A DNA stretch of 64,000 nucleotides. It comes from Anaeromyxobacter sp. (GTDB lineage Bacteria > Myxococcota > Myxococcia > Myxococcales > Anaeromyxobacteraceae). Each line of letters opens with the position of its first letter. The first letter of the stretch is position 1. Position numbers and translations under genes: made by a program. The stretch is from the NCBI GenBank assembly GCA_049840735.1, contig JASGJN010000007.1, positions 192,001 through 256,000 of the forward strand, read 5' to 3'. Below, one piece after another: positions 1-64,000 of the stretch. Under the pieces are notes generated by a model, which saw only the letters and a program-made list of their open reading frames with translations, made no database searches and was not told where the DNA came from.

Positions 1-212
1 AGACGTCGCCGGCGCGGTCCGCGCGGCGCGCGTCCGGCTCGCACCCGGACGCGCGGTTGCATGCGCGCGCGCCCTACGGCGCGGCCTTTCCTCGCACCTG
101 CCTGCCCGTGGTCCTCTCCCAGGGTCCCTCGGTCGCGTGACGCGCGCCCAGGGGACCCACCGCGGCGGAGCCCTCCGGCCAACCGCTCGCTCGCCAGGAG
201 AGGTGATCAGGC

Positions 213-2740
213 ATGATGCGTCGTCGCAGCGTCTCCCGCCGTCCCACGGTCGCTCGCGCGCCGTGGCTGTCCCTTCGACCCTGCGCCGGGCTGCTGGCCC
301 TGGCGCTCCTGGCCGCCTGCGGCGGCAGCGGGGAGGATGGGGACGGGCTGGAGCAGGTGCCGCCCCCGGCCGATCCCGCCCTGGCGGCAGGCTGCGTGAG
401 CGCGTCGGCGCCGGGCGGCTACGTCGGGCAGGCGCTGGGGAGGCAGGCCGGCGTCTTCGAGGTGGTCTGGACCGCGACGCCCTCGGCGGCCAAGGTGGAC
501 GCGGCGGTCGCGCTCTCCAGCGGCTTCGTGACGGGCAAGGGCTGGGCGCCCCTGGCCGCCATCGTCCGCTTCAACACCTCCGGCACCATCGACGCCTACA
601 ACGGCACCGGCTACACGGCCGCGGCGCGCGTGCCCTACGCGGCCGGCGCGCGCTACCGCGTCCGCGTGGTGGCCAGCGTCCCTGCGCACACCTACTCGGC
701 CTGGGTCACGCCGCCGGGCGGCGCCGAGCAGGTCCTCGCCAGCAACTACGCGTTCCGCAGCGGCCAGGGGGCGGTGACCAGCCTTGACACCTGGGTGACC
801 GCGGCCTCCTCGGTCGGCCGGCTGGACGCCTGCCTGGCCTCGGTGGGCCCGCTGGTCGGCCGGCTGTCCGCCAGCCCGGGCGCGGTCGCCTTCGGCGACG
901 TGGCGGTAGGGGCCCGCCTCTCGCGCACGGTCAGCCTCTCCAACGCCGGGAACGCCGACCTGACCATCTCCTCCCTGGCCACCTCCGGCGCCGGCCTGGC
1001 CGCCTCCGGGCTGGCCACCCCCGCCACGCTGAAGCCTGGCGAGAGCCGCACGCTGACCCTCACCTTCGCCCCCACCGCGGCGGGCACCCTCGGCGGCGCG
1101 GGTCTCGGTGGCCAGCAACGGCCAGCCCTCGCCGCTGGTGGTGTCGGCCACCGGCAACGGCGTCCAGTCCGCCCCCACCGCGACGCCCCCGCCGGCCGGC
1201 GTGGTCCCGGCCTTCCCCGGCGCCGAGGGCGGCGGCGCGCTCTCCCGCGGCGGCCGCGGCGGCGCCGTGCTGGAGGTGACCACCCTGGCCGACTCCGGCG
1301 CCGGCTCGCTGCGCGCCTGCGTGGCCGCCTCCGGGCCGCGCACCTGCGTGTTCCGCGTCTCCGGCACCATCCAGCTGCTCAGCACGCTCTGGATCATCAA
1401 CCCCTACCTGACCATCGCCGGCCAGACCGCGCCGGGCGACGGCATCCAGATCACCGGGCCGTTCTCCACCGGCAGCGCCGCCTCGGCTACAAACGCCGCC
1501 GGCGTCAACTCCATCGTGATCGGCACGCACGACGTGGTGCTGCGCTACCTGCGCATCCGCCGCGGCCTCATCAAGGAGGACCTCTGCGGCGGCGCCACCT
1601 GCGACTGGGCCCGCTGCCGCGCCGGCGACCGGCAGGGCACGGCCTGTCTCGTGTCCAACAAGCCCGACGGGCTGGGCTTCTCCCCCAACGCCACCGCCAA
1701 CGGCGCGGTCGAGAACGTGATCGTGGACCACGTCTCGTCGGAGTGGGCGGAGGGCAAGGCGTTCGGCGCCTGGAACAACGTCGGCGTGAACAAGCTCCGC
1801 AACGTCACCATCCAGTGGTGCCTGGCCTCGGAGGCGCTCAAGGCGCACTCCACCAACTTCATCGTCGGCTCCAACAACCCCGGGGGTGGAGTCCACCCGC
1901 GCCATCTCCAACTCCATCACCGACTTCGACTGGCACCACAACCTGACCATGAGCAGCTCGCACCGGCACCCGCTCATCAAGGCCAAGCGGTCGCGGTTCG
2001 TGAACAACGTGGTCTACAACTGGGGGGCCTTCGCCACGCAGATTGGCGGCGGCGCGCAGGTGGACCTGGTCTCCAACGTCTACCGCGCCGGCCCCATGAC
2101 GCCGCCCGGGCAGCACGAGATCCAGCTCTACCCCTGGACCGACAACACCACCACGCCCTCCGGCGACCCGTCCATCTACGCGGCCGGGAACATCGGCCCC
2201 AACAACGCCGACCCGGCCGCGAACAACTGGGGCCGGATGCTCTACTGGATCACCGGCGAGTCGGTGCCGGAGGGGCGGGCCGGTGAGTTCGTGCTCGACG
2301 GCAGCCAGTACCGGCGCACCGCGCCGCTGGCGGCGCAGGCGCTGCCCATCACCACCAGCCCGGCCGGCCAGGCGCTGGTGGACCAGGTGGCCACCTACGC
2401 CGGCGCGGCCCACCGGCTGGACTGCTCCGGGCGCTGGGTGGCGAACCGCGACGTGCTGGACCGGCGCATCGTGAACGACCTCCAGGGCGGCACCGGCCCC
2501 CGCACCAACGCCAGCGACTGCACGGGCTCCACCTGCCTGCCGCAGAGCGAGATCAACACGCCGGAGGGGAACTTCCCCACCTTCGTCTCCTCGGTGCCCT
2601 GCGCCGACGCCGATCACGACGGGATGCCGGACGCCTACGAGCTGGCGCGCGCCCTCAACCCGAACGACGCCAGCGACGGCAAGCAGGTGGGCAGCGACGG
2701 CTACACCAACCTGGAGCGTTACCTGGCCGGCACCTGGTGA
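213..2740 (+). CDS. Lipoprotein: N-terminal beta-sandwich + Ig-like (choice-of-anchor D/ASH-like) domain + pectate lyase (PL1-like beta-helix) domain; split by two frameshifts (~1101, ~1884)
   Basis: Lipobox LLAAC; AFPGAEGGGALSRGGRGG..EVTTLADSGAGSLR start of the lyase domain; VDHVS and HRHPLIK motifs; C-terminal DADHDGMPDAYE..GYTNLERYL. ORFs 213-, 1108- and 1886-2740 join if one G is removed from each of two G-runs. Confidence 0.8.
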
Positions 2741-3951
2741 GCGGCGCCGGGTGGCGCGCGCGCGCCACCCGCCGCGCCCGCCCGGCGCGCCTCGACCTCC
2801 GCCCGGAAGCGGCGGACGAGCGCGTCGCGGCGGGCCTCCAGCGCCGGCCAGGCGTGATTGGCGGCGGCCTCCCAGTTGCGGCGGGCCGCCGCCGCCTGCG
2901 TCCCGGGGCTGCGCGCCAGCAGCGCCAGCCGCTCCGCCAGCCCGGCGGCGTCCCCGGGGCGGTGGAGCCAGCGGGGCTCGAGCAGCTCCGGGATCCCGCC
3001 CGCGGTGGAGCCCACCGCCGGCAGCGCCCGGCTCATGGCCTCGATGAGCGCCCGCGGCAGCCCCTCGGTCAGGCTCGGCGCCACGCAGGCGTCGAGCCCA
3101 TCCAGCCACCCGAGCACCCCGGCCCCCTGCGGCAGCGGACCGGCCAGCGTCACCTGCTCCGCCAGGCCCAGCGCCGCCGCCCGGGCGCGCCAGGGGGCGG
3201 CCTCGCCCACGCCGATGCAGCGGAGCGCGGCGGGGATCCCGGCCTGCCGCAGCCGCGCCAGCGCCTCCAGCGCCGTGGCGTGCCCCTTGTACCGGACGTC
3301 GTAGGAGCCGATCAGGCCGAACGTGAACGGCTGGCCCGGCGCCGCGGCGGCGATGCGCGCCAGCCGGCGCTCCAGCACCTCCGGGCGCGGGGGCTCGATC
3401 ATCACGTTGGAGGCCGCCACCCACTCGCCGCGGGGGCGGTAGCGCCGCTGCAGGTGCTCCCGCGTCACGTAGATGGAGCGCGGCGCGCGCGCGAGGTAGT
3501 GGCGGTTGAGCAGCAACATGGGCCAGGCCGCGGCCTTGCCGCGCCAGCTGCCGTGGTTCCAGAGCGCCTCGAAGGCGTCCCCCACCACCTCCGCCATCCA
3601 CGGGGTGCCGCGCCGCAGCGCCTCGCGGCAGCCCACCACGCCGGCCAGCCCGGGCATGCGCACCACCGCCCCGTCCGCGCGCGCCAGCACCTCGCGGGCG
3701 CGCGCCGCCAGCGCGGCGGCGTAGCGGGGCAGCGCCAGGCCGGAGGGGACGCAGGCGAACTCCACCCCCGGGCCGCTGGCCAGGCTGCGGCCGCGCCCGT
3801 CCCCCGGCTCCATGCGCGCCACCACCACCACCCGGTCGAAGTGGGCGAGGTAGCGGGCGAAGGCGCGGTAGGGGAGCGCCCCGCAGCTCCACCAGGTGCC
3901 GTCGCGGTCCAGGGTGAACCGCTCGTCGTGGAAGAAGGCGGCGGTCGGCAT
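2719..3951 (-). CDS. Glycosyltransferase, GT-B fold (GT4-like)
   Basis: MPTAAFFHDERF start; YKGHATALEA and PSLTEGLPRALIEAMSRALPAVGSTAGGIPELL (EX7E) motifs. Confidence 0.85.
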   Translation of the reverse strand: MPTAAFFHDERFTLDRDGTWWSCGALPYRAFARYLAHFDRVVVVARMEPGDGRGRSLASGPGVEFACVPSGLALPRYAAALAARAREVLARADGAVVRMPGLAGVVGCREALRRGTPWMAEVVGDAFEALWNHGSWRGKAAAWPMLLLNRHYLARAPRSIYVTREHLQRRYRPRGEWVAASNVMIEPPRPEVLERRLARIAAAAPGQPFTFGLIGSYDVRYKGHATALEALARLRQAGIPAALRCIGVGEAAPWRARAAALGLAEQVTLAGPLPQGAGVLGWLDGLDACVAPSLTEGLPRALIEAMSRALPAVGSTAGGIPELLEPRWLHRPGDAAGLAERLALLARSPGTQAAAARRNWEAAANHAWPALEARRDALVRRFRAEVEARRAGAAGGARAPPGAAHQVPAR

Positions 3952-4054
3952 GGGGAGTCCTCCGGTCCGGAGACAATCTAGGCGCCCGCACGACCCGGGC
4001 CCGCGTTGCCGCCCTTCCCGCCGCGCCTTAGCTTCGCCACCCGGGGGGTGGACG

Positions 4055-5174
4055 GTGGAACGGGCGCGCGTGCTCCACGTGGTAGGTCGCATGGGGCGCG
4101 GCGGCGTGGAGACCTGGCTGCTCCAGGTGCTCCGCGCGGCCAGCCCCGGCGTGGCCATGGACTTCCTGGTCACGAGCGCAGCGCCGGGCGAGCACGACGC
4201 CGAGCTGCGGCGGCTGGGCGCCCAGGTGCTCCCCGTCCCCCCGCCCGGCCGCCCGCTGGCCTTCGCGCGGGCCTTCCGCGAGCGGCTGGCCGCGCACGGC
4301 CCCTACGGCGTCGTGCACAGCCACCTGCACCATTTCAGCGGCGTGGTGCTGGCGCTGGCCCACCGGGCCGGGGTGCCGATCCGGATCGCCCACAGCCACT
4401 CCGACACGCGCGCGGTGGACGCCGCGGCCTCGCCGCTGCGCCGCGCCTACCTGCGCCTCACCGAGGCGCTGGTCCGGCGCCACGCCACGGCCGGGTTCGC
4501 CGCCAGCGCCGGCGCCGCGGCCGCGCTGTTCGGCGAGGCCTGGCGCGAGGACGCCCGCTGGCGCATCGCCCGCTGCGGCCTGGACTTCGGCGCCTTCCGC
4601 GCGCCCGCCGATCGCGCCGCCGTGCGCGCCTCGCTGGGGCTGCCGCCGGACGCGCTGGTGATCGGCCACGTCGGGCGGTTCGACGACTGCAAGAACCAGC
4701 GGCTGCTGGTGGAGGTGGCCGCCTGGCTGCGCGCGCGCGCCGCGGGCGCGGGTGGTGCTGGTGGGGGACGGCCCGCTGCGCGCCGAGCTGCAGGCCGAGG
4801 CGGCGCGGCGCGGGGTGGGGGACCGGGTGATCTTCGCCGGGGCGAGGGGGGACGTGCCCATGCTGCTGCAGGCGTTCGACGTCTTCGCGCTGCCGTCGCT
4901 GCGCGAGGGGCTGCCGCTGGTGGGGCTGGAGGCGCAGGCGGCGGGCCGGCCGCTGGTGCTGGCCGACCACATCACGCGCGAGCTGGTGGTGGTGCCGGAG
5001 CTGTTCAGCTGGGTGCCGGTGGAGGCGCCGGCCGCGGCCTGGGGAGAGGCGCTGCTGCACGCCGCGGAGCGGCCGCCGGCGGCGGGAGACCCTGTGGCGG
5101 CGCTGGAGCGGAGCGAGTTCGCGCTGGCGCGGTCGCTGCCGGGGCTGCTCCACGCCTGGGCGGCGGCGGCGTGA
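4055..5174 (+). CDS. Glycosyltransferase GT-B (EpsF-like); frameshift at ~4740-4752
   Basis: RVLHVVGRMGRGGVETWL, VVHSH, RIAHSH, IGHVGRF..KNQ in one frame; PSLREGLPLVGLEAQAAG in the next frame (4752-5174). Confidence 0.8.
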
Positions 5175-6836
5175 GCCGCGCGCGCGCTGGCCCCGCCTGC
5201 AGGCAATCGCGCTGGCCGCGCTGGCAGGGCGCGCCTGCGGCCCGGCCACCACCAGCCCGGGTCCGGTGGCCCGGGCCACCGCGGCGCTGGCGGCCTTCCC
5301 GGGCGCCGAGGGCGGCGGGGCGCTCGCGGCGGGCGGCCGGGGCGGTGTCGGCGGTGGAGGTGACCGCGCTGGACGACGCCGGGCAGGGCTCGCTGCGCGC
5401 CTGCGTGGAGCGGGTCGGCCCGCGGACCTGCGTCTTCCGCGTGGCCGGCACCATCGTGCTGCGCACGCCGCTGCAGGTCGAGGCGCCGTTCCTGACCATC
5501 GCCGGCCAGACGGCGCCCGGCGGCGTCCAGCTGGTGGGCCCGTTCTCGACCGGGCAGCCCGACTTCGAATCCGCAACACCCCCGGCGCCAGCACGGTGGT
5601 CGTCTCCACCCATGACGTGGTGATCCGCTACCTGCGGAATCCGGCACGGGCTGGTGCTGGGCGACCTCTGCGCTGGCGCGGGCTGCGACCCGCTCCGCTG
5701 CCGCTCCGGCGACCGCCAGGGCGGCGCCTGCCGCGTGGCGGCCAAGCCGGACGGCATCACCCTGACGCCCGGGCGCGGCCCGGACGGCGCGGTGGAGCGG
5801 GTGATGCTCGACCACGTCTCGGTGGCCTGGAGCAGCGGCAAGGCCTTCGGCGCCTGGAACAACCAGGCGCCGGACCGGCTGCGCAGCGTCACCATCATCC
5901 AGTGGAGCCTGGCGGCCGAGTCGCTCAAGGGGCACTCCACCAGCCTCATCGTGGGCTCGGACGACCCGCGCACCGGCGACGCCCGGCCCCTCTCCGACTC
6001 CATCACCGACTTCGACTGGCACCACGGCCTGAGCATGAGCAGCTCGCACCGCCACCCGCTCATCAAGGCCCGCAGCGCACGGTTCGTGAACAACCTGGTC
6101 TACAACTGGTCGTTCTACGCCACGCAGAATCGGCGGCGGGGCCCAGGTGGACCTGATCGGGAACGTCTACAAGGCGGGCCCCATGACCCGCAGCGGCCAC
6201 GTGGTGCAGGCCTATCCGGCCGAGGCCAACCGGACCGTCCCCTCCGGCCTGCTCTCGCTCCACCTGGACGGGAACGTCGCGCCCGGCCACGCCGACCCCG
6301 CCGCCGACGGCTGGGGCGCGCTCACCGCCGCGGTGCCGGACGAGAACGCCGACGAGGGTGGGCCGCTGGACACGGCGCTGCGGCGCGCGACGCCGCTCCC
6401 CGCGCCTGGGCGGGCCCTCACCGTGGACAAGGCCGGGCCGGCGCTGGAGGCGGCCGTGCTGGCCACGGTGGGCGCCTCGCGCCGGCTCGGCTGCGACGGG
6501 CGCTGGGTGGACGCGCGGGACGCGCTGGACCGCCGGCTGGTGCAGGACTACCGGGACGGGACCGGGCCGCGCCACGCGCAGGGGAGCTGCACCGGCGGGG
6601 GTTGCCTGCCGCAGAGCGAGCTGGACACGCCCGAGGCCGGCTTCCCCGACCAGCCCACCGCCGAGGCCTGCCCGGACGGAGATCACGACGGCCTGCCCGA
6701 CGCCTGGGAGGCCGCGCACGGGCTCGACCCCGCCGACCCTGCCGATGCGCGGGCGGCGCTGCCCGACGGCACCACGCAGCTGGAGACCTACCTGGCCGGC
6801 GAGGAGTCGCCGGCCTCGCGCCGGGCCGGGCGCTGA
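5171..6836 (+). CDS. Second pectate-lyase-like protein, paralog of 213-2740 without the N-terminal domains; several frameshifts (~5345, ~5575, ~5640, ~6130)
   Basis: AFPGAEGGGALAAGGRGG, SLRACV..GPRTCVFRV, TIAGQTAPG, SDSITDFDWHHGLSMSSSHRHPLIKA and DGDHDGLPDAWE segments, colinear with the first lyase across frames; GTG start overlaps the upstream TGA. Confidence 0.75.
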
Positions 6837-8077
6837 GCCCGGGCCGCTGCCGTCCCGTCCCCGCGCAGCAGCGTCCCGTACGCCTCCGCCAGCGCCTCGC
6901 GCACTTGCGCCGGGCGGTAGCGCTCCAGCACCCGGCGGCGCGCGGCGCGCCCATGCGCCGCTGCCAGCGGTGGGTCCGCGAGGTAACGCTCCAGCGCGCC
7001 GGCCAGCGCGCCGGGATCGCGCGACGGCACCAGCGTGCCGGTCACCCCGTCCACCACCGCGTCCACGCAGCCGTCCACGCGGCTGGCCACGACCGGCAGG
7101 CCGGCCGCGGCCGCCTCCAGCGGCACGGTGGGGAAGCCCTCGCGGTAGGTGGGGACCGCCACCAGGTCCAGCCCGGCGTAGAACGCCGGTGTGTCGGACA
7201 CGTCCCCCAGCAGCCGCACGCGCGGATCCATGACCAGCCGCTCCAGCACCCCGGGCGCCACCGGATCGGAGTCGTCCGGCTCCCCGGCCAGGAAGAGCCA
7301 GGCCTCGGGCCGCCGCTCCCGCAGGATGGCCCAGGCGGCGGCCAGCTCGGCGAGCCCCTTGTCCTGCGCCAGCCGCCCCAGGAAGCCCACCGCCTTCGCC
7401 CCCTCCGGCAGCCCCAGCGCGGCGCGCGAGGCGGCCCGCGCCGCGGCCGACGCGGGCGCGAACCGCTCGCCGTCCACGCCGTTGATGCTCCCCTCGGCCA
7501 CCACCCGCACCTTCCCGGGCGCGCACAGCCGCTCGTCCACCAGCCGCTCCGCCACCGAGCGGCTCACCGGGAGGACGCAGGTGGCCAGCCGGCAGGCCAC
7601 GCGCTCGGCGGCGCGCAGCAGGCGCCGGCGGCGGCCGGTGGCGGTGGAGAGCGGCAGCCCGTGCACGTGGTAGACGCGCACCGGCACGCGCGCCAGCCAG
7701 GCCGCCAGCATGCCAATCAGGCCACCCTTGGGCGTGTGGGCGTCCACCACCGCCGGGCGCAGGCGGCGGAGCGTGCGCCAGGCCAGGAGCAGCGCGCGCA
7801 GATCGCGCAGCGGGGTGATGGCGCGCGCCATGGGGACGGGGTGGACAGGTACGCCCTCGCGCTGGCCGAAGCGCTCCAGCGCCGCGCCGGGCGCGGAGAG
7901 CGCGTGCACCTCGAGGCCGCAGCGCGCCCGCACCACCGCGGCGTGGCCGTCAAGGAAGCCGAGCGTCTCGCCGATGGTGCTGACGTGCACCAGGCGCCGA
8001 GGCGTCGGCGGCAGGGTGGGCGAGGGCGGGGTGGGCGAGGGCAGGGCGGCTCCGATCGCCCCGCAATGTAGCCACAC
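6788..8077 (-). CDS. Glycosyltransferase family 4 (start uncertain)
   Basis: HTPKGGLIG, GSINGVD, GFLGRLAQDKG, PTYREGFPTVPLEAAAAGLPVV motifs. Confidence 0.88.
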   Translation of the reverse strand: MWLHCGAIGAALPSPTPPSPTLPPTPRRLVHVSTIGETLGFLDGHAAVVRARCGLEVHALSAPGAALERFGQREGVPVHPVPMARAITPLRDLRALLLAWRTLRRLRPAVVDAHTPKGGLIGMLAAWLARVPVRVYHVHGLPLSTATGRRRRLLRAAERVACRLATCVLPVSRSVAERLVDERLCAPGKVRVVAEGSINGVDGERFAPASAAARAASRAALGLPEGAKAVGFLGRLAQDKGLAELAAAWAILRERRPEAWLFLAGEPDDSDPVAPGVLERLVMDPRVRLLGDVSDTPAFYAGLDLVAVPTYREGFPTVPLEAAAAGLPVVASRVDGCVDAVVDGVTGTLVPSRDPGALAGALERYLADPPLAAAHGRAARRRVLERYRPAQVREALAEAYGTLLRGDGTAAARAQRPARREAGDSSPAR

Positions 8078-8229
8078 CCGCCAGGCGAGACAGTCGGGAG
8101 CACGCCGGTGAACAGGCAGGAGGGCGACACGGGGCGGGGAGCCGTGCGCATCGGGGTGCCCCCGTGTGATCAGGGGCTGCGGCCCGCCCGGCCGGTGGGC
8201 ATGGTGACAGCGCCGGCGGGGGGGGCGGA

Positions 8230-9027
8230 ATGGGCGAGGTGCGGGAGGCGCGGCCGGAGGACGCCGGGGGGATCGTGGAGGCGCTGCGGGCCGGGATGCC
8301 GGCCCGGGCGGTGCCGTACACCATCTTCGGCGGCAGCGGCATCGACCGGTTCGTGAGCGAGGCGGTGGGCGGCGCGCCCCGCGGCCTGGGCCGGTTCTGG
8401 GTCTGGGAGGCGGGCGGGCGCGTGGACGGCTTCGCCGAGCTGCGCCGGGAGGGCGAGCGCCTCTTCCTGAACCACGTCTACGTCCACCCCCGCGCGCAGG
8501 ATCGCGGCGCGGGGCGCGCGCTGCTCCGGGCCGCGCTGGCGGCGTCGGCCGCCGGGGCCGAGGAGCTGGAGCTGGAGGTCTTCTCCGGGAACGCGCGGGC
8601 CATCGGCTGGTACCGGACGCTGGGGCTCCAGCCGGTGGGAGCGGCCGGCTGGTGGCTGGTCCCCTGGCCTCCGGACCGGCCGCGGGTGGCCGGCTGGCGC
8701 GCCGTGGGGCTGGGGGAGGCGGCGGCGGCGCACGCGCGCTACGGCTTCTCGCGCTTCGCGCTGGAGGACGGCTCCGGACGCCGCTTCACGCTGGGCCGGC
8801 TGGGGGCGCGCGCGCTGCGTACGCTGGAGCCCGGGCTGGTGCAGGCGCCCGGGGCGCTGGCGGCGCTCGCGGCGCTGGGGCTGGCGGAGCGGCTGCTCTG
8901 CATCGCGCCCGGCCCGGCGCCCTCGTCCCAGGCGACGCTGCTGATCGAGGCGCTCCGCATGCGCGGACCGGCGGTGTACGCGCTGGCGCGCTGCAGCCCG
9001 GCAGCGGGCGAGCGCCCGGTCGCCTGA
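8230..9027 (+). CDS. GNAT family N-acetyltransferase with C-terminal extension
   Basis: LNHVYVHPRAQDRGAGRALL (acetyl-CoA motif A) and LEVFSGNARAIGWYRTLG (motif B). Confidence 0.75.
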   Translation: MGEVREARPEDAGGIVEALRAGMPARAVPYTIFGGSGIDRFVSEAVGGAPRGLGRFWVWEAGGRVDGFAELRREGERLFLNHVYVHPRAQDRGAGRALLRAALAASAAGAEELELEVFSGNARAIGWYRTLGLQPVGAAGWWLVPWPPDRPRVAGWRAVGLGEAAAAHARYGFSRFALEDGSGRRFTLGRLGARALRTLEPGLVQAPGALAALAALGLAERLLCIAPGPAPSSQATLLIEALRMRGPAVYALARCSPAAGERPVA

Positions 9028-9134
9028 TCCGGCGCGGGCCGGCGCCCACACGCCGTCCCTATCTGCCCACCTCACCCGGAGTCTACCCTGCCGGGGAGCC
9101 CTGACCGCCCGACGTGCGGCCGGGCGCGCCCGGC

Positions 9135-11197
9135 ATGCACCTCCCTCGACGCGCGGCCAGGGTCGCCGCCGCCCTGCTGCTCGCCAGCTGCTCCGCTGCC
9201 CCCGAGGCGCCGGCCCCACCGCCGGCCATCCGGAGCGGCGGGCCCATCGAGGACGCGCCGCAGTACCTGGGCGTGCGGCTCTCCGGAAACCAGACGCCGG
9301 TGCGCGACACCGCGGTGAACCGCGCCCGCTGCGACTGGCCGGAGGACCTGCCGTTCCTGGGGGACGACGAGCTCTGCGTGCTGCTCACGCGCGACCTGGT
9401 GGAGCGGGTGCCGGATCAGGCGCGGCGCCGGTGGATGGTGGCGCGGGGGCTGCGTGAGCTGCGCCAGGCCGCGCTGGGCAACGGGCTGGAGGCGCCCGGG
9501 CGCCGGCTGGCGGTGGAGGTGATCCTCGACACGCTCAACGTGCCGGCCGGACGCGCGGACCGGCTCGAGGCCTGGCTCGAGGACCTGCTGGCCGCGGCGG
9601 TCCAGGAGCGGATCGCGCTGATCGTGAACGTGGACACGGTCAACTGGATGAACGCCCGGCCCGACGTGTGGACGGCGGCCGACGCGATCGAGACGCCGTT
9701 CGCCGGGACCGCGTTCGTCACCTGGCGGAACTGGGGGCGGCAGCTGCGGGTGGGGACGCCGGCGCCCAACCTGGCCTCGCCCCGCTTCCGCGGCGCGAAC
9801 GCCGAGGTGGTGCGCCGGCTGCTGCCGCACCTGGCCGCGTTCCGGGCGGCGCTGGCGCCGGAGGACCGCTGGCTCTACGGCGGCCTGGTCTTCGGCACCG
9901 AGATCAGCGTGGGGGTGAACCACTTCCACTACCGTGGCGGCGAGGCCTGGCTGGCCACCGACGACGAGGCCTGCGACCCCGGCCGCCCGCGCAAGGCCGG
10001 CTGCCCGGGCCCTCCGCCGGACGGCGGGCCCTGCGCCGGCTACAACGGCAACCAGTGCCCGGCCTGGTGCGACGGCCGCTCGCCCAGCATGGGCGTGGAT
10101 CAGCTGGGCTACGCCGCCGCGCGGCAGCTGGGGCTCTTGGGGCCGGACCAGGCCATGACCGCCGCGGCGCTGGACGGGGTGGTGGCGGACTACGTGGCCT
10201 TCCTGGCTGGCCTGGCGGCCGAGGCCGGGCTGCCCGAGCACAAGCTGGTGGCGCACGTGGGCGGGATCTGCGCGCCGGCGGGCGGGCCGCACCGCCTCGG
10301 CGTGGGGCGCTCCGGCAGCGTGGTCCCGGGGACCAGCCTCTACGACGGCTGGGCCCAGCGGCCCCGCCGCCTGCTCTGGACCGCGCTGGAGGCGGACGCG
10401 GCGGTCTCCCCGCTCCCCTGGACCAGCCCGGAGTGGCGCGCCTTCCGGGCGGACGGCGCCCGCCCGGCGCAGGACTGGCTGGACGCGCTCGAGGCCACCG
10501 CGGGCTACGGCAACAACCGGATGGTGATCATGGCCAACTGGGAGGAGGTGGCGCGGGATCCGGGCGCGCTGGCGGCGCTGCGCCGCGCGCTGACGGCGCC
10601 GGCGCCCAGCTTCTGCGCGCTCAGCCCCACGCTCGACCTGGGCCACGCCGTGGTGGCCGCGGAGGGCGGCGGCGCGGCCGGCGTGGCGCTCCGGCTCTCC
10701 ACCAACCCCGGCGCGCGCGCCACGGTCCGCATCTCCACGCGGCGCGCGGTGGACGGCCAGGGGCTCCTCTCCAGCCCGGACCTGGGCGAGTGGTCCGCCG
10801 AGCCGGGCCAGGCGCTGCTGGTGGCGGGCGCGTACCAGGGGCCGGCCTGGGTGCAGGTGGTGACCGAGGGCTGTGGCGGCGCGCGCCGGCTGGTCTCGCC
10901 GCTGGAGCCGCTCCAGGCGGTGGCCGGGGCCGGCCGGCCCGTGGCCGGGCCGTGGCTCTTCACCCGCAGCGAGGGCGGGCGGCGGACCTTCTCCTGGGCG
11001 CTGGGCTCGCCGGCGGGGGCGGTGCGCGCGCTCTGGCTGGAGCGGACGGCCGGGAGCGCCGGGGCCGAGGTGGTGCCGCTCGACCCGGCGCGCGAGACCT
11101 GGACCGCGCCGCCCGGCTGGAGCGGCGCGGTGCGGCTGGGCGTGGAGCTGGAGGAGGGCGGGGCGCGGACGCGCCGGCTGTCGGCGGACGCGCTCGA

Positions 11198-11201
<4 letters not shown>
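9135..11201 (+). CDS. Uncharacterised lipoprotein, possibly glycoside-hydrolase-like (beta/alpha)8 fold
   Basis: Lipobox LLASC; long ORF with coding-like GC3 bias; PNLASPRFR and VFGTEISVG segments; fold call is inference. Confidence 0.6.
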
Positions 11202-11585
<384 letters not shown>

Positions 11586-11601
11586 GGGAGGTACCCTCGG
11601 T

Positions 11602-11994
11602 TCACTTGTAGTCGGTGAGCTTGCGGCGGCCGGCCCCCAGCCTGGGCTCGACCTTGGCCTGGCAGGCCGGGCAGCGGGTGGCGTAGGGCATGAGCGCGAG
11701 GCGGCGGGGGTCCAGCTCCTCCTCGCAGTCCTCGCACAGGCCGAAGTCGTCCGGGGCGCTCGCCAGCTTGCCCAGCGCCCGGTCGATCCGGCCCAGCAGC
11801 TCCGCCTGCCCCTTGTTCCGCTGGCTGGCCAGCACCTGCAGCATCTCGGAGAGCGCCTGGGCGTCCTCGTCGGCGACGCCGGTGCTGACGGGATTGGTCC
11901 GGTTGGGCTCGATCTTGGCCGGGCCGGTGCGGGTGAGCTCGGTCCGGAGCTGCTGCAGGGCGCGCCGGGCCTGGGCGAGGTGCTTCTTGTCCAT
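11602..11994 (-). CDS. TraR/DksA family C4 zinc-finger protein
   Basis: Coiled-coil followed by [29 protein letters not shown]. Confidence 0.88.
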
Positions 11995-12245
11995 GGCCCG
12001 GGAGGACTATCGGACCTCCCGCCGCCGCGCCAGAATCCCTGGGTTGGAACAAGGACGGACAGAACGGGTGTGACATGTGGGAGGGCGCGACATTGCGCCC
12101 ACTGGAGCGTCCGCCGGGATCGACTGAGGGCGGGGTGGGCAACTCGTCACGTTGCCAGTCCCTGCGGGGCCTGGCACCCTCCGGGGCCTCTGGCGGGCCA
12201 CTTCGCCCGCTGTACGCAGCGCCCTCACCGAGGAGTGGGACGGAC

Positions 12246-13238
12246 ATGGTCAGCTACAAGGAACTGGGGCTCGTCAACACCCGTGAGCTCTTCAAGAAGG
12301 CCGTCGCGGGCGGCTACGCCATCCCGGCGTACAACTTCAACAACCTCGAGCAGCTGCAGGCCATCATCCTGGCCTGCGTCGAGACCAAGTCGCCGGTCAT
12401 CCTCCAGGTGTCCTCCGGCGCCCGGAAGTACGCCAACAAGACGCTGCTCCGCTACATGGCGCAGGGCGCGGTCGCGTACGCGAAGGAGCTCGGGGTGGAG
12501 GTCCCCATCGTGCTCCACCTCGACCACGGCGACAGCTTCGAGCTCTGCAAGGACTGCATCGACAGCGGCTTCTCGTCGGTCATGATCGACGGCTCGCACC
12601 ACCCGTACGAGAAGAACGTCGAGGTCACCAAGCAGGTCGTGGACTACGCCCACAAGTACGACGTCACCGTCGAGGGCGAGCTGGGCGTGCTGGCGGGCGT
12701 CGAGGACGACGTGTCCTCCGAGCACTCGCACTACACCCAGCCCGGCGAGGTCGAGGACTTCGTCAAGAAGACCGGCGTGGACTCGCTGGCCATCTCCATC
12801 GGCACCTCGCACGGCGCCACCAAGTTCAAGCCCGAGCAGTGCACCCGCACCGCCGACGGCGTGCTGGTCCCGCCGGATCTCCGCTTCGACATCCTCGAGG
12901 AGATCGAGAAGCGCATCCCCGGCTTCCCCATCGTCCTCCACGGCGCCTCCTCGGTGCCGGTCGAGAAGGTGAAGCTCATCAACCAGTTCGGCGGCAAGCT
13001 GAAGGACGCGGTCGGCATCCCCGAGGACCAGCTCCGCCGCGCCGCCAAGTCGGCCGTCTGCAAGATCAACATCGACTCCGACGGCCGCCTGGCGATGACG
13101 GCGGCCATCCGCAAGACGTTCGCGGAGAGCCCGGGCGAGTTCGACCCCCGCAAGTACCTGGGGCCGGCTCGCGACGCGCTGAAGGAGATTTACAAGCAGA
13201 AGAACGAGAAGGTGCTGGGCTCGGCTGGGCGGGCGTAG
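12246..13238 (+). CDS. fba: Class II fructose-1,6-bisphosphate aldolase
   Basis: AYNFNN, LHLDHG, SVMIDGS, VEGELG, AISIGTSHG, IVLHGASS, KINIDSD, FDPRKYL; GGAG RBS upstream. Confidence 0.95.
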   Translation: MVSYKELGLVNTRELFKKAVAGGYAIPAYNFNNLEQLQAIILACVETKSPVILQVSSGARKYANKTLLRYMAQGAVAYAKELGVEVPIVLHLDHGDSFELCKDCIDSGFSSVMIDGSHHPYEKNVEVTKQVVDYAHKYDVTVEGELGVLAGVEDDVSSEHSHYTQPGEVEDFVKKTGVDSLAISIGTSHGATKFKPEQCTRTADGVLVPPDLRFDILEEIEKRIPGFPIVLHGASSVPVEKVKLINQFGGKLKDAVGIPEDQLRRAAKSAVCKINIDSDGRLAMTAAIRKTFAESPGEFDPRKYLGPARDALKEIYKQKNEKVLGSAGRA

Positions 13239-13400
13239 GCCTTCCGACTTCTGTTGAGTGACTGGGGCGCCCGGCCGCGAGGTCGGGCGCTCTGCTTTTG
13301 AGGGGGAGTGGCGTGGCGGGGCGGGCGTTGGGCGCTGCCGGCGGGACAGGGCGCTGGGGTGGCCCCTGCCCCAGCGCCGCGGGCGGTGCCGTGCTGAGGG

Positions 13401-13497
13401 GCGGGGTGGGGGCTGGGGAGGGGGAGGGGGAGGGGGCTGGGGAGGGGGCTGGGGAGGGGGCTGGGGAGGGGGAGGGGCGGCGCGGGGCGCGGGGGTG
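13401..13497 (+). repeat. G-rich tandem tract (GGGGGCTGGGGA / GGGGGA units), G-quadruplex-capable
   Basis: More than 10 runs of G4-G6 with short spacers in the intergenic region after fba. Confidence 0.8.
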
Positions 13498-13725
13498 GTT
13501 CCAGTGGGTGGTTCCAGTCGGTTCCAGTCAAGACATCGCTGACACTTTTCAGTCTTCTTGCAGCGAATCAGCTAGTGGCGGAGCGGGTGACCCTGTCACT
13601 GCTCTTTGCGTAGACGGTGGTGACGGTTCTCGATGACGGTCTGGGTCGCGAAGGCGTCGCGTACCGGGCAGGATTTCGACGGGCGCGGGGGCGCGGGGCC
13701 AGGTCATCCCTGTTGTGCGCTTCTG

Positions 13726-13865
13726 CTCCAGCGCGCGTGCGCCCTTGGGGTAACCGAGAGTCACTTACTCCAGCGCGTGCGCCCTTGGGGTCAACTGAAA
13801 GTCACTTACTCCGGCGCGTGCGCCCTTGGGGTCAACTGGGCGTCACTTGCTCCAGCGGTGTGCGC
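13726..13865 (+). repeat. Tandem array of ~41-42 bp units (3 full + 1 partial): CTCCAGCGCGTGCGCCCTTGGGGT + variable 16-17 nt ending GTCACTTR
   Basis: Units start at 13726, 13768, 13809 and 13850; a further copy lies at 15427-15457. Confidence 0.9.
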
Positions 13866-13905
13866 TGTCGAGGGATTCGAGGCTGGGGTCAGGTCATTTC
13901 TATTT

Positions 13906-13955
13906 CGTTCGGGCTGAGCCCTTCGGCAGGATCAGGGCAGGCGGAGTCGAAGCCC
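13906..13955 (+). repeat. REP-like element CGTTCGGGCTGAG-N24-GGAGTCGAAGCCC
   Basis: Same architecture as the element at 27438-27484. Confidence 0.6.
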
Positions 13956-14226
13956 AGGCGCCGGAAGCGCGCCGGCGCGAACGCAAGTGGGGCGCTCCGA
14001 TTCTTCGCTTGACTGCCTTTTGGCGCGAATCGGATTCCGCGGAGCGGGGCTGCAGGGAATGGCTCTCCTGCAGCGCTTCGCGCGCGTGGCTCGGCTCGCA
14101 GGGAGGCGCGGGAGGGAGCGGAGATGGGCTCCCGCGATCTCGCCTCCTGCGCGGCGCCAGGGGCCTCGGCGGGCGCTTCGAAACCCAGGGTTACGATGGC
14201 GGCATCTGAACTGGAGGTGCGCGCCC

Positions 14227-15477
14227 ATGGCCGCTCGACTCGATGTGCTGGACGACAGCTCCCTCACCGCTCGCCTCAGGTCCCTCGCCGCGGATGAGCG
14301 GGGCATCAAGGTCGAGCTCCTCCTCGTGCTGGCGGAGGTGGAGCGGCGGAAGCTCTACCTGGAGCAGGGGTTCCCGTCCCTGTGGGCGTACTGCCGGGAG
14401 GTGCTCCACCTCTCCGAGGACGGCGCCTACCGCCGCATCACGGCCATGCGGCTGCTGTCCCGGTTCCCATCCCTCGAGGCGCCGCTGCGCGAGGGCAGGC
14501 TCTCGCTCTCCACGCTGGGGATGCTGCGCGATGTGCTGACCGAGGAGAACCTGGGGGAACTGGTCGGGAGCGCGGCCTTCAAGTCCAAGGCCGAGGTGGA
14601 GCGGCTGGTGGTCACCCTCAAGCCGCGCGAGGCGCCGAAGGACGGGGTGCGCCGACTCCCTTCTCCGCCCTCCGGCGCCCCTCAGCCTCGTCCGGTGGAT
14701 CCAACGGGTGTGACTGCACTGGTGACCGCGCCGGTCGAGGCGGCGCGGTCCCAGCATCAGGAACCGGCCGTCCCCACGGAGCCCGCCTTCGCCCTCTCGG
14801 CGCCCTCCCTCTCCCCCGGCCGCCCCGAGGTCCACCCGGTCAACGCGGAGCAGTGGTCGATGCGGGTCACGCTCGACGAGGCGGCGCACGCCGACCTCGA
14901 GACGCTCCGTGAACTCCTCTCCCACAAGGTCCCCGACGGAAACCTGGCCGATGTCCTCAAGGAGGCGCTTCGCTGCGCGGTCGAGAAGCACGCGAAGCGA
15001 AAGGGTGCGGTGGGGCTGACCAGGGCGCCTGCTCCTGCGGCTCCTGCGCCCGAGGTCTCGACGTCGTCGGCGGTCTCTGCGGCGGTTCCGGCTCCGGCTC
15101 CGGCTCCGACCTCCTCCACCGACCCGCTCCCGCTCTTCGCCACCCCCTACCGCTTCGACCCTCGCACCGTCACGGCCGACGTTCGCCGCGAGGTCTGGGC
15201 GCGCGATGGCGGCTGCTGCTCCTACGTCTCCCCGGACGGGCGCCGCTGCTGCAGCCGCTGGCAGCTGGAGCTGGACCACATCGACCCGGAGGCGAAGGGC
15301 GGGCCGCCCACCGCCGCCAATCTTCGGCTCCGCTGCCGCGGGCATAACCTCTGGGCTGCGGTGCAGGCTTACGGGCGCGAGAAGATGGAGGCCTTCGTGC
15401 CCTCCCTCACCCCCTCCCTCGCCTCTTCACCTGCTCCAGCGCGTGCGCCCTTGGGGTGCGACCTGCGGCGCGGGTGA
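14227..15477 (+). CDS. HNH endonuclease with DUF222-like N-terminal helical region (probable selfish element)
   Basis: GGAGGT RBS; GFPSLWAYCREVLHLSE N-terminus; VRREVWARDGGCCSY..CCSRWQLELDHIDPEAKGGPPTAANLRLRCRGHN HNH/Zn motif. Confidence 0.88.
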   Translation: MAARLDVLDDSSLTARLRSLAADERGIKVELLLVLAEVERRKLYLEQGFPSLWAYCREVLHLSEDGAYRRITAMRLLSRFPSLEAPLREGRLSLSTLGMLRDVLTEENLGELVGSAAFKSKAEVERLVVTLKPREAPKDGVRRLPSPPSGAPQPRPVDPTGVTALVTAPVEAARSQHQEPAVPTEPAFALSAPSLSPGRPEVHPVNAEQWSMRVTLDEAAHADLETLRELLSHKVPDGNLADVLKEALRCAVEKHAKRKGAVGLTRAPAPAAPAPEVSTSSAVSAAVPAPAPAPTSSTDPLPLFATPYRFDPRTVTADVRREVWARDGGCCSYVSPDGRRCCSRWQLELDHIDPEAKGGPPTAANLRLRCRGHNLWAAVQAYGREKMEAFVPSLTPSLASSPAPARAPLGCDLRRG

Positions 15478-15500
15478 GCGGGGCAGCGGCGATCCGCCCC

Positions 15501-16300
15501 TCACCGCTCCCGGTGGTAGAGCCGCAGCGCCACCGGCGCCACCACGGCCACGATCACCGCCGAGGCCACCAGCGACCACAGCACGTCGGCCGCGGCGGGC
15601 TGGCCGTGCATCAGCGCCCGCGAGGCGTTGGCGAGGTGGGTGACGGGGTTCTGCGCCACCAGCGCCTGGAGCCAGCCGGGCATGGTGCCGAGGCCGACGA
15701 AGATGTCGCTGGCGAAGGTGAGCGGCATCAGGAACACGAAGCTGGTGGTCATCACCGACTCCGGCGTCCGCACCAGCATCCCCACCACGATCCAGAGCCA
15801 GGAGAGCGCGAAGCTGAACACCAGCACCAGCGCCAGCGCCGCCAGCACGCCGGCCGCGCCGCCCTGCGGGCGGAAGCCAAGGATGAACCCGACCACCAGG
15901 ATCACGGCCGCGGCCACGGTGTAGCGGAACACGTCGCCCAGCAGCGCGCCCAGGAGCGGTGCGGGCTGCCACATGGGCAGCGAGCGGAAGCGGTCGTAGA
16001 GGCCCTTGCGGATGTCGCCGTTCAGCCCCATGCCCGTGTAGACGGTGATGAAGATCACGGTCTGCACCAGCACGCCGGGCACCAGGTACTGCACGTACTG
16101 CTGCGGCGAGCCGGCCAGCGCCCCGCCGAAGATGAACGTGAAGAGCAGGGTGAACATGATAGGCGTGACGGTCACGTCGAAGAGCTGGAAGGGGACGTGC
16201 TTGATCTTGAGCATCGCCCGCCAGGCCAGCGTGGTGACGGCCGAGAGCGCCGAGGGCGGCCGCGGGCGGGAGCGGATGGTGAGGGCCTCGTGCGCGGCGT

Positions 16301-16304
<4 letters not shown>
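15501..16304 (-). CDS. ABC-2 type permease (DrrB-like)
   Basis: Hydrophobic helices; [15 protein letters not shown] and NPVTHL motifs; overlaps the ATPase stop. Confidence 0.9.
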
Positions 16305-17263
<959 letters not shown>

Positions 17264-17436
17264 GGACGGCCTGTTCTGCCTCCGCTGGCGCCGCGCGTCG
17301 AGCGAATCGACTGCGGAGGGCCTGGCCGCCCCCGGCCGGGGAGGCATCGGACGTGGACCCGCACGGCAAAACGAGGAGCGCGGACCGCCTCACGGCGATC
17401 CGCGCCCGGATGCTGCTCAGCTGCTCGAAGAGGAGG

Positions 17437-19974
<2,538 letters not shown>

Positions 19975-20503
19975 TGCGAGCTCCTAGTGACCGACAGCGA
20001 GGCGGGTGTTTACGGCGCGACGGTTGGTGGCGCCCAGGGGCGCCGGCGCGCGGCCGGGGAGGCACGGCCACGGTGGCGGGACGAGATCCGCCGGGGTGTT
20101 GCTCACGTGCTGGGGTTGCGAATGCACGCGGAGGCCTCCGAATGCTTTCGGCACAGTACGCCTGCCCGCTGAAATGGCAGCGCAGCCGATTGTCGCTGCG
20201 CGTTGGCGCGCGGTGCGCGGCGCAGTGCGCAGGAGTTCACCCACAGCGTCACCGCCGCCGGCGCGGGAGGCCGGGCGACGCACTGACAGTGTCTTCACTG
20301 GAGGCGCAGCGACCGGCTGTCGCAGGCGGCCGCGCGCTGCGGCGCCGCGGCGCGGGGCGGCCGGTCGCCTGGCCTGAGGGAAGGGTGGGAGCGAGCCGCT
20401 GGCGTGGGCGGCCGCCGGCCGGCGCCTACACGGCCGGCCGGTTGCGCCCGCCCGGCCGCGGCAGGAGCGCGCAGCGCACGCGGGGTGACGGGCGAGGCCC
20501 GGG

Positions 20504-20923
20504 CTACTCCTCCAGCTCGCCCACGAAGGCATCGACCGAGGACATCACCTCGTCGTCGGCCAGCGGGTGCTGCCGGGCCCGGGCGATGATCTCCATCAGC
20601 CGCCGCTCCTCGCGCGGATCGTCCACCGCGTTCGCGATGCGGTGGATCATCCAGAGCGTGTGTGGCGTGGGGCGGCGCTCGATCGAGGCCACCAGCTCGC
20701 GGGTGAAGCTCTCGAGGTCCATGTCCTCCAGGAAGTGGACCAGCGAGCCGGGCTGGCCGAAGTCGAGCCCCGGGTGCTCCTCCATGAAGCGGAGCACCGG
20801 GACCAGCGCCTCGCGCCCGACGTTCAGCTCCTTCCAGAGCCCCACCAGCTCGTTGGACGCCTCGGGGAAGTTGCGGGCTCCGACGATCTCGCCCAGCTGC
20901 GCCTCGATGTCACGGGACTGCAT
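20504..20923 (-). CDS. Hypothetical alpha-helical protein (immunity-protein-like)
   Basis: GGAGG RBS before MQSRDIE; DFGQPGSLVHFLE..SIERRPTPHTLWMIHRI; function is inference. Confidence 0.6.
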   Translation of the reverse strand: MQSRDIEAQLGEIVGARNFPEASNELVGLWKELNVGREALVPVLRFMEEHPGLDFGQPGSLVHFLEDMDLESFTRELVASIERRPTPHTLWMIHRIANAVDDPREERRLMEIIARARQHPLADDEVMSSVDAFVGELEE

Positions 20924-21068
20924 GGCGCCTCCGCTCTCCTGGCCGGCCGCCGGCCGTCGCCAGGGTGCAAGGAACTCTGCCACCACCGTTCGAGGGTGGG
21001 ATGCCGCGTTCGGGCCTACCCTGGTGCGCTAGCCTGAACCGCGGCTCTGCGGGGGAGCGAGCGGCGCC

Positions 21069-21521
21069 TCACGCCCCACCGGCCAGCGTCGCCTTGACCG
21101 ACAGCTCCACGTTTCCCTTCATCATCTGGGAGATGGGGCAGCCCTCCTTGGCCTCCTCGGCAGCGGTCTGGAAGGCGGCGCCCTCCAGCCCCGGGACGGT
21201 GCCGCGGACCTCCAGCGCGGAGGAGATGACCTTGAACCCTGCCCCGACCTTGTCGAAGGTCACGGTGGCGGTCACCTCCAGGCGCGTGGGCGGGGCGCGG
21301 CGCTTGGCCAGGTTGGCCGAGAGCGCCATCGAGAAGCAGCTGGCGTGGGCCGCGGCCACCAGCTCCTCCGGGCTGGTCTTGCCGCCCGGGTCCTCGGTGC
21401 GCGCGGCCCAGCTGACGGGCTGATCGCGCAGCGCCGGGCTGGAGCGCGTGGAGACGCGCCCGCTCCCGGACATGAGGTCACCTTCCCAGACCACCTCGGC
21501 ACGGCGGACGGCTGCGGCCAT
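21069..21521 (-). CDS. osmC: OsmC family peroxiredoxin
   Basis: WEGDLMSGSG, TSPEELVAAAHASCFSMALS, AKEGCPIS. Confidence 0.92.
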   Translation of the reverse strand: MAAAVRRAEVVWEGDLMSGSGRVSTRSSPALRDQPVSWAARTEDPGGKTSPEELVAAAHASCFSMALSANLAKRRAPPTRLEVTATVTFDKVGAGFKVISSALEVRGTVPGLEGAAFQTAAEEAKEGCPISQMMKGNVELSVKATLAGGA

Positions 21522-21749
21522 GGATCCTCCTCGAGGCCGGGGCGGCGCGCCCCGGCGGATGCGCTCGGAAGATGGCCTCGCGCCCCGCGCCGCGCCGGGC
21601 GCGAACGGGCCGTCCGCGGATGCACGCGAGCGGCCGATCCGGCGCCCGCCCGCCCGGCTGCGTTCCGAGGCGCCCGGGCCGGCGCGCGCTGGCGCAGCCC
21701 AATGCCGCCGAGCGGCTGGAGTCGACCGAGCGGCGGGTGACGCGCTCGC

Positions 21750-22370
21750 TCAGGCCTGGGGCACCTGCGGCAGCACCGCCGGCTGGCCCCGCGCCGTCTC
21801 CACGGCCGCGCGCAGCCCGGTGGCTCCGGTGGAGCGCAGGTGCGTCCAGAGGTTGAGCTCCTCGCCCCACTGGACCGCGTTGGCCGGGTTGCCCTGCAGG
21901 AACGTGAGCAGCGCCGCCGGCGAGGTGGCCTCCGGGTCGAGGCCCCCGGCGCCGGGGTAGTCGGCCGCCTGGAGGGCGCGGACCACCGACTCGGAGCAGA
22001 AGAGCGCGCTGGGCGTGGGGAAGGGGTTCTTCCAGGGCCGCTGCTGGAACCAGCGGGCGATCAGCGTGAGGAAGATGCCGAACAGCCCCAGCACGTCGAA
22101 GCTCTGCCCCAGCCACTCCCCGGCGGCCGGCAGCGCCGGCTCGATGGGGTGGCCAGGGGCCACCAGCGCCACGACCTTGTTGTCCTTCACGAAGCGGGTG
22201 AAGGAGACCAGCCGGAACCCCGACGAGTGGGCCTCCAGCACCAGCCGGAGCTGGAAGAGGGGATCCTCCACCAGCAGCCAGGCGTGGCTGGTGACCGACC
22301 GGGTCATGGCCCGGATCAGCGCGGAGAGGGGGTTCCAGCGGCGCGGGGTCGAGAAGCCGACGTAGACCAT
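21750..22370 (-). CDS. Hypothetical protein, permuted papain-like (YiiX/YebB-type NlpC/P60) fold
   Basis: N-terminal TSHAW (His) and C-terminal FCSE (Cys), followed by TSP, in circularly permuted order. Confidence 0.6.
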   Translation of the reverse strand: MVYVGFSTPRRWNPLSALIRAMTRSVTSHAWLLVEDPLFQLRLVLEAHSSGFRLVSFTRFVKDNKVVALVAPGHPIEPALPAAGEWLGQSFDVLGLFGIFLTLIARWFQQRPWKNPFPTPSALFCSESVVRALQAADYPGAGGLDPEATSPAALLTFLQGNPANAVQWGEELNLWTHLRSTGATGLRAAVETARGQPAVLPQVPQA

Positions 22371-22453
22371 GCGCCCGAGCAGAGCACGGCCGCCGGGCGG
22401 CTGTCACGCGCAGTCGAGGACCGTGCGCCCGTTCGACCCGGCCCCGATCCCGC

Positions 22454-22705
22454 TCACCCGGCGCGCCGGACCGTCTTCCAGGGCTGCGCGTCGCCGTGCT
22501 CGTCCACCCGCACGCGCAGGTGGTCGGGGCCGCGCCAGACGCTCCCGGCGATGACGCGGGCCGGGACCCACGGGTAGCGCTTGCGGCTCTCGGCGGTGAC
22601 GAACACCACCGGCGAGACCGGGATCGCGTCCGGGACGGCGGCGGGGACGCCCTCCTCGGTGAGCTGGAGCGGCTCGACCCGGCGGAAGCCGGGGCCGCGG
22701 TTCAT
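22454..22705 (-). CDS. Small hypothetical protein (83 aa)
   Basis: MNRGPGFRRVEPLQLTEEGVP.. with coding-like composition; start uncertain. Confidence 0.4.
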   Translation of the reverse strand: MNRGPGFRRVEPLQLTEEGVPAAVPDAIPVSPVVFVTAESRKRYPWVPARVIAGSVWRGPDHLRVRVDEHGDAQPWKTVRRAG

Positions 22706-23059
22706 CCTGCTGTGACGGCCGCGGCGCTTGCCGGCGCGAGGCCCATTCCTGTTCTCGGCGTGAGGACGATCCAAAACGCGAAGCTCCTGCGAACGCCCGG
22801 CTGCCGGCGCGGCTGGCGCGGGCGGTCCTGGGCGAGATGTGGAACGTGGTGGCGCCAGTACGGCGGTCGGCGCGGGTCCGGCCCGAGGCCGTGACACCAC
22901 ACAAGATAGCGAAAATGTCCGGCGAGACAAGGGGTAGCGGCCGCGACCGGGCGCCCGAGGTGGGAGCTGATCACACCGGGGGCTCTCGCCGGGCCGCGCC
23001 CCTCCCCCAGCTTCGCTGGGCCCCCGCCCCCCCGCTCTCTCGTCTAGGATCACCGCCCC

Positions 23060-23854
23060 ATGCCCGCGCCCGCCACCGGCCAGACCGTCTTCCTGCTCGG
23101 CAGCGCCGCCAGCTTCATGGCCAGCCTGGGGACGGCGCTGGGCGCGCTGCCGGTCCTGGTGCTCCCGCCCGCCTCGCGCCGCGTGCAGGACGTGCTGCAG
23201 AGCATGGCGGCCGGGATCATGCTGGCCGCGACCGCCCTCTCGCTGGTGGTGCCGGGCCTGGCCGCGGCCACCGCGCGCACCGGGTCGCCGCTGGCGGGGG
23301 CGGCGGTGCTGACGGCGGGGGTGCTGCTCGGCAGCTGGGCCATCTGGTGGACCGACCAGCACACGCCGCACGAGCACTTCCTGAGGGGCCACGAGGGGCC
23401 CGCCAGCCGCCGGCTGCAGCAGGGCTGGCTGTTCACCTTCGCGCTCACCCTCCACAACGTGCCGGAGGGCATGGCGGTGGGCGTGGGCTACGGGGGCGGC
23501 GACGTCGCCAACGGCCACGCGCTGGCGCTGGCCATCTTCCTGCAAAACGTCCCGGAGGGCTTCCTGGTGGCGCTGGCGCTGGCCGCGGCCGGCTTCCGGC
23601 GCCGCCGGGCCGTGCTGGTCTCCTGCGCCACCGGGGTGGTCGAGTCGGTGGGCGGGGTGGTGGGGGCGGCGGCGGTGGCGGTCTCGGCGGCGATCCTCCC
23701 CTGGGCCATGGGGTTCGCGGCCGGCGCCATGCTGTACGTCATCAGCCACGAGATCATCCCCGAGACCCACCACAACGGCCACGAGGACGCCGCGACCTTC
23801 GGGCTGCTGGTGGGGTTCGCGCTGATGGTGCTGATGAACGCGGCGTTCCAGTGA
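23060..23854 (+). CDS. ZIP family divalent metal transporter (ZupT/GufA-like)
   Basis: TPHEH, LHNVPEGMAVGVG, LQNVPEG, AAGAMLYVISHEIIPETH. Confidence 0.92.
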   Translation: MPAPATGQTVFLLGSAASFMASLGTALGALPVLVLPPASRRVQDVLQSMAAGIMLAATALSLVVPGLAAATARTGSPLAGAAVLTAGVLLGSWAIWWTDQHTPHEHFLRGHEGPASRRLQQGWLFTFALTLHNVPEGMAVGVGYGGGDVANGHALALAIFLQNVPEGFLVALALAAAGFRRRRAVLVSCATGVVESVGGVVGAAAVAVSAAILPWAMGFAAGAMLYVISHEIIPETHHNGHEDAATFGLLVGFALMVLMNAAFQ

Positions 23855-24056
23855 GCGGTCCGCCTCGGGGCCCCTGGGCCCGCGAGCCATGCGCGGGGCG
23901 GGTCGCGTCGTCCCGCGCGGTGGGCGGGGGAGGCCTCCACCCGTCCCTGCCGGCGGGCCCCCGAGGGGCCCGATCTCCCGGTCCTGCTCTACTTGTCGTG
24001 AACTCCGGCCGAAGGCGCTAGGATTGGACCGGCTGTGAATCCTGCCGGGCGGATCG

Positions 24057-25946
24057 ATGACCTTCGCCGCCAGCATCGCCATGATCTCGGCGGGCATCGC
24101 CTGCTACGTCGCCGTGCTCAGCGCGCAGCTGGCGCGCGCGCCGGGGTGGCGCGAGCAGCGCTTCTTCTCGCTGGCCGCGGTGGCGGTCGCCGCCTACGCG
24201 CTGCTCAACCTGCCCACCACCGGCCAGGTGCTCGACGACCACGCGGTGGTCACCTGCTCGCGCATCCAGTTCGCCCTGGCGGCGCTCCACACCTACGCCT
24301 GGCTCCGCTACTCCAGCGTGCTGCTGGGCCAGCCCACCTCGCGGCTCGATCGCCGGCTGATCCCGCTGCTGGTGGCGCTGGGGGCGCTGGGCGCGCTCAC
24401 CCCGGCCTTCCTCACCGGCGCGGTCCGCCGCGACGTCTTCGCCCCCACCGGCAACGTCTACCGGACCGCCGAGACCACCGCGGCCGGCGGGGTGGCCTAC
24501 CTGGTCGTGCTGGGGCTCCTGGCCGTCCCGGCGGCCCGCTTCGTGCGCGCCTGGCGGCGCGGGCAGCGCAACACCGGCGTGCAGGCCGTGGCGCTGGGCG
24601 TGCTGCTCTGCATGGGCGTGAACGACGCCCTGGTGGCGGCGGGCCTGCTGCGGACGCCCTACCTGGTGGACGTGGCCTTCCTGGCCCCGCTGGTGGCGGT
24701 GGCGTATGCGCTCACCGCCCGCTTCGTGGCCGACGCCCGGGCGCACGAGGCGCTGCAGCGCGACCTGGTCCGGCAGGTGGCGGACCGGACGGCGGAGCTG
24801 GGGCGGGCCCAGGAGGCGCTCTACCGGGCCGAGAAGCTGGCCGCCCTGGGCCAGTTCGCGGCCGGCGTGGCCCACGACGTCAACAACCCGGCCGCGGTCG
24901 TGACGGCCAACCTGCAGTTCCTGGTCGAGAACGAGGGGCCGGTGCTCTCCGCCAGCGGCCGCGAGGCGCTGGAGGAGTCGCAGGTGGCCATGGGGCGGCT
25001 GGGCGGGATCGTCCGCCAGCTGCTGGACGCCGGGCGGCTGGCGGCTTCGCCCGAGTCGCGGACCGCGGTGGCGCTGCGGCCGCTGGTGGAGCACGCCTTC
25101 TCGGTGGCGCGCGCCCGCTTCGGCAAGCGCGTGCGGCTGGTCAACGCGGTCCGGGAGGACGTGGGGGCGCTGGCCGGGGAGGGGGTCCTCTCGCAGGTGC
25201 TGACGAACCTGGTGGTCAACGCGGTGCAGGCCATCCCCGACCAGCGCAGGGACGGCCAGGTCATCGTGGGGGCCGAGCGTGACGGGCCGCGGGTGCGCAT
25301 CCTGGTGGACGACAACGGCGCGGGCATGCCGCCGGAGGTGCTGCGGCGGGTCTTCGAGCCCTTCTTCACCACCAAGCCCTTCGGGAGCGGCCACGGGCTG
25401 GGGCTGGCGGTGTCGCGCGGCCTGGTCGCCAGCCTCGGCGGCGACCTGCGGCTCGAGAGCAGCGCCGGGGAGGGCACCTGCGCGGTGGTCGAGCTGCAGG
25501 CGGCCGCTGCGCCCACCCCGCGGGCCGGGCCCGCGCGGCTGGAGCCGCCCGCGGGCGCCCGGCTCCACCTCCTGCTGGTGGACGACGAGCCGCCGGTGCT
25601 CTCCTCCCTGCGCCGGCTGCTGGAGGCGCGCTTCGGCATCGAGCTGGCGTCCGGGGTGGACGAGGCGCTGGGCCGGCTCCAGGTCGAGCCCTTCGACCTG
25701 GTGCTCTGCGACGTGATGATGCCCGCCGGCGGCGGCGAGCGGCTCTACCGGACGCTGCTCGAGCAGCGGCCGGCGCTGGCCCGCCGGCTGGTGTTCCTGA
25801 CCGGTGGCGCGGTGACCGACGCCGCGCGGCGCTTCCTCCACACGCAGCCGCAGCCGGTGCTGCTCAAGCCGCTGGACGTGGCGCAGCTGTCCCGGGTGGC
25901 CGAGCGCGTGGCGGCCAGCGGCGACGCGCGACCGGCGCCGGCCTGA
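24057..25946 (+). CDS. Hybrid sensor histidine kinase / receiver with 7-TM N-terminus
   Basis: H-box AGVAHDVNNP; N-box NLVVNAVQA; DNGAGM; FEPFFTTK..GLGL; receiver LLVDDE..DVMMP..KP. Confidence 0.92.
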   Translation: MTFAASIAMISAGIACYVAVLSAQLARAPGWREQRFFSLAAVAVAAYALLNLPTTGQVLDDHAVVTCSRIQFALAALHTYAWLRYSSVLLGQPTSRLDRRLIPLLVALGALGALTPAFLTGAVRRDVFAPTGNVYRTAETTAAGGVAYLVVLGLLAVPAARFVRAWRRGQRNTGVQAVALGVLLCMGVNDALVAAGLLRTPYLVDVAFLAPLVAVAYALTARFVADARAHEALQRDLVRQVADRTAELGRAQEALYRAEKLAALGQFAAGVAHDVNNPAAVVTANLQFLVENEGPVLSASGREALEESQVAMGRLGGIVRQLLDAGRLAASPESRTAVALRPLVEHAFSVARARFGKRVRLVNAVREDVGALAGEGVLSQVLTNLVVNAVQAIPDQRRDGQVIVGAERDGPRVRILVDDNGAGMPPEVLRRVFEPFFTTKPFGSGHGLGLAVSRGLVASLGGDLRLESSAGEGTCAVVELQAAAAPTPRAGPARLEPPAGARLHLLLVDDEPPVLSSLRRLLEARFGIELASGVDEALGRLQVEPFDLVLCDVMMPAGGGERLYRTLLEQRPALARRLVFLTGGAVTDAARRFLHTQPQPVLLKPLDVAQLSRVAERVAASGDARPAPA

Positions 25947-26048
25947 AGGCGTCGCGCGCGAGCGCGGCAGGGCCCCAGGCGTCGGGAGAGACCCCACTTC
26001 ACCGGGTGCTGCGCGTGGCCTACCGCTACTGAGGGTGTGATGTCCTGT

Positions 26049-26079
26049 AGGTGAAACTCACCCCGCGTGAGGTTCACCT
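26049..26079. promoter_or_regulatory. Imperfect inverted repeat (13-bp arms) upstream of the SPT-like gene; candidate operator or hairpin
   Basis: AGGTGAAACTCAC-CCCGC-GTGAGGTTCACCT, one mismatch. Confidence 0.4.
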
Positions 26080-26172
26080 TCCGCGTCAGACACGATCGGT
26101 ACGGTCCCTCCCGGCCGGTGCTCCGGCCCCGCCGCCCTCCCTTCCCCCGGGGCGGCTGCAGAGGAGAGACCC

Positions 26173-27399
26173 ATGGACGTGTTCGCCAAGTGCGCAGCGC
26201 CCCCGCAGGCCAAGCAGCTCCGCGACGCCGGCTTCGACGCCTACTACCGCGTGCTGCAGTCCCCGCCGGACACCGAGGTGGTGGTGGACGGCCGGCGCAT
26301 GATCATGCTCGGCTCCAACAACTACCTGGGGCTGGCCGCCCACCCGCGCGTCAAGCGCGCGGCGATGGACGCGGTCGAGGCCTGGGGCGCCGGCACCACC
26401 GGCTCGCGGTGCCTGAACGGCACGCTGGAGCTCCACGCCGCGCTGGAGCGGCAGCTGGCGCGCTTCTTCCGGCGTGACGACGCGCTCTTCTTCACCTCCG
26501 GCTACATGGCCAACCTGGGCGTCATCTCCGGGCTGGCCGGCCGCGGCGACGTGGTGGTGGTGGACCGGCGCGCCCACGCCTCCATCCTCGACGGCGCGCG
26601 CCTCTCGCAGGCGGAGGTGAAGCGGTTCAGGCACAACGACGCCGAGGACCTGCGGCGGGTGCTGGCCTCCTGCGGCGACGCCGGCAAGCTGGTGGCGGTG
26701 GACGGCGTCTACTCCATGGAGGGCGAGATCGCGCCGCTGGCCCGCATCGTCGAGGCCTGCCGCGCCCACGGCGCGCGCCTGGTGCTGGACGACGCGCACG
26801 GCCTGGGGGTGCTGGGCCGGACCGGCCGCGGCACCGCCGAGCACTTCGGGCTGGAGGACCAGGTCGACGTGCTGGTCGGCACCACCAGCAAGTCGCTGCC
26901 GGCGGTGGGCGGCTTCGCAGTGGCCGACCAGGCGGTGATCGACTTCCTGCGCTACGGCCAGACCTGCCGGCCGTTCCTGTTCGCGGCCAGCCCGCCGGCG
27001 GCGGCGGTGGCCGCGGTGCGCGAGGCGCTGCGGGTGATGGAGCAGGAGCCGGGTCTGCGCGACCGGCTCTGGGCCCTCACCCGCCGCGTGCTGCACGCGC
27101 TGCGCGGGATGGGGTTCGACACCGGCGCCTCGCAGACGCCCATCGTGCCGGTGGTGATGGGGCCCGTGGAGCGGACCTTCGACGCCTGGCGGATGCTGAG
27201 CGAGGAGGGCGTGTTCGTGAACGTGGTGCTGCCCCCGGCGGTGCCGGCCGGCGCCTGCCTGATCCGGATGACGCTCACGGCGGCCCACACCGACGAGCAG
27301 ATCGACCGGGTGCTGGGGGCGCTGGAGCGGGTGGGGCGCCGGCTGGGGATCATCCCCGGCGGCGTCGCCGAGCCGGTGGCGGCGCGGAGGGCGGGGTAG
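26173..27399 (+). CDS. PLP-dependent alpha-oxoamine synthase (serine palmitoyltransferase / AONS family)
   Basis: MLGSNNYLGL, GTTGSRCLNGT, HASILDG, FRHND, DGVYSMEG, DDAHGLG, GTTSKSL (PLP lysine). Confidence 0.88.
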   Translation: MDVFAKCAAPPQAKQLRDAGFDAYYRVLQSPPDTEVVVDGRRMIMLGSNNYLGLAAHPRVKRAAMDAVEAWGAGTTGSRCLNGTLELHAALERQLARFFRRDDALFFTSGYMANLGVISGLAGRGDVVVVDRRAHASILDGARLSQAEVKRFRHNDAEDLRRVLASCGDAGKLVAVDGVYSMEGEIAPLARIVEACRAHGARLVLDDAHGLGVLGRTGRGTAEHFGLEDQVDVLVGTTSKSLPAVGGFAVADQAVIDFLRYGQTCRPFLFAASPPAAAVAAVREALRVMEQEPGLRDRLWALTRRVLHALRGMGFDTGASQTPIVPVVMGPVERTFDAWRMLSEEGVFVNVVLPPAVPAGACLIRMTLTAAHTDEQIDRVLGALERVGRRLGIIPGGVAEPVAARRAG

Positions 27400-27415
27400 G
27401 GAGGCCCCAGCCGCC

Positions 27416-27448
27416 CAGGCCGAACGGGTTCACGGACCGTTCGGCCTG
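27416..27448. terminator. Perfect 12-bp hairpin between convergent genes
   Basis: CAGGCCGAACGG-N9-CCGTTCGGCCTG; no U-tract, so the terminator role is uncertain. Confidence 0.5.
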
Positions 27449-27484
27449 AGCGTAGGGCCGCGCAGCGGCCCGGAGTCGAAGGCC
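27438..27484 (+). repeat. REP-like element CGTTCGGCCTGAG..(internal GGGCCGC/GCGGCCC hairpin)..GGAGTCGAAGGCC
   Basis: Matches the 13906-13955 element with a compensatory change. Confidence 0.6.
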
Positions 27485-27489
27485 AGGGC

Positions 27490-29634
27490 CTAGTTGGGCG
27501 GGGCCGACGGAGCCGCCGGGGGCGCCGGGAAGCCCCGCTTGCGCATCAGCGCGCCGATGTCCTGGTCGCGGCCGCGGAAGCGCCGGTAGCCCTCGGCCGG
27601 ATCGATGGTGTTGCCCACCGAGAAGACGTCGTCCTTGAGCCGCTTCGCCACCGCCTTGTCGTACGGGCTGCCCGCCTCGGTGAAGGCCTCGTACGCGTCG
27701 GCGCTGATGGTGTCGGCCCAGAGGTAGCTGTAGTAGCCGGCCGCGTACCCGTCGCCGCTGAAGAGGTGGTTGAACTGCGGCAGCCGGTGGCGCATGACGA
27801 TCTCGGCCGGCATGCCCAGCCCGGCCAGCGTCTCCTTCTCGAAGGCGCTCACGTCCGCCACCTGGCCGGCCAGGTGCAGCTTCATGTCCACCAGCGCGGA
27901 GGAGAGGTACTCCACCGTGGCGAAGCCCTGGTTGAAGGTGGAGGCCTTCTGGATCTTGCGCACCAGCTCCGCCGGGATGGGCTCGTTGGTCTGGTGGTGC
28001 CGGGCGAAGCGCTGCAGCACCTCCGGCGTCTCCAGCCACCGCTCCAGGACCTGCGACGGGAACTCGACGTAGTCGCTCGGGACGTTGGTGCCGGAGAGGG
28101 TGGGGTAGGTGACGCTGGACGCCAGGCCGTGCAGCGCGTGGCCGAACTCGTGGAAGAGCGTCTCGGCGTCGGTCCAGCTCACCAGCACCGGCTCGCCCGG
28201 CTTCGGCTTCACGAAGTTGGCGTTGTTGGAGACGATGGTGGTGATGGGGCGCTCGAACCGCTCCTGGTTGCGGTACGCGTTCATCCAGGCGCCGGAGCGC
28301 TTCCCCTCGCGCGCGTACGGGTCGAAGTACCAGAGGCCGACCAGCCGCCCCTTGCCGTCGGTGACCTCCCAGACGCGCACGTCGGGGTGGTAGACCGGGA
28401 CGCCGCGGGCCGGCTTGAAGTGCAGGTCGAAGAGCTGGCCCGCCACCCAGAACATGCCCTCGCGCAGCTGCTCCAGCTGGAGGTAGGGCTTCACCGCGTT
28501 CTCGTCCAGGTCGTAGCGGGCCTTGCGGACCTTCTCGGCGTAGAACCGGTAGTCCCAGGGCGCGATGGTCAGGCCGGCCTTCTCCTGGTCGGCGATGGCC
28601 TGCATGTCCTTCACCTCCTCGCGGACGCGGGCCACCGCGGCCGGCCAGACCGCCTCCATCAGCTTCATGGCGCGGTCCGGCGTGCCGGCCATGGTGTCGC
28701 CCAGCTTCCAGTGGGCGTAGGTCGGGAACCCGAGCAGCCGGGCCCGCTCGGCGCGCAGCTGGACGATCTCGGCGATGACCGCCTTGTTGTCGGTGGGGCC
28801 GCCGTTGTCGCCGCGCATGATGAAGTTGCGCCAGACCTTCTCGCGCAGGTCGCGCCGGGTGGAGTAGGCGAGGAACGGCTCGATGGAGGAGCGGGTGTTG
28901 AGGACGGCCCACTTCGCCGGCTGCCCCTTGGCGGCGGCCGCGGCCGCGGCGGCGGAGACCACCGACTCGGGCAGGCCGGCCAGGTCGGCCTGCGCCTCGA
29001 GGAAGGTGGTGTAGCCGCCCTCGTCCTTGAGCAGGTTCTGGCCGAAGGTGGTGGTCAGCGTGGCAAGCCGCTCGTTGATGGCGGCGATCCGCTTCTTCCC
29101 GGCCTCGTCCACCCCGGCGCCGGCCAGCACGAAGGTGGTGTGGTAGCGCCAGGCCAGGCGCCGCTGCTCCGGCGTGCGCAGCCACTCGCGCGCCCAGTAG
29201 ACCGCCTCGATGCGCGAGAAGAGCTTCGTGTTCTGGACGATCCGGTCGCTGTGCGCGGCCAGCTTGGGCGCCAGCGCCTGCTCGACCTGCTGGAACTCCG
29301 GCGAGCTGAGGGCGGAGGACCAGATGCCGTAGATGGTCACCACGCGGTCGAGCGAGCGGCCGGAGCGCTCCATGGCGGCGAGGGTGTTGTCGAAGGTGGG
29401 CGGCTCCTTGCTGTTCGCGATCCGGTCCACCGCGGCCAGCTGCTCCGCCATGGCGGCCTCGAGCGCGGGGCCAATCTCCTCGACCTTCACCTTGTCGAAC
29501 GGCGGGAGGCCGCCGTAGGGGCCGGTCCAGGAGGCGAGGAGCGGGTTCTTCACGTGAGCCTCGGCGGGATGGGCCGCGCCGGCGGGGCCGGCCAGCAGGG
29601 CGACGGACGTGAGCAGGCTGAAAAGATGCGTCAT
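27490..29634 (-). CDS. dcp: M3 family metallopeptidase (peptidyl-dipeptidase Dcp-like) with signal peptide
   Basis: NPLL..PPFDK, KRSGAWM, LFHEFGHALHG, DYVEFPSQ, YAAGYYSYLWA. Confidence 0.92.
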   Translation of the reverse strand: MTHLFSLLTSVALLAGPAGAAHPAEAHVKNPLLASWTGPYGGLPPFDKVKVEEIGPALEAAMAEQLAAVDRIANSKEPPTFDNTLAAMERSGRSLDRVVTIYGIWSSALSSPEFQQVEQALAPKLAAHSDRIVQNTKLFSRIEAVYWAREWLRTPEQRRLAWRYHTTFVLAGAGVDEAGKKRIAAINERLATLTTTFGQNLLKDEGGYTTFLEAQADLAGLPESVVSAAAAAAAAKGQPAKWAVLNTRSSIEPFLAYSTRRDLREKVWRNFIMRGDNGGPTDNKAVIAEIVQLRAERARLLGFPTYAHWKLGDTMAGTPDRAMKLMEAVWPAAVARVREEVKDMQAIADQEKAGLTIAPWDYRFYAEKVRKARYDLDENAVKPYLQLEQLREGMFWVAGQLFDLHFKPARGVPVYHPDVRVWEVTDGKGRLVGLWYFDPYAREGKRSGAWMNAYRNQERFERPITTIVSNNANFVKPKPGEPVLVSWTDAETLFHEFGHALHGLASSVTYPTLSGTNVPSDYVEFPSQVLERWLETPEVLQRFARHHQTNEPIPAELVRKIQKASTFNQGFATVEYLSSALVDMKLHLAGQVADVSAFEKETLAGLGMPAEIVMRHRLPQFNHLFSGDGYAAGYYSYLWADTISADAYEAFTEAGSPYDKAVAKRLKDDVFSVGNTIDPAEGYRRFRGRDQDIGALMRKRGFPAPPAAPSAPPN

Positions 29635-29796
29635 CGATGGGTCCTCCGCGATGCGGGAGCGACTGTTCTCGGACGACGCGCCCGCCGGGTCAAGGCGTCG
29701 GTGGTGACCCAGGCCAGCTACCTCGCGAGGAGCGCCCCGGCCGCCCGCCCTCCGGCGTCCCGCTTTCCCCGCCCGGTGCCCTGCCGCCGGGGGAAG

Positions 29797-31209
29797 ATGG
29801 CCCGGAAAGGAGGGGCCGCGACGCGCCCCGAGCCGACAAGTCCCGCCGCCCGGCCGTGGTCGGAGCGGCTGACCCCCCTCGACGCCATGTTCCTCGACCT
29901 CGAGGACGCGAGCGTCAACATGCACGTGGGCGGCCTGATGGTCCTCGAGGGCGAGCCGCCGCCGCTCGACGCCCTGCGGCTGCACCTCTGGGCGCGGCTC
30001 GACCGCGTCCCGCGCTACCGGCAGGTGCTGGCCACCGTCCCGCTCCACCTCGGGCGGCCGGCCTGGGTGGACGCGCCCGCCATCGACCTCGCCCACCACG
30101 TCCGGGCGCACACGCTGCCCGCGGAGGGCGAGGCGGCGCTGGCGGCGCGCGCGGGCGCGTTCCTGGCCGAGCCGCTCGACCGGGCGCGGCCGCTCTGGGG
30201 GCTGGAGCTGGTCTCCGGGCTGGGCGGCGGGCGCTTCGCGCTGCTCTCGCGCACGCACCACTGCGTGCTGGACGGCGTCGCCGGCGTCGGGTTCCTGCAG
30301 GCGATCACCGACCCGTCCCCGGAGGCGGCCGCCTCCGCGCCCGCGCCCTGGCAGCCGCGCCCGGCGCCGGGCGCGGCGGCCCGGCTGGCCTCGGGGCTGG
30401 CCTGGACCGTCCAGCGCCCCATCCAGCTCTGCCGGCAGGCGCTCACGCCCGGCACCGACGGCCGCCGCATCGCGCAGGACCTGTGGGCCGGCGTCCGCCC
30501 GCTGCTGGCGCTGGCGGTGGGCTGGCCGGCGCCGCGCACGGCGCTGGACGGGCGGGTGGGGCCGGGGCGCAGCTGGGCCGGCGCCGCGCTGCCGCTGCCG
30601 CGCTGCCAGGCGGTGCGGGCCGCCCGCGGCGGGACCCTCAACGACGTGCTGCTCGCGGTGGTGGCCGGCGCGCTGCGGGCCGTGCTCGGGCAGGGCGGCC
30701 CGCCGCCGGCGGAGCTGCGGGCCTTCGTGCCGGTGAGCGTGCGCCGGCCGGAGGCGCGCGCTGCGCCGGGGAACCAGGTGGCCCTGGTCTTCTGCCGCCT
30801 GCCGGTGGGCGAGCCGGACCCGGCCGCGCGGCTCTGCGCCATCGCCGCCGAGACGCGGCGGCTCAAGGAGACCCGGAGCGTGGCGGGGATCCTGGCCTTC
30901 GAGGACCTGGGGGAGCTGGCGCCGGCGCCGCTCGCGGCCCAGGCGGCCCGGGCGGCCGTGGCCATGCACCACTTCAACCTGGTGGTCTCCAACGTCCCCG
31001 GGCCGCGCGAGGTGCGCTGGCTCCTGGGGCGCAGGCTCCTGGCCTGCCACCCGGCCATCCCGCTGGCGCGCGGCCAGCGCCTCGCCGTCGGCGCCATGAG
31101 CTACGGCGGCGCGCTCGCCGTCGGCGTGCAGGGCGGTTCGGAGCAGGGCGCCCTGGTGCAGGCGCTGGCGGCGGCGCTCCTGCCGGCGCTGCAGGAGCTG
31201 GAGGCGTGA
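29797..31209 (+). CDS. Wax ester synthase / diacylglycerol acyltransferase family O-acyltransferase
   Basis: RLTPLDAMFL..NMHVG, PLDRARPLW, HHCVLDG catalytic motif, TLNDV, FNLVVSNVPGP. Confidence 0.92.
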   Translation: MARKGGAATRPEPTSPAARPWSERLTPLDAMFLDLEDASVNMHVGGLMVLEGEPPPLDALRLHLWARLDRVPRYRQVLATVPLHLGRPAWVDAPAIDLAHHVRAHTLPAEGEAALAARAGAFLAEPLDRARPLWGLELVSGLGGGRFALLSRTHHCVLDGVAGVGFLQAITDPSPEAAASAPAPWQPRPAPGAAARLASGLAWTVQRPIQLCRQALTPGTDGRRIAQDLWAGVRPLLALAVGWPAPRTALDGRVGPGRSWAGAALPLPRCQAVRAARGGTLNDVLLAVVAGALRAVLGQGGPPPAELRAFVPVSVRRPEARAAPGNQVALVFCRLPVGEPDPAARLCAIAAETRRLKETRSVAGILAFEDLGELAPAPLAAQAARAAVAMHHFNLVVSNVPGPREVRWLLGRRLLACHPAIPLARGQRLAVGAMSYGGALAVGVQGGSEQGALVQALAAALLPALQELEA

Positions 31210-32087
31210 CCGGCGCGCGCCGCTACGTCGACCTGGGCGGCCCGGTCCACTACGCCGACCACGGCGGCGCCGGCCGGCCCATCGTGCTGGTCCACGGCCT
31301 GGGGGGCTCGCTCGACAACTGGGCGGCGGTGGCCCCGGCGCTGCGGGCGCACGGCCGCGTCCTGGCGCTCGATCTGGCCGGGCACGGCCGGACGCCCTCG
31401 CACGGGCGGACGGCGCGGATGGGCGCCAACCGGCGGCTCCTGTCGCGCTTCCTGCGCGAGGTGGCCGGGGCTCCCGCCGTGCTGGTGGGCAACTCCATGG
31501 GCGGCACCCTGTCCCTGGTCGAGGCGGCGGCGGAGCCGGAGCGCGTGGCCGGGCTGGTGCTGGTGAACGCGGCGCTGCCGCTGGCAGGCCTGGCCCGCGT
31601 GGACCGGACGGTGGCCCTGCTCTTCACCGCCTTCGCGCTCCCGGCGGTGGGCGAGGCGCTGCTGCGGCTGCGCGCCCTGCGCGGGCCGGAGCGGTCGGTG
31701 CACGACCTGCTCCGCCTGTGCGGGATCGAGCCGCACGGCCTCCCGCGCGAGGTGCTGGACGCGCACGTGGCGCTCGCGGCCGAGCGCGCGGCGCTGGGGA
31801 GGCGCGCCCACCGCGACTTCCTCGCCGCGCAGCGCTCGCTCATGAACCGGCTGCTGCGGCGGGGCCGGTTCTTCCGCATGGTGGCCACCGTCCGCGCTCC
31901 GGTGCTGGTGCTGCAGGGCGAGCGCGACCGGCTGGTGAGCGTGGCCGCGGCGCGGGCGCTGGCCGCGGCGCGTCCGGACTGGCCGCTGCGGATCCTGCCC
32001 GGGCTCGGGCACGCGCCGCAGCTGGAGGCGCCGGAGCAGTTCCTGCGCGCGGTCGAGCCGTGGCTGGAGCGCTCCGGCGCCGGGTGA
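31206..32087 (+). CDS. Alpha/beta hydrolase
   Basis: LVHGLGG, DLAGHG, GNSMGG nucleophile, GERDRLV, GHAPQLE; GTGA overlap with WS/DGAT. Confidence 0.88.
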   Translation: MTGARRYVDLGGPVHYADHGGAGRPIVLVHGLGGSLDNWAAVAPALRAHGRVLALDLAGHGRTPSHGRTARMGANRRLLSRFLREVAGAPAVLVGNSMGGTLSLVEAAAEPERVAGLVLVNAALPLAGLARVDRTVALLFTAFALPAVGEALLRLRALRGPERSVHDLLRLCGIEPHGLPREVLDAHVALAAERAALGRRAHRDFLAAQRSLMNRLLRRGRFFRMVATVRAPVLVLQGERDRLVSVAAARALAAARPDWPLRILPGLGHAPQLEAPEQFLRAVEPWLERSGAG

Positions 32088-32106
32088 GCGGCGGCCCAGG
32101 GCGTCC

Positions 32107-32502
32107 TCAGCCCTGGTGCGTGTGCGTGACGGCCTCGACGTGCTGGCCGTCGGGGTCGATCACGAAGGCGCCGTAGTAGCCGGGGTGGTACTCGGGGCGC
32201 AGGCCCGGCGCGCCGTCGTCCTTCCCTCCGGCCGCCAGGGCCTCGCGGTGGAAGGCCTGCACGGCGGCGGCGTCGCGGGCGGAGAAGGCGACGTGGATGC
32301 CCTTCGGCGCCTGGTGGTGCGGATCCTCCCGGGCCAGCCAGAGCGACGGCTTCTCGCCCGGCCCGATCCCGCACATCTTCCCCAGCTCCGGGATCTCGAA
32401 CTCCATCACCACGGCGTAGCCGAGCGGCGCCAGCGCCCGGACGTAGAACGACTTGCTCCGCTCGTAGTCGCGGACCCGCAGCGTCAGGTGGTCGATCATC
32501 AT
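32107..32502 (-). CDS. VOC (glyoxalase-like) family protein
   Basis: MIDHLTLRV, HVAF, GGKDDGAPGLRPEYHPGYYGAFVIDPDG. Confidence 0.9.
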   Translation of the reverse strand: MMIDHLTLRVRDYERSKSFYVRALAPLGYAVVMEFEIPELGKMCGIGPGEKPSLWLAREDPHHQAPKGIHVAFSARDAAAVQAFHREALAAGGKDDGAPGLRPEYHPGYYGAFVIDPDGQHVEAVTHTHQG

Positions 32503-32565
32503 GGGGACGTACGCTGACAGGGCGGCCAGCGCGCGGCAATCGGTCCGGTGGGGTGAGGCGAAGGC

Positions 32566-33669
32566 TCAGGGTTTGACGCCGGACACGGCGCGCCCGTGCG
32601 CCGCCCGCCAGGCCTCGACCGGCTGGGCCGCGGCACGCCACCAGGGCTCCGGCAGCCCGGCCGCGGCCGGCTCCACCGCCTGCCCGAGGCGCGGCAGCAG
32701 CAGGCGCGCGCCGCTCCGGGCCGCCCCCGCCAGCAGCGACTCGACCGGCTCGTCCCAGGCGTGCAGGGCCAGGTTGAAGGTGCCCCAGTGGATGGGCAGC
32801 AGCGGCGGGCCGCCCAGCCGCGCCTGCGCCTCCAGCGCCCGCTCCGGCCCGAGGTGGATGGCGCCCCAGGCCGGGTGGTGGGCGCCCACCTCCAGCATGG
32901 CGAGGTCGAACGGGCCGAGCCGCGCGCCCACCTCGGCGTGCTCGGGGGTGGGGCCGGTGTCGCCGCCGAAGTAGACGCGGTGGCGGGCGGTGGCCACGGC
33001 GAACGAGCACCAGAGCGTGGCGTTCCGGTCGCGCAGCCCGCGGCCGGAGAAGTGCTGGGCCGGCGCGGCGGTCACGCGCAGCGCCCCGCCGTGCAGCGGC
33101 GCGTCCTCCCACCAGTCCAGCTCGAGGATCCGCGCCGGCGGCACGCCCCAGGCCTCGAGGTGGGCGCCCACGCCCAGGGCGGTGACGAAGGTCACCGGGC
33201 GGCGCGCCAGCGCCTGGATGGTGGGGAGATCGAGGTGGTCGTAGTGGTCGTGCGAGAGGAGCACCGCGTCCAGCGCCGGCAGGGCGTCGATGGAGACCGG
33301 CGCCGGCTGGAAGCGGCGCGGCCCGGCGAAGCGCCAGGGCGAGGCGCGCTCGCCCCAGACCGGATCGGTCAGCAGGCGGAAGCCGTCCAGCTCGAGGAGC
33401 AGCGTGGAGTGGCCCAGCCAGGTGACGCGCAGCCCGGAGCCGGGCGGCGTCAGCCAGGCCGGGCGCGGGTCGTCGCCGGGGAGGGGCGCGGGCGGGCTGC
33501 GCTGTGCGTCGCCGAAGACGAACTCGCCCAGGACGGGGAGCGCCTGCCCGGCAGGCAGCGCGGCCCCCACCGGCGCGGTGTTGTGGAACACGCCGTCGCG
33601 GAAGCGCGGCGAGGCGCGCATCCGCTCCAGCCGGGCGCCCTGGGCCCGTGCGCCAAAGGGAGAAGGCAT
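32566..33669 (-). CDS. MBL-fold metallo-hydrolase (RomA/NAPE-PLD-like)
   Basis: TWLGHST, LTDPVW, SHDHYDHLD, PAQHFSGR, FGGDTG, PIHWGTF. Confidence 0.9.
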   Translation of the reverse strand: MPSPFGARAQGARLERMRASPRFRDGVFHNTAPVGAALPAGQALPVLGEFVFGDAQRSPPAPLPGDDPRPAWLTPPGSGLRVTWLGHSTLLLELDGFRLLTDPVWGERASPWRFAGPRRFQPAPVSIDALPALDAVLLSHDHYDHLDLPTIQALARRPVTFVTALGVGAHLEAWGVPPARILELDWWEDAPLHGGALRVTAAPAQHFSGRGLRDRNATLWCSFAVATARHRVYFGGDTGPTPEHAEVGARLGPFDLAMLEVGAHHPAWGAIHLGPERALEAQARLGGPPLLPIHWGTFNLALHAWDEPVESLLAGAARSGARLLLPRLGQAVEPAAAGLPEPWWRAAAQPVEAWRAAHGRAVSGVKP

Positions 33670-33823
33670 GGCGGGGGAGATTAAGACCCGGACGGCGGGT
33701 TGCAATGGCCTCCGGGACGGCGAGGCGTCGCAGGGGCGCCCACGGCCGCGGGCCAATCCCTCCTGAGGCGTGGGGTACGACGCGTGGAGCCATCGCGCCC
33801 CGGCCGGCGTACGCTCTCCCACC

Positions 33824-34568
33824 ATGGCCCTCCAGCATGCGCTCGTCACCGGTGCCTCCAGCGGCCTCGGCCGCGGGCTGGCCGTCCTGCTCGCCCGCCG
33901 CGGCGTCCGCGTCTACGCCGCCGCCCGGCGCACCGACCGGCTCGACGCGCTGCGCGACGAGGCCGGCGAGGGGATCGTGCCGTTCCCGCTCGACGTGGCC
34001 GACGCCGCCGCCACGCACGCCCAGGTGGCGGCGCTGGACGCCTCCTGCGGCGGGCTGGACCTGGTGGTGGCCAACGCCGGCGTGGGCGAGCAGACCTACG
34101 GCAAGCGGATCCAGTGGGACCTGGTGAAGCGGACGCTGGACGTGAACGTCTCCGGCGCCGCCGCCACGCTGGTGGCGGCCATCCCGGGGATGGTGGCGCG
34201 CCGGCGCGGGCAGCTGGTGGGCATCTCGTCGCTGGCGGCCTACGCCGCGCTGCCGCGGCTGTCCGCCTACTGCGCCTCGAAGGTCTTCCTGGCCACGTTC
34301 CTGGCCAGCCTGCGCCAGGACCTGGCGCCGCTGGGGGTGAAGGTGACGACCATCTTCCCCGGCTACGTGAAGACCGAGCTCACCGCCCGCAACAAGTACC
34401 CCATGCCGTTCCTGATGGAGCCGGAGCAGGCGGTGGAGCGGATTTGGCGCGCCATCGAGCGGGCCGAGGCGGAGGTGGCCTTCCCCTGGCCGCTCGCCGC
34501 CGCGATGCGGGCGCTGGGCGCCCTCCCGCGACCGCTGGCGGAGCTGGCGCTGCGCAGGATGGGGGTAG
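33824..34568 (+). CDS. SDR family oxidoreductase (true end probably ~34568; extra G in a G-run)
   Basis: TGASSGLG, NAGV, YCASK, PGYVKT; similarity to SDRs ends at ATGGGGGTAG. Confidence 0.85.
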
Positions 34569-34577
34569 CGGCGCGGC

Positions 34578-35516
34578 TCAGCGCGCGGCCCGGCGGAGCT
34601 GGGCGCGGGCGATGTCGACGAAGGCCGCCGCGGCCTGCGGGAGCGCCCCGGCGGCCGGCGTCACCAGGCCCACGCTGCGCGGCTCGAGCCCCTGCAGCGG
34701 CACCGCCGCCAGCACGCCGGCGGTCACCTCGCGGGCCACCGCCAGCGCCGGCACCACCGACACCCCCAGCCCCAGCTCCACCAGCCGCTTCAGCACCTCC
34801 ACGCTGCTCATCTCCATGGCGACGGTGGGCGCCACGCCGGCCCGGGCCAGGGCCGCGTCCAGCTGCGCGCGGGCGGCGGTGCTCCGGTCGAGCAGCAGCA
34901 GCGGGTGGGCGGCCAGCGCCTCCAGCGGCGCCCGCCGGCGCCGCGCCAGCGGGTGGCCGGGCGGGCAGATGGCCACCTCGTCCTGCGCGGCCAGCGGCTC
35001 CACCCGCACGCGCTCGAGGATGGGCCGCCCGCCCACCCGCAGGTCGGCCGGGAGCGGCAGCGTGATCACGCCCACGTCCACCGTCCGCTCCACCACCTGC
35101 TCGGCGGTGGCGGGGGAGGGGCGGTTCACCAGCCGGAGATCGACGCCCGGGTAGCGGCCCCGGAACGCCGCCAGCACCGGCGGCAGGACGTAGTAGGCCA
35201 GCGTGTCGCTGGTGCCCACGGTGAGCAGCCCCTCGCGCAGCTCCCCCAGCGCCTGCAGGCTGGCCCGCGCGCCGGCCATCTCGTCCAGCACCCGCTGCGC
35301 CCGGGCCAGCAGCACCCGCCCGGCCTCGGTCAGCTCGGTGGTCCGCCCGCGGCGCAGGAAGAGCCTGGCCCCCACGTCCGCCTCCAGCCGGGCGATGGCC
35401 TGGCTGACCGCCGACTGCGTCCGCCCCAGCCGCTGGGCGGCGCGGGAGAAGCCGCGCTCGCGCGCCACCGCCACGAAGGCGAGGAGCTGATCGCTGGCCA
35501 GCGGCGGAGGCATCAT
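34578..35516 (-). CDS. LysR family transcriptional regulator
   Basis: FSRAAQRLGRTQSAVSQAIARLE..LFLR..LTEAG HTH; substrate-binding domain; divergent from purL. Confidence 0.93.
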   Translation of the reverse strand: MMPPPLASDQLLAFVAVARERGFSRAAQRLGRTQSAVSQAIARLEADVGARLFLRRGRTTELTEAGRVLLARAQRVLDEMAGARASLQALGELREGLLTVGTSDTLAYYVLPPVLAAFRGRYPGVDLRLVNRPSPATAEQVVERTVDVGVITLPLPADLRVGGRPILERVRVEPLAAQDEVAICPPGHPLARRRRAPLEALAAHPLLLLDRSTAARAQLDAALARAGVAPTVAMEMSSVEVLKRLVELGLGVSVVPALAVAREVTAGVLAAVPLQGLEPRSVGLVTPAAGALPQAAAAFVDIARAQLRRAAR

Positions 35517-35664
35517 CGAAGCTAATATCTCGCATCAAGAGGATTCGTTGGCGTGATTTCTTCGGAGGGGCCATAAGAGACGGGCCTCAGGCCGCAGGCT
35601 TCAGGCCTCAGGGGGAAAAGGGCCCCCGAGGCCGGGCGGGTGGCCGTGACCTCCAGGAGCCCCC

Positions 35665-38600
35665 ATGCCCACGCTCGAGCTGCCCGGCGCACCGGCCTTC
35701 ACCCCCGCCCGCCTGGCGCGGCGCCTCCAGCGCGTGCAGGCCGGCAACCCCGGCGTCACCGCCGTCACCGCCGAGTTCGTCCACTTCGTGGACGCCGCCG
35801 CGGCGCTGGACGAGGGGGCGGCGCGGGTGCTGGCGCGGCTGCTGCGCTACGGGCCGCGCAGCGAGCCCCGCACGCTCCAGGGGCGGCGGCTGTGGGTGGT
35901 GCCGCGGCTGGGGACGCTCTCGCCCTGGTCCACCAAGGCCACCGACATCGCGCACATCTGCGGGCTCGGCCAGGTCCGCCGCATCGAGCGCGGCATCGCC
36001 TGGACCGTGGCCGGCGAGGTGCGCGACGAGGGCGCCCTCCGGGCGGCGCTGCACGACCGGATGACCGAGTCGGTGCTGGAGTCCCCTGCGCAGGCGGCCG
36101 GGCTCTTCGCGCGCGAGGCGCCGCGGCCGCTCCGCACCGTGGACCTGCTGGGCGAGGGGGCGCCGGCGCTGGAGCGGGCCAACCGCGAGCTGGGGCTGGC
36201 GCTCTCGCCGGACGAGATCGCCTACCTGGTGGAGAGCTTCACGGCGCTGCGGCGCAACCCCAGCGACGTCGAGCTGATGATGTTCGCGCAGGCCAACAGC
36301 GAGCACTGCCGCCACAAGGTCTTCAACGCGGAGTTCACGCTGGACGGCGAGCGGCAGCCCCGCTCGCTCTTCCAGATGATCCGCCGCTCCACCGAGGCCA
36401 GCCCGCAGGGCGTGCTCTCGGCCTACAAGGACAACGCCGCGGTGATCGAGGGGCACGAGGCGGGCCGCTTCTTCCCCGACCCGGCCACCGGCGCGTACGG
36501 CTACCACCCGGAGCCGGTCCACATCCTCATGAAGGTGGAGACCCACAACCACCCCACGGCCATCTCGCCCTTCCCCGGCGCCGCCACCGGCTCGGGCGGC
36601 GAGATCCGCGACGAGGGGGCCACCGGGCGCGGCGCCAAGCCCAAGGCCGGCCTGACCGGCTTCACCGTCGGGAACCTGCGCCTGCCAGGCGCCGAGCGCC
36701 CCTGGGAGCGGGACCACGGCAAGCCGGGGCGCATCGTCTCCGCGCTGGAGATCATGACCGACGGCCCGCTGGGCGGCGCCGCCTTCAACAACGAGTTCGG
36801 GCGGCCCAACCTGGCCGGCTACTTCCGCACCTTCGAGCTGGAGGTGGACGGCCCCGCCGGCCGGGAGGTCCGCGGGTACCACAAGCCCATCATGATCGCC
36901 GGCGGCTACGGCAACATCCGGGCCGGGCACGTGAAGAAGGACCAGTTCGCGCCCGGCGCCGCCATCGTGGTGCTGGGCGGCCCGGCCATGCTGATCGGGC
37001 TGGGCGGCGGCGCGGCCTCGTCCATGTCCTCCGGCGCCTCGCACGAGGACCTCGACTTCGCCTCGGTGCAGCGCGAGAACGCCGAGATGCAACGGCGCTG
37101 CCAGGAGGTGATCGACCGCTGCTGGCAGCTGGGCGACCAGAACCCCATCGTCTCCGTCCACGACGTGGGCGCGGGCGGCCTCTCCAACGCGCTGCCGGAG
37201 CTGGTCCACGACAGCGAGCGGGGCGCCCGCTTCCAGCTGCGCCGCATCCCCAGCGACGAGCCGGGGCTGTCGCCGCTCGAGCTCTGGTGCAACGAGGCGC
37301 AGGAGCGGTACGTGCTGGGCATCGCCCCCGAGCACCTGGCCCGCTTCGAGGCGCTCTGCGCCCGCGAGCGCTGCCCCTACGCCGTGGTGGGCACCGCCAC
37401 CGCCGAGGGGCAGCTGGTGCTGGAGGACGAGCTGCTGGGCGGCAAGCCCATCGACATGCCGCTCTCGGTGCTGCTGGGCAAGCCGCCGCGGATGCGCCGC
37501 GAGGCCGCCCGGGTGGCGCCGCCCGCCGCCCCGTTTCCTCTGGAGGGCGTGGCGCTGCGCGAGGCGCTGCACCGGGTGCTGCGGCTGCCGGCGGTGGCGG
37601 ACAAGACCTTCCTCATCACCATCGGCGACCGGACCGTGACCGGCCTGGTGGCCCGCGACCAGATGGCGGGGCCGTGGCAGGTGCCGGTGGCGGACGCGGC
37701 CGTGACCGCGGCCAGCTTCGACACCGTGGCCGGCGAGGGCATGGCCATGGGCGAGCGCACGCCGGTGGCGCTGCTCGACGCGGCGGCCTCGGCGCGGCTG
37801 GCGGTGGCCGAGGCCCTCACCAACCTGGCCTCGGCGCCGGTGCGGGCCCTGGGTGACGTGAAGCTCTCGGCCAACTGGATGGCCGCCGCCGGCCACCCGG
37901 GCGAGGACGCCCGGCTCTACGAGGCGGTGCGGGCGGTGGGCGAGGAGCTCTGCCCGGCGCTGGGGATCGCCATCCCGGTGGGCAAGGACTCGATGTCGAT
38001 GAAGACGGTCTGGGAGGAGGGCGGGCAGCAGCGGGCCGTGACCGCGCCGCTCTCGCTCGTCATCACCGCCTTCGCCCCGGTCACCGACGTGCGCCGGGCG
38101 CTCACCCCGCAGCTGCGGACCGACCTGGGCGAGGCCGCGCTCCTGCTGGTGGACCTGGGGCGCGGCCAGCACCGGCTGGGCGGCTCCGGCCTGGCCCAGG
38201 TGTACGGGCAGCTGGGCACCACCCCGCCCGACCTCGACGACCCGGCCTTGCTGCGCGGCTTCTTCGCGGCGGTGCAGCGGCTCAACGCCGAAGGGCGCCT
38301 CCTGGCCTACCACGATCGCTCCGACGGCGGCCTGGCCGTCACGCTGCTGGAGATGGCCTTCGCCGGCGGCGCCGGGCTGGAGCTGGACCTCTCGGCGCTG
38401 GCCGGCGACCCGCGGGCGGCGCTCTTCGCCGAGGAGCTGGGCGCGGTGGTCCAGGTCCGGGCGGCGGACGTCGAGGCGGTGCGGGCCGCCTTCGCGGCCG
38501 AGGGGCTGGGCGCGCACGTCCACGCGCTTGGGCGGGCGGTGGCCGGCGACCGGATCCGGATCCGCCGCGGCGCCGAGCTCCTGCTGGACGAGGCGCGGGC

Positions 38601-39552
38601 CGAGCTGCGCGGGATCTGGTCGGAGACCACGCACCGGCTGCAGGCGCTCCGCGACGACCCCGCCTGCGCCGACGAGGAGCAGGCCGGCCGCTGCGACGCC
38701 GGCGACCCCGGGCTGCACGCCCACCTCACCTTCGACCTCGACCAGGACGTGGCCGCGCCCTTCGTGGCGCGCGGCGCGCGCCCGCGGGTGGCCATCCTGC
38801 GCGAGCAGGGGGTGAACGGGCAGGTGGAGATGGCGGCCGCCTTCGACCGCGCCGGCTTCGAGGCGGTGGACGTCCACATGAGCGACCTGCTCTCCGGGCG
38901 GACCACGCTGGACGGCTTCCGCGGCCTGGCGGCCTGCGGCGGCTTCTCCTACGGCGACGTGCTGGGCGCCGGCGAGGGCTGGGCCAAGTCCATCCTCTTC
39001 AACGCCCGCGCCCGCGGCGAGCTGGAGCGCTTCTTCGGGCGGGGCGACACCTTCGGCCTGGGCGTCTGCAACGGCTGCCAGATGCTCTCCAACCTGCACG
39101 AGCTGGTGCCGGGCGCCGGCGACTGGCCGCGCTTCGTCCGCAACCGCTCCGAGCAGTTCGAGGCGCGCCTGGCCATGGTGGAGGTGCTGGAGAGCCCGTC
39201 GATCCTGCTGCGCGGGATGGCCGGCTCCCGGCTGCCCATCGCGGTGGCCCACGGCGAGGGGCGGGCCGAGTTCAGCGGGCCGGCGCACCGGGGCGCGCTG
39301 GAGGCGAAGGGGCTGGTGGCCGCGCGCTACGTCGACCACCACGGCCGCCCCGCCGAGCGCTACCCGGAGAACCCCAACGGCTCGCCGGGCGGCATCACCG
39401 CCGTGACCACGCCCGACGGCCGGGTGACCATCCTCATGCCGCATCCGGAGCGCGTCTTCCGGGCGGTGCAGTTCTCCTGGCGCCCCGACGGCTGGAGGGA
39501 AGACGGGCCCTGGCTGCGCCTCTTCCGCAACGCGCGGGTCTGGGTGGGGTAG
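35665..39552 (+). CDS. purL: Phosphoribosylformylglycinamidine synthase (large single-chain PurL)
   Basis: [46 protein letters not shown]; 1295 aa. Confidence 0.98.
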
Positions 39553-39563
39553 GCTCGGGGGCC

Positions 39564-40445
39564 ATGGGCACCTCGCTGGTGTTCCGGACCTCGCCGCCCA
39601 CCTGGCGCGCCTACGCGGCCGCGCTGCTCTCGCGCCGCCCGGCGCTGGTGCCGGCCGGGCAGACCGTGCCGCGGCTGGAGGCGCGGCTCGACGGGGCGGT
39701 GGCCGGCGCCGTGCCGCTGGCGGAGTTCCGCCGGCTGTGCGGCTGCGCCGACGACGGCGCGCTGCCCATCACCTTCCCGCACCTGCTGGCCAACCCGCTC
39801 CACCTGGCCATGCTGGCCTCGCCCGGCTTCCCGGTGCGGCTGCTGGGCGTGGTCCACGTGCAGCACCGCATCGAGCGGCGGGCGGCGCTCCCGGCCGCCG
39901 CGCCGCTGGACCTGCGCTGCTGGCTGGAGGGGCACCGCGAGACCGCGCGCGGCCAGGTGTTCGAGCTGGAGACCGAGGCGCTGCTGGCGGGCGAGGTGGC
40001 CTGGCGCGAGACCACGACCTTCCTGGCGCGCCGCCCGGCGCCGGCGGGGCAAGGCCCGCGCGGCGCCGCGGCCGAGCCGCTCTTCCCGGCGCGCGCCCGG
40101 TCCGAGGTGATCGCCGCGCCGGCCGACCTGGGGCGGCGCTACGCGGCCGTCTCCGGCGATCACAACCCCATCCACCTCTGGCCGCTCACGGCGCGGCTGT
40201 TCGGGTTCCGCCGCCCCATCGCCCACGGGCTCTGGTCCCTGGCCCGCATCGCCGCCAGCCTGGAGGACGCGCGCGGCGCCCCGGCCACCGCGCTGGAGGC
40301 CAGCTTCAAGCTGCCGGTGCTCCTCCCGGCGGAGGTGCAGCTCCGCGCCTGGGACGAGGGCGAGCGGACCGCGTTCGTGCTGGCGGACGGGGCCGGGGTC
40401 CGGCCGCACGTGACCGGACAGCTCACGTTCGCGCCGCTGCGCTGA
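39564..40445 (+). CDS. MaoC-like double hot-dog acyl dehydratase
   Basis: YAAVSGDHNPIHL..FGFRRPIAHGLW hydratase motif. Confidence 0.88.
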   Translation: MGTSLVFRTSPPTWRAYAAALLSRRPALVPAGQTVPRLEARLDGAVAGAVPLAEFRRLCGCADDGALPITFPHLLANPLHLAMLASPGFPVRLLGVVHVQHRIERRAALPAAAPLDLRCWLEGHRETARGQVFELETEALLAGEVAWRETTTFLARRPAPAGQGPRGAAAEPLFPARARSEVIAAPADLGRRYAAVSGDHNPIHLWPLTARLFGFRRPIAHGLWSLARIAASLEDARGAPATALEASFKLPVLLPAEVQLRAWDEGERTAFVLADGAGVRPHVTGQLTFAPLR

Positions 40446-40601
40446 CCGCGAGGCGGCCTGCGCGCCGTCCCGTCGTCGCGGTGGGTCGGGTGCGCCCCTG
40501 CGCGCTCGCCGCGGACGGTGCGTCCGTGTGCGCCGCAGCCCCTTGTGCTGCAAGCGGCAGGCGTGTGAGGGTCCGCGCCCTCTCGAAGGGGGAAGCACAC
40601 G

Positions 40602-42548
40602 ATGCGACGCGTACTCGGGATGATGGCGGTGGTGGGGCTGGTGGCGTGCGGCGGCGGCGGAGGCGGGAACCCGGACACGTTCAGCCTCGACACCCACGCG
40701 CTGCAGTTCGGGCTCGTCACCGGCGGTGCGGCCTCCGATCCGCAGGTCGTGCACATGACCATCTCGAGCGACGAGGTGGCCTACGTCGCCGCCGGCTACG
40801 TCGACGGCAGCTCCCCGCCTGGCTGGCTGGGCGTCTCCATGGACACCACGCCGGGCGGCGCGGACTTCACCATCACGGTCCACGACGCCGGCCTCTCGCC
40901 GGGCACGTACACCAACACGTTCCAGCTCGGCTCCGCCGACGCCAACGGGAACCTCCTCGAGACCGAGGACGTGACGGTGACCGTGTCCGTGGCGGCCTTC
41001 ACCGTCTCGCCGGGCCTGGTCCTCTTCGACGGGCTCGACGGCCACGCGCCCGGGCCGCAGTCCTTCCAGGTGGCCATCGACACCGCCGGCCACCAGCCGG
41101 TGCCGTTCACCGTCGAGGTGCCGGCCGAGGCCTCGTCCTGGCTGCAGGCCACGCCGGCGTCCGGCTCGGCCGGCCCGGCGGGCACCGCCGTGAGCCTGGA
41201 CGTCTCCAGCCCTCCCGGCTCCTACCAGGCCACGGTCGCGGTGCGGGCCACGGTGGGCGGGCAGGTGGTCACGCGCACCGTGGACGTCGGCTACCAGCGC
41301 GATGCGGAGCACCTCTACGCCGCCGCCAGCGGCGTGGGGCTGACCGCCGCGCCCGGCCGATCGGTGCTGGCGCGCGACGTGAAGGTCCTGTCCAGCCTGG
41401 GCGCGACCGAGGCGGGCTGGGCCGCCAGCGCCGACCAGGGCTGGCTCACGGTGACCGGCAGCGGCAGCGCTGGCCAGGCGCTCCACCTGGCGGCGGATCC
41501 CACCGGCCTGGCCGCCGGGCTGCACGAGGCCACCGTGACGGTGACGGCCGACGACGATGCGCTGGGGAGCGCGTCCGTCCGGGTGGTCCTGGCCGTGCTC
41601 GCGGACGCCCCGGCGGACCTGAGCGTGACCGGCGACGCCTCGCCGGGCATCCACGCTGCGGCGAGCCCGACCGAGCCCTGGGTGTTCCTCTCCAGCGACG
41701 GCCCGGACGTCTCCATCCGCGACGTCCACACCGGCGCGCTGGTGCGCACGCTCAGCGGCGTGGCCGCCCACGCCTTCGAGCTGGCTGTCAGCGGGGACGG
41801 GCGGCAGCTGTTCGTCCACGACCCGATCGTCCCCGAGGTGGTCCAGCTGGACGTCGGCTCGGGCCAGGTGATCCGCCGTTACCCCGGCACGGTCTACGGC
41901 ACGAGCCCGATCGTGGTGATGCACCCGGGCGGCCTGGAGGTGCTGGTCACCGCCGACGGACGCATCCACGACACGGCCACCGGCGCCGAGGTGGGCAGCC
42001 CGGGCCTGGCCGTGCAGCTGGCCGGGAGCGTGGCGGTCTCGCCCGAGCAGACCTACCTCGTGACCAAGGCCGGCGAGATCTCGCGCGTGCAGCGGACCGT
42101 GCTGTCCAGCACCCCGGTCCGCACCCAGTACGCGTTCGGCACCGGCACCATCCAGGGCGGCGGCGGCAACAGCGCCTGCTTCAGCGCCGACAGCGCCATG
42201 GTCTACACCGCCAGCGGCGCCCCCTACGAGTTCCCGGGGGTGAGCATGACCACCCACGAGATCGTGCGGCACCTGCCCGGCAGCGCCTACCCCAACGCCA
42301 TCGCCTGCGCCTGGAATGGCCTGGTGATCGGCGGCATCAACGGCGCCTACGAGCCCAAGGACGTGTGGGTGTACTCGGCCGCCGGGGCGGAGCTGGCCCA
42401 CTTCTCGTCATCTTCCGAGACCACCAACCGCACGCTGTGGGACCACGGGTTGGCGGTGTCGGCCGACGGCGCCCGCCTGGTCACGCTGGTCTCGCGCTCG
42501 GGCGGCGTGGGCGAGGTCCGGTTCCAGACGCTGCCCGCGCCGCAGTAG
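40602..42548 (+). CDS. Surface lipoprotein with tandem BACON/Ig-like domains and a C-terminal beta-propeller
   Basis: Lipobox LVAC; repeated WL.V/GL.PGTY-type beta-sandwich motifs; AVSGDG, VSPE and VSADG propeller blades. Confidence 0.7.
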   Translation: MRRVLGMMAVVGLVACGGGGGGNPDTFSLDTHALQFGLVTGGAASDPQVVHMTISSDEVAYVAAGYVDGSSPPGWLGVSMDTTPGGADFTITVHDAGLSPGTYTNTFQLGSADANGNLLETEDVTVTVSVAAFTVSPGLVLFDGLDGHAPGPQSFQVAIDTAGHQPVPFTVEVPAEASSWLQATPASGSAGPAGTAVSLDVSSPPGSYQATVAVRATVGGQVVTRTVDVGYQRDAEHLYAAASGVGLTAAPGRSVLARDVKVLSSLGATEAGWAASADQGWLTVTGSGSAGQALHLAADPTGLAAGLHEATVTVTADDDALGSASVRVVLAVLADAPADLSVTGDASPGIHAAASPTEPWVFLSSDGPDVSIRDVHTGALVRTLSGVAAHAFELAVSGDGRQLFVHDPIVPEVVQLDVGSGQVIRRYPGTVYGTSPIVVMHPGGLEVLVTADGRIHDTATGAEVGSPGLAVQLAGSVAVSPEQTYLVTKAGEISRVQRTVLSSTPVRTQYAFGTGTIQGGGGNSACFSADSAMVYTASGAPYEFPGVSMTTHEIVRHLPGSAYPNAIACAWNGLVIGGINGAYEPKDVWVYSAAGAELAHFSSSSETTNRTLWDHGLAVSADGARLVTLVSRSGGVGEVRFQTLPAPQ

Positions 42549-42604
42549 CGGGCACACCCGCCGCGGCGGTGGCGCGCGCAGGGCGGGCGAGGGATGATCG
42601 GGGC

Positions 42605-43282
42605 ATGTCCCCTCCATCACCCGCTCCGCCCGCCCTGCTCACCGCGGTGGTGGCCGGCGCCACCGGCCTGGTGGGCCGGGCGCTCGTCACCCAGCTCTCC
42701 ACCCACCCGCGGTTCGGCGCCGTGGTGGCGCTGGTGCGGCGCCCCTCCGGCCTCTCCGGCGGGAGCGTCTCCGAGCAGGTGGTGGACTTCCAGTCGCCCG
42801 GCTCATACGCCGGCGCCGTGAAGGGGGACGTCCTCTTCAGCGCCCTCGGCACCACGCTCAAGGTGGCGGGGAGCGAGGCGGCGCAGTACCGGGTCGATCA
42901 CGACTACCAGCTGCAGGTGGCGGAGGCGGCCAGGGGCAACGGCGTGCCGGCGCTGGTGCTGGTCTCGGCGGCCGGCGCCAGCCCGCGCGCCCGCATCTTC
43001 TACTCCCGGATGAAGGGGGAGCTGGAGCGCGACGTGGAGCGGCTGGCCTTCCCGCGCACCCGGCTGCTCCGCCCCGGGCTCCTGGACGGCGATGGGCAGG
43101 AGGACCGCCCCGGGGAGCGCTGGGCGCTGCGCCTGCTGCGGCCGCTGGGCCCGGTGCTGCCCGCCCCGCTGCGGCCGATCGCGGTGGCCACGGTGGCCCG
43201 GGCGGCCATCGCCGCGGCGCTGGACCCGGCGCCGGGGCTGGTGCGCTGCGAGGCGGCCGAGCTGTTCCGGCTGGGAGGTTGA
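42605..43282 (+). CDS. NAD(P)-binding oxidoreductase (atypical SDR, YraR/TIP30-like)
   Basis: VVAGATGLVG, SALGTT, VDHDY, FYSRMKGELE, RPGLLDG. Confidence 0.85.
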   Translation: MSPPSPAPPALLTAVVAGATGLVGRALVTQLSTHPRFGAVVALVRRPSGLSGGSVSEQVVDFQSPGSYAGAVKGDVLFSALGTTLKVAGSEAAQYRVDHDYQLQVAEAARGNGVPALVLVSAAGASPRARIFYSRMKGELERDVERLAFPRTRLLRPGLLDGDGQEDRPGERWALRLLRPLGPVLPAPLRPIAVATVARAAIAAALDPAPGLVRCEAAELFRLGG

Positions 43283-43312
43283 GTCCGGCTGGGCGCCGGG
43301 GAGATCGTGGTG

Positions 43313-44476
43313 CTACGCCCGGGCGCGGGGCGTGGCCAGCGCCTCGGGAGCGGGCGGGGCGGCCGTGGCGCGGGCCTGCGCGGCCTGCGCCTCGCGGGCG
43401 CGGCGGGCCAGGGTGGCGGCGACGTGGGCCGCGTCGCGCCCCACGCCGTGGATCATCCCGGAGGACATGGCGTACATGAAGTGGAGGCCCAGGAAGTAGA
43501 GGCCGGGCTCGCCCGGCACGACGCCGCGTCGCTGGCGCGGGTGGCCGTCCGCCTCCAGCACCGGGAGGTCGATCCAGGAGAAGCCGGGCTCGTAGCCGGT
43601 GCACCAGATCACGTTGGCCACCGGCAGCGCCTCGCCGCCCTCCACCACCGGCAGGCCGCCCCGGGCGCCGGTCACCCGCGGCACGAAGCGCACGCCGGCG
43701 GCGGCCAGGTCGCCGCGCCGGGCGCGGATGAGCGGGCCGCCCTTCGAGACGATGGACGGGCGGGCCTTGCGGCCCATGGGCGTGTCCAGCGTGAGCAGGC
43801 GGTGGAAGACCACCCGCAGCAGGAGCGGCGCCAGCACCCGGCGGCCGGCCCGGCCGGTGATCCGGAACGGCACCTGGCCGACGTCGCGGCCTGAGAGCCA
43901 GGTGGGGTGGCCCTGCCTCGCCAGTTCCAGCGCCAGCTCGGCGCCGGAGTTGCCCGCGCCCACCAGCAGCACGCCGCCGGGGCGGAGCTGGGACGGGCGC
44001 AGGTACTCGCAGGAGGTCACCTGCACGATGGCCGGATCGAGCGAGGCCGCGAAGGCCGGCCGGCGGTGGGCCTGGAACGAGCCCATGGCCACCACCACGG
44101 CGTCGGCCTCGAGCACCTCCACGCCGGACTGGACCCGGTAGACGCTCCCGCTGCGCCAGAGCCGCTCCACCTTGAACCCGGTCCGCACCGGGAGCGCGAA
44201 GCGGCGGGCGTAGGCCTCGAGGTAGTCCGCCATCTCGTCCTTGGTCGGGAAGGTGTCCGGCGCCGCCGGGAAGGGCAGGCCGTCCAGTCCGTCGAGGCGC
44301 GCCGGGGTGAAGAGGCGCAGCGAGTCCCAGCGCCTGCGCCAGACGTCGCCCACCCGCTGGCAGCCGTCCACGATCAGGAAGCGGAGGCCGCGGCGCGCCA
44401 GGTGGTACCCGGCCGACAGCCCCGCCTGCCCCGCCCCGATCACCAGCGCCTGGAGCCGCTCGCCCGACTGGCCCAT
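43313..44476 (-). CDS. FAD/NAD(P)-dependent flavin monooxygenase (CzcO-like)
   Basis: VIGAGQAGL, WDSLRLFTP, LVGAGNSG, VIWCTGY, PGLYFLG. Confidence 0.88.
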   Translation of the reverse strand: MGQSGERLQALVIGAGQAGLSAGYHLARRGLRFLIVDGCQRVGDVWRRRWDSLRLFTPARLDGLDGLPFPAAPDTFPTKDEMADYLEAYARRFALPVRTGFKVERLWRSGSVYRVQSGVEVLEADAVVVAMGSFQAHRRPAFAASLDPAIVQVTSCEYLRPSQLRPGGVLLVGAGNSGAELALELARQGHPTWLSGRDVGQVPFRITGRAGRRVLAPLLLRVVFHRLLTLDTPMGRKARPSIVSKGGPLIRARRGDLAAAGVRFVPRVTGARGGLPVVEGGEALPVANVIWCTGYEPGFSWIDLPVLEADGHPRQRRGVVPGEPGLYFLGLHFMYAMSSGMIHGVGRDAAHVAATLARRAREAQAAQARATAAPPAPEALATPRARA

Positions 44477-44775
44477 GGTCCGCCTCCTTCCGCGCGACGG
44501 CGCGGCCTGGGCGCGGGGTTAGCGGCGGGAGCCGCGGCGGCCATGGTCCGCGCGGGGCCGCCCGGGTCGCTCCCCGAAGGGCCGCGGGCGGGCATGCGGG
44601 CGCCCGCTGGGGCTGCGGGGGTGGGTGGCCCGATGCCGCGGGCAGCCAAGGGCCTGAATAGACTCGGCACCCAGCCGTCGAGGGGGACGGCGCGCCTTGA
44701 CGGGCCCGGCCAAGCCTGCAATCTAGGCCCGCCCGCCGGCCCCGTCCTGGGCCAGAGGCCCGGAACTACCAGCGA

Positions 44776-46740
44776 ATGACGCGACTCGCACCCCTGCTCC
44801 TGGCGCTGCTCCTCCTCCCGACCGCCTCCCGGGCGGACACCTCCGAGGAGCTGACCATCCTCAGCTACCACGAGGTCTCCGACGCCAAGGACGCGCTGGA
44901 GGCGTCCTACGCGGTCACGCCGACCAACTTCCTGCGCCAGATGGACTGGCTGCGGAACCACGGCTACCGCTTCGTCGGCATCGACGACCTGGTGGCGGCG
45001 CGGCAGGGCAGGCGCCCGCTGCCGGACAAGGCGGTCCTGGTCACCTTCGACGACGCCTACCAGTCGGTCTACGACCACGCCTGGCCGGTGCTGAAGATGT
45101 TCCGCATCCCGGCGGTGGTGAACGTGGTGGGCTCGTGGCTGGAGACGCAGGGGACGCTCCAGTTCGACGGCAAGCCCACCGCCCGCAGCCGGCTGCTCTC
45201 CTGGGCCGAGCTGAAGGAGATGGTGGACAGCGGGCTGGTGGAGGTGGGCAGCCACAGCTTCGACCTGCACCAGGGCGTGCAGGGCAACCCGCAGGGCAAC
45301 CTGGAGCCGGCGGCCATCACGCGCCGATACCTGCCGGAGCAGAAGCGCTACGAGGACGAGGCCACCTACCGCAAGCGCGTGGAGGCGGACCTGGAGCGGA
45401 ACAGCGCGCTCATCAAGCGGCGCACCGGCAAGGCGCCGCGGGTGGTGGCCTGGCCCTACGGGCGCTACAACCAGACCACGCGCGAGCTGGCCGAGCGGCT
45501 GGGGATGCCCATCGGCCTGACGCTGGACGACGGCGCCAACATGCCCGGGACGCCGCTGTGGGGGCTGCGGCGGATCCTGGTGGAGGGCGGCTTCCGGCTC
45601 TGGGACCTGGAGCGCGAGATCACCATCCGCAACCAGAACCTGTCGGACAACGACCGGCCGGCCAAGGTGATGCACGTCGATCTGGACTACCTGTACGACC
45701 CCGATCCGGCCCAGACCGATCGCAACCTGGGCCACCTGCTGGACCGGATCTGGTTCATGGGCGTGAACACGGTCTACCTGCAGGCCTTCGCGGATCCGGA
45801 CGGCAACGGGGCCGCCGACGCGGTCTACTTCCCCTGCCGGCGCATGCCCACCCGCGCCGACCTGTTCAACCGGGTGGCCTGGCAGATCCGCACCCGCACC
45901 AACGTCCGGCGCCTCTACGCCTGGATGCCGGTGCTGGCCTGGCAGCTGCCCGCCGGCGATCCGGCCGCGGGGGACAAGGTGGTGGCCGCCGCCGGCGGCG
46001 ACTCGGCGGGGCGGGTGGACATGGGCTACCCGCGCCTCTCGCCCTTCTCGCCGCGCGCGCGGCAGGCCGTCCGGGAGATCTACGAGGACCTGGCCCGCAC
46101 CTCGATGTTCGACGGCCTCCTCTTCCACGACGACCTGACCCTCTCCGACCACGAGGACGCCAGCAGCTTCGGGCTGGCGGCCTACAAGGCCTGGGGGCTG
46201 CCCGGCTCGGTGGAGGAGATCCGCCGGAGCGACGACCTGCTGGGGCGGTGGACCATCTTCAAGATCAACGCGCTCGACGACCTGGCCCTGGAGCTCGCGG
46301 CGGTGGTCCGGGCCCAGCAGCCGGCGCTGGTGGTGGGGCGGAACCTGTACGCGCGGGTGGTGCTCAACCCCAGGGCCGAGGTCTGGTACGCGCAGTCCCT
46401 CGACAACTCGCTGGCCCGCTACGACTTCACCGCCATCATGGCCATGCCGTACATGGAGAACGCCGCCGACCCGGCCGCCTTCTTCCACGAGCTGGCGGAC
46501 GCGGTGAACGACCGCCCCGGCGCCATGAAGAAGGTCGTCTTCGAGCTGCAGGCCGTGGACTGGCGCGGCGGCAACAAGCCCGTGCCCTCGGAGGAGCTGG
46601 CCGCCACCATCCGCAGCCTCTACGGGATGGGCGTCCAGCACGTGGGGTACTATCCGGACGTCATGTTCGACAACCACCCGGCGCCGGCGGTGATGAAGCC
46701 GGTGCTGGATCTCAAGCCCAACGCCTTCGGGACGCGCTGA
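44776..46740 (+). CDS. pgaB: Poly-beta-1,6-GlcNAc N-deacetylase / glycoside hydrolase PgaB
   Basis: LSYHEV, VTFDDAY, GSHSFDLH, WPYG, HVDLDY, VYLQAFADPDG, RADLFNRVAWQ, FELQ, GYYPD. Confidence 0.95.
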   Translation: MTRLAPLLLALLLLPTASRADTSEELTILSYHEVSDAKDALEASYAVTPTNFLRQMDWLRNHGYRFVGIDDLVAARQGRRPLPDKAVLVTFDDAYQSVYDHAWPVLKMFRIPAVVNVVGSWLETQGTLQFDGKPTARSRLLSWAELKEMVDSGLVEVGSHSFDLHQGVQGNPQGNLEPAAITRRYLPEQKRYEDEATYRKRVEADLERNSALIKRRTGKAPRVVAWPYGRYNQTTRELAERLGMPIGLTLDDGANMPGTPLWGLRRILVEGGFRLWDLEREITIRNQNLSDNDRPAKVMHVDLDYLYDPDPAQTDRNLGHLLDRIWFMGVNTVYLQAFADPDGNGAADAVYFPCRRMPTRADLFNRVAWQIRTRTNVRRLYAWMPVLAWQLPAGDPAAGDKVVAAAGGDSAGRVDMGYPRLSPFSPRARQAVREIYEDLARTSMFDGLLFHDDLTLSDHEDASSFGLAAYKAWGLPGSVEEIRRSDDLLGRWTIFKINALDDLALELAAVVRAQQPALVVGRNLYARVVLNPRAEVWYAQSLDNSLARYDFTAIMAMPYMENAADPAAFFHELADAVNDRPGAMKKVVFELQAVDWRGGNKPVPSEELAATIRSLYGMGVQHVGYYPDVMFDNHPAPAVMKPVLDLKPNAFGTR

Positions 46741-46749
46741 GAGGCCCCG

Positions 46750-48015
46750 GTGACCGCGCCACTCGACGCCTTCTGGAGCGTGCTGCTGGCGTTCGTCTTC
46801 TGGTACCCGCTGTTCATGTCGTACCTGTGGATGCTCGGGGCCGCGCTGTTCTACTGGCGGTTCGAGCGCCCGGAGCCGGCCTGGGATCACCCGCCCGAGC
46901 TGGCCCGCTCGCCGCCCATCTCCGTGCTGGTCCCCCTCTACAACGAGGAGGAGAACGCGGAGGAGACGCTGACGCAGGCGCTGGCGCTGGACTACCCGGA
47001 GTTCGAGGTCATCGCCGTCAACGACGGCAGCAAGGACGGGACCGGGGCGGTCATCGACCGGCTGGCCGCCCTGCACCCCCGGCTCAAGGCCGTGCACCTG
47101 GCGCAGAACCAGGGCAAGGCCATGGGGCTCCAGGCCGCCTGCCTCCTGGCGCGCCACGAGCTCTTGCTCTGCATCGACGGGGACGCGCTCATCGACCGGC
47201 ACGCCGCCCGGTGGATGGTCCGCCACTTCGTGGAGGACCCGCACGTGGCGGCCGTGACCGGCAACCCGCGCATCCGCAACCGCTCCACGCTCATCGGGCG
47301 GGTGCAGGTGGGCGAGTTCTCGTCGATCGTGGGGATCATCAAGCGGGCGCAGCGCATCTTCGGCCGCATCTTCACCGTCAGCGGCGTGATCGGCGCCTTC
47401 CGCAAGGCGGCCATCCACGACGTGGGCTACTGGAGCCCGGACGTGATGACCGAGGACATCGACATCACCTGGAAGCTCCACCGGGCCGGGTGGGAGGTGC
47501 GGTTCGAGCCGCGGGCGCTGATCTGGATCCTCATGCCCGAGACGCTGCGCGGGCTCTGGAAGCAGCGGCTCCGCTGGGCCATGGGCGGCGCGCAGGTGCT
47601 GCTCAAGAACCTGCACCTGCTGCTCCACCCGCGGCGCAGCTACCTCTGGCCGCTCCTGGTGGAGATGGTGGCCAGCCTGGCCTGGGCCTACGCCATGCTG
47701 CTCCTGACGCTGGCCTGGGTGGTCTCGCCGTTCCTCCCCGCCGGCGCCGCGCCGGTGACCAGCTCGCCGCTGAGCCCGGCCGGCGGCGGGATGATGCTGG
47801 GCGCCACCTGCCTGCTCCAGTTCGTCTTCAGCTGGTGGCTGGACAGCCGCTACGACCGCGGGCTGGGCCGGAACCTGTTCTGGATGATCTGGTACCCGGT
47901 GGTCTTCTGGATCATCAACAGCGTCTCGACCGTCTGGGCGCTGCCCAAGGTGCTGGTGCGGGGCCGCGGCGCCCGGGCGCGCTGGGTGAGCCCGGATCGC
48001 GGCTTCAGGCCGTGA
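46750..48015 (+). CDS. pgaC: Poly-beta-1,6-GlcNAc synthase PgaC (GT2)
   Basis: NDGSKD, NQGKA, IDGDA, TEDIDI, KQRLRW, WVSPDRG. Confidence 0.95.
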   Translation: MTAPLDAFWSVLLAFVFWYPLFMSYLWMLGAALFYWRFERPEPAWDHPPELARSPPISVLVPLYNEEENAEETLTQALALDYPEFEVIAVNDGSKDGTGAVIDRLAALHPRLKAVHLAQNQGKAMGLQAACLLARHELLLCIDGDALIDRHAARWMVRHFVEDPHVAAVTGNPRIRNRSTLIGRVQVGEFSSIVGIIKRAQRIFGRIFTVSGVIGAFRKAAIHDVGYWSPDVMTEDIDITWKLHRAGWEVRFEPRALIWILMPETLRGLWKQRLRWAMGGAQVLLKNLHLLLHPRRSYLWPLLVEMVASLAWAYAMLLLTLAWVVSPFLPAGAAPVTSSPLSPAGGGMMLGATCLLQFVFSWWLDSRYDRGLGRNLFWMIWYPVVFWIINSVSTVWALPKVLVRGRGARARWVSPDRGFRP

Positions 48016-48220
48016 TCCGCGTGTAGGTGGCGCACCTCCAGGCGGCATCTCGCCGCCTGGCCGGGGAGCTAGGTCCTCGGGTCCGGCCGGTGCGACACAA
48101 GGCCGCATTCTTGGGCCCGGCGTGAACATCTACAAGGGCCCGCCCGTCCAGCCGGCAGAGCGCAACCCCCACGCCCCCCTGGGCGAAGGGCCAGGCAGGG
48201 CGCGCAGCGAGGTAGACGCA

Positions 48221-48685
48221 GTGAGCGACACCCTCATCATCGACGCGCGGCACCGGCTGCGCTGGCACCAGCGCCTCGTCTCCGACGCGTCCACCGCCAC
48301 GCTGTGGGGCGTCTGGCTGTGGCTGTGGTCGCCCGTGGTCCGGTCGCTCGAGTGGGCCTCGCACCTGGGACACCGCGGCTACCCGTTCATGCTGAAGTGG
48401 CTCTCCGCCGGGCCGGTGACCGACCTCGACCACGCGGCGGTGCTGCTGGCCGGGACCTCCGGGACGCTGCTGGTCTGGAAGGGGCTGGCCGCCCAGCGGC
48501 CCAGCCTCCCGCCGCCGTGCTCCGAGCACGACTACGCCGGCCACTTCGGCGTGGCCATGGAGCAGCTGCGGGCCGCCCAGGGCGCCTCGGTCTGCGTGGT
48601 GCACCACGACGAGAGCGGCCGGATCGTGCGCCTGGAGTGCCGCGCCTCCGCCTCCGCCTCCGCAGCCGCGCAGGCCGCCGCGTAG
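48221..48685 (+). CDS. pgaD: PNAG biosynthesis protein PgaD
   Basis: LIIDARH start after GAGG; two TM segments; YAGHFGV..VVHHDESGRI C-terminus; follows pgaC. Confidence 0.75.
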   Translation: MSDTLIIDARHRLRWHQRLVSDASTATLWGVWLWLWSPVVRSLEWASHLGHRGYPFMLKWLSAGPVTDLDHAAVLLAGTSGTLLVWKGLAAQRPSLPPPCSEHDYAGHFGVAMEQLRAAQGASVCVVHHDESGRIVRLECRASASASAAAQAAA

Positions 48686-48739
48686 GCGGGCCGCAGCGCC
48701 GCCCGGCCGCCGCGCGGCGGGAGCGGGCGGGCGCGAACC

Positions 48740-51263
48740 TCACCAGCCGGGGCGATCGAAGCTGCCGGTGTGGCCCGGGGTGACCACCTCGAGCCGCCGC
48801 AGCGCGCGCCACAGCGCCAGCGCCTCCGCCGGCGCGTAGGGGCGGTGCACCAGGTGCGCCCGGAAGGTGGACACGCCCAGGCCGAGCAGCGCCTGGAAGC
48901 GCGGCGAGAGGTTGAAGGGGGCATCACCCAGCGTGAAGCTGCGGCAGCGGTCGTTCACCACCGTGACCTGGCCGCCGTGCGAGGAGGTCAGCTCCAGCTG
49001 CTCGAAGCTGCAGGCCGCGGGGCCGGGGCAGCCGCCGCGCAGGTTGGCGTAGGGGCAGGACTCGGAGATGAACAGCGGCGAGTCCTCGTAGACCACCACC
49101 GCCGCCGCCTGCCCCAGCTCCCTGACCATCGCCGCCAGGTTGCGCCGGACGTCCTCGGTGGAGAGCGTCACGCGCGACAGCCCCAGCTCGCGGAGCTGGC
49201 GGGCCGCGCCGCGGTTCACCGCGTACAGGCTCCAGTCCGAGGAGAGGTCCAGCCCGTCGGTCTGTCCGGGCGAGAGCCCGAGCAGCGTCCAGGAGGCGGC
49301 GTTGGTCAGCTCGAAGCGGGCGAAGCCGGCCGCGCGCAGCGCGTCCAGGCGGGCGCGCAGCGCCTTCTCCTCCCAGGCGCGCAGGATGAGCGGCAGCCCC
49401 AGCCTGAGCCGCCCGCGGCCGCCGGCCCGCGCCGCCAGCGCGTCGAGCCGCGGGACCAGGTCGCGGGCCGGCTCGCGCGAGAGGTCCAGCACCAGCTCGT
49501 CCGCGGCGGAGAGGTCCTCCGGGGCGAAGGCGTCGAGCGCCGCCAGCGCGCCCACCTTGAGGATCCAGCGCGGCGCAGGGGCCGGCGCGGGCGCAGCCAC
49601 CGGGGCCGGGCGCAGCTCCGCGCGGGCGGCGGCGGCGCGCGCGGTGGCGTCCTCGGCCAGGGCGCGGTCGAGCGCGGCCAGCACCTCCCGGCGGGCCTCG
49701 TTGAGGCGCGACACCGGCACGAAGCGAGCCTGCGGGTTCTCCCAGGCCAGCGCCTCCAGCCGGAAGCGCGTGTCGCCCACCTTCTCCAGCGCCTTCCGCG
49801 CAGTGGCGGCGAGCCGCTCCGGATCGCCGGCCGGATCGAGCGGGCCGGCGAGGTGGGCCTCGGCGCGGAGCGCGCGGCCCGGGGCGGCCTCGACCGAGGC
49901 GGTGAGCCGGACCCCGTCCTCGCCCACCAGCGCGTCCAGGCGCACGCCGCGCCGCGCACGCTGGGTGGCGAGGTTGGGCCTGTCCAGCCGGTAGCGCAGC
50001 TTCACGCCCTGCGAGGAGGAGCAGGGAGACCGGGGCGCCCAGCGGCAGGGTGGGGTAGCCGGGCGGGAGCGGGACCTCGACCAGCGCCCCCGCCGGCGCC
50101 TCGAAGACCTCCTGGCCGCGGCCGCCCTGCACCACGCGCAGCGCCCCGATGCCGAAGCCGAAGGGGCGATCGAGCCCGGGGACCTCGACCTGCAGGCCGT
50201 CGTGGCGCGCCAGCGGGCGCGAGGTGCGGAACTGCACCGCGGCGGCGCCGCCGCGCTTCACGACCCCCTGCAGCGTCCCCACCGGCGTGCCGCGGTGGCC
50301 GACCCGATCGCGGTCGGCCACGTCCTTGTGGCGGTGCGAGTCGAGGTAGAGGGTGGTCCAGGGGCGCGCGAAGGTGGCCTGGAGGTCGGCCTCGCGATCC
50401 GCCCGCTCCTCGGGCGGGAGCGTGCCGTCCAGCAGGCGGCGGTAGAAGTCGACCGCGGCCGCCACGTAGAGCGGCGCCTTCTTGCGCCCCTCGATCTTGA
50501 GGCAGGCCACGCCCGCGTCGCGCAGGGCCAGGACGTGGTCGGGGAGGGCCAGGTCCTTCATGGAGAAGGCGAAGCCGCTCTCCGCCAGCTCCGGGCCGGG
50601 CGCGAGGCCGTTCACCGACCGGACCTGCCAGCGATCGCGGCAGGGGTAGGCGCACTGCCCGCGGTTGCCGCTGCGGCCCAGCAGCTGTGAGGAGAACAGG
50701 CACAGGCCGCTGTAGGCGTAGCAGAGGGCGCCGTGCACGAAGGCCTCGACGGCGACGCCCGGCACCGCGGCCGCGGCGCGGATCTCGTCCAGCGTCAGCT
50801 CGCGCGCCAGCGTCACCTGGGCGAAGCCGAGGTCGCGCAGCGCCGCCACGGCGGCCGCGGAGTGGGCGGCCAGCTGGGTGGAGGCGTGCAGCTCCAGCTC
50901 GGGGAAGTGGCGGCGGGCCACGCGGGCCACGCCCAGGTCCTGCACGATGAGCGCGTCGGCGCCCAGGTCGGCCAGGGCGCCCAGCGTGTCGATCAGGCCG
51001 TCCAGCTCGTCGTCCAGCACCAGCGTGTTGACCGCCACGAAGCAGCGGCGGCGCGGGGTGAGCGCCCGCGCGTGGCCGAGCAGCCGGTCCAGCTCGTCGA
51101 GCGTGAAGTTCTGGGCGTCGGCGCGGGCCGAGTAGCGCTCCAGGCCGAGGTAGACCGCGTCGGCGCCGTACTGGAACGCCGCCAGCCCCGCCTCCAGGCC
51201 GCCGGCCGGGGCGAGGAGCGCAGTCCGGCGCGGCTCGGCGGAGGAGGGGGGCGGGGCGGGCAC
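48740..51263 (-). CDS. U32 family protein with C-terminal extension (RlhA/DUF3656-like); frameshift at ~50010-50025
   Basis: LLAPAG, GADAVYLG, HASTQ, EAFVHGALCYAYSGLC..RSGNRGQCAYPCR, KIEGR; continues in 48740-50005. Confidence 0.85.
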
Positions 51264-51271
51264 GGCTCGGC

Positions 51272-52237
51272 TCAGGCCACGGCCGCGCCGCAGGCCTGGC
51301 AGAAGCGGGCGTTGGCGGAGAGGCTCCCGCCGCAGCTCATGCAGAAGCGGGTGGCAGGGGCGGCGGCGGGGGCCGGGGCCGGGGCCGGGGCGTCGGTCGG
51401 GGCAGCCGGTGCCTGGGGGAGGATGGGCGCGTAGGCGGCCGGCTGCGGCTGGGCCGGGGCCGGGCCGAAGCCCGCGCCGTAGGCCGCGTGGGAGGGGGCG
51501 GCGGGCGCGGCCGGGCGCTGCTGGGCGCCGCCCGCGCGGAAGGCCGCGACGAGGTTGTTGTGGTCCTCGAGGAACTTGAGGCCCTGGACGATGAGGAGGA
51601 TGACGCCGACCAGGATGAGCGAGGTGATCTGGCCGACGATGTAGAGGACCTTGTGCGTGGAGCCGCTGGTGAGCTGCGGTGGGCGGGCGAGCGTCGCGAC
51701 GGCGCGGTCGCGCAGCGAGAGCAGCTCGTTGAGCGCGAGGATGGAGAGGATGAAGGAGGCGATGAAGAAGAGGAAGCCGATGCCCACCAGGCTGGTGAGG
51801 ACGCCGAGCACCGAGCAGGCGATCATGGACCAGAAGAGCGCCTCGAAGTTGGAGGAGGGCACCCGGGCCAGCCGCTGGTAGAGCTTGCCCGCCTGGAAGA
51901 ACTTGACCAGGCCGTAGATGCCCAGCGTGACGATGTGGAGCAGGATGACCGTCGCGACGTCGAAGGGCTCCAGCTCGTGCGGCTGCACGGGGAGGGCGGC
52001 GGCGGTGGAGGGCCCGAAGCCCGGTGAGCGCTGCGCCGGGGCGGCGAGCTGCGCGCTGCCGAACTGCGGGACGGAGGAGAGCGGGGCCCACCCCGACATG
52101 CCCGCCGTCCAGACGCGCGTCGCCGGGGTGATGGTGTTCTGGGCCAGCAGCCCGCGGATGGCGTCGGCCGTGACCGGGCCCGTCTGCTGGCCGTTGAACT
52201 CGTAGTACCAGGTGGCGGAGGCGTTCTGCGCGTACAT
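51272..52237 (-). CDS. Membrane protein: GYF_2 (DUF4339) + DUF4234-like TM region + C-terminal zinc ribbon
   Basis: WYYEFNGQQTGP..VWTAGMSGW; IVTLGIYG; FCMSCG..ARFCQACG. Confidence 0.82.
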   Translation of the reverse strand: MYAQNASATWYYEFNGQQTGPVTADAIRGLLAQNTITPATRVWTAGMSGWAPLSSVPQFGSAQLAAPAQRSPGFGPSTAAALPVQPHELEPFDVATVILLHIVTLGIYGLVKFFQAGKLYQRLARVPSSNFEALFWSMIACSVLGVLTSLVGIGFLFFIASFILSILALNELLSLRDRAVATLARPPQLTSGSTHKVLYIVGQITSLILVGVILLIVQGLKFLEDHNNLVAAFRAGGAQQRPAAPAAPSHAAYGAGFGPAPAQPQPAAYAPILPQAPAAPTDAPAPAPAPAAAPATRFCMSCGGSLSANARFCQACGAAVA

Positions 52238-52408
52238 GCGTCCCTCGGTGGAGGCGGAATCGGAGGCCGGGAGCCGGCGCCGGAGAGCATACCGGAAGCC
52301 AGCCCGCGAGGGTTGTCGCGCAGGCGGGAGGCAGGAGACGGGGGACCAGCGGGCGCCGGCGGGCGCCGCGCGTGGAGGAAGGGAAGGGTGTGCGCGGCGT
52401 CGCCGGCG

Positions 52409-52666
52409 TCAGCTGCGGAGCGCCGAGGCGCCGTGGCCCTGGGCGCGGAAGAGGCTGGCGAGGTGGTCCGCCGCCTGGTCGTTGCCCGCCGCGCGGAGCG
52501 CCTTCAGCGCCAGCGTCTCCAGGTCCTGCTCCGTGAGGTGGACCTGGATGGCCGTCTCCTCGTAGGAGAGCGCGAGGTAGCAGCGCCCGTTGTCGCGGCC
52601 AGCCGAAAGCTCCGCCTCGATGTTGTTCGAATCGCCCGTCATGGTGTCGAGCAGTTCAGCGTGCAT
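52409..52666 (-). CDS. Hypothetical protein (85 aa)
   Basis: GGAGG RBS; protein-like composition. Confidence 0.55.
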   Translation of the reverse strand: MHAELLDTMTGDSNNIEAELSAGRDNGRCYLALSYEETAIQVHLTEQDLETLALKALRAAGNDQAADHLASLFRAQGHGASALRS

Positions 52667-52967
52667 GAGGCCCCTCCATCGCCCCCCATTCTACGACCCC
52701 GTGACGCGCCGGGTCATCTTTCGGTGGTGCCGGGCACCACGAGCTTGAAGCGACTGGCGAAATTGGGCGGGCTGCCTTCCGTCGACGGGGGGTCGCGGAG
52801 GGATCGGTGGCTGGAGAGGCGCTGATGGCGCCTCGTTGGAGTCAGCTGGGGGGACCGGCAGCCCTCGGTGCACGTCGGCGCCGGCGCTGCTCAGGTGCGC
52901 GGACACACGTCTCCCGTGCTCCGCCGCGAACGCGGCGCGAGCCGGACGGCCCGGGAGCGCAGTGCGC

Positions 52968-53672
52968 TCAGCTCGGCGGGTTCTTCCGCTTCTTCTTCCG
53001 CTTCAGCGCCGCCCGGCGGCGCTTCGCCCACGCGTCCGTGCCGATGTACGTCGCCCGCACCAGGTCCTCGCGCCGCTCCTCGGCCTGGGCCTTCCGCCGC
53101 TGCTTCGCCTTCCCCTCCTGATCGGCGCACAGCGCCTGGTACTTCTTCCGGCGCGTCACGTCCGTCTTCCCCAGCGCCAGATACTCCGGCAGGTCGTCGA
53201 TGAGCGGGTGCCGCTCGCCGTACGCGTAGTGCCGGTGGCTCGAGTACGCGTAGTCCTTGGCGCTCCTCACCATGCCGGCCATCACCGGGTTGCGGTCCCC
53301 GTAGCCCGACACGAGCAGCGGCGCCTCGCCCCCCGTCTCCACCTGCCCGGAGTAGAGCCGCTCCATGACCACCTGCCCGCAGCGCTCCGTCTGCTCGTTG
53401 TACCAGCGCGCGAACACGCTGTTCACGTCGCGCCAGAAGCCGCTGAACGCCGCCTGGCCGCGCGTGGCCTTGAGCTGCACGTGCACGTGCGTGGTCATGA
53501 TGCAGAAGGAGTGGATGAGGATGCCGTACTTGCCCTTGTACTTGGCTAGCAGCGACAGGTAGAGCTCCGGCGCCCCCGCCAGCTCGAAGATCCGCGAGTG
53601 GTTATGGGCCTGCCAGGTGCAGTGATGCACCGTGCCCTCGCCCACCAGCCATCTTCTCGCGGTCCGCCCCAC
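52968..53672 (-). mobile_element. REP-associated tyrosine transposase (RAYT, IS200/IS605 HUH superfamily)
   Basis: VHHCT, FCIMTTHVH (HUH), YGDRNPVMAGMV..YAYSS (catalytic Tyr and NPxxAG motif); no tnpB adjacent. Confidence 0.85.
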
Positions 53673-53686
53673 GGCCAGGCGCAGAG

Positions 53687-53701
53687 GCAAGCCGCGTGCC
53701 G
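53687..53701 (-). promoter_or_regulatory. Candidate sigma-54 (-24/-12) promoter immediately upstream of RAYT
   Basis: Minus strand CGGCACGCGGCTTGC matches TGGCACG-N4-TTGC with correct spacing. Confidence 0.5.
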
Positions 53702-53773
53702 CCCGTGACCCACCGTGAATGCGCGCCCTTCGCAGCGCGCACCCCTTCGCCCATGGTCCGCCGTTCGTCCGCA

Positions 53774-53846
53774 CCGTCCGCGCCGCGGACGGCCCAGATG
53801 GTGGTCTCCGGGACCTCCCGCGGGACCTCCCGAAAAGCCGGACCTC
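53774..53846. repeat. Cluster of short hairpins and direct repeats upstream of RAYT (candidate REPs)
   Basis: CCGTCCGC-GCC-GCGGACGG hairpin; CGGGACCTCCCG twice in tandem (53809-53832); partial third copy. Confidence 0.5.
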
Positions 53847-53908
53847 TGGAAATGAAACGGCCGCCCGGGGGGGCGGCCGTGGAGTGCGGGACGGGGAGGG
53901 CGCGAGGG

Positions 53909-54547
53909 CTACTTCTTGAAGTAGCGCCGCGCCTCCTTGGCCACGCCCTTGATGAAATCCTCGGTCAGCTGCGCGGTGGTCAGCGTCGCGTTCGCGGTGG
54001 TGGAGTCGCTCTGGCAGCCCCACACCACCTTCCGCTTCGACACGTCCCAGAATCGTCGTCTCGGCGGTGATGGTCCGCACCTCCGCCATCTCCGGCTTGC
54101 GGTACAGGCCGTACGAGGTCGTCACGTACCCGTAGTAATCATCGAACCCGGTCTCGACGGGCACCCACTGCTCGCGCCCCTGGTGCAGCTCCTTCTCGGC
54201 GCCGACGCGCGCGATGCGCACCACAATCAGCGAGTCGACGCCGGAGGCGAGCACCGGCCTCCTTGATCCTTCTCCCGGTCGCCGAGGTCCTCGTCCCCGA
54301 GCACGTCGTGGCTGCGCACGGCCTCCACCCCGCGCGACTGCAGCTGCGCGCTGATCTTGTCCTCGGCGGTCACGCGCCGCTTGTCCTCGGCCGCCAGCAC
54401 CACCACCATCGGCTTCTTGAACTGGGCCCCCTTCGACTCGGGGTCGGACCAGCTGCGGGTGATCTCCGTGTTGGAGGAGCACCCGGCGGCGGCGAGGGCC
54501 AGGAGCGCGGCCGCGAGGGGCTTCAAGCTGGTCGAGGTGGTCGACAT
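53909..54547 (-). CDS. DUF4136-like lipoprotein; frameshifts at ~54265 and ~54050
   Basis: Lipobox AAAGC; SWSDPE..MVVVL..RRVTAED; C-terminal DVSKRKVVW in a shifted frame. Confidence 0.7.
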
Positions 54548-54647
54548 GGGACGCTCTCCGGGCAGGGGGCGGGACACTGCGGCCCCGCTCATGGGACCAT
54601 GGTCCATAGCACGCCCGCCCGCGCGCCATCCACGGTAGGCTATCCCC

Positions 54648-55185
54648 ATGACCTCCGCCCCCCGGCGCCGCCTCGCGCCCCTCCTCCTGCCGCTGGCGCT
54701 CCTCCTGGGCGCGGGCTGCAAGACCATCGAGGTGTCCAACACCTTCCCGCCCGGCACCGAGTTCGCGCGCTACCACAGCTTCGCGCTGGTGCCGCAGGCG
54801 GAGCTGGACCAGCGCTTCGGCAAGTCGGCGCTGCGCCCGGAGGCCCGGCAGGTGATCGAGACGGCGCTGGTCCGCGAGCTCCAGGGGCGCGGCCTCACCT
54901 CCGCCCCCGCGCCGGCCGACCTCTGGGTGGCCTACTTCGCGGGCGTCGCCTCCGTCGCCGACAGCCGCATCTCCGGCTACAAGTACGAGTGGTCCGGCGG
55001 CGCGACGGCCTCCCCGGTCGCCGTCCAGAACGAGAATCGACTCGGGCTGGATCACGGTCGACCTCGTCGACACCAAGACGGGCGAGCTGGTCTGGCGCGG
55101 CAAGGGCCAGGTCCAGAAGCCCGACCGCGAGGCGGTCGACGCGGTGGTCACGGCCCTGGTGGCGCAGTACCCGCACCTCCGCTGA
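54648..55185 (+). CDS. DUF4136 lipoprotein; frameshift at ~55045
   Basis: Lipobox GAGC; FARYHSF; ELQGRG..ADLWVAY; ITVDLVDTKTGELVWRG in the shifted frame, ending at TGA 55183-55185. Confidence 0.78.
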
Positions 55186-55238
55186 GCGCCAGCGCGCCGG
55201 CTCGGGCGCCGCGGCCTCCCTGGTCTACAATCCCACCG

Positions 55239-55680
55239 ATGCTGGGCCGCCTGCTCCGCTCCGCGGTGGTGACGCTGGCCGGCGCCCCCGCGCCGCGGGT
55301 GCGCGGCGTGGAGCGCGTCCGCGCCGCCGGCCTGCGCGCGCTGCTCATGGCCACGCTGGCCGGCCGGCCGCTCGACGAGGTGCTGGCCCTCCTGGACGCC
55401 GCCCCGGCGACCGGGGAGGACGTCCGCATCCCCCGGGCGCTGCGCCGCTGGCCAACCACCTGCCTCTACCGCTCGCTCGCCGGCTACGCCCGCCTCCGGG
55501 CGGTGGGTGAGGACGTCCGGTTCGTGATAGGAATCGCCGCCGTGGACGGCGATCTCGCCGGGCACGCCTGGCTCGAGCGGGCCGGCGAACCGCTCGGCGA
55601 GCCGGAAGATCCGCGCCGGCGCTACGCCGTCGCGTACACGCACCCGCCGCGCCCGTCCCCGGAGGTCCCGGTGCTCCCAG
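55239..55680 (+). CDS. Lasso peptide B2-type transglutaminase-like leader peptidase (no in-frame stop; possibly fused to the RRE)
   Basis: TTCLYRSL..RFVIGI..GHAWLE Cys-His motif typical of Transglut_core3/B2 proteins. Confidence 0.85.
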
Positions 55681-55683
55681 CCA

Positions 55684-55989
55684 CCCAGGCCCCGCCCCAG
55701 CCCCGACGTGCTCCTGACCGAGCTGGCCGACGGCACGGGGGTGCTGCTGCACCTCCGCACCAAGTTCTATTACGCGCTCAACGCCACCGGCGTGGTGGTC
55801 TGGAAGCTGCTCGCCTCGGGCGAGGCGGCCACCCTCGAGGCGCTGGCCGCCGCCGTGGTCGCGCGCTTCCAGGGTGCCGAGGAGGCGCGGGCCCGCGCCG
55901 ACGTCTCGACGCTCCTGGCCGAGCTGCAGGACGAGGGGCTGCTCCTGCCGGCCGCGCCGGCCTCCGCCGCACCGGGCGAGGCGAGGTAG
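55684..55989 (+). CDS. PqqD family RiPP recognition element (RRE)
   Basis: PRPSPDVLLTELADGTGVLLHLRTKFYYALNATGVVVWKLL..ADVSTLLAELQDEGLL, a typical RRE pattern; start uncertain (55671-55708). Confidence 0.9.
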   Translation, partial: PRPRPSPDVLLTELADGTGVLLHLRTKFYYALNATGVVVWKLLASGEAATLEALAAAVVARFQGAEEARARADVSTLLAELQDEGLLLPAAPASAAPGEAR

Positions 55990-55992
55990 TCG

Positions 55993-57108
55993 GTGCCCAC
56001 CGCCACCCCGCCGGGCACCGCCGCCGCGCGACGCCTGGTGACGGCGTGCCTGGTGCGCTCCCACGCCCTGGAGCGCCTGGCGGAGGGCGGCGACTGGGAG
56101 GGCGCGCTCTCCCTGGCCAGCGCCCACGCCGTGGCCGAGCCGCTGGCCGACGTGGCCCTGGCGCTCCCGCCCGCGCCGTGCCGCCGGCGCTCCGCGAGCG
56201 GCTCTCCGAGCTGAGCGCGGCGGCGGCCGCCAAGAACGCGCTGCTGCTCAGCGACCTGGCGCGGGTCCAGGCGACGCTGCGGGCGGCGGGCGTCGCCTCC
56301 CGTGGCGATGAAGGGGACGGCGCTGCTGGCGTACGGCCACTACCGCTCGCCGGCGGCGCGCCACCTCTCCGACGTCGACCTGCTGGTTCGCCCGCGCGAC
56401 GTCCCGGCCGCGGTTGCGGCGCTCCGGGCCGCCGGCCTGGCCCCGCCCTCCGGCGCGCTCCCGGCCCTCGACGGCCGCTCCGACGCTCTGGGCCGCAACC
56501 CCGGCGATGCCCACCTGAAGCCGGTGGAGACCTGGTCCGGCGGGCTCCTGGAGCTGCACGATCGGCTGCCCGGCGGAGGGCCGCCGGCGGATGCGCTGAT
56601 CGCGGCCGCGGTCGAGGTGCGCTGGTCAGGCCAGCGCGTGGACGTCCCGGCGCTGGTCGACCTGGCCGGCATGCTCTGCCGCCACGCGCTGGTGGCCCAC
56701 GCCGAGGAGCCGCGCCTGCGGGCGCGCCACGTCGCCAATCTGGCGGCGCTCGCGCCGGCCGGCGTGGAGTGGGCCGCCGTGGGCCGGCGCTACGGCCGCG
56801 CCGTGGTGCGAGAGTCGCTGGCGCTGCTGGAGGCGGCCCGCGCCGAGGCGGAGGCCGGCACGCCGGCGCCGGCCCACCTGGCGCTGCTCGCGCCGGTGGG
56901 CGCAACCTACCGCGCCCGCGCCCGCTGGCGGCGGCTCCTCTCGCCGAGCGCGCCCTCGCTGCCGGCGCTCGCCCGCGCCCTCTTCCCGGCCCCGGGGTAC
57001 ATGCGCGCGCGCTACGGGCTTCCGGCCGACGCGCCCTGGTCGGCCATCTGGCACCTCTACCCGCGCCGCCTCCTCTCCGGCGCCTTCCGCTTCCTGGCGG
57101 GGCGATGA
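55993..57108 (+). CDS. Nucleotidyltransferase family protein (NTP_transf_5-like); frameshifts at ~56175 and ~56300
   Basis: DWEGALSLASAHAV; KNALLL; MKGTALL..YRSPAARHLSDVDLLVRP; LELH. Confidence 0.82.
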
Positions 57109-58067
57109 GGCGGTCCCTCCACGGGCTCGAGGTGCAGGTGACCGGCTCGCTCCCGGCCGCGCTGGTCGGTGAGCTGCTGGGCGGCTTCCCCGAGGGCGAC
57201 CCGGGGCGCCCGCCGGACCTGGTCATGGCGCTGGAGCCGGCGCGAGGCGCGCCTCCCCCCGGGCTCGAGCCGGTGTTCTGGTACGAGGGGCTGCGGGCCT
57301 ACCGCGACGCCGGCGGGGTGTGGCTGGCGCACGGCGACTCGACGGCCCGGCTCACGCAGGGCGGCGCGCGGATCGAGGTCGGGGTCGGCGCCGACGGTCA
57401 GCGTGGCGAGCACCTCTTCCAGCACCTGCTGGTCTTCACCGCGCTCCTGCGCGCCCTGTCGACCCGCGGCCTGCACCACCTCCACGCGGCAGGCCTGGTC
57501 CTGCCCACCGGGCGCACGGTGCTGGTCACCGGGACGGCCGGCTCGGGCAAGACCACGCTGGCGCTGGCGCTGCTCGAGGCCGGGCTCGGGTTCCTCGGCG
57601 ACGACGTGGTGCTGGTGGCCGAGCGCGCCGGCGCGCCGGCGCTGCTCGCGTTCCCGCGCACCTTCCACGTCGGCCCGGCCACCGCAGCGGCCAGCTCGGC
57701 CCGGGCGGCCCTGGTGGGCGCGCTGTACGGCGCGACCGACAAGCGCGAGCTCGACGCCGCCCGCGCCTTTCCTGGCCAGGCCCGCACCGCCGCCGCCGCG
57801 GCCGCGCTGGTCCTGCTCCCCGCGGTGACCGAGGCGGCGACGACCACGGTGGACCGCTGCTCGGGCGCTGACGCCCTGGTGGCGCTGCTCGAGTCGAGCG
57901 CCTACCTGGCGGTTGACGAGGAGCCGGTTGTGCGCGCCCGTGTCGCACTCCTGGCGGGGCTGGTGAGCGGTGCCCTCGCGTATCGGGTCCGTCTCGGCAG
58001 GGACATTCTGGAAACCCCTATGCAGGTGGCCAGAACGCTGTTGACGATATCCCCCGAACGAGGGTGA
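57105..58067 (+). CDS. HPr-kinase-like (HprK-related) Ser/Thr kinase
   Basis: LHAAGL, Walker A GTAGSGKTT, FLGDD, AFPR; ATGA overlap with the nucleotidyltransferase stop. Confidence 0.85.
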   Translation: MRRSLHGLEVQVTGSLPAALVGELLGGFPEGDPGRPPDLVMALEPARGAPPPGLEPVFWYEGLRAYRDAGGVWLAHGDSTARLTQGGARIEVGVGADGQRGEHLFQHLLVFTALLRALSTRGLHHLHAAGLVLPTGRTVLVTGTAGSGKTTLALALLEAGLGFLGDDVVLVAERAGAPALLAFPRTFHVGPATAAASSARAALVGALYGATDKRELDAARAFPGQARTAAAAAALVLLPAVTEAATTTVDRCSGADALVALLESSAYLAVDEEPVVRARVALLAGLVSGALAYRVRLGRDILETPMQVARTLLTISPERG

Positions 58068-58194
58068 TTCGCGTGCTTGCCCCGTGGATGCCCGGATTGA
58101 CCTGAACGCCCAAACGACCAATCGTGTGACCTCCAAGCAGCCTGGGGTTCGTGCGCCCTTTGGGCGTCCCGACCCACCTTTGGGGACCGTTCAC

Positions 58195-60600
58195 ATGCTC
58201 AGTTCCACGCGGCCGTCCTGGCTTCGACTCACGGTGATGTTCGGCGCCGCACTCGCACTCTCGGTAGGGTGCGCCAAGCAGCCGCCCAAGCAAGTGGTCC
58301 TGGCCGAGTTCCAGGGCACGGTCGATCCCACCACGGGCACGCTCAGCTTCGGGACCGACGACGCGGGCCCCCGGATGGTGGCGGTGATGGCGGGCTTCCC
58401 CACCATCGACAAGAACGGCCACGCCGGGACCGCGGCGCTGCCGAACAGCCTCGAGCTGGTGACGGAGCAGACCAGCACCTCGGCGGCGGACTGCGGCCGC
58501 CCCAACGCGTTCTGCGGCAAGGTGACGATCCGTTCCTTCTACGCCGGCAGCGAGATCCACAACCTGTACGTCCAGATCATCTCGATGACGCCCGGAACCG
58601 GCGCGCTCGGCTTCTCGAACTCGGCTCACCCGGCGATGGATCCCGTCGACGGGACGGCGGTCAACGCGAACTTCGGCCTCTGGGCCTACCCGGCGCTGCT
58701 GGACGGCGGCAACAACGATGGCACCTTCAGCGGCACCAGCACCGCCGGCGCCAACGCGGCCACGCGCTGGTGGTACTTCGACAACCTCACGCCGCAGCCG
58801 CACACGTTCGTGGCGCGCGTCATCGGCGAGCTCGTCACCCCTGCGGCGGACGCGACCGGCCTGGAGGCCACCTGCGGCTACGACGCGGCGGGCGCGAACG
58901 GGACCCGCCGGCAGCTGGACACCACCACCGACTGCGGCGAGTGCGGCCGGACCTCGGAGGGCACCGCCTGCAACTACGCGGTGACCGGCGGCTACCGCGA
59001 CAGCTCCTCGGCCGTCGAGTGGAGCGTGGGCGAGGGCGCGCTGTGCGAGATCGCCACCGCCTGCGACACCGCCGATGCCGCCGGCTATGTCTGCCGCGAC
59101 CTCGCGACGGACACCGCCAACTGCGGCGCCTGCGGGGTGACCTGCGGCGCCGGAGAGGTCTGCAACAGCGGCGTGTGCGAGGTGGCCTGCGCGGTGGGCC
59201 AGTCCGTGTGCAATAGCGCCTGCTGCCCCGCCGGTTCAGACTGCCTGTCCGGCACCTGCGTCCTGAGCGACGTCACCCAGTTCTCTGTCGGCACCGACCA
59301 CGCCTGCGCCATCACCACGGATTCACGGCTCTCCGCGATCACCTGGGTGGACAACGGCGCGGGGACGCCCACCACCACCAACAACGTGGTCTGCTGGGGC
59401 CAGAACCACCTCTCGAACTGGGGCAACCCGGTCTGGACCCGGGCGCTGGCCGCGCCGGAGCTCTTCCCCAACTTCGGGCAGTTCCACCTCAACGACGACA
59501 TGCGCGACGTGGCCAGCGGCTATCTCGACTCGCTGGCCTTCAGCGCAACCCCCGACATCTCGGTCCGCCGCTGGGGCAGCATGGCGGTGCTCGACTTCCA
59601 GAACGTGGTGGATGGCTGGCACACCCGCGGCACCAAGTCCGCCATCGGCGCGCACCATGGCTGCTCGCTGTTCAACTACCTCATCGGCGACGAGCTCATC
59701 GGCCCCAACCCCGAGGGCATCTACTGCTGGGGAGACAACGACGCCGGGCAGATCGGCAACGACGGCGATCCAGCGCTGTTCTGTGGCCCGGACGGGAACG
59801 GTATCATCGGCCAGGACCGGAGCACGATCTGCTTCCCGCTCTCGCTGACCGGCTTGAACTGGATCACCGGGGCCAGCGGCAGCGGGCTGACCGGGACGGA
59901 CATCGCTGCGGGCGGCGACACCACCTGCGTGGTCGAGGCGGCGCCAGGCTGTGCGCCGGACTTCGGTCAGTGCCACGGCGGCGGCCAAACCGCCGGCCGC
60001 GTGGCCTGCTGGGGCGACAACACCGACGGCAAGGCCGGCCAGGCCGCCGCCGGTCCGTTCTTCGCGCCGGTCGAGCTGCCCATCATCGACGGCACCACCC
60101 ACGTGGCGACGCAGGTCGCGGTCGGTGAGCACCACGGCGTGGCGCGGCTCTCCAGCGGCGCGCTCGCCTTCTGGGGGCGCAACGCCGAGGGCGAGCACGG
60201 CGACGGCAGCACCACCTCCACGGCCGGCCAGGTCGACATCGTCACCCCGGCCGTGCCCGCCGTCCAGGTCGCCGCCGGCGCCGACTTCACCTGCTACCTG
60301 GGCACCGACACCAACGTGTACTGCGCCGGCGCCAACGCCTATGGCCAGCTCGGCAACGGCACCACCGACCCGAGCACCGTGTTCGTCCAAGTGATCGGCC
60401 TCGGCGGCATCACCGCCATCAGCGCCGGCGGTGTGGGTCCTCCGGGCGGCCCGAACTACGGCTCCGCCTGCGCGCTCGACGGAGACGGCATCGTCTACTG
60501 CTGGGGCAACAACACGCAGGGCCAGCTCGGCCGCGGCGACACGACCAACAGCTCGCTCGCTGCGCCGGTCCAGGTCCCGTCCGTCCCCCCTCTCCCTTGA
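58195..60600 (+). CDS. Large lipoprotein with myxobacterial Cys-rich repeats and RCC1/BLIP-II-like beta-propeller
   Basis: Lipobox SVGC; DLATDTANCGACGVTC Cys-rich module; repeated HAC/HTC..CWGxNxxGQLG RCC1 repeats. Confidence 0.85.
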   Translation: MLSSTRPSWLRLTVMFGAALALSVGCAKQPPKQVVLAEFQGTVDPTTGTLSFGTDDAGPRMVAVMAGFPTIDKNGHAGTAALPNSLELVTEQTSTSAADCGRPNAFCGKVTIRSFYAGSEIHNLYVQIISMTPGTGALGFSNSAHPAMDPVDGTAVNANFGLWAYPALLDGGNNDGTFSGTSTAGANAATRWWYFDNLTPQPHTFVARVIGELVTPAADATGLEATCGYDAAGANGTRRQLDTTTDCGECGRTSEGTACNYAVTGGYRDSSSAVEWSVGEGALCEIATACDTADAAGYVCRDLATDTANCGACGVTCGAGEVCNSGVCEVACAVGQSVCNSACCPAGSDCLSGTCVLSDVTQFSVGTDHACAITTDSRLSAITWVDNGAGTPTTTNNVVCWGQNHLSNWGNPVWTRALAAPELFPNFGQFHLNDDMRDVASGYLDSLAFSATPDISVRRWGSMAVLDFQNVVDGWHTRGTKSAIGAHHGCSLFNYLIGDELIGPNPEGIYCWGDNDAGQIGNDGDPALFCGPDGNGIIGQDRSTICFPLSLTGLNWITGASGSGLTGTDIAAGGDTTCVVEAAPGCAPDFGQCHGGGQTAGRVACWGDNTDGKAGQAAAGPFFAPVELPIIDGTTHVATQVAVGEHHGVARLSSGALAFWGRNAEGEHGDGSTTSTAGQVDIVTPAVPAVQVAAGADFTCYLGTDTNVYCAGANAYGQLGNGTTDPSTVFVQVIGLGGITAISAGGVGPPGGPNYGSACALDGDGIVYCWGNNTQGQLGRGDTTNSSLAAPVQVPSVPPLP

Positions 60601-60632
60601 CATCCACCTGAAAACCGCGGGAAACCAGAATC

Positions 60633-60815
60633 ATGCGTGATGACCAGCAGGGCCGCCCCGAAGTGCCGGCGCACGCCGACCAGCGCCCGGCCTACGAGCC
60701 GCCGCGCATCGTGAAGCGGCGCTCGCTCACCCGCGTCACCGGCCAGGTGACCGGCACGACGCCGGGCGGAAACGGCACCACCGCCACCGGCCAGGACCTC
60801 ACCGGAGGCGGGTAA
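60633..60815 (+). CDS. Putative RiPP precursor peptide (60 aa; lasso-type leader, Thr/Gly-rich core)
   Basis: YEPPRIVKRRSLTRVTG fits YxxPxL-xxx-(G)-xxxxx-T-x spacing; lies co-oriented in an RRE/B2/rSAM cluster. Confidence 0.75.
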   Translation: MRDDQQGRPEVPAHADQRPAYEPPRIVKRRSLTRVTGQVTGTTPGGNGTTATGQDLTGGG

Positions 60816-60819
60816 GCGC

Positions 60820-61977
60820 TTGCGCCTCGCTCCCCTGCTGGCGGGCGTGCTGGCCCTCGCCGCCTGCCGCAGCGGCTCCAGCGCACCGCCGCCATGCGGC
60901 GAGCTGGGTGAGGCGTGCTGCGCCACAGGCGAGGCCTGCGGCACGGACCTCCGCTGCGACGCCGGCATCTGCCAGCCGTGCGGCGCGAGCGGCCAGGCCT
61001 GCTGCACCACCGGCGCTGCTTGCGGCGCCAGCCTGAACTGCGTCGCGTCGAGCTGCGAGCCCTGCGGCACCCAGGGGCTGGCCTGCTGCACCACCGGCCT
61101 CGCCTGCGGCGCGGGCCTGGAGTGTGCCGAGTCCACCTGCCTGGACGTCTGCCGGCTGGACAAGCCGGGGATCACCTGGCTGGCGTTCACCCACGTGAGC
61201 GGCGGCAACTACGACGTCGATCTGGTGCACGACGACGGCACCTGCCGCGTCCCCGCGGTGGCCGGCGCGGCCACCGACAACTTCCCCGCCTTCAGCCCGC
61301 CCGACCTGGGGCTGCTGGTCTTCTCCAGCACCCGCGGCGGCGCGCCTGGCCTCTACACCCGCGATCTCGCTGCGGGCACGGAGCAGGGCGTCCCGGTGGT
61401 GGGCGTCACCGCCACGGCACCTCGCTACTCACCCGACGGCATCTGGATCGCCTTCGAGGGCAAGGCGACGAGCGCCACGCGCACCGACGTCTACCGGGTG
61501 CTGCGGGTCGGCGGACAACCGATGGCGCTCACCGGGGCGCCGGGCAACAGCGCCGGTCCGGTCTACTCGCCCGACGGCAGCACCGTCTACTTGGTCTCCA
61601 ACCGCGCCGGCGCCTACCAGGTCTACGCCGTGGCCGCCGACGGAGGCACCGCCACGCTGGTCTCCGGGACCAGCGGCATCCAGGGCCGGCCCGCGCTCTC
61701 GCCCGACGGCACCCAGCTCGCGTTCACCCGCATCAACGCCTCCAGCGTGGCCGAGGTGGCGGTGAAGGATCTGGTCGGCGGCGGCGTGCGGGTGGTCTCG
61801 GCGCAGGGCGACGCCGATCCCTGCTTCGACGCCACCGGCGCCCGCCTGGCCGTGAGCAGCTCGCGCGGTGGCGACCACGCCATCTGGATCCTCGACGCCA
61901 GCGACGGCGGCAACGCGGTGCGCGTCACCACGCCGTCGGCCGGCGAGATCGACGGCCAGCCGGCCTTCAGGCCCTAG
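60820..61977 (+). CDS. Lipoprotein with three 28-aa 6-Cys repeats and a TolB-like PD40 beta-propeller
   Basis: Lipobox LAAC; PCGxxGxACC repeats at 60892-61143; PxxSPDG repeats. Confidence 0.85.
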   Translation: MRLAPLLAGVLALAACRSGSSAPPPCGELGEACCATGEACGTDLRCDAGICQPCGASGQACCTTGAACGASLNCVASSCEPCGTQGLACCTTGLACGAGLECAESTCLDVCRLDKPGITWLAFTHVSGGNYDVDLVHDDGTCRVPAVAGAATDNFPAFSPPDLGLLVFSSTRGGAPGLYTRDLAAGTEQGVPVVGVTATAPRYSPDGIWIAFEGKATSATRTDVYRVLRVGGQPMALTGAPGNSAGPVYSPDGSTVYLVSNRAGAYQVYAVAADGGTATLVSGTSGIQGRPALSPDGTQLAFTRINASSVAEVAVKDLVGGGVRVVSAQGDADPCFDATGARLAVSSSRGGDHAIWILDASDGGNAVRVTTPSAGEIDGQPAFRP

Positions 61978-61985
61978 GTCACCCC

Positions 61986-63042
61986 ATGTCGTGCAAATCG
62001 GGTCGTCTTCCACGTCACCGACCGCTGCCACCTGGACTGCGTCCACTGCCTGCGCGATCCGGCGAAGAAGCCGCTCGACGTCCCGCCCGAGCTGGTCGCG
62101 AAGGTCACGCGGCGGGCGCACCAGCTCTACGGCACGTCGCACGTCGGCCTGACCGGCGGCGAGCCGGTGCTGCACCCCGGCCTGGCCGGGATCCTGGACG
62201 CGATCGTGGCCGAGGGGTGCACCTGGCACGTGGTCACGAGCGGCGGTCACTTCGAGCGGCTCACCGCGCTCCTCGACCAGGATCCGCGCCGCCGCGAGGC
62301 GCTCACGGCCATCAACTTCAGCCTCGACGGACCGCGCGAGGAGGTGCACGACGCCATCCGCGGCCCGGGCGCCTTCCGGGCGGTCATGGCCGCCATGGCC
62401 CGCTGTCAGGCCGCCCACATCCCGTTCTCGGTCCAGACCGCGCTGAACGCGCTCAACGCCGACACGCTGGAGGAGCTGGGCATGGCGGTGGCGCACCTGG
62501 GCGCGAGCCAGCTGATGGTCGCCATGACCCAGCCGACGGGCACGCCTCGCGACCAGGCCCTGGCCCTGCCGCGCGGCGCCTGGGCCGGCGTCCGCGACAG
62601 GGCCGTCCGGCTGGCGGACACGCTCCGCATGCCCGTGGTGCTGTCCGAGGGCTTCCCGGAGACCACCCGGCTCCACGTCTGTGGCCCCTGGCGCCTCGAG
62701 ACCCTCCACGTCGATCCGCACGGCCGGCTCTCGATGTGCTGCCAGCTCTCGGGCACGCCGGGCGAGGACGTGGACGTGGTGGCCGACCTGGCCGAGTGCG
62801 ACCTGGCGGTGGCGGTGGAGCGGCTGCTGGGCCTGGTCCAGGCGCAGCAGCGCCGGCGCCTGGCCGAGATCACCGCCGGCCCAGGGGACGCCTGGGACGC
62901 CTTCCCCTGCAACACCTGCCTGCGCAGCCTTGGCAAGCCGCACTGGACCGACGCCGGCGCGGGCGGCCCGCAGGCCCGGCGCGAGCGGTTCGGCGTGGAG
63001 GTGCGCTGGCCGCTGCCGTCGCCCACGCCCGGCAAGCGCTGA
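61986..63042 (+). CDS. Radical SAM enzyme with SPASM/Twitch-like C-terminus; +1 frameshift at ~61995
   Basis: Frame upstream of the called ORF reads NRVVFHVTDRCHLDCVHC (CxxxCxxC, 62026-62049)..LTGGEP; FSLDG..HDAIRG; C-terminal C..HVDPHGRLSMCC..FPCNTC. Confidence 0.9.
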
Positions 63043-63147
63043 AGGGTCCGCGGCGTGTGGCGCGAGCGGGCGCCGAGCGTTGCGGCGACACGCACCGCGA
63101 GTGATGATGCCGGAGCCGCGCCCGCCGCGCTGACCTGATCGCCTCGC

Positions 63148-64000
63148 TCAGGCCGGGACCGGCCGGGCCTGGGCGCCCGGCGCGTGCCGGCGCAGGAACG
63201 CGGTCACCCTCGGCTGGACCAGCGCGCGGTGGGTGAAGATCGAGACGTGGTCGCCGCCCTCGACCTCCACCAGCTCGGCCCCGGGGATCCGCCCGGCCAG
63301 CTGCCGGGCGTGGCCGAAGTCCACCACGCTGTCCGCCGTGCCGTGCACCACCAGCGTGGGCGCGGTGATCCGCTCCAGCGCGTAGGTGGTGCTGCGGGTG
63401 ACCGCGATGTCGTTCTCCGTCCCATCCAGCCGCTGGGCCACCCGGTCCAGCGTGGAGTCGAGCAGGGCGCGGAGGAGCGGCCCCGCCTCCGGATCGCCCA
63501 GCGTGCGCGCCCGCAGGGCCGGGTCGGGGATGGAGCGCGAGGCGGCGCGATCGGGGTCCTGCGCGGCCTTGCGGCGCATCAGCTCGGTGAACCAGGCCCA
63601 GCGCATGAGCCGCTTGGTGAGCTGGAAGGAGAGCGGGATGCGGTTGTCCATGATCCCGGCGCAGGTGGAGACCAGCACCAGCCCCCAGCAGCGCGAGGGG
63701 TGGCGGATGGCCAGCTCCAGCGCCGCCGGGCCGCCGCCGGAGACGGCCATCACGGCGGCCTGCTCGACGCCCAGCGCGTCGAGCCCGGCCACCAGCAGGT
63801 CGGCCTGCGCGGCCGGCGAGCGCGCCGCGCCGAGCGGCGTGCCCAGGTAGCCGGGGCGCGAGGCGGCCAGGTAGCGGTAGCCGGCCTCGCCGACGGTCCG
63901 GGCCAGCAGGAAGGACTGATCGTGCCCGCCCATGGCGCCGTGCAGCGCCAGCACCGCCGGCCCCTGGCCGGAGGTGGAGAGCTCGAGCGGGCCGCGAGCG
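63148..64000 (-). CDS. Alpha/beta hydrolase (5' end beyond the window)
   Basis: LALHGAMGG, SRPGYLGT, AVSGGG nucleophile, HGTADSVV, GGDH. Confidence 0.85.
   Translation of the reverse strand, partial: ARGPLELSTSGQGPAVLALHGAMGGHDQSFLLARTVGEAGYRYLAASRPGYLGTPLGAARSPAAQADLLVAGLDALGVEQAAVMAVSGGGPAALELAIRHPSRCWGLVLVSTCAGIMDNRIPLSFQLTKRLMRWAWFTELMRRKAAQDPDRAASRSIPDPALRARTLGDPEAGPLLRALLDSTLDRVAQRLDGTENDIAVTRSTTYALERITAPTLVVHGTADSVVDFGHARQLAGRIPGAELVEVEGGDHVSIFTHRALVQPRVTAFLRRHAPGAQARPVPA

Follow-up and report, generated by a model that had tools for sequence, protein, structure and literature searches.

A candidate phosphopeptide precursor with a lasso-type leader, tied to lipoprotein genes in Myxococcota

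Described systems and the make-up of the cassette

In the linear polyphosphorylated peptide (LPP) system of Bacillota (lppA-K-B-S-D-N; Popov et al. 2026, PMC13381572), the precursor motif YxxPxVLxHQxIxFETxxS places the phosphorylated Ser3 at Tyr+18, and the leader is cut, by a protease other than B2, directly after the Thr that corresponds to Thr(-2). LppN gave no product in that study, the LPP nucleotidyltransferase has no assigned reaction, and the biological role of LPPs and of kinase-bearing lasso peptides is stated there to be unknown. The Bsf lasso cluster of Bradymonas sediminis (Duan et al. 2023, PMC10368454) encodes a kinase, BsfK, that phosphorylates Ser3 (Tyr+19), also takes Thr3 as a substrate and leaves T2, S10 and T11 unmodified, and in pseudomycoidin PsmN is required for the hexose on the phosphate (PMC6993621). 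Lasso leaders are cleaved according to a T-2 rule (PMC10885120).

Within the window—the whole stretch of 64,000 nucleotides of Anaeromyxobacter sp. DNA that was analysed—a same-strand cassette runs in the order B2 peptidase, RRE, nucleotidyltransferase, HprK-like kinase, lipoprotein, precursor, TolB-like lipoprotein and radical SAM enzyme (Table 1). It matches lasso peptides in the leader residues Y-17, P-14, L/I-12 and T-2, in the RRE (B1) and in the Cys/His of B2, whereas the macrolactam synthetase (C) and an Asp or Glu at core positions 7-9 are missing. With the LPP system the family shares the YxxP leader, RRE, HprK-like kinase, NTP transferase, absence of a cyclase, variable core, Thr at Tyr+15 and Ser/Thr at Tyr+18 (Tyr+19 in the window copy). 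LPP clusters, however, have a SpI-type (archaeal signal peptidase) enzyme in place of the B2 cysteine peptidase and an MsbA-like exporter where the myxobacterial family has none conserved; the optional radical SAM enzyme, the ND and TolB-like lipoproteins and the Myxococcota hosts are features of the latter, and the main text of PMC13381572 contains no mention of myxococc, radical SAM or lipoprotein. The Bsf cluster likewise shares B1, B2, kinase and nucleotidyltransferase, and its kinase target at core position 3 (Tyr+19), where Thr is accepted, is the position of Thr40 in the window peptide; it differs in its cyclase, Gly1-Asp8 ring, Ile(-2) and ABC transporter. Clusters of the pseudomycoidin/paeninodin type (PsmK, PsmN; PMC6993621) have an HprK-like kinase and a nucleotidyltransferase of an uncharacterised family in common with the cassette, but yield a true lasso that is modified at its C-terminal Ser. 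Judged by gene content, the family is neither a lasso peptide, since it has no cyclase and no ring acid, nor an LPP as defined, since SpI peptidase and MsbA exporter are absent; by analogy, it most likely functions in the manner of an LPP, with B2 as its peptidase. A literature search covering mainly open-access papers returned no description of the peptide family (PMC10028931 and PMC11117315 had no bearing on it), and the LPP and Bsf supplements may list related clusters.

Table 1. Features of the cassette, in window coordinates
Feature	Position	Strand	Remark
Lasso B2-type peptidase, then PqqD/RRE	55239..55989	+	two frames here, probably assembly indel
NTP_transf_5 nucleotidyltransferase, DxD intact	55993..57108	+	split over three frames in assembly
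HprK-like kinase, P-loop and DD motif intact	57105..58067	+	
Lipoprotein: signal peptide with lipobox-like Cys, ND, Cys-rich linker, RCC1-type propeller	58195..60600	+	
ND, N-terminal domain of ~180 aa, all-beta, no Pfam family	58276..58842	+	
Precursor peptide gene, 60 aa	60633..60815	+	translation, family profile, codon-position variability
Conserved leader motif Tyr(-17) to Gly(-1): predicted RRE-binding YxxPxI, basic KRR, Thr(-2)	60693..60743	+	
Predicted 23-aa linear core	60744..60812	+	cleavage site inferred from lasso T-2 rule
Thr40 = core position 3, predicted single phospho-acceptor	60750..60752	+	aligned with family hydrophobic-[ST]-G motif
TolB-like (PD40) beta-propeller lipoprotein, Cys-rich N-terminal part	60820..61977	+	
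Radical SAM enzyme, twitch-like C-terminal domain, five conserved Cys	61986..63042	+	likely ATG out of frame with remainder in assembly

The B2 peptidase scores above the cut-off of NF033537, and the PqqD/RRE gene is present in a single copy in the window's genome. Of 48 distinct B2 loci, 19 have the two in one frame with the peptidase leading (the type of the window's family; examples are L030, L040 and L272-L278) and an internal Met kept in many linkers, whereas 29 have them as separate genes. Across related loci the catalytic residues are invariant: B2 Cys and His in 49/49 each, kinase Lys and DD in 50/50 and nucleotidyltransferase DxD in 25/25. The cassette is conserved in Anaeromyxobacteraceae, Polyangiaceae, Sandaracinaceae and Bradymonadales records, with its components in shuffled order. 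A PF00733 cyclase search gave six matches in the genome, none of them on the window's contig, and no lasso cyclase was found in the peptide-bearing loci among L030-L204. ABC motifs occur in 14 of 62 related loci (duplicates included); there is no ABC ATPase in 54-64 kb of the window, the nearest lying at 16304-17389, and the genome's matches to S24 (2) and S26 (3) peptidases are all on other contigs. The TIGRFAM systems SynChlorMet, HprK-rel-A/B and GeoRSP also combine a PqqD-like protein, an HprK-like kinase and a radical SAM enzyme, but scores were far under their cut-offs (ScmF 64 of 400, ScmD 18.9 of 100 and HprK_rel_A 32.3 of 200 bits), placing the cassette outside the SynChlorMet and HprK-rel class; for 'SynChlorMet' the literature search found no paper.

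Several variants were seen among related loci. L290 and L291 are cassettes without a radical SAM gene and with two RRE copies each; L247, L248 and L250, from genomes related to these, encode cores with Cys-Pro-rich tails; and in L057 (2388-8705) a second set of RRE, radical SAM and kinase genes adjoins the cassette on the opposite strand.

The precursor family and its conserved core residue

A sequence-only reading had proposed that the ORF between the two lipoprotein genes is a real precursor with a lasso-type leader. Its 60-residue translation and sequence description proved correct, and the same cassette encodes an RRE and a B2 peptidase whose Cys/His are intact, which agrees with the proposal. 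The leader residues Tyr21, Pro24, Ile26, Arg30 and Thr36 fall at Y-17, P-14, I-12, R-8 and T-2, and the 23-residue core contains seven Thr and eight Gly, including four x-T-G units, with neither Cys nor aromatic residues. With PGG at core positions 7-9 and no cyclase in the cassette, the view that this core cannot form a lasso also stands. GC content of the ORF by codon position 1/2/3 is 0.75/0.62/0.92, and differences per site among 59 relatives (0.32/0.23/0.53) follow a protein-coding pattern. While a loose leader pattern matched the whole genome 15 times, the family profile matched once (E 4e-14), at a site ~4.6 kb from the genome's only PqqD/RRE gene. We infer from these sequence features that the ORF is a genuine member of an undescribed myxobacterial peptide family predicted to use lasso-type leader handling. 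It has no family match in NCBIfam or Pfam, nor do 14 of 16 relatives tested, the other two giving weak sub-threshold matches; in 54.5-64 kb of the window, neither a sigma-70 promoter nor a plus-strand terminator pattern was found. Two further readings were rejected. One took the ORF for a frameshifted beginning of the TolB-like gene, but codon bias keeps to the frame up to the stop and relatives end alike; the other assumed a second precursor in the genome, where the profile has a single match.

Conservation of the ORF had been named beforehand as a test of its reality, and a profile built from 54 sequences, searched against 1.84 billion representatives at E 0.001, retrieved 281 relatives as clusters at 50% clustering; the residue counts that follow cover the 151 matches listed (150 plus P0003) of these ~281. 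Among the matches listed, the leader is highly uniform, with Tyr-17 and Pro-14 in all 151, Arg-8 in 136, Thr-2 in 146 and Leu-1 in 145. The leader had previously been called an exact lasso leader apart from Arg in place of Gly; the register holds at Y-17, P-14, I-12 and T-2, but Arg at -8 is normal in the family (Gly in two of those listed), so that the leader is better described as a family-specific variant. Downstream, Ser or Thr occupies Tyr+18 (core +2) in 138 of the matches listed (the background at later core positions is 0.216), and core +2 or +3 in 144, leaving seven with neither; because the profile itself includes the core, the Tyr+18 count is partly circular. In the set of 56 peptides taken mostly from radical SAM loci and excluding the four divergent rows L033, L076, L081 and L177, the corresponding counts were 53/56 at +2 and 56/56 at +2 or +3, and across relatives the Ser at Tyr+18 is encoded by both AGY and TCN codons. 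Gly follows at +3 in 105 and at +5 in 120 of the 151 listed, and the remaining core is low-complexity, variable and rich in Gly, Ser, Ala and Thr. On this sequence evidence, the only core feature that the family conserves is one Ser/Thr, placed 18 residues downstream of the leader Tyr.

The window peptide departs from its relatives at -1 (Gly for Leu; Gly is found there in one of the 151 listed) and at +1 (Gln for Phe). Members with a residue other than Leu at -1 mostly have one residue inserted before the hydrophobic-[ST]-G motif (P0107, P0118, P0123, P0131 and P0147), as does the window peptide, and with this insertion Thr40 (Tyr+19) would be its conserved hydroxyl. The earlier suggestion that the Thr residues serve as substrates of the kinase and nucleotidyltransferase therefore survives for a hydroxyl residue acted on by the kinase but not for seven Thr, as only one Ser/Thr is conserved; a Thr-rich tail as the family signature was rejected, at least five core Thr being present in three of the 151 listed. 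Other core features are also infrequent among these matches: Asp/Glu at core 7-9 in 20, Cys in seven and a C-terminal Ser/Thr in eight. Sactipeptides and ranthipeptides require a conserved core Cys, which the window core does not have. Triceptides and other aromatic-crosslink RiPPs carry an invariant aromatic donor in the core, likewise missing here. The statement that the core contains no aromatic residue is thus right for the window peptide, but 96 of the 151 listed relatives have an aromatic at core positions 1-3, so that an aromatic crosslink may occur in some of them.

The radical SAM enzyme and the lipoproteins

The predicted model of the radical SAM enzyme (pLDDT 89.7) has SuiB as its nearest fold (Z 25.3, rmsd 3.3, 286 aligned), followed by SkfB (23.5), anSME (22.7) and BlsE (22.3). 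Its best sequence match is PqqE, with identities of 12-21% to SPASM/twitch fold relatives and scores under every NCBIfam cut-off, and the fold shared with SuiB, SkfB, anSME, PqqE and BlsE does not by itself give the reaction. Epipeptides and proteusins are modified by a radical SAM epimerase, and the likeness to EpeE (Z 18.3) is below that to SuiB, SkfB and anSME. Three C-terminal Cys are invariant in 83/83 sequences and CxxC is found in 80/83; this C-terminal Cys set presumably has a parallel in oxidising enzymes like BtrN, whose twitch cluster is fully ligated, and a profile of the twitch domain gave chance-level matches only in the PDB.

Orthologs of this enzyme occur in 15 of 92 family genomes, and also in named Anaeromyxobacter, Polyangiaceae, Sandaracinaceae and Bradymonadales records. 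In most Polyangiaceae-type loci the gene adjoins the peptide gene, and it is the next gene after the peptide in 37 of 78 distinct peptide genes, a count biased by loci that were found via the radical SAM gene; in two genomes, G032 and G091, the peptide lies beside it and apart from the other enzymes. Yet nine of the 24 genomes that carry both peptide and lipoprotein have no ortholog. A renewed profile search of four to five of these nine, four of them 98-99% complete, gave none or weak N-terminal matches. Six of the cassettes without the gene form one kinase clade (100/99) and G064 stands separately (kinase tree, midpoint root), and most such cassettes retain the core Ser/Thr. Its absence from these nine genomes indicates that the enzyme is optional tailoring and not the defining chemistry of the system. 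Distant orthologs were also seen in Pyrinomonadaceae, Polyangia and Entotheonella (L081:14-172, L177:8758-8916, L178, L076:8829-8993 and L080), in loci with kinase, RRE and nucleotidyltransferase genes and different short precursors, perhaps of sister families; L080, a record with N gaps, yielded no precursor. In G056, a radical SAM gene (L035:4362-5288) lies near a second PqqD and, by eye, an S24/S26-like peptidase gene, in a genome with seven PqqD matches.

The sequence-only reading had not linked the peptide to the lipoproteins. Presence of the peptide and of ND largely coincides among the 92 family genomes, with both in 24, the peptide alone in one (a weak, different peptide), ND alone in one (a 3-kb contig, beside B2 and nucleotidyltransferase genes) and neither in 66; related, non-independent genomes are included in these co-occurrence counts, and the ND profile (A3, 48 sequences) was drawn partly from the same loci as the peptides. 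Copy numbers of peptide and ND rise together within one genus (7/11, 6/7, 3/5 and 3/4), and 14 of 15 peptide copies without an enzyme in the fetched stretch adjoin an ND gene. In a phylum sample of 301 genomes, all 17 peptide-positive genomes have ND, and of six ND-only genomes two have a diverged peptide beside ND and two have very short contigs; the remaining two showed no peptide in the stretch fetched. Exceptions include six ND genes in four genomes without an adjoining peptide and many Polyangiaceae-type cassettes with no ND found in the fetched flanks. The window's genome has one copy each of ND, peptide and RRE, all three within the cassette. These patterns tie the peptide gene, at the level of sequence and gene neighbourhood, to ND lipoproteins with variable, adhesin-like C-termini.

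The domains after ND are interchangeable—RCC1 and Vgb-like propellers, Ig/Fn3, DUF1554, NIDO and phosphoesterase—with a Pfam match in the C-terminal parts of 15 of 30 ND lipoproteins scanned. Where a genome has several peptide copies, these are nearly identical, and the C-terminal domains of the neighbouring lipoproteins are quite different. ND itself belongs to no Pfam family (four single weak matches among 48 members) and had neither a PDB sequence match nor a Foldseek match at E 0.001. Atlas matches were to unnamed clusters (0.87-0.91, low recognition), and a wide fold search returned the white spot syndrome virus envelope proteins VP37, VP24, VP26 and VP28 at Z 7.7-9.0, the next row being at 6.1; this modelled likeness to viral envelope beta-barrels, near the level of common matches, may be taken as a weak fold hint. 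ND begins and ends with F-[TSE]-G strands that resemble the core start, and a complex prediction of ND with peptide residues 21-60 (score 0.00, no controls folded) speaks neither for nor against an interaction.

A proposed pathway and its alternatives

On balance, we favour a reading in which the window ORF encodes the precursor for a lasso-derived phosphopeptide pathway that has no cyclase; by analogy, the product of this pathway is most likely a linear peptide phosphorylated at one Ser or Thr. Very probably, the RRE would bind YxxPxI and present the peptide. The HprK-like kinase is then likely to (poly)phosphorylate a single hydroxyl residue whose spacing from the leader is constant, here Thr40, and B2 would, with only a little less confidence, cut two residues after Thr36 and free the linear Gly-rich core. 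Whether the nucleotidyltransferase would add a sugar or a nucleotide to the phosphate we regard as evenly balanced. Single-site phosphorylation, B2 cleavage and a phosphate decoration like that of pseudomycoidin are suggested by the LPP and Bsf spacings together with the intact kinase, peptidase and nucleotidyltransferase motifs, and the decoration is less sure because the LPP nucleotidyltransferase gave no product in its study. Tentatively, the radical SAM enzyme, where present, might tailor the modified residue or its appendage, most likely by two-electron oxidation. That the product is a dedicated partner of ND lipoproteins, with about one peptide gene per lipoprotein gene, and not a free antibiotic has, in our view, just under an even chance; the lack of a conserved exporter counts against it, as a cytoplasmic peptide must reach the lipoprotein. 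As an LPP-like cyclase-less phosphopeptide, the product may have a role in surface-protein assembly or binding. It is more doubtful whether lasso-derived RiPP machinery might serve myxobacterial surface protein display; its peptide, phospho-glycosylated or nucleotidylated, would then be an obligatory partner of the adhesin-like ND lipoproteins, as their tag, anchor or assembly strand, and the radical SAM enzyme would act on the phosphorylated residue.

The same chemistry could instead lead to a diffusible signal or antagonistic peptide, the usual role of RiPPs, with the ND and TolB-like lipoproteins as receptors or immunity proteins. Cores that vary between lineages, a beta-propeller lipoprotein in most Anaeromyxobacteraceae cassettes and a patchy distribution, with the peptide in 25 of 92 family genomes, are all compatible with such a product; but near-identical peptides beside divergent lipoprotein C-termini are the reverse of cognate receptor or immunity pairs, the exporter is again not conserved, and we consider it unlikely. 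The export problem disappears if the peptide is a trans-acting adaptor, its leader recruiting RRE, kinase, nucleotidyltransferase and peptidase while it is the ND lipoproteins that are actually modified, or that accept a B2 transamidation, before export. This would account for one peptide gene per lipoprotein gene and draws on the transglutaminase-like fold of B2 and the F-[TSE]-G strands of ND; nevertheless, that likeness may be a mere beta-strand pattern, the core Ser/Thr lies at the spacing where LppK and BsfK modify the peptide itself, and transamidation by lasso B2 is not described in the portion of the literature covered, all of which makes an adaptor distinctly unlikely.

We likewise hold as very unlikely the earlier proposal that many Thr are phosphorylated or nucleotidylated while the defining reaction (epimerisation, formation of a Thr ether or an aliphatic crosslink) falls to the radical SAM enzyme. 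It takes support from the x-T-G units, from the frequent position of the radical SAM gene next to the peptide, including the two genomes that keep the pair away from the other enzymes, and from nearest folds (SuiB, SkfB and anSME) that modify peptides; Thr richness, however, is not conserved, and the cassettes of genomes without the ortholog mostly keep their Ser/Thr. Highly improbable, finally, is that the family is real and the window copy a decaying cassette, as frame breaks in B2-RRE, the nucleotidyltransferase and the radical SAM start, and the rare Gly at -1, might suggest. The assembly is rich in indels—frame splits affect seven of the 17 conserved genes tested, including housekeeping genes—so that we read the breaks in the cassette as assembly indels, and the catalytic motifs are intact.

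With this family come a candidate partner protein, one predicted site of modification and natural versions with and without radical SAM, along with an uncharacterised radical SAM subfamily that has a defined short predicted substrate. Cultured carriers of the cassette include Anaeromyxobacter oryzae (L072) and Polyangium fumosum (L068), and the lipoprotein link, if physical, would mean that RiPP enzymes are put to a new use.

The surrounding DNA adds several minor observations. Results from other parts of this genome that depend on reading frames should be treated with caution. A frame-broken ORF on the minus strand (52968-53700), immediately upstream of the cassette, has, by eye, the look of a REP-associated (Y1) transposase. 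About 6.5 kb upstream lie pgaB-C-D-like genes (polysaccharide deacetylase/GHL13, GT2 and PgaD; 44701-48685), and the related cassettes L071, L079, L276 and L278 are also near polysaccharide genes, as are LPP clusters.
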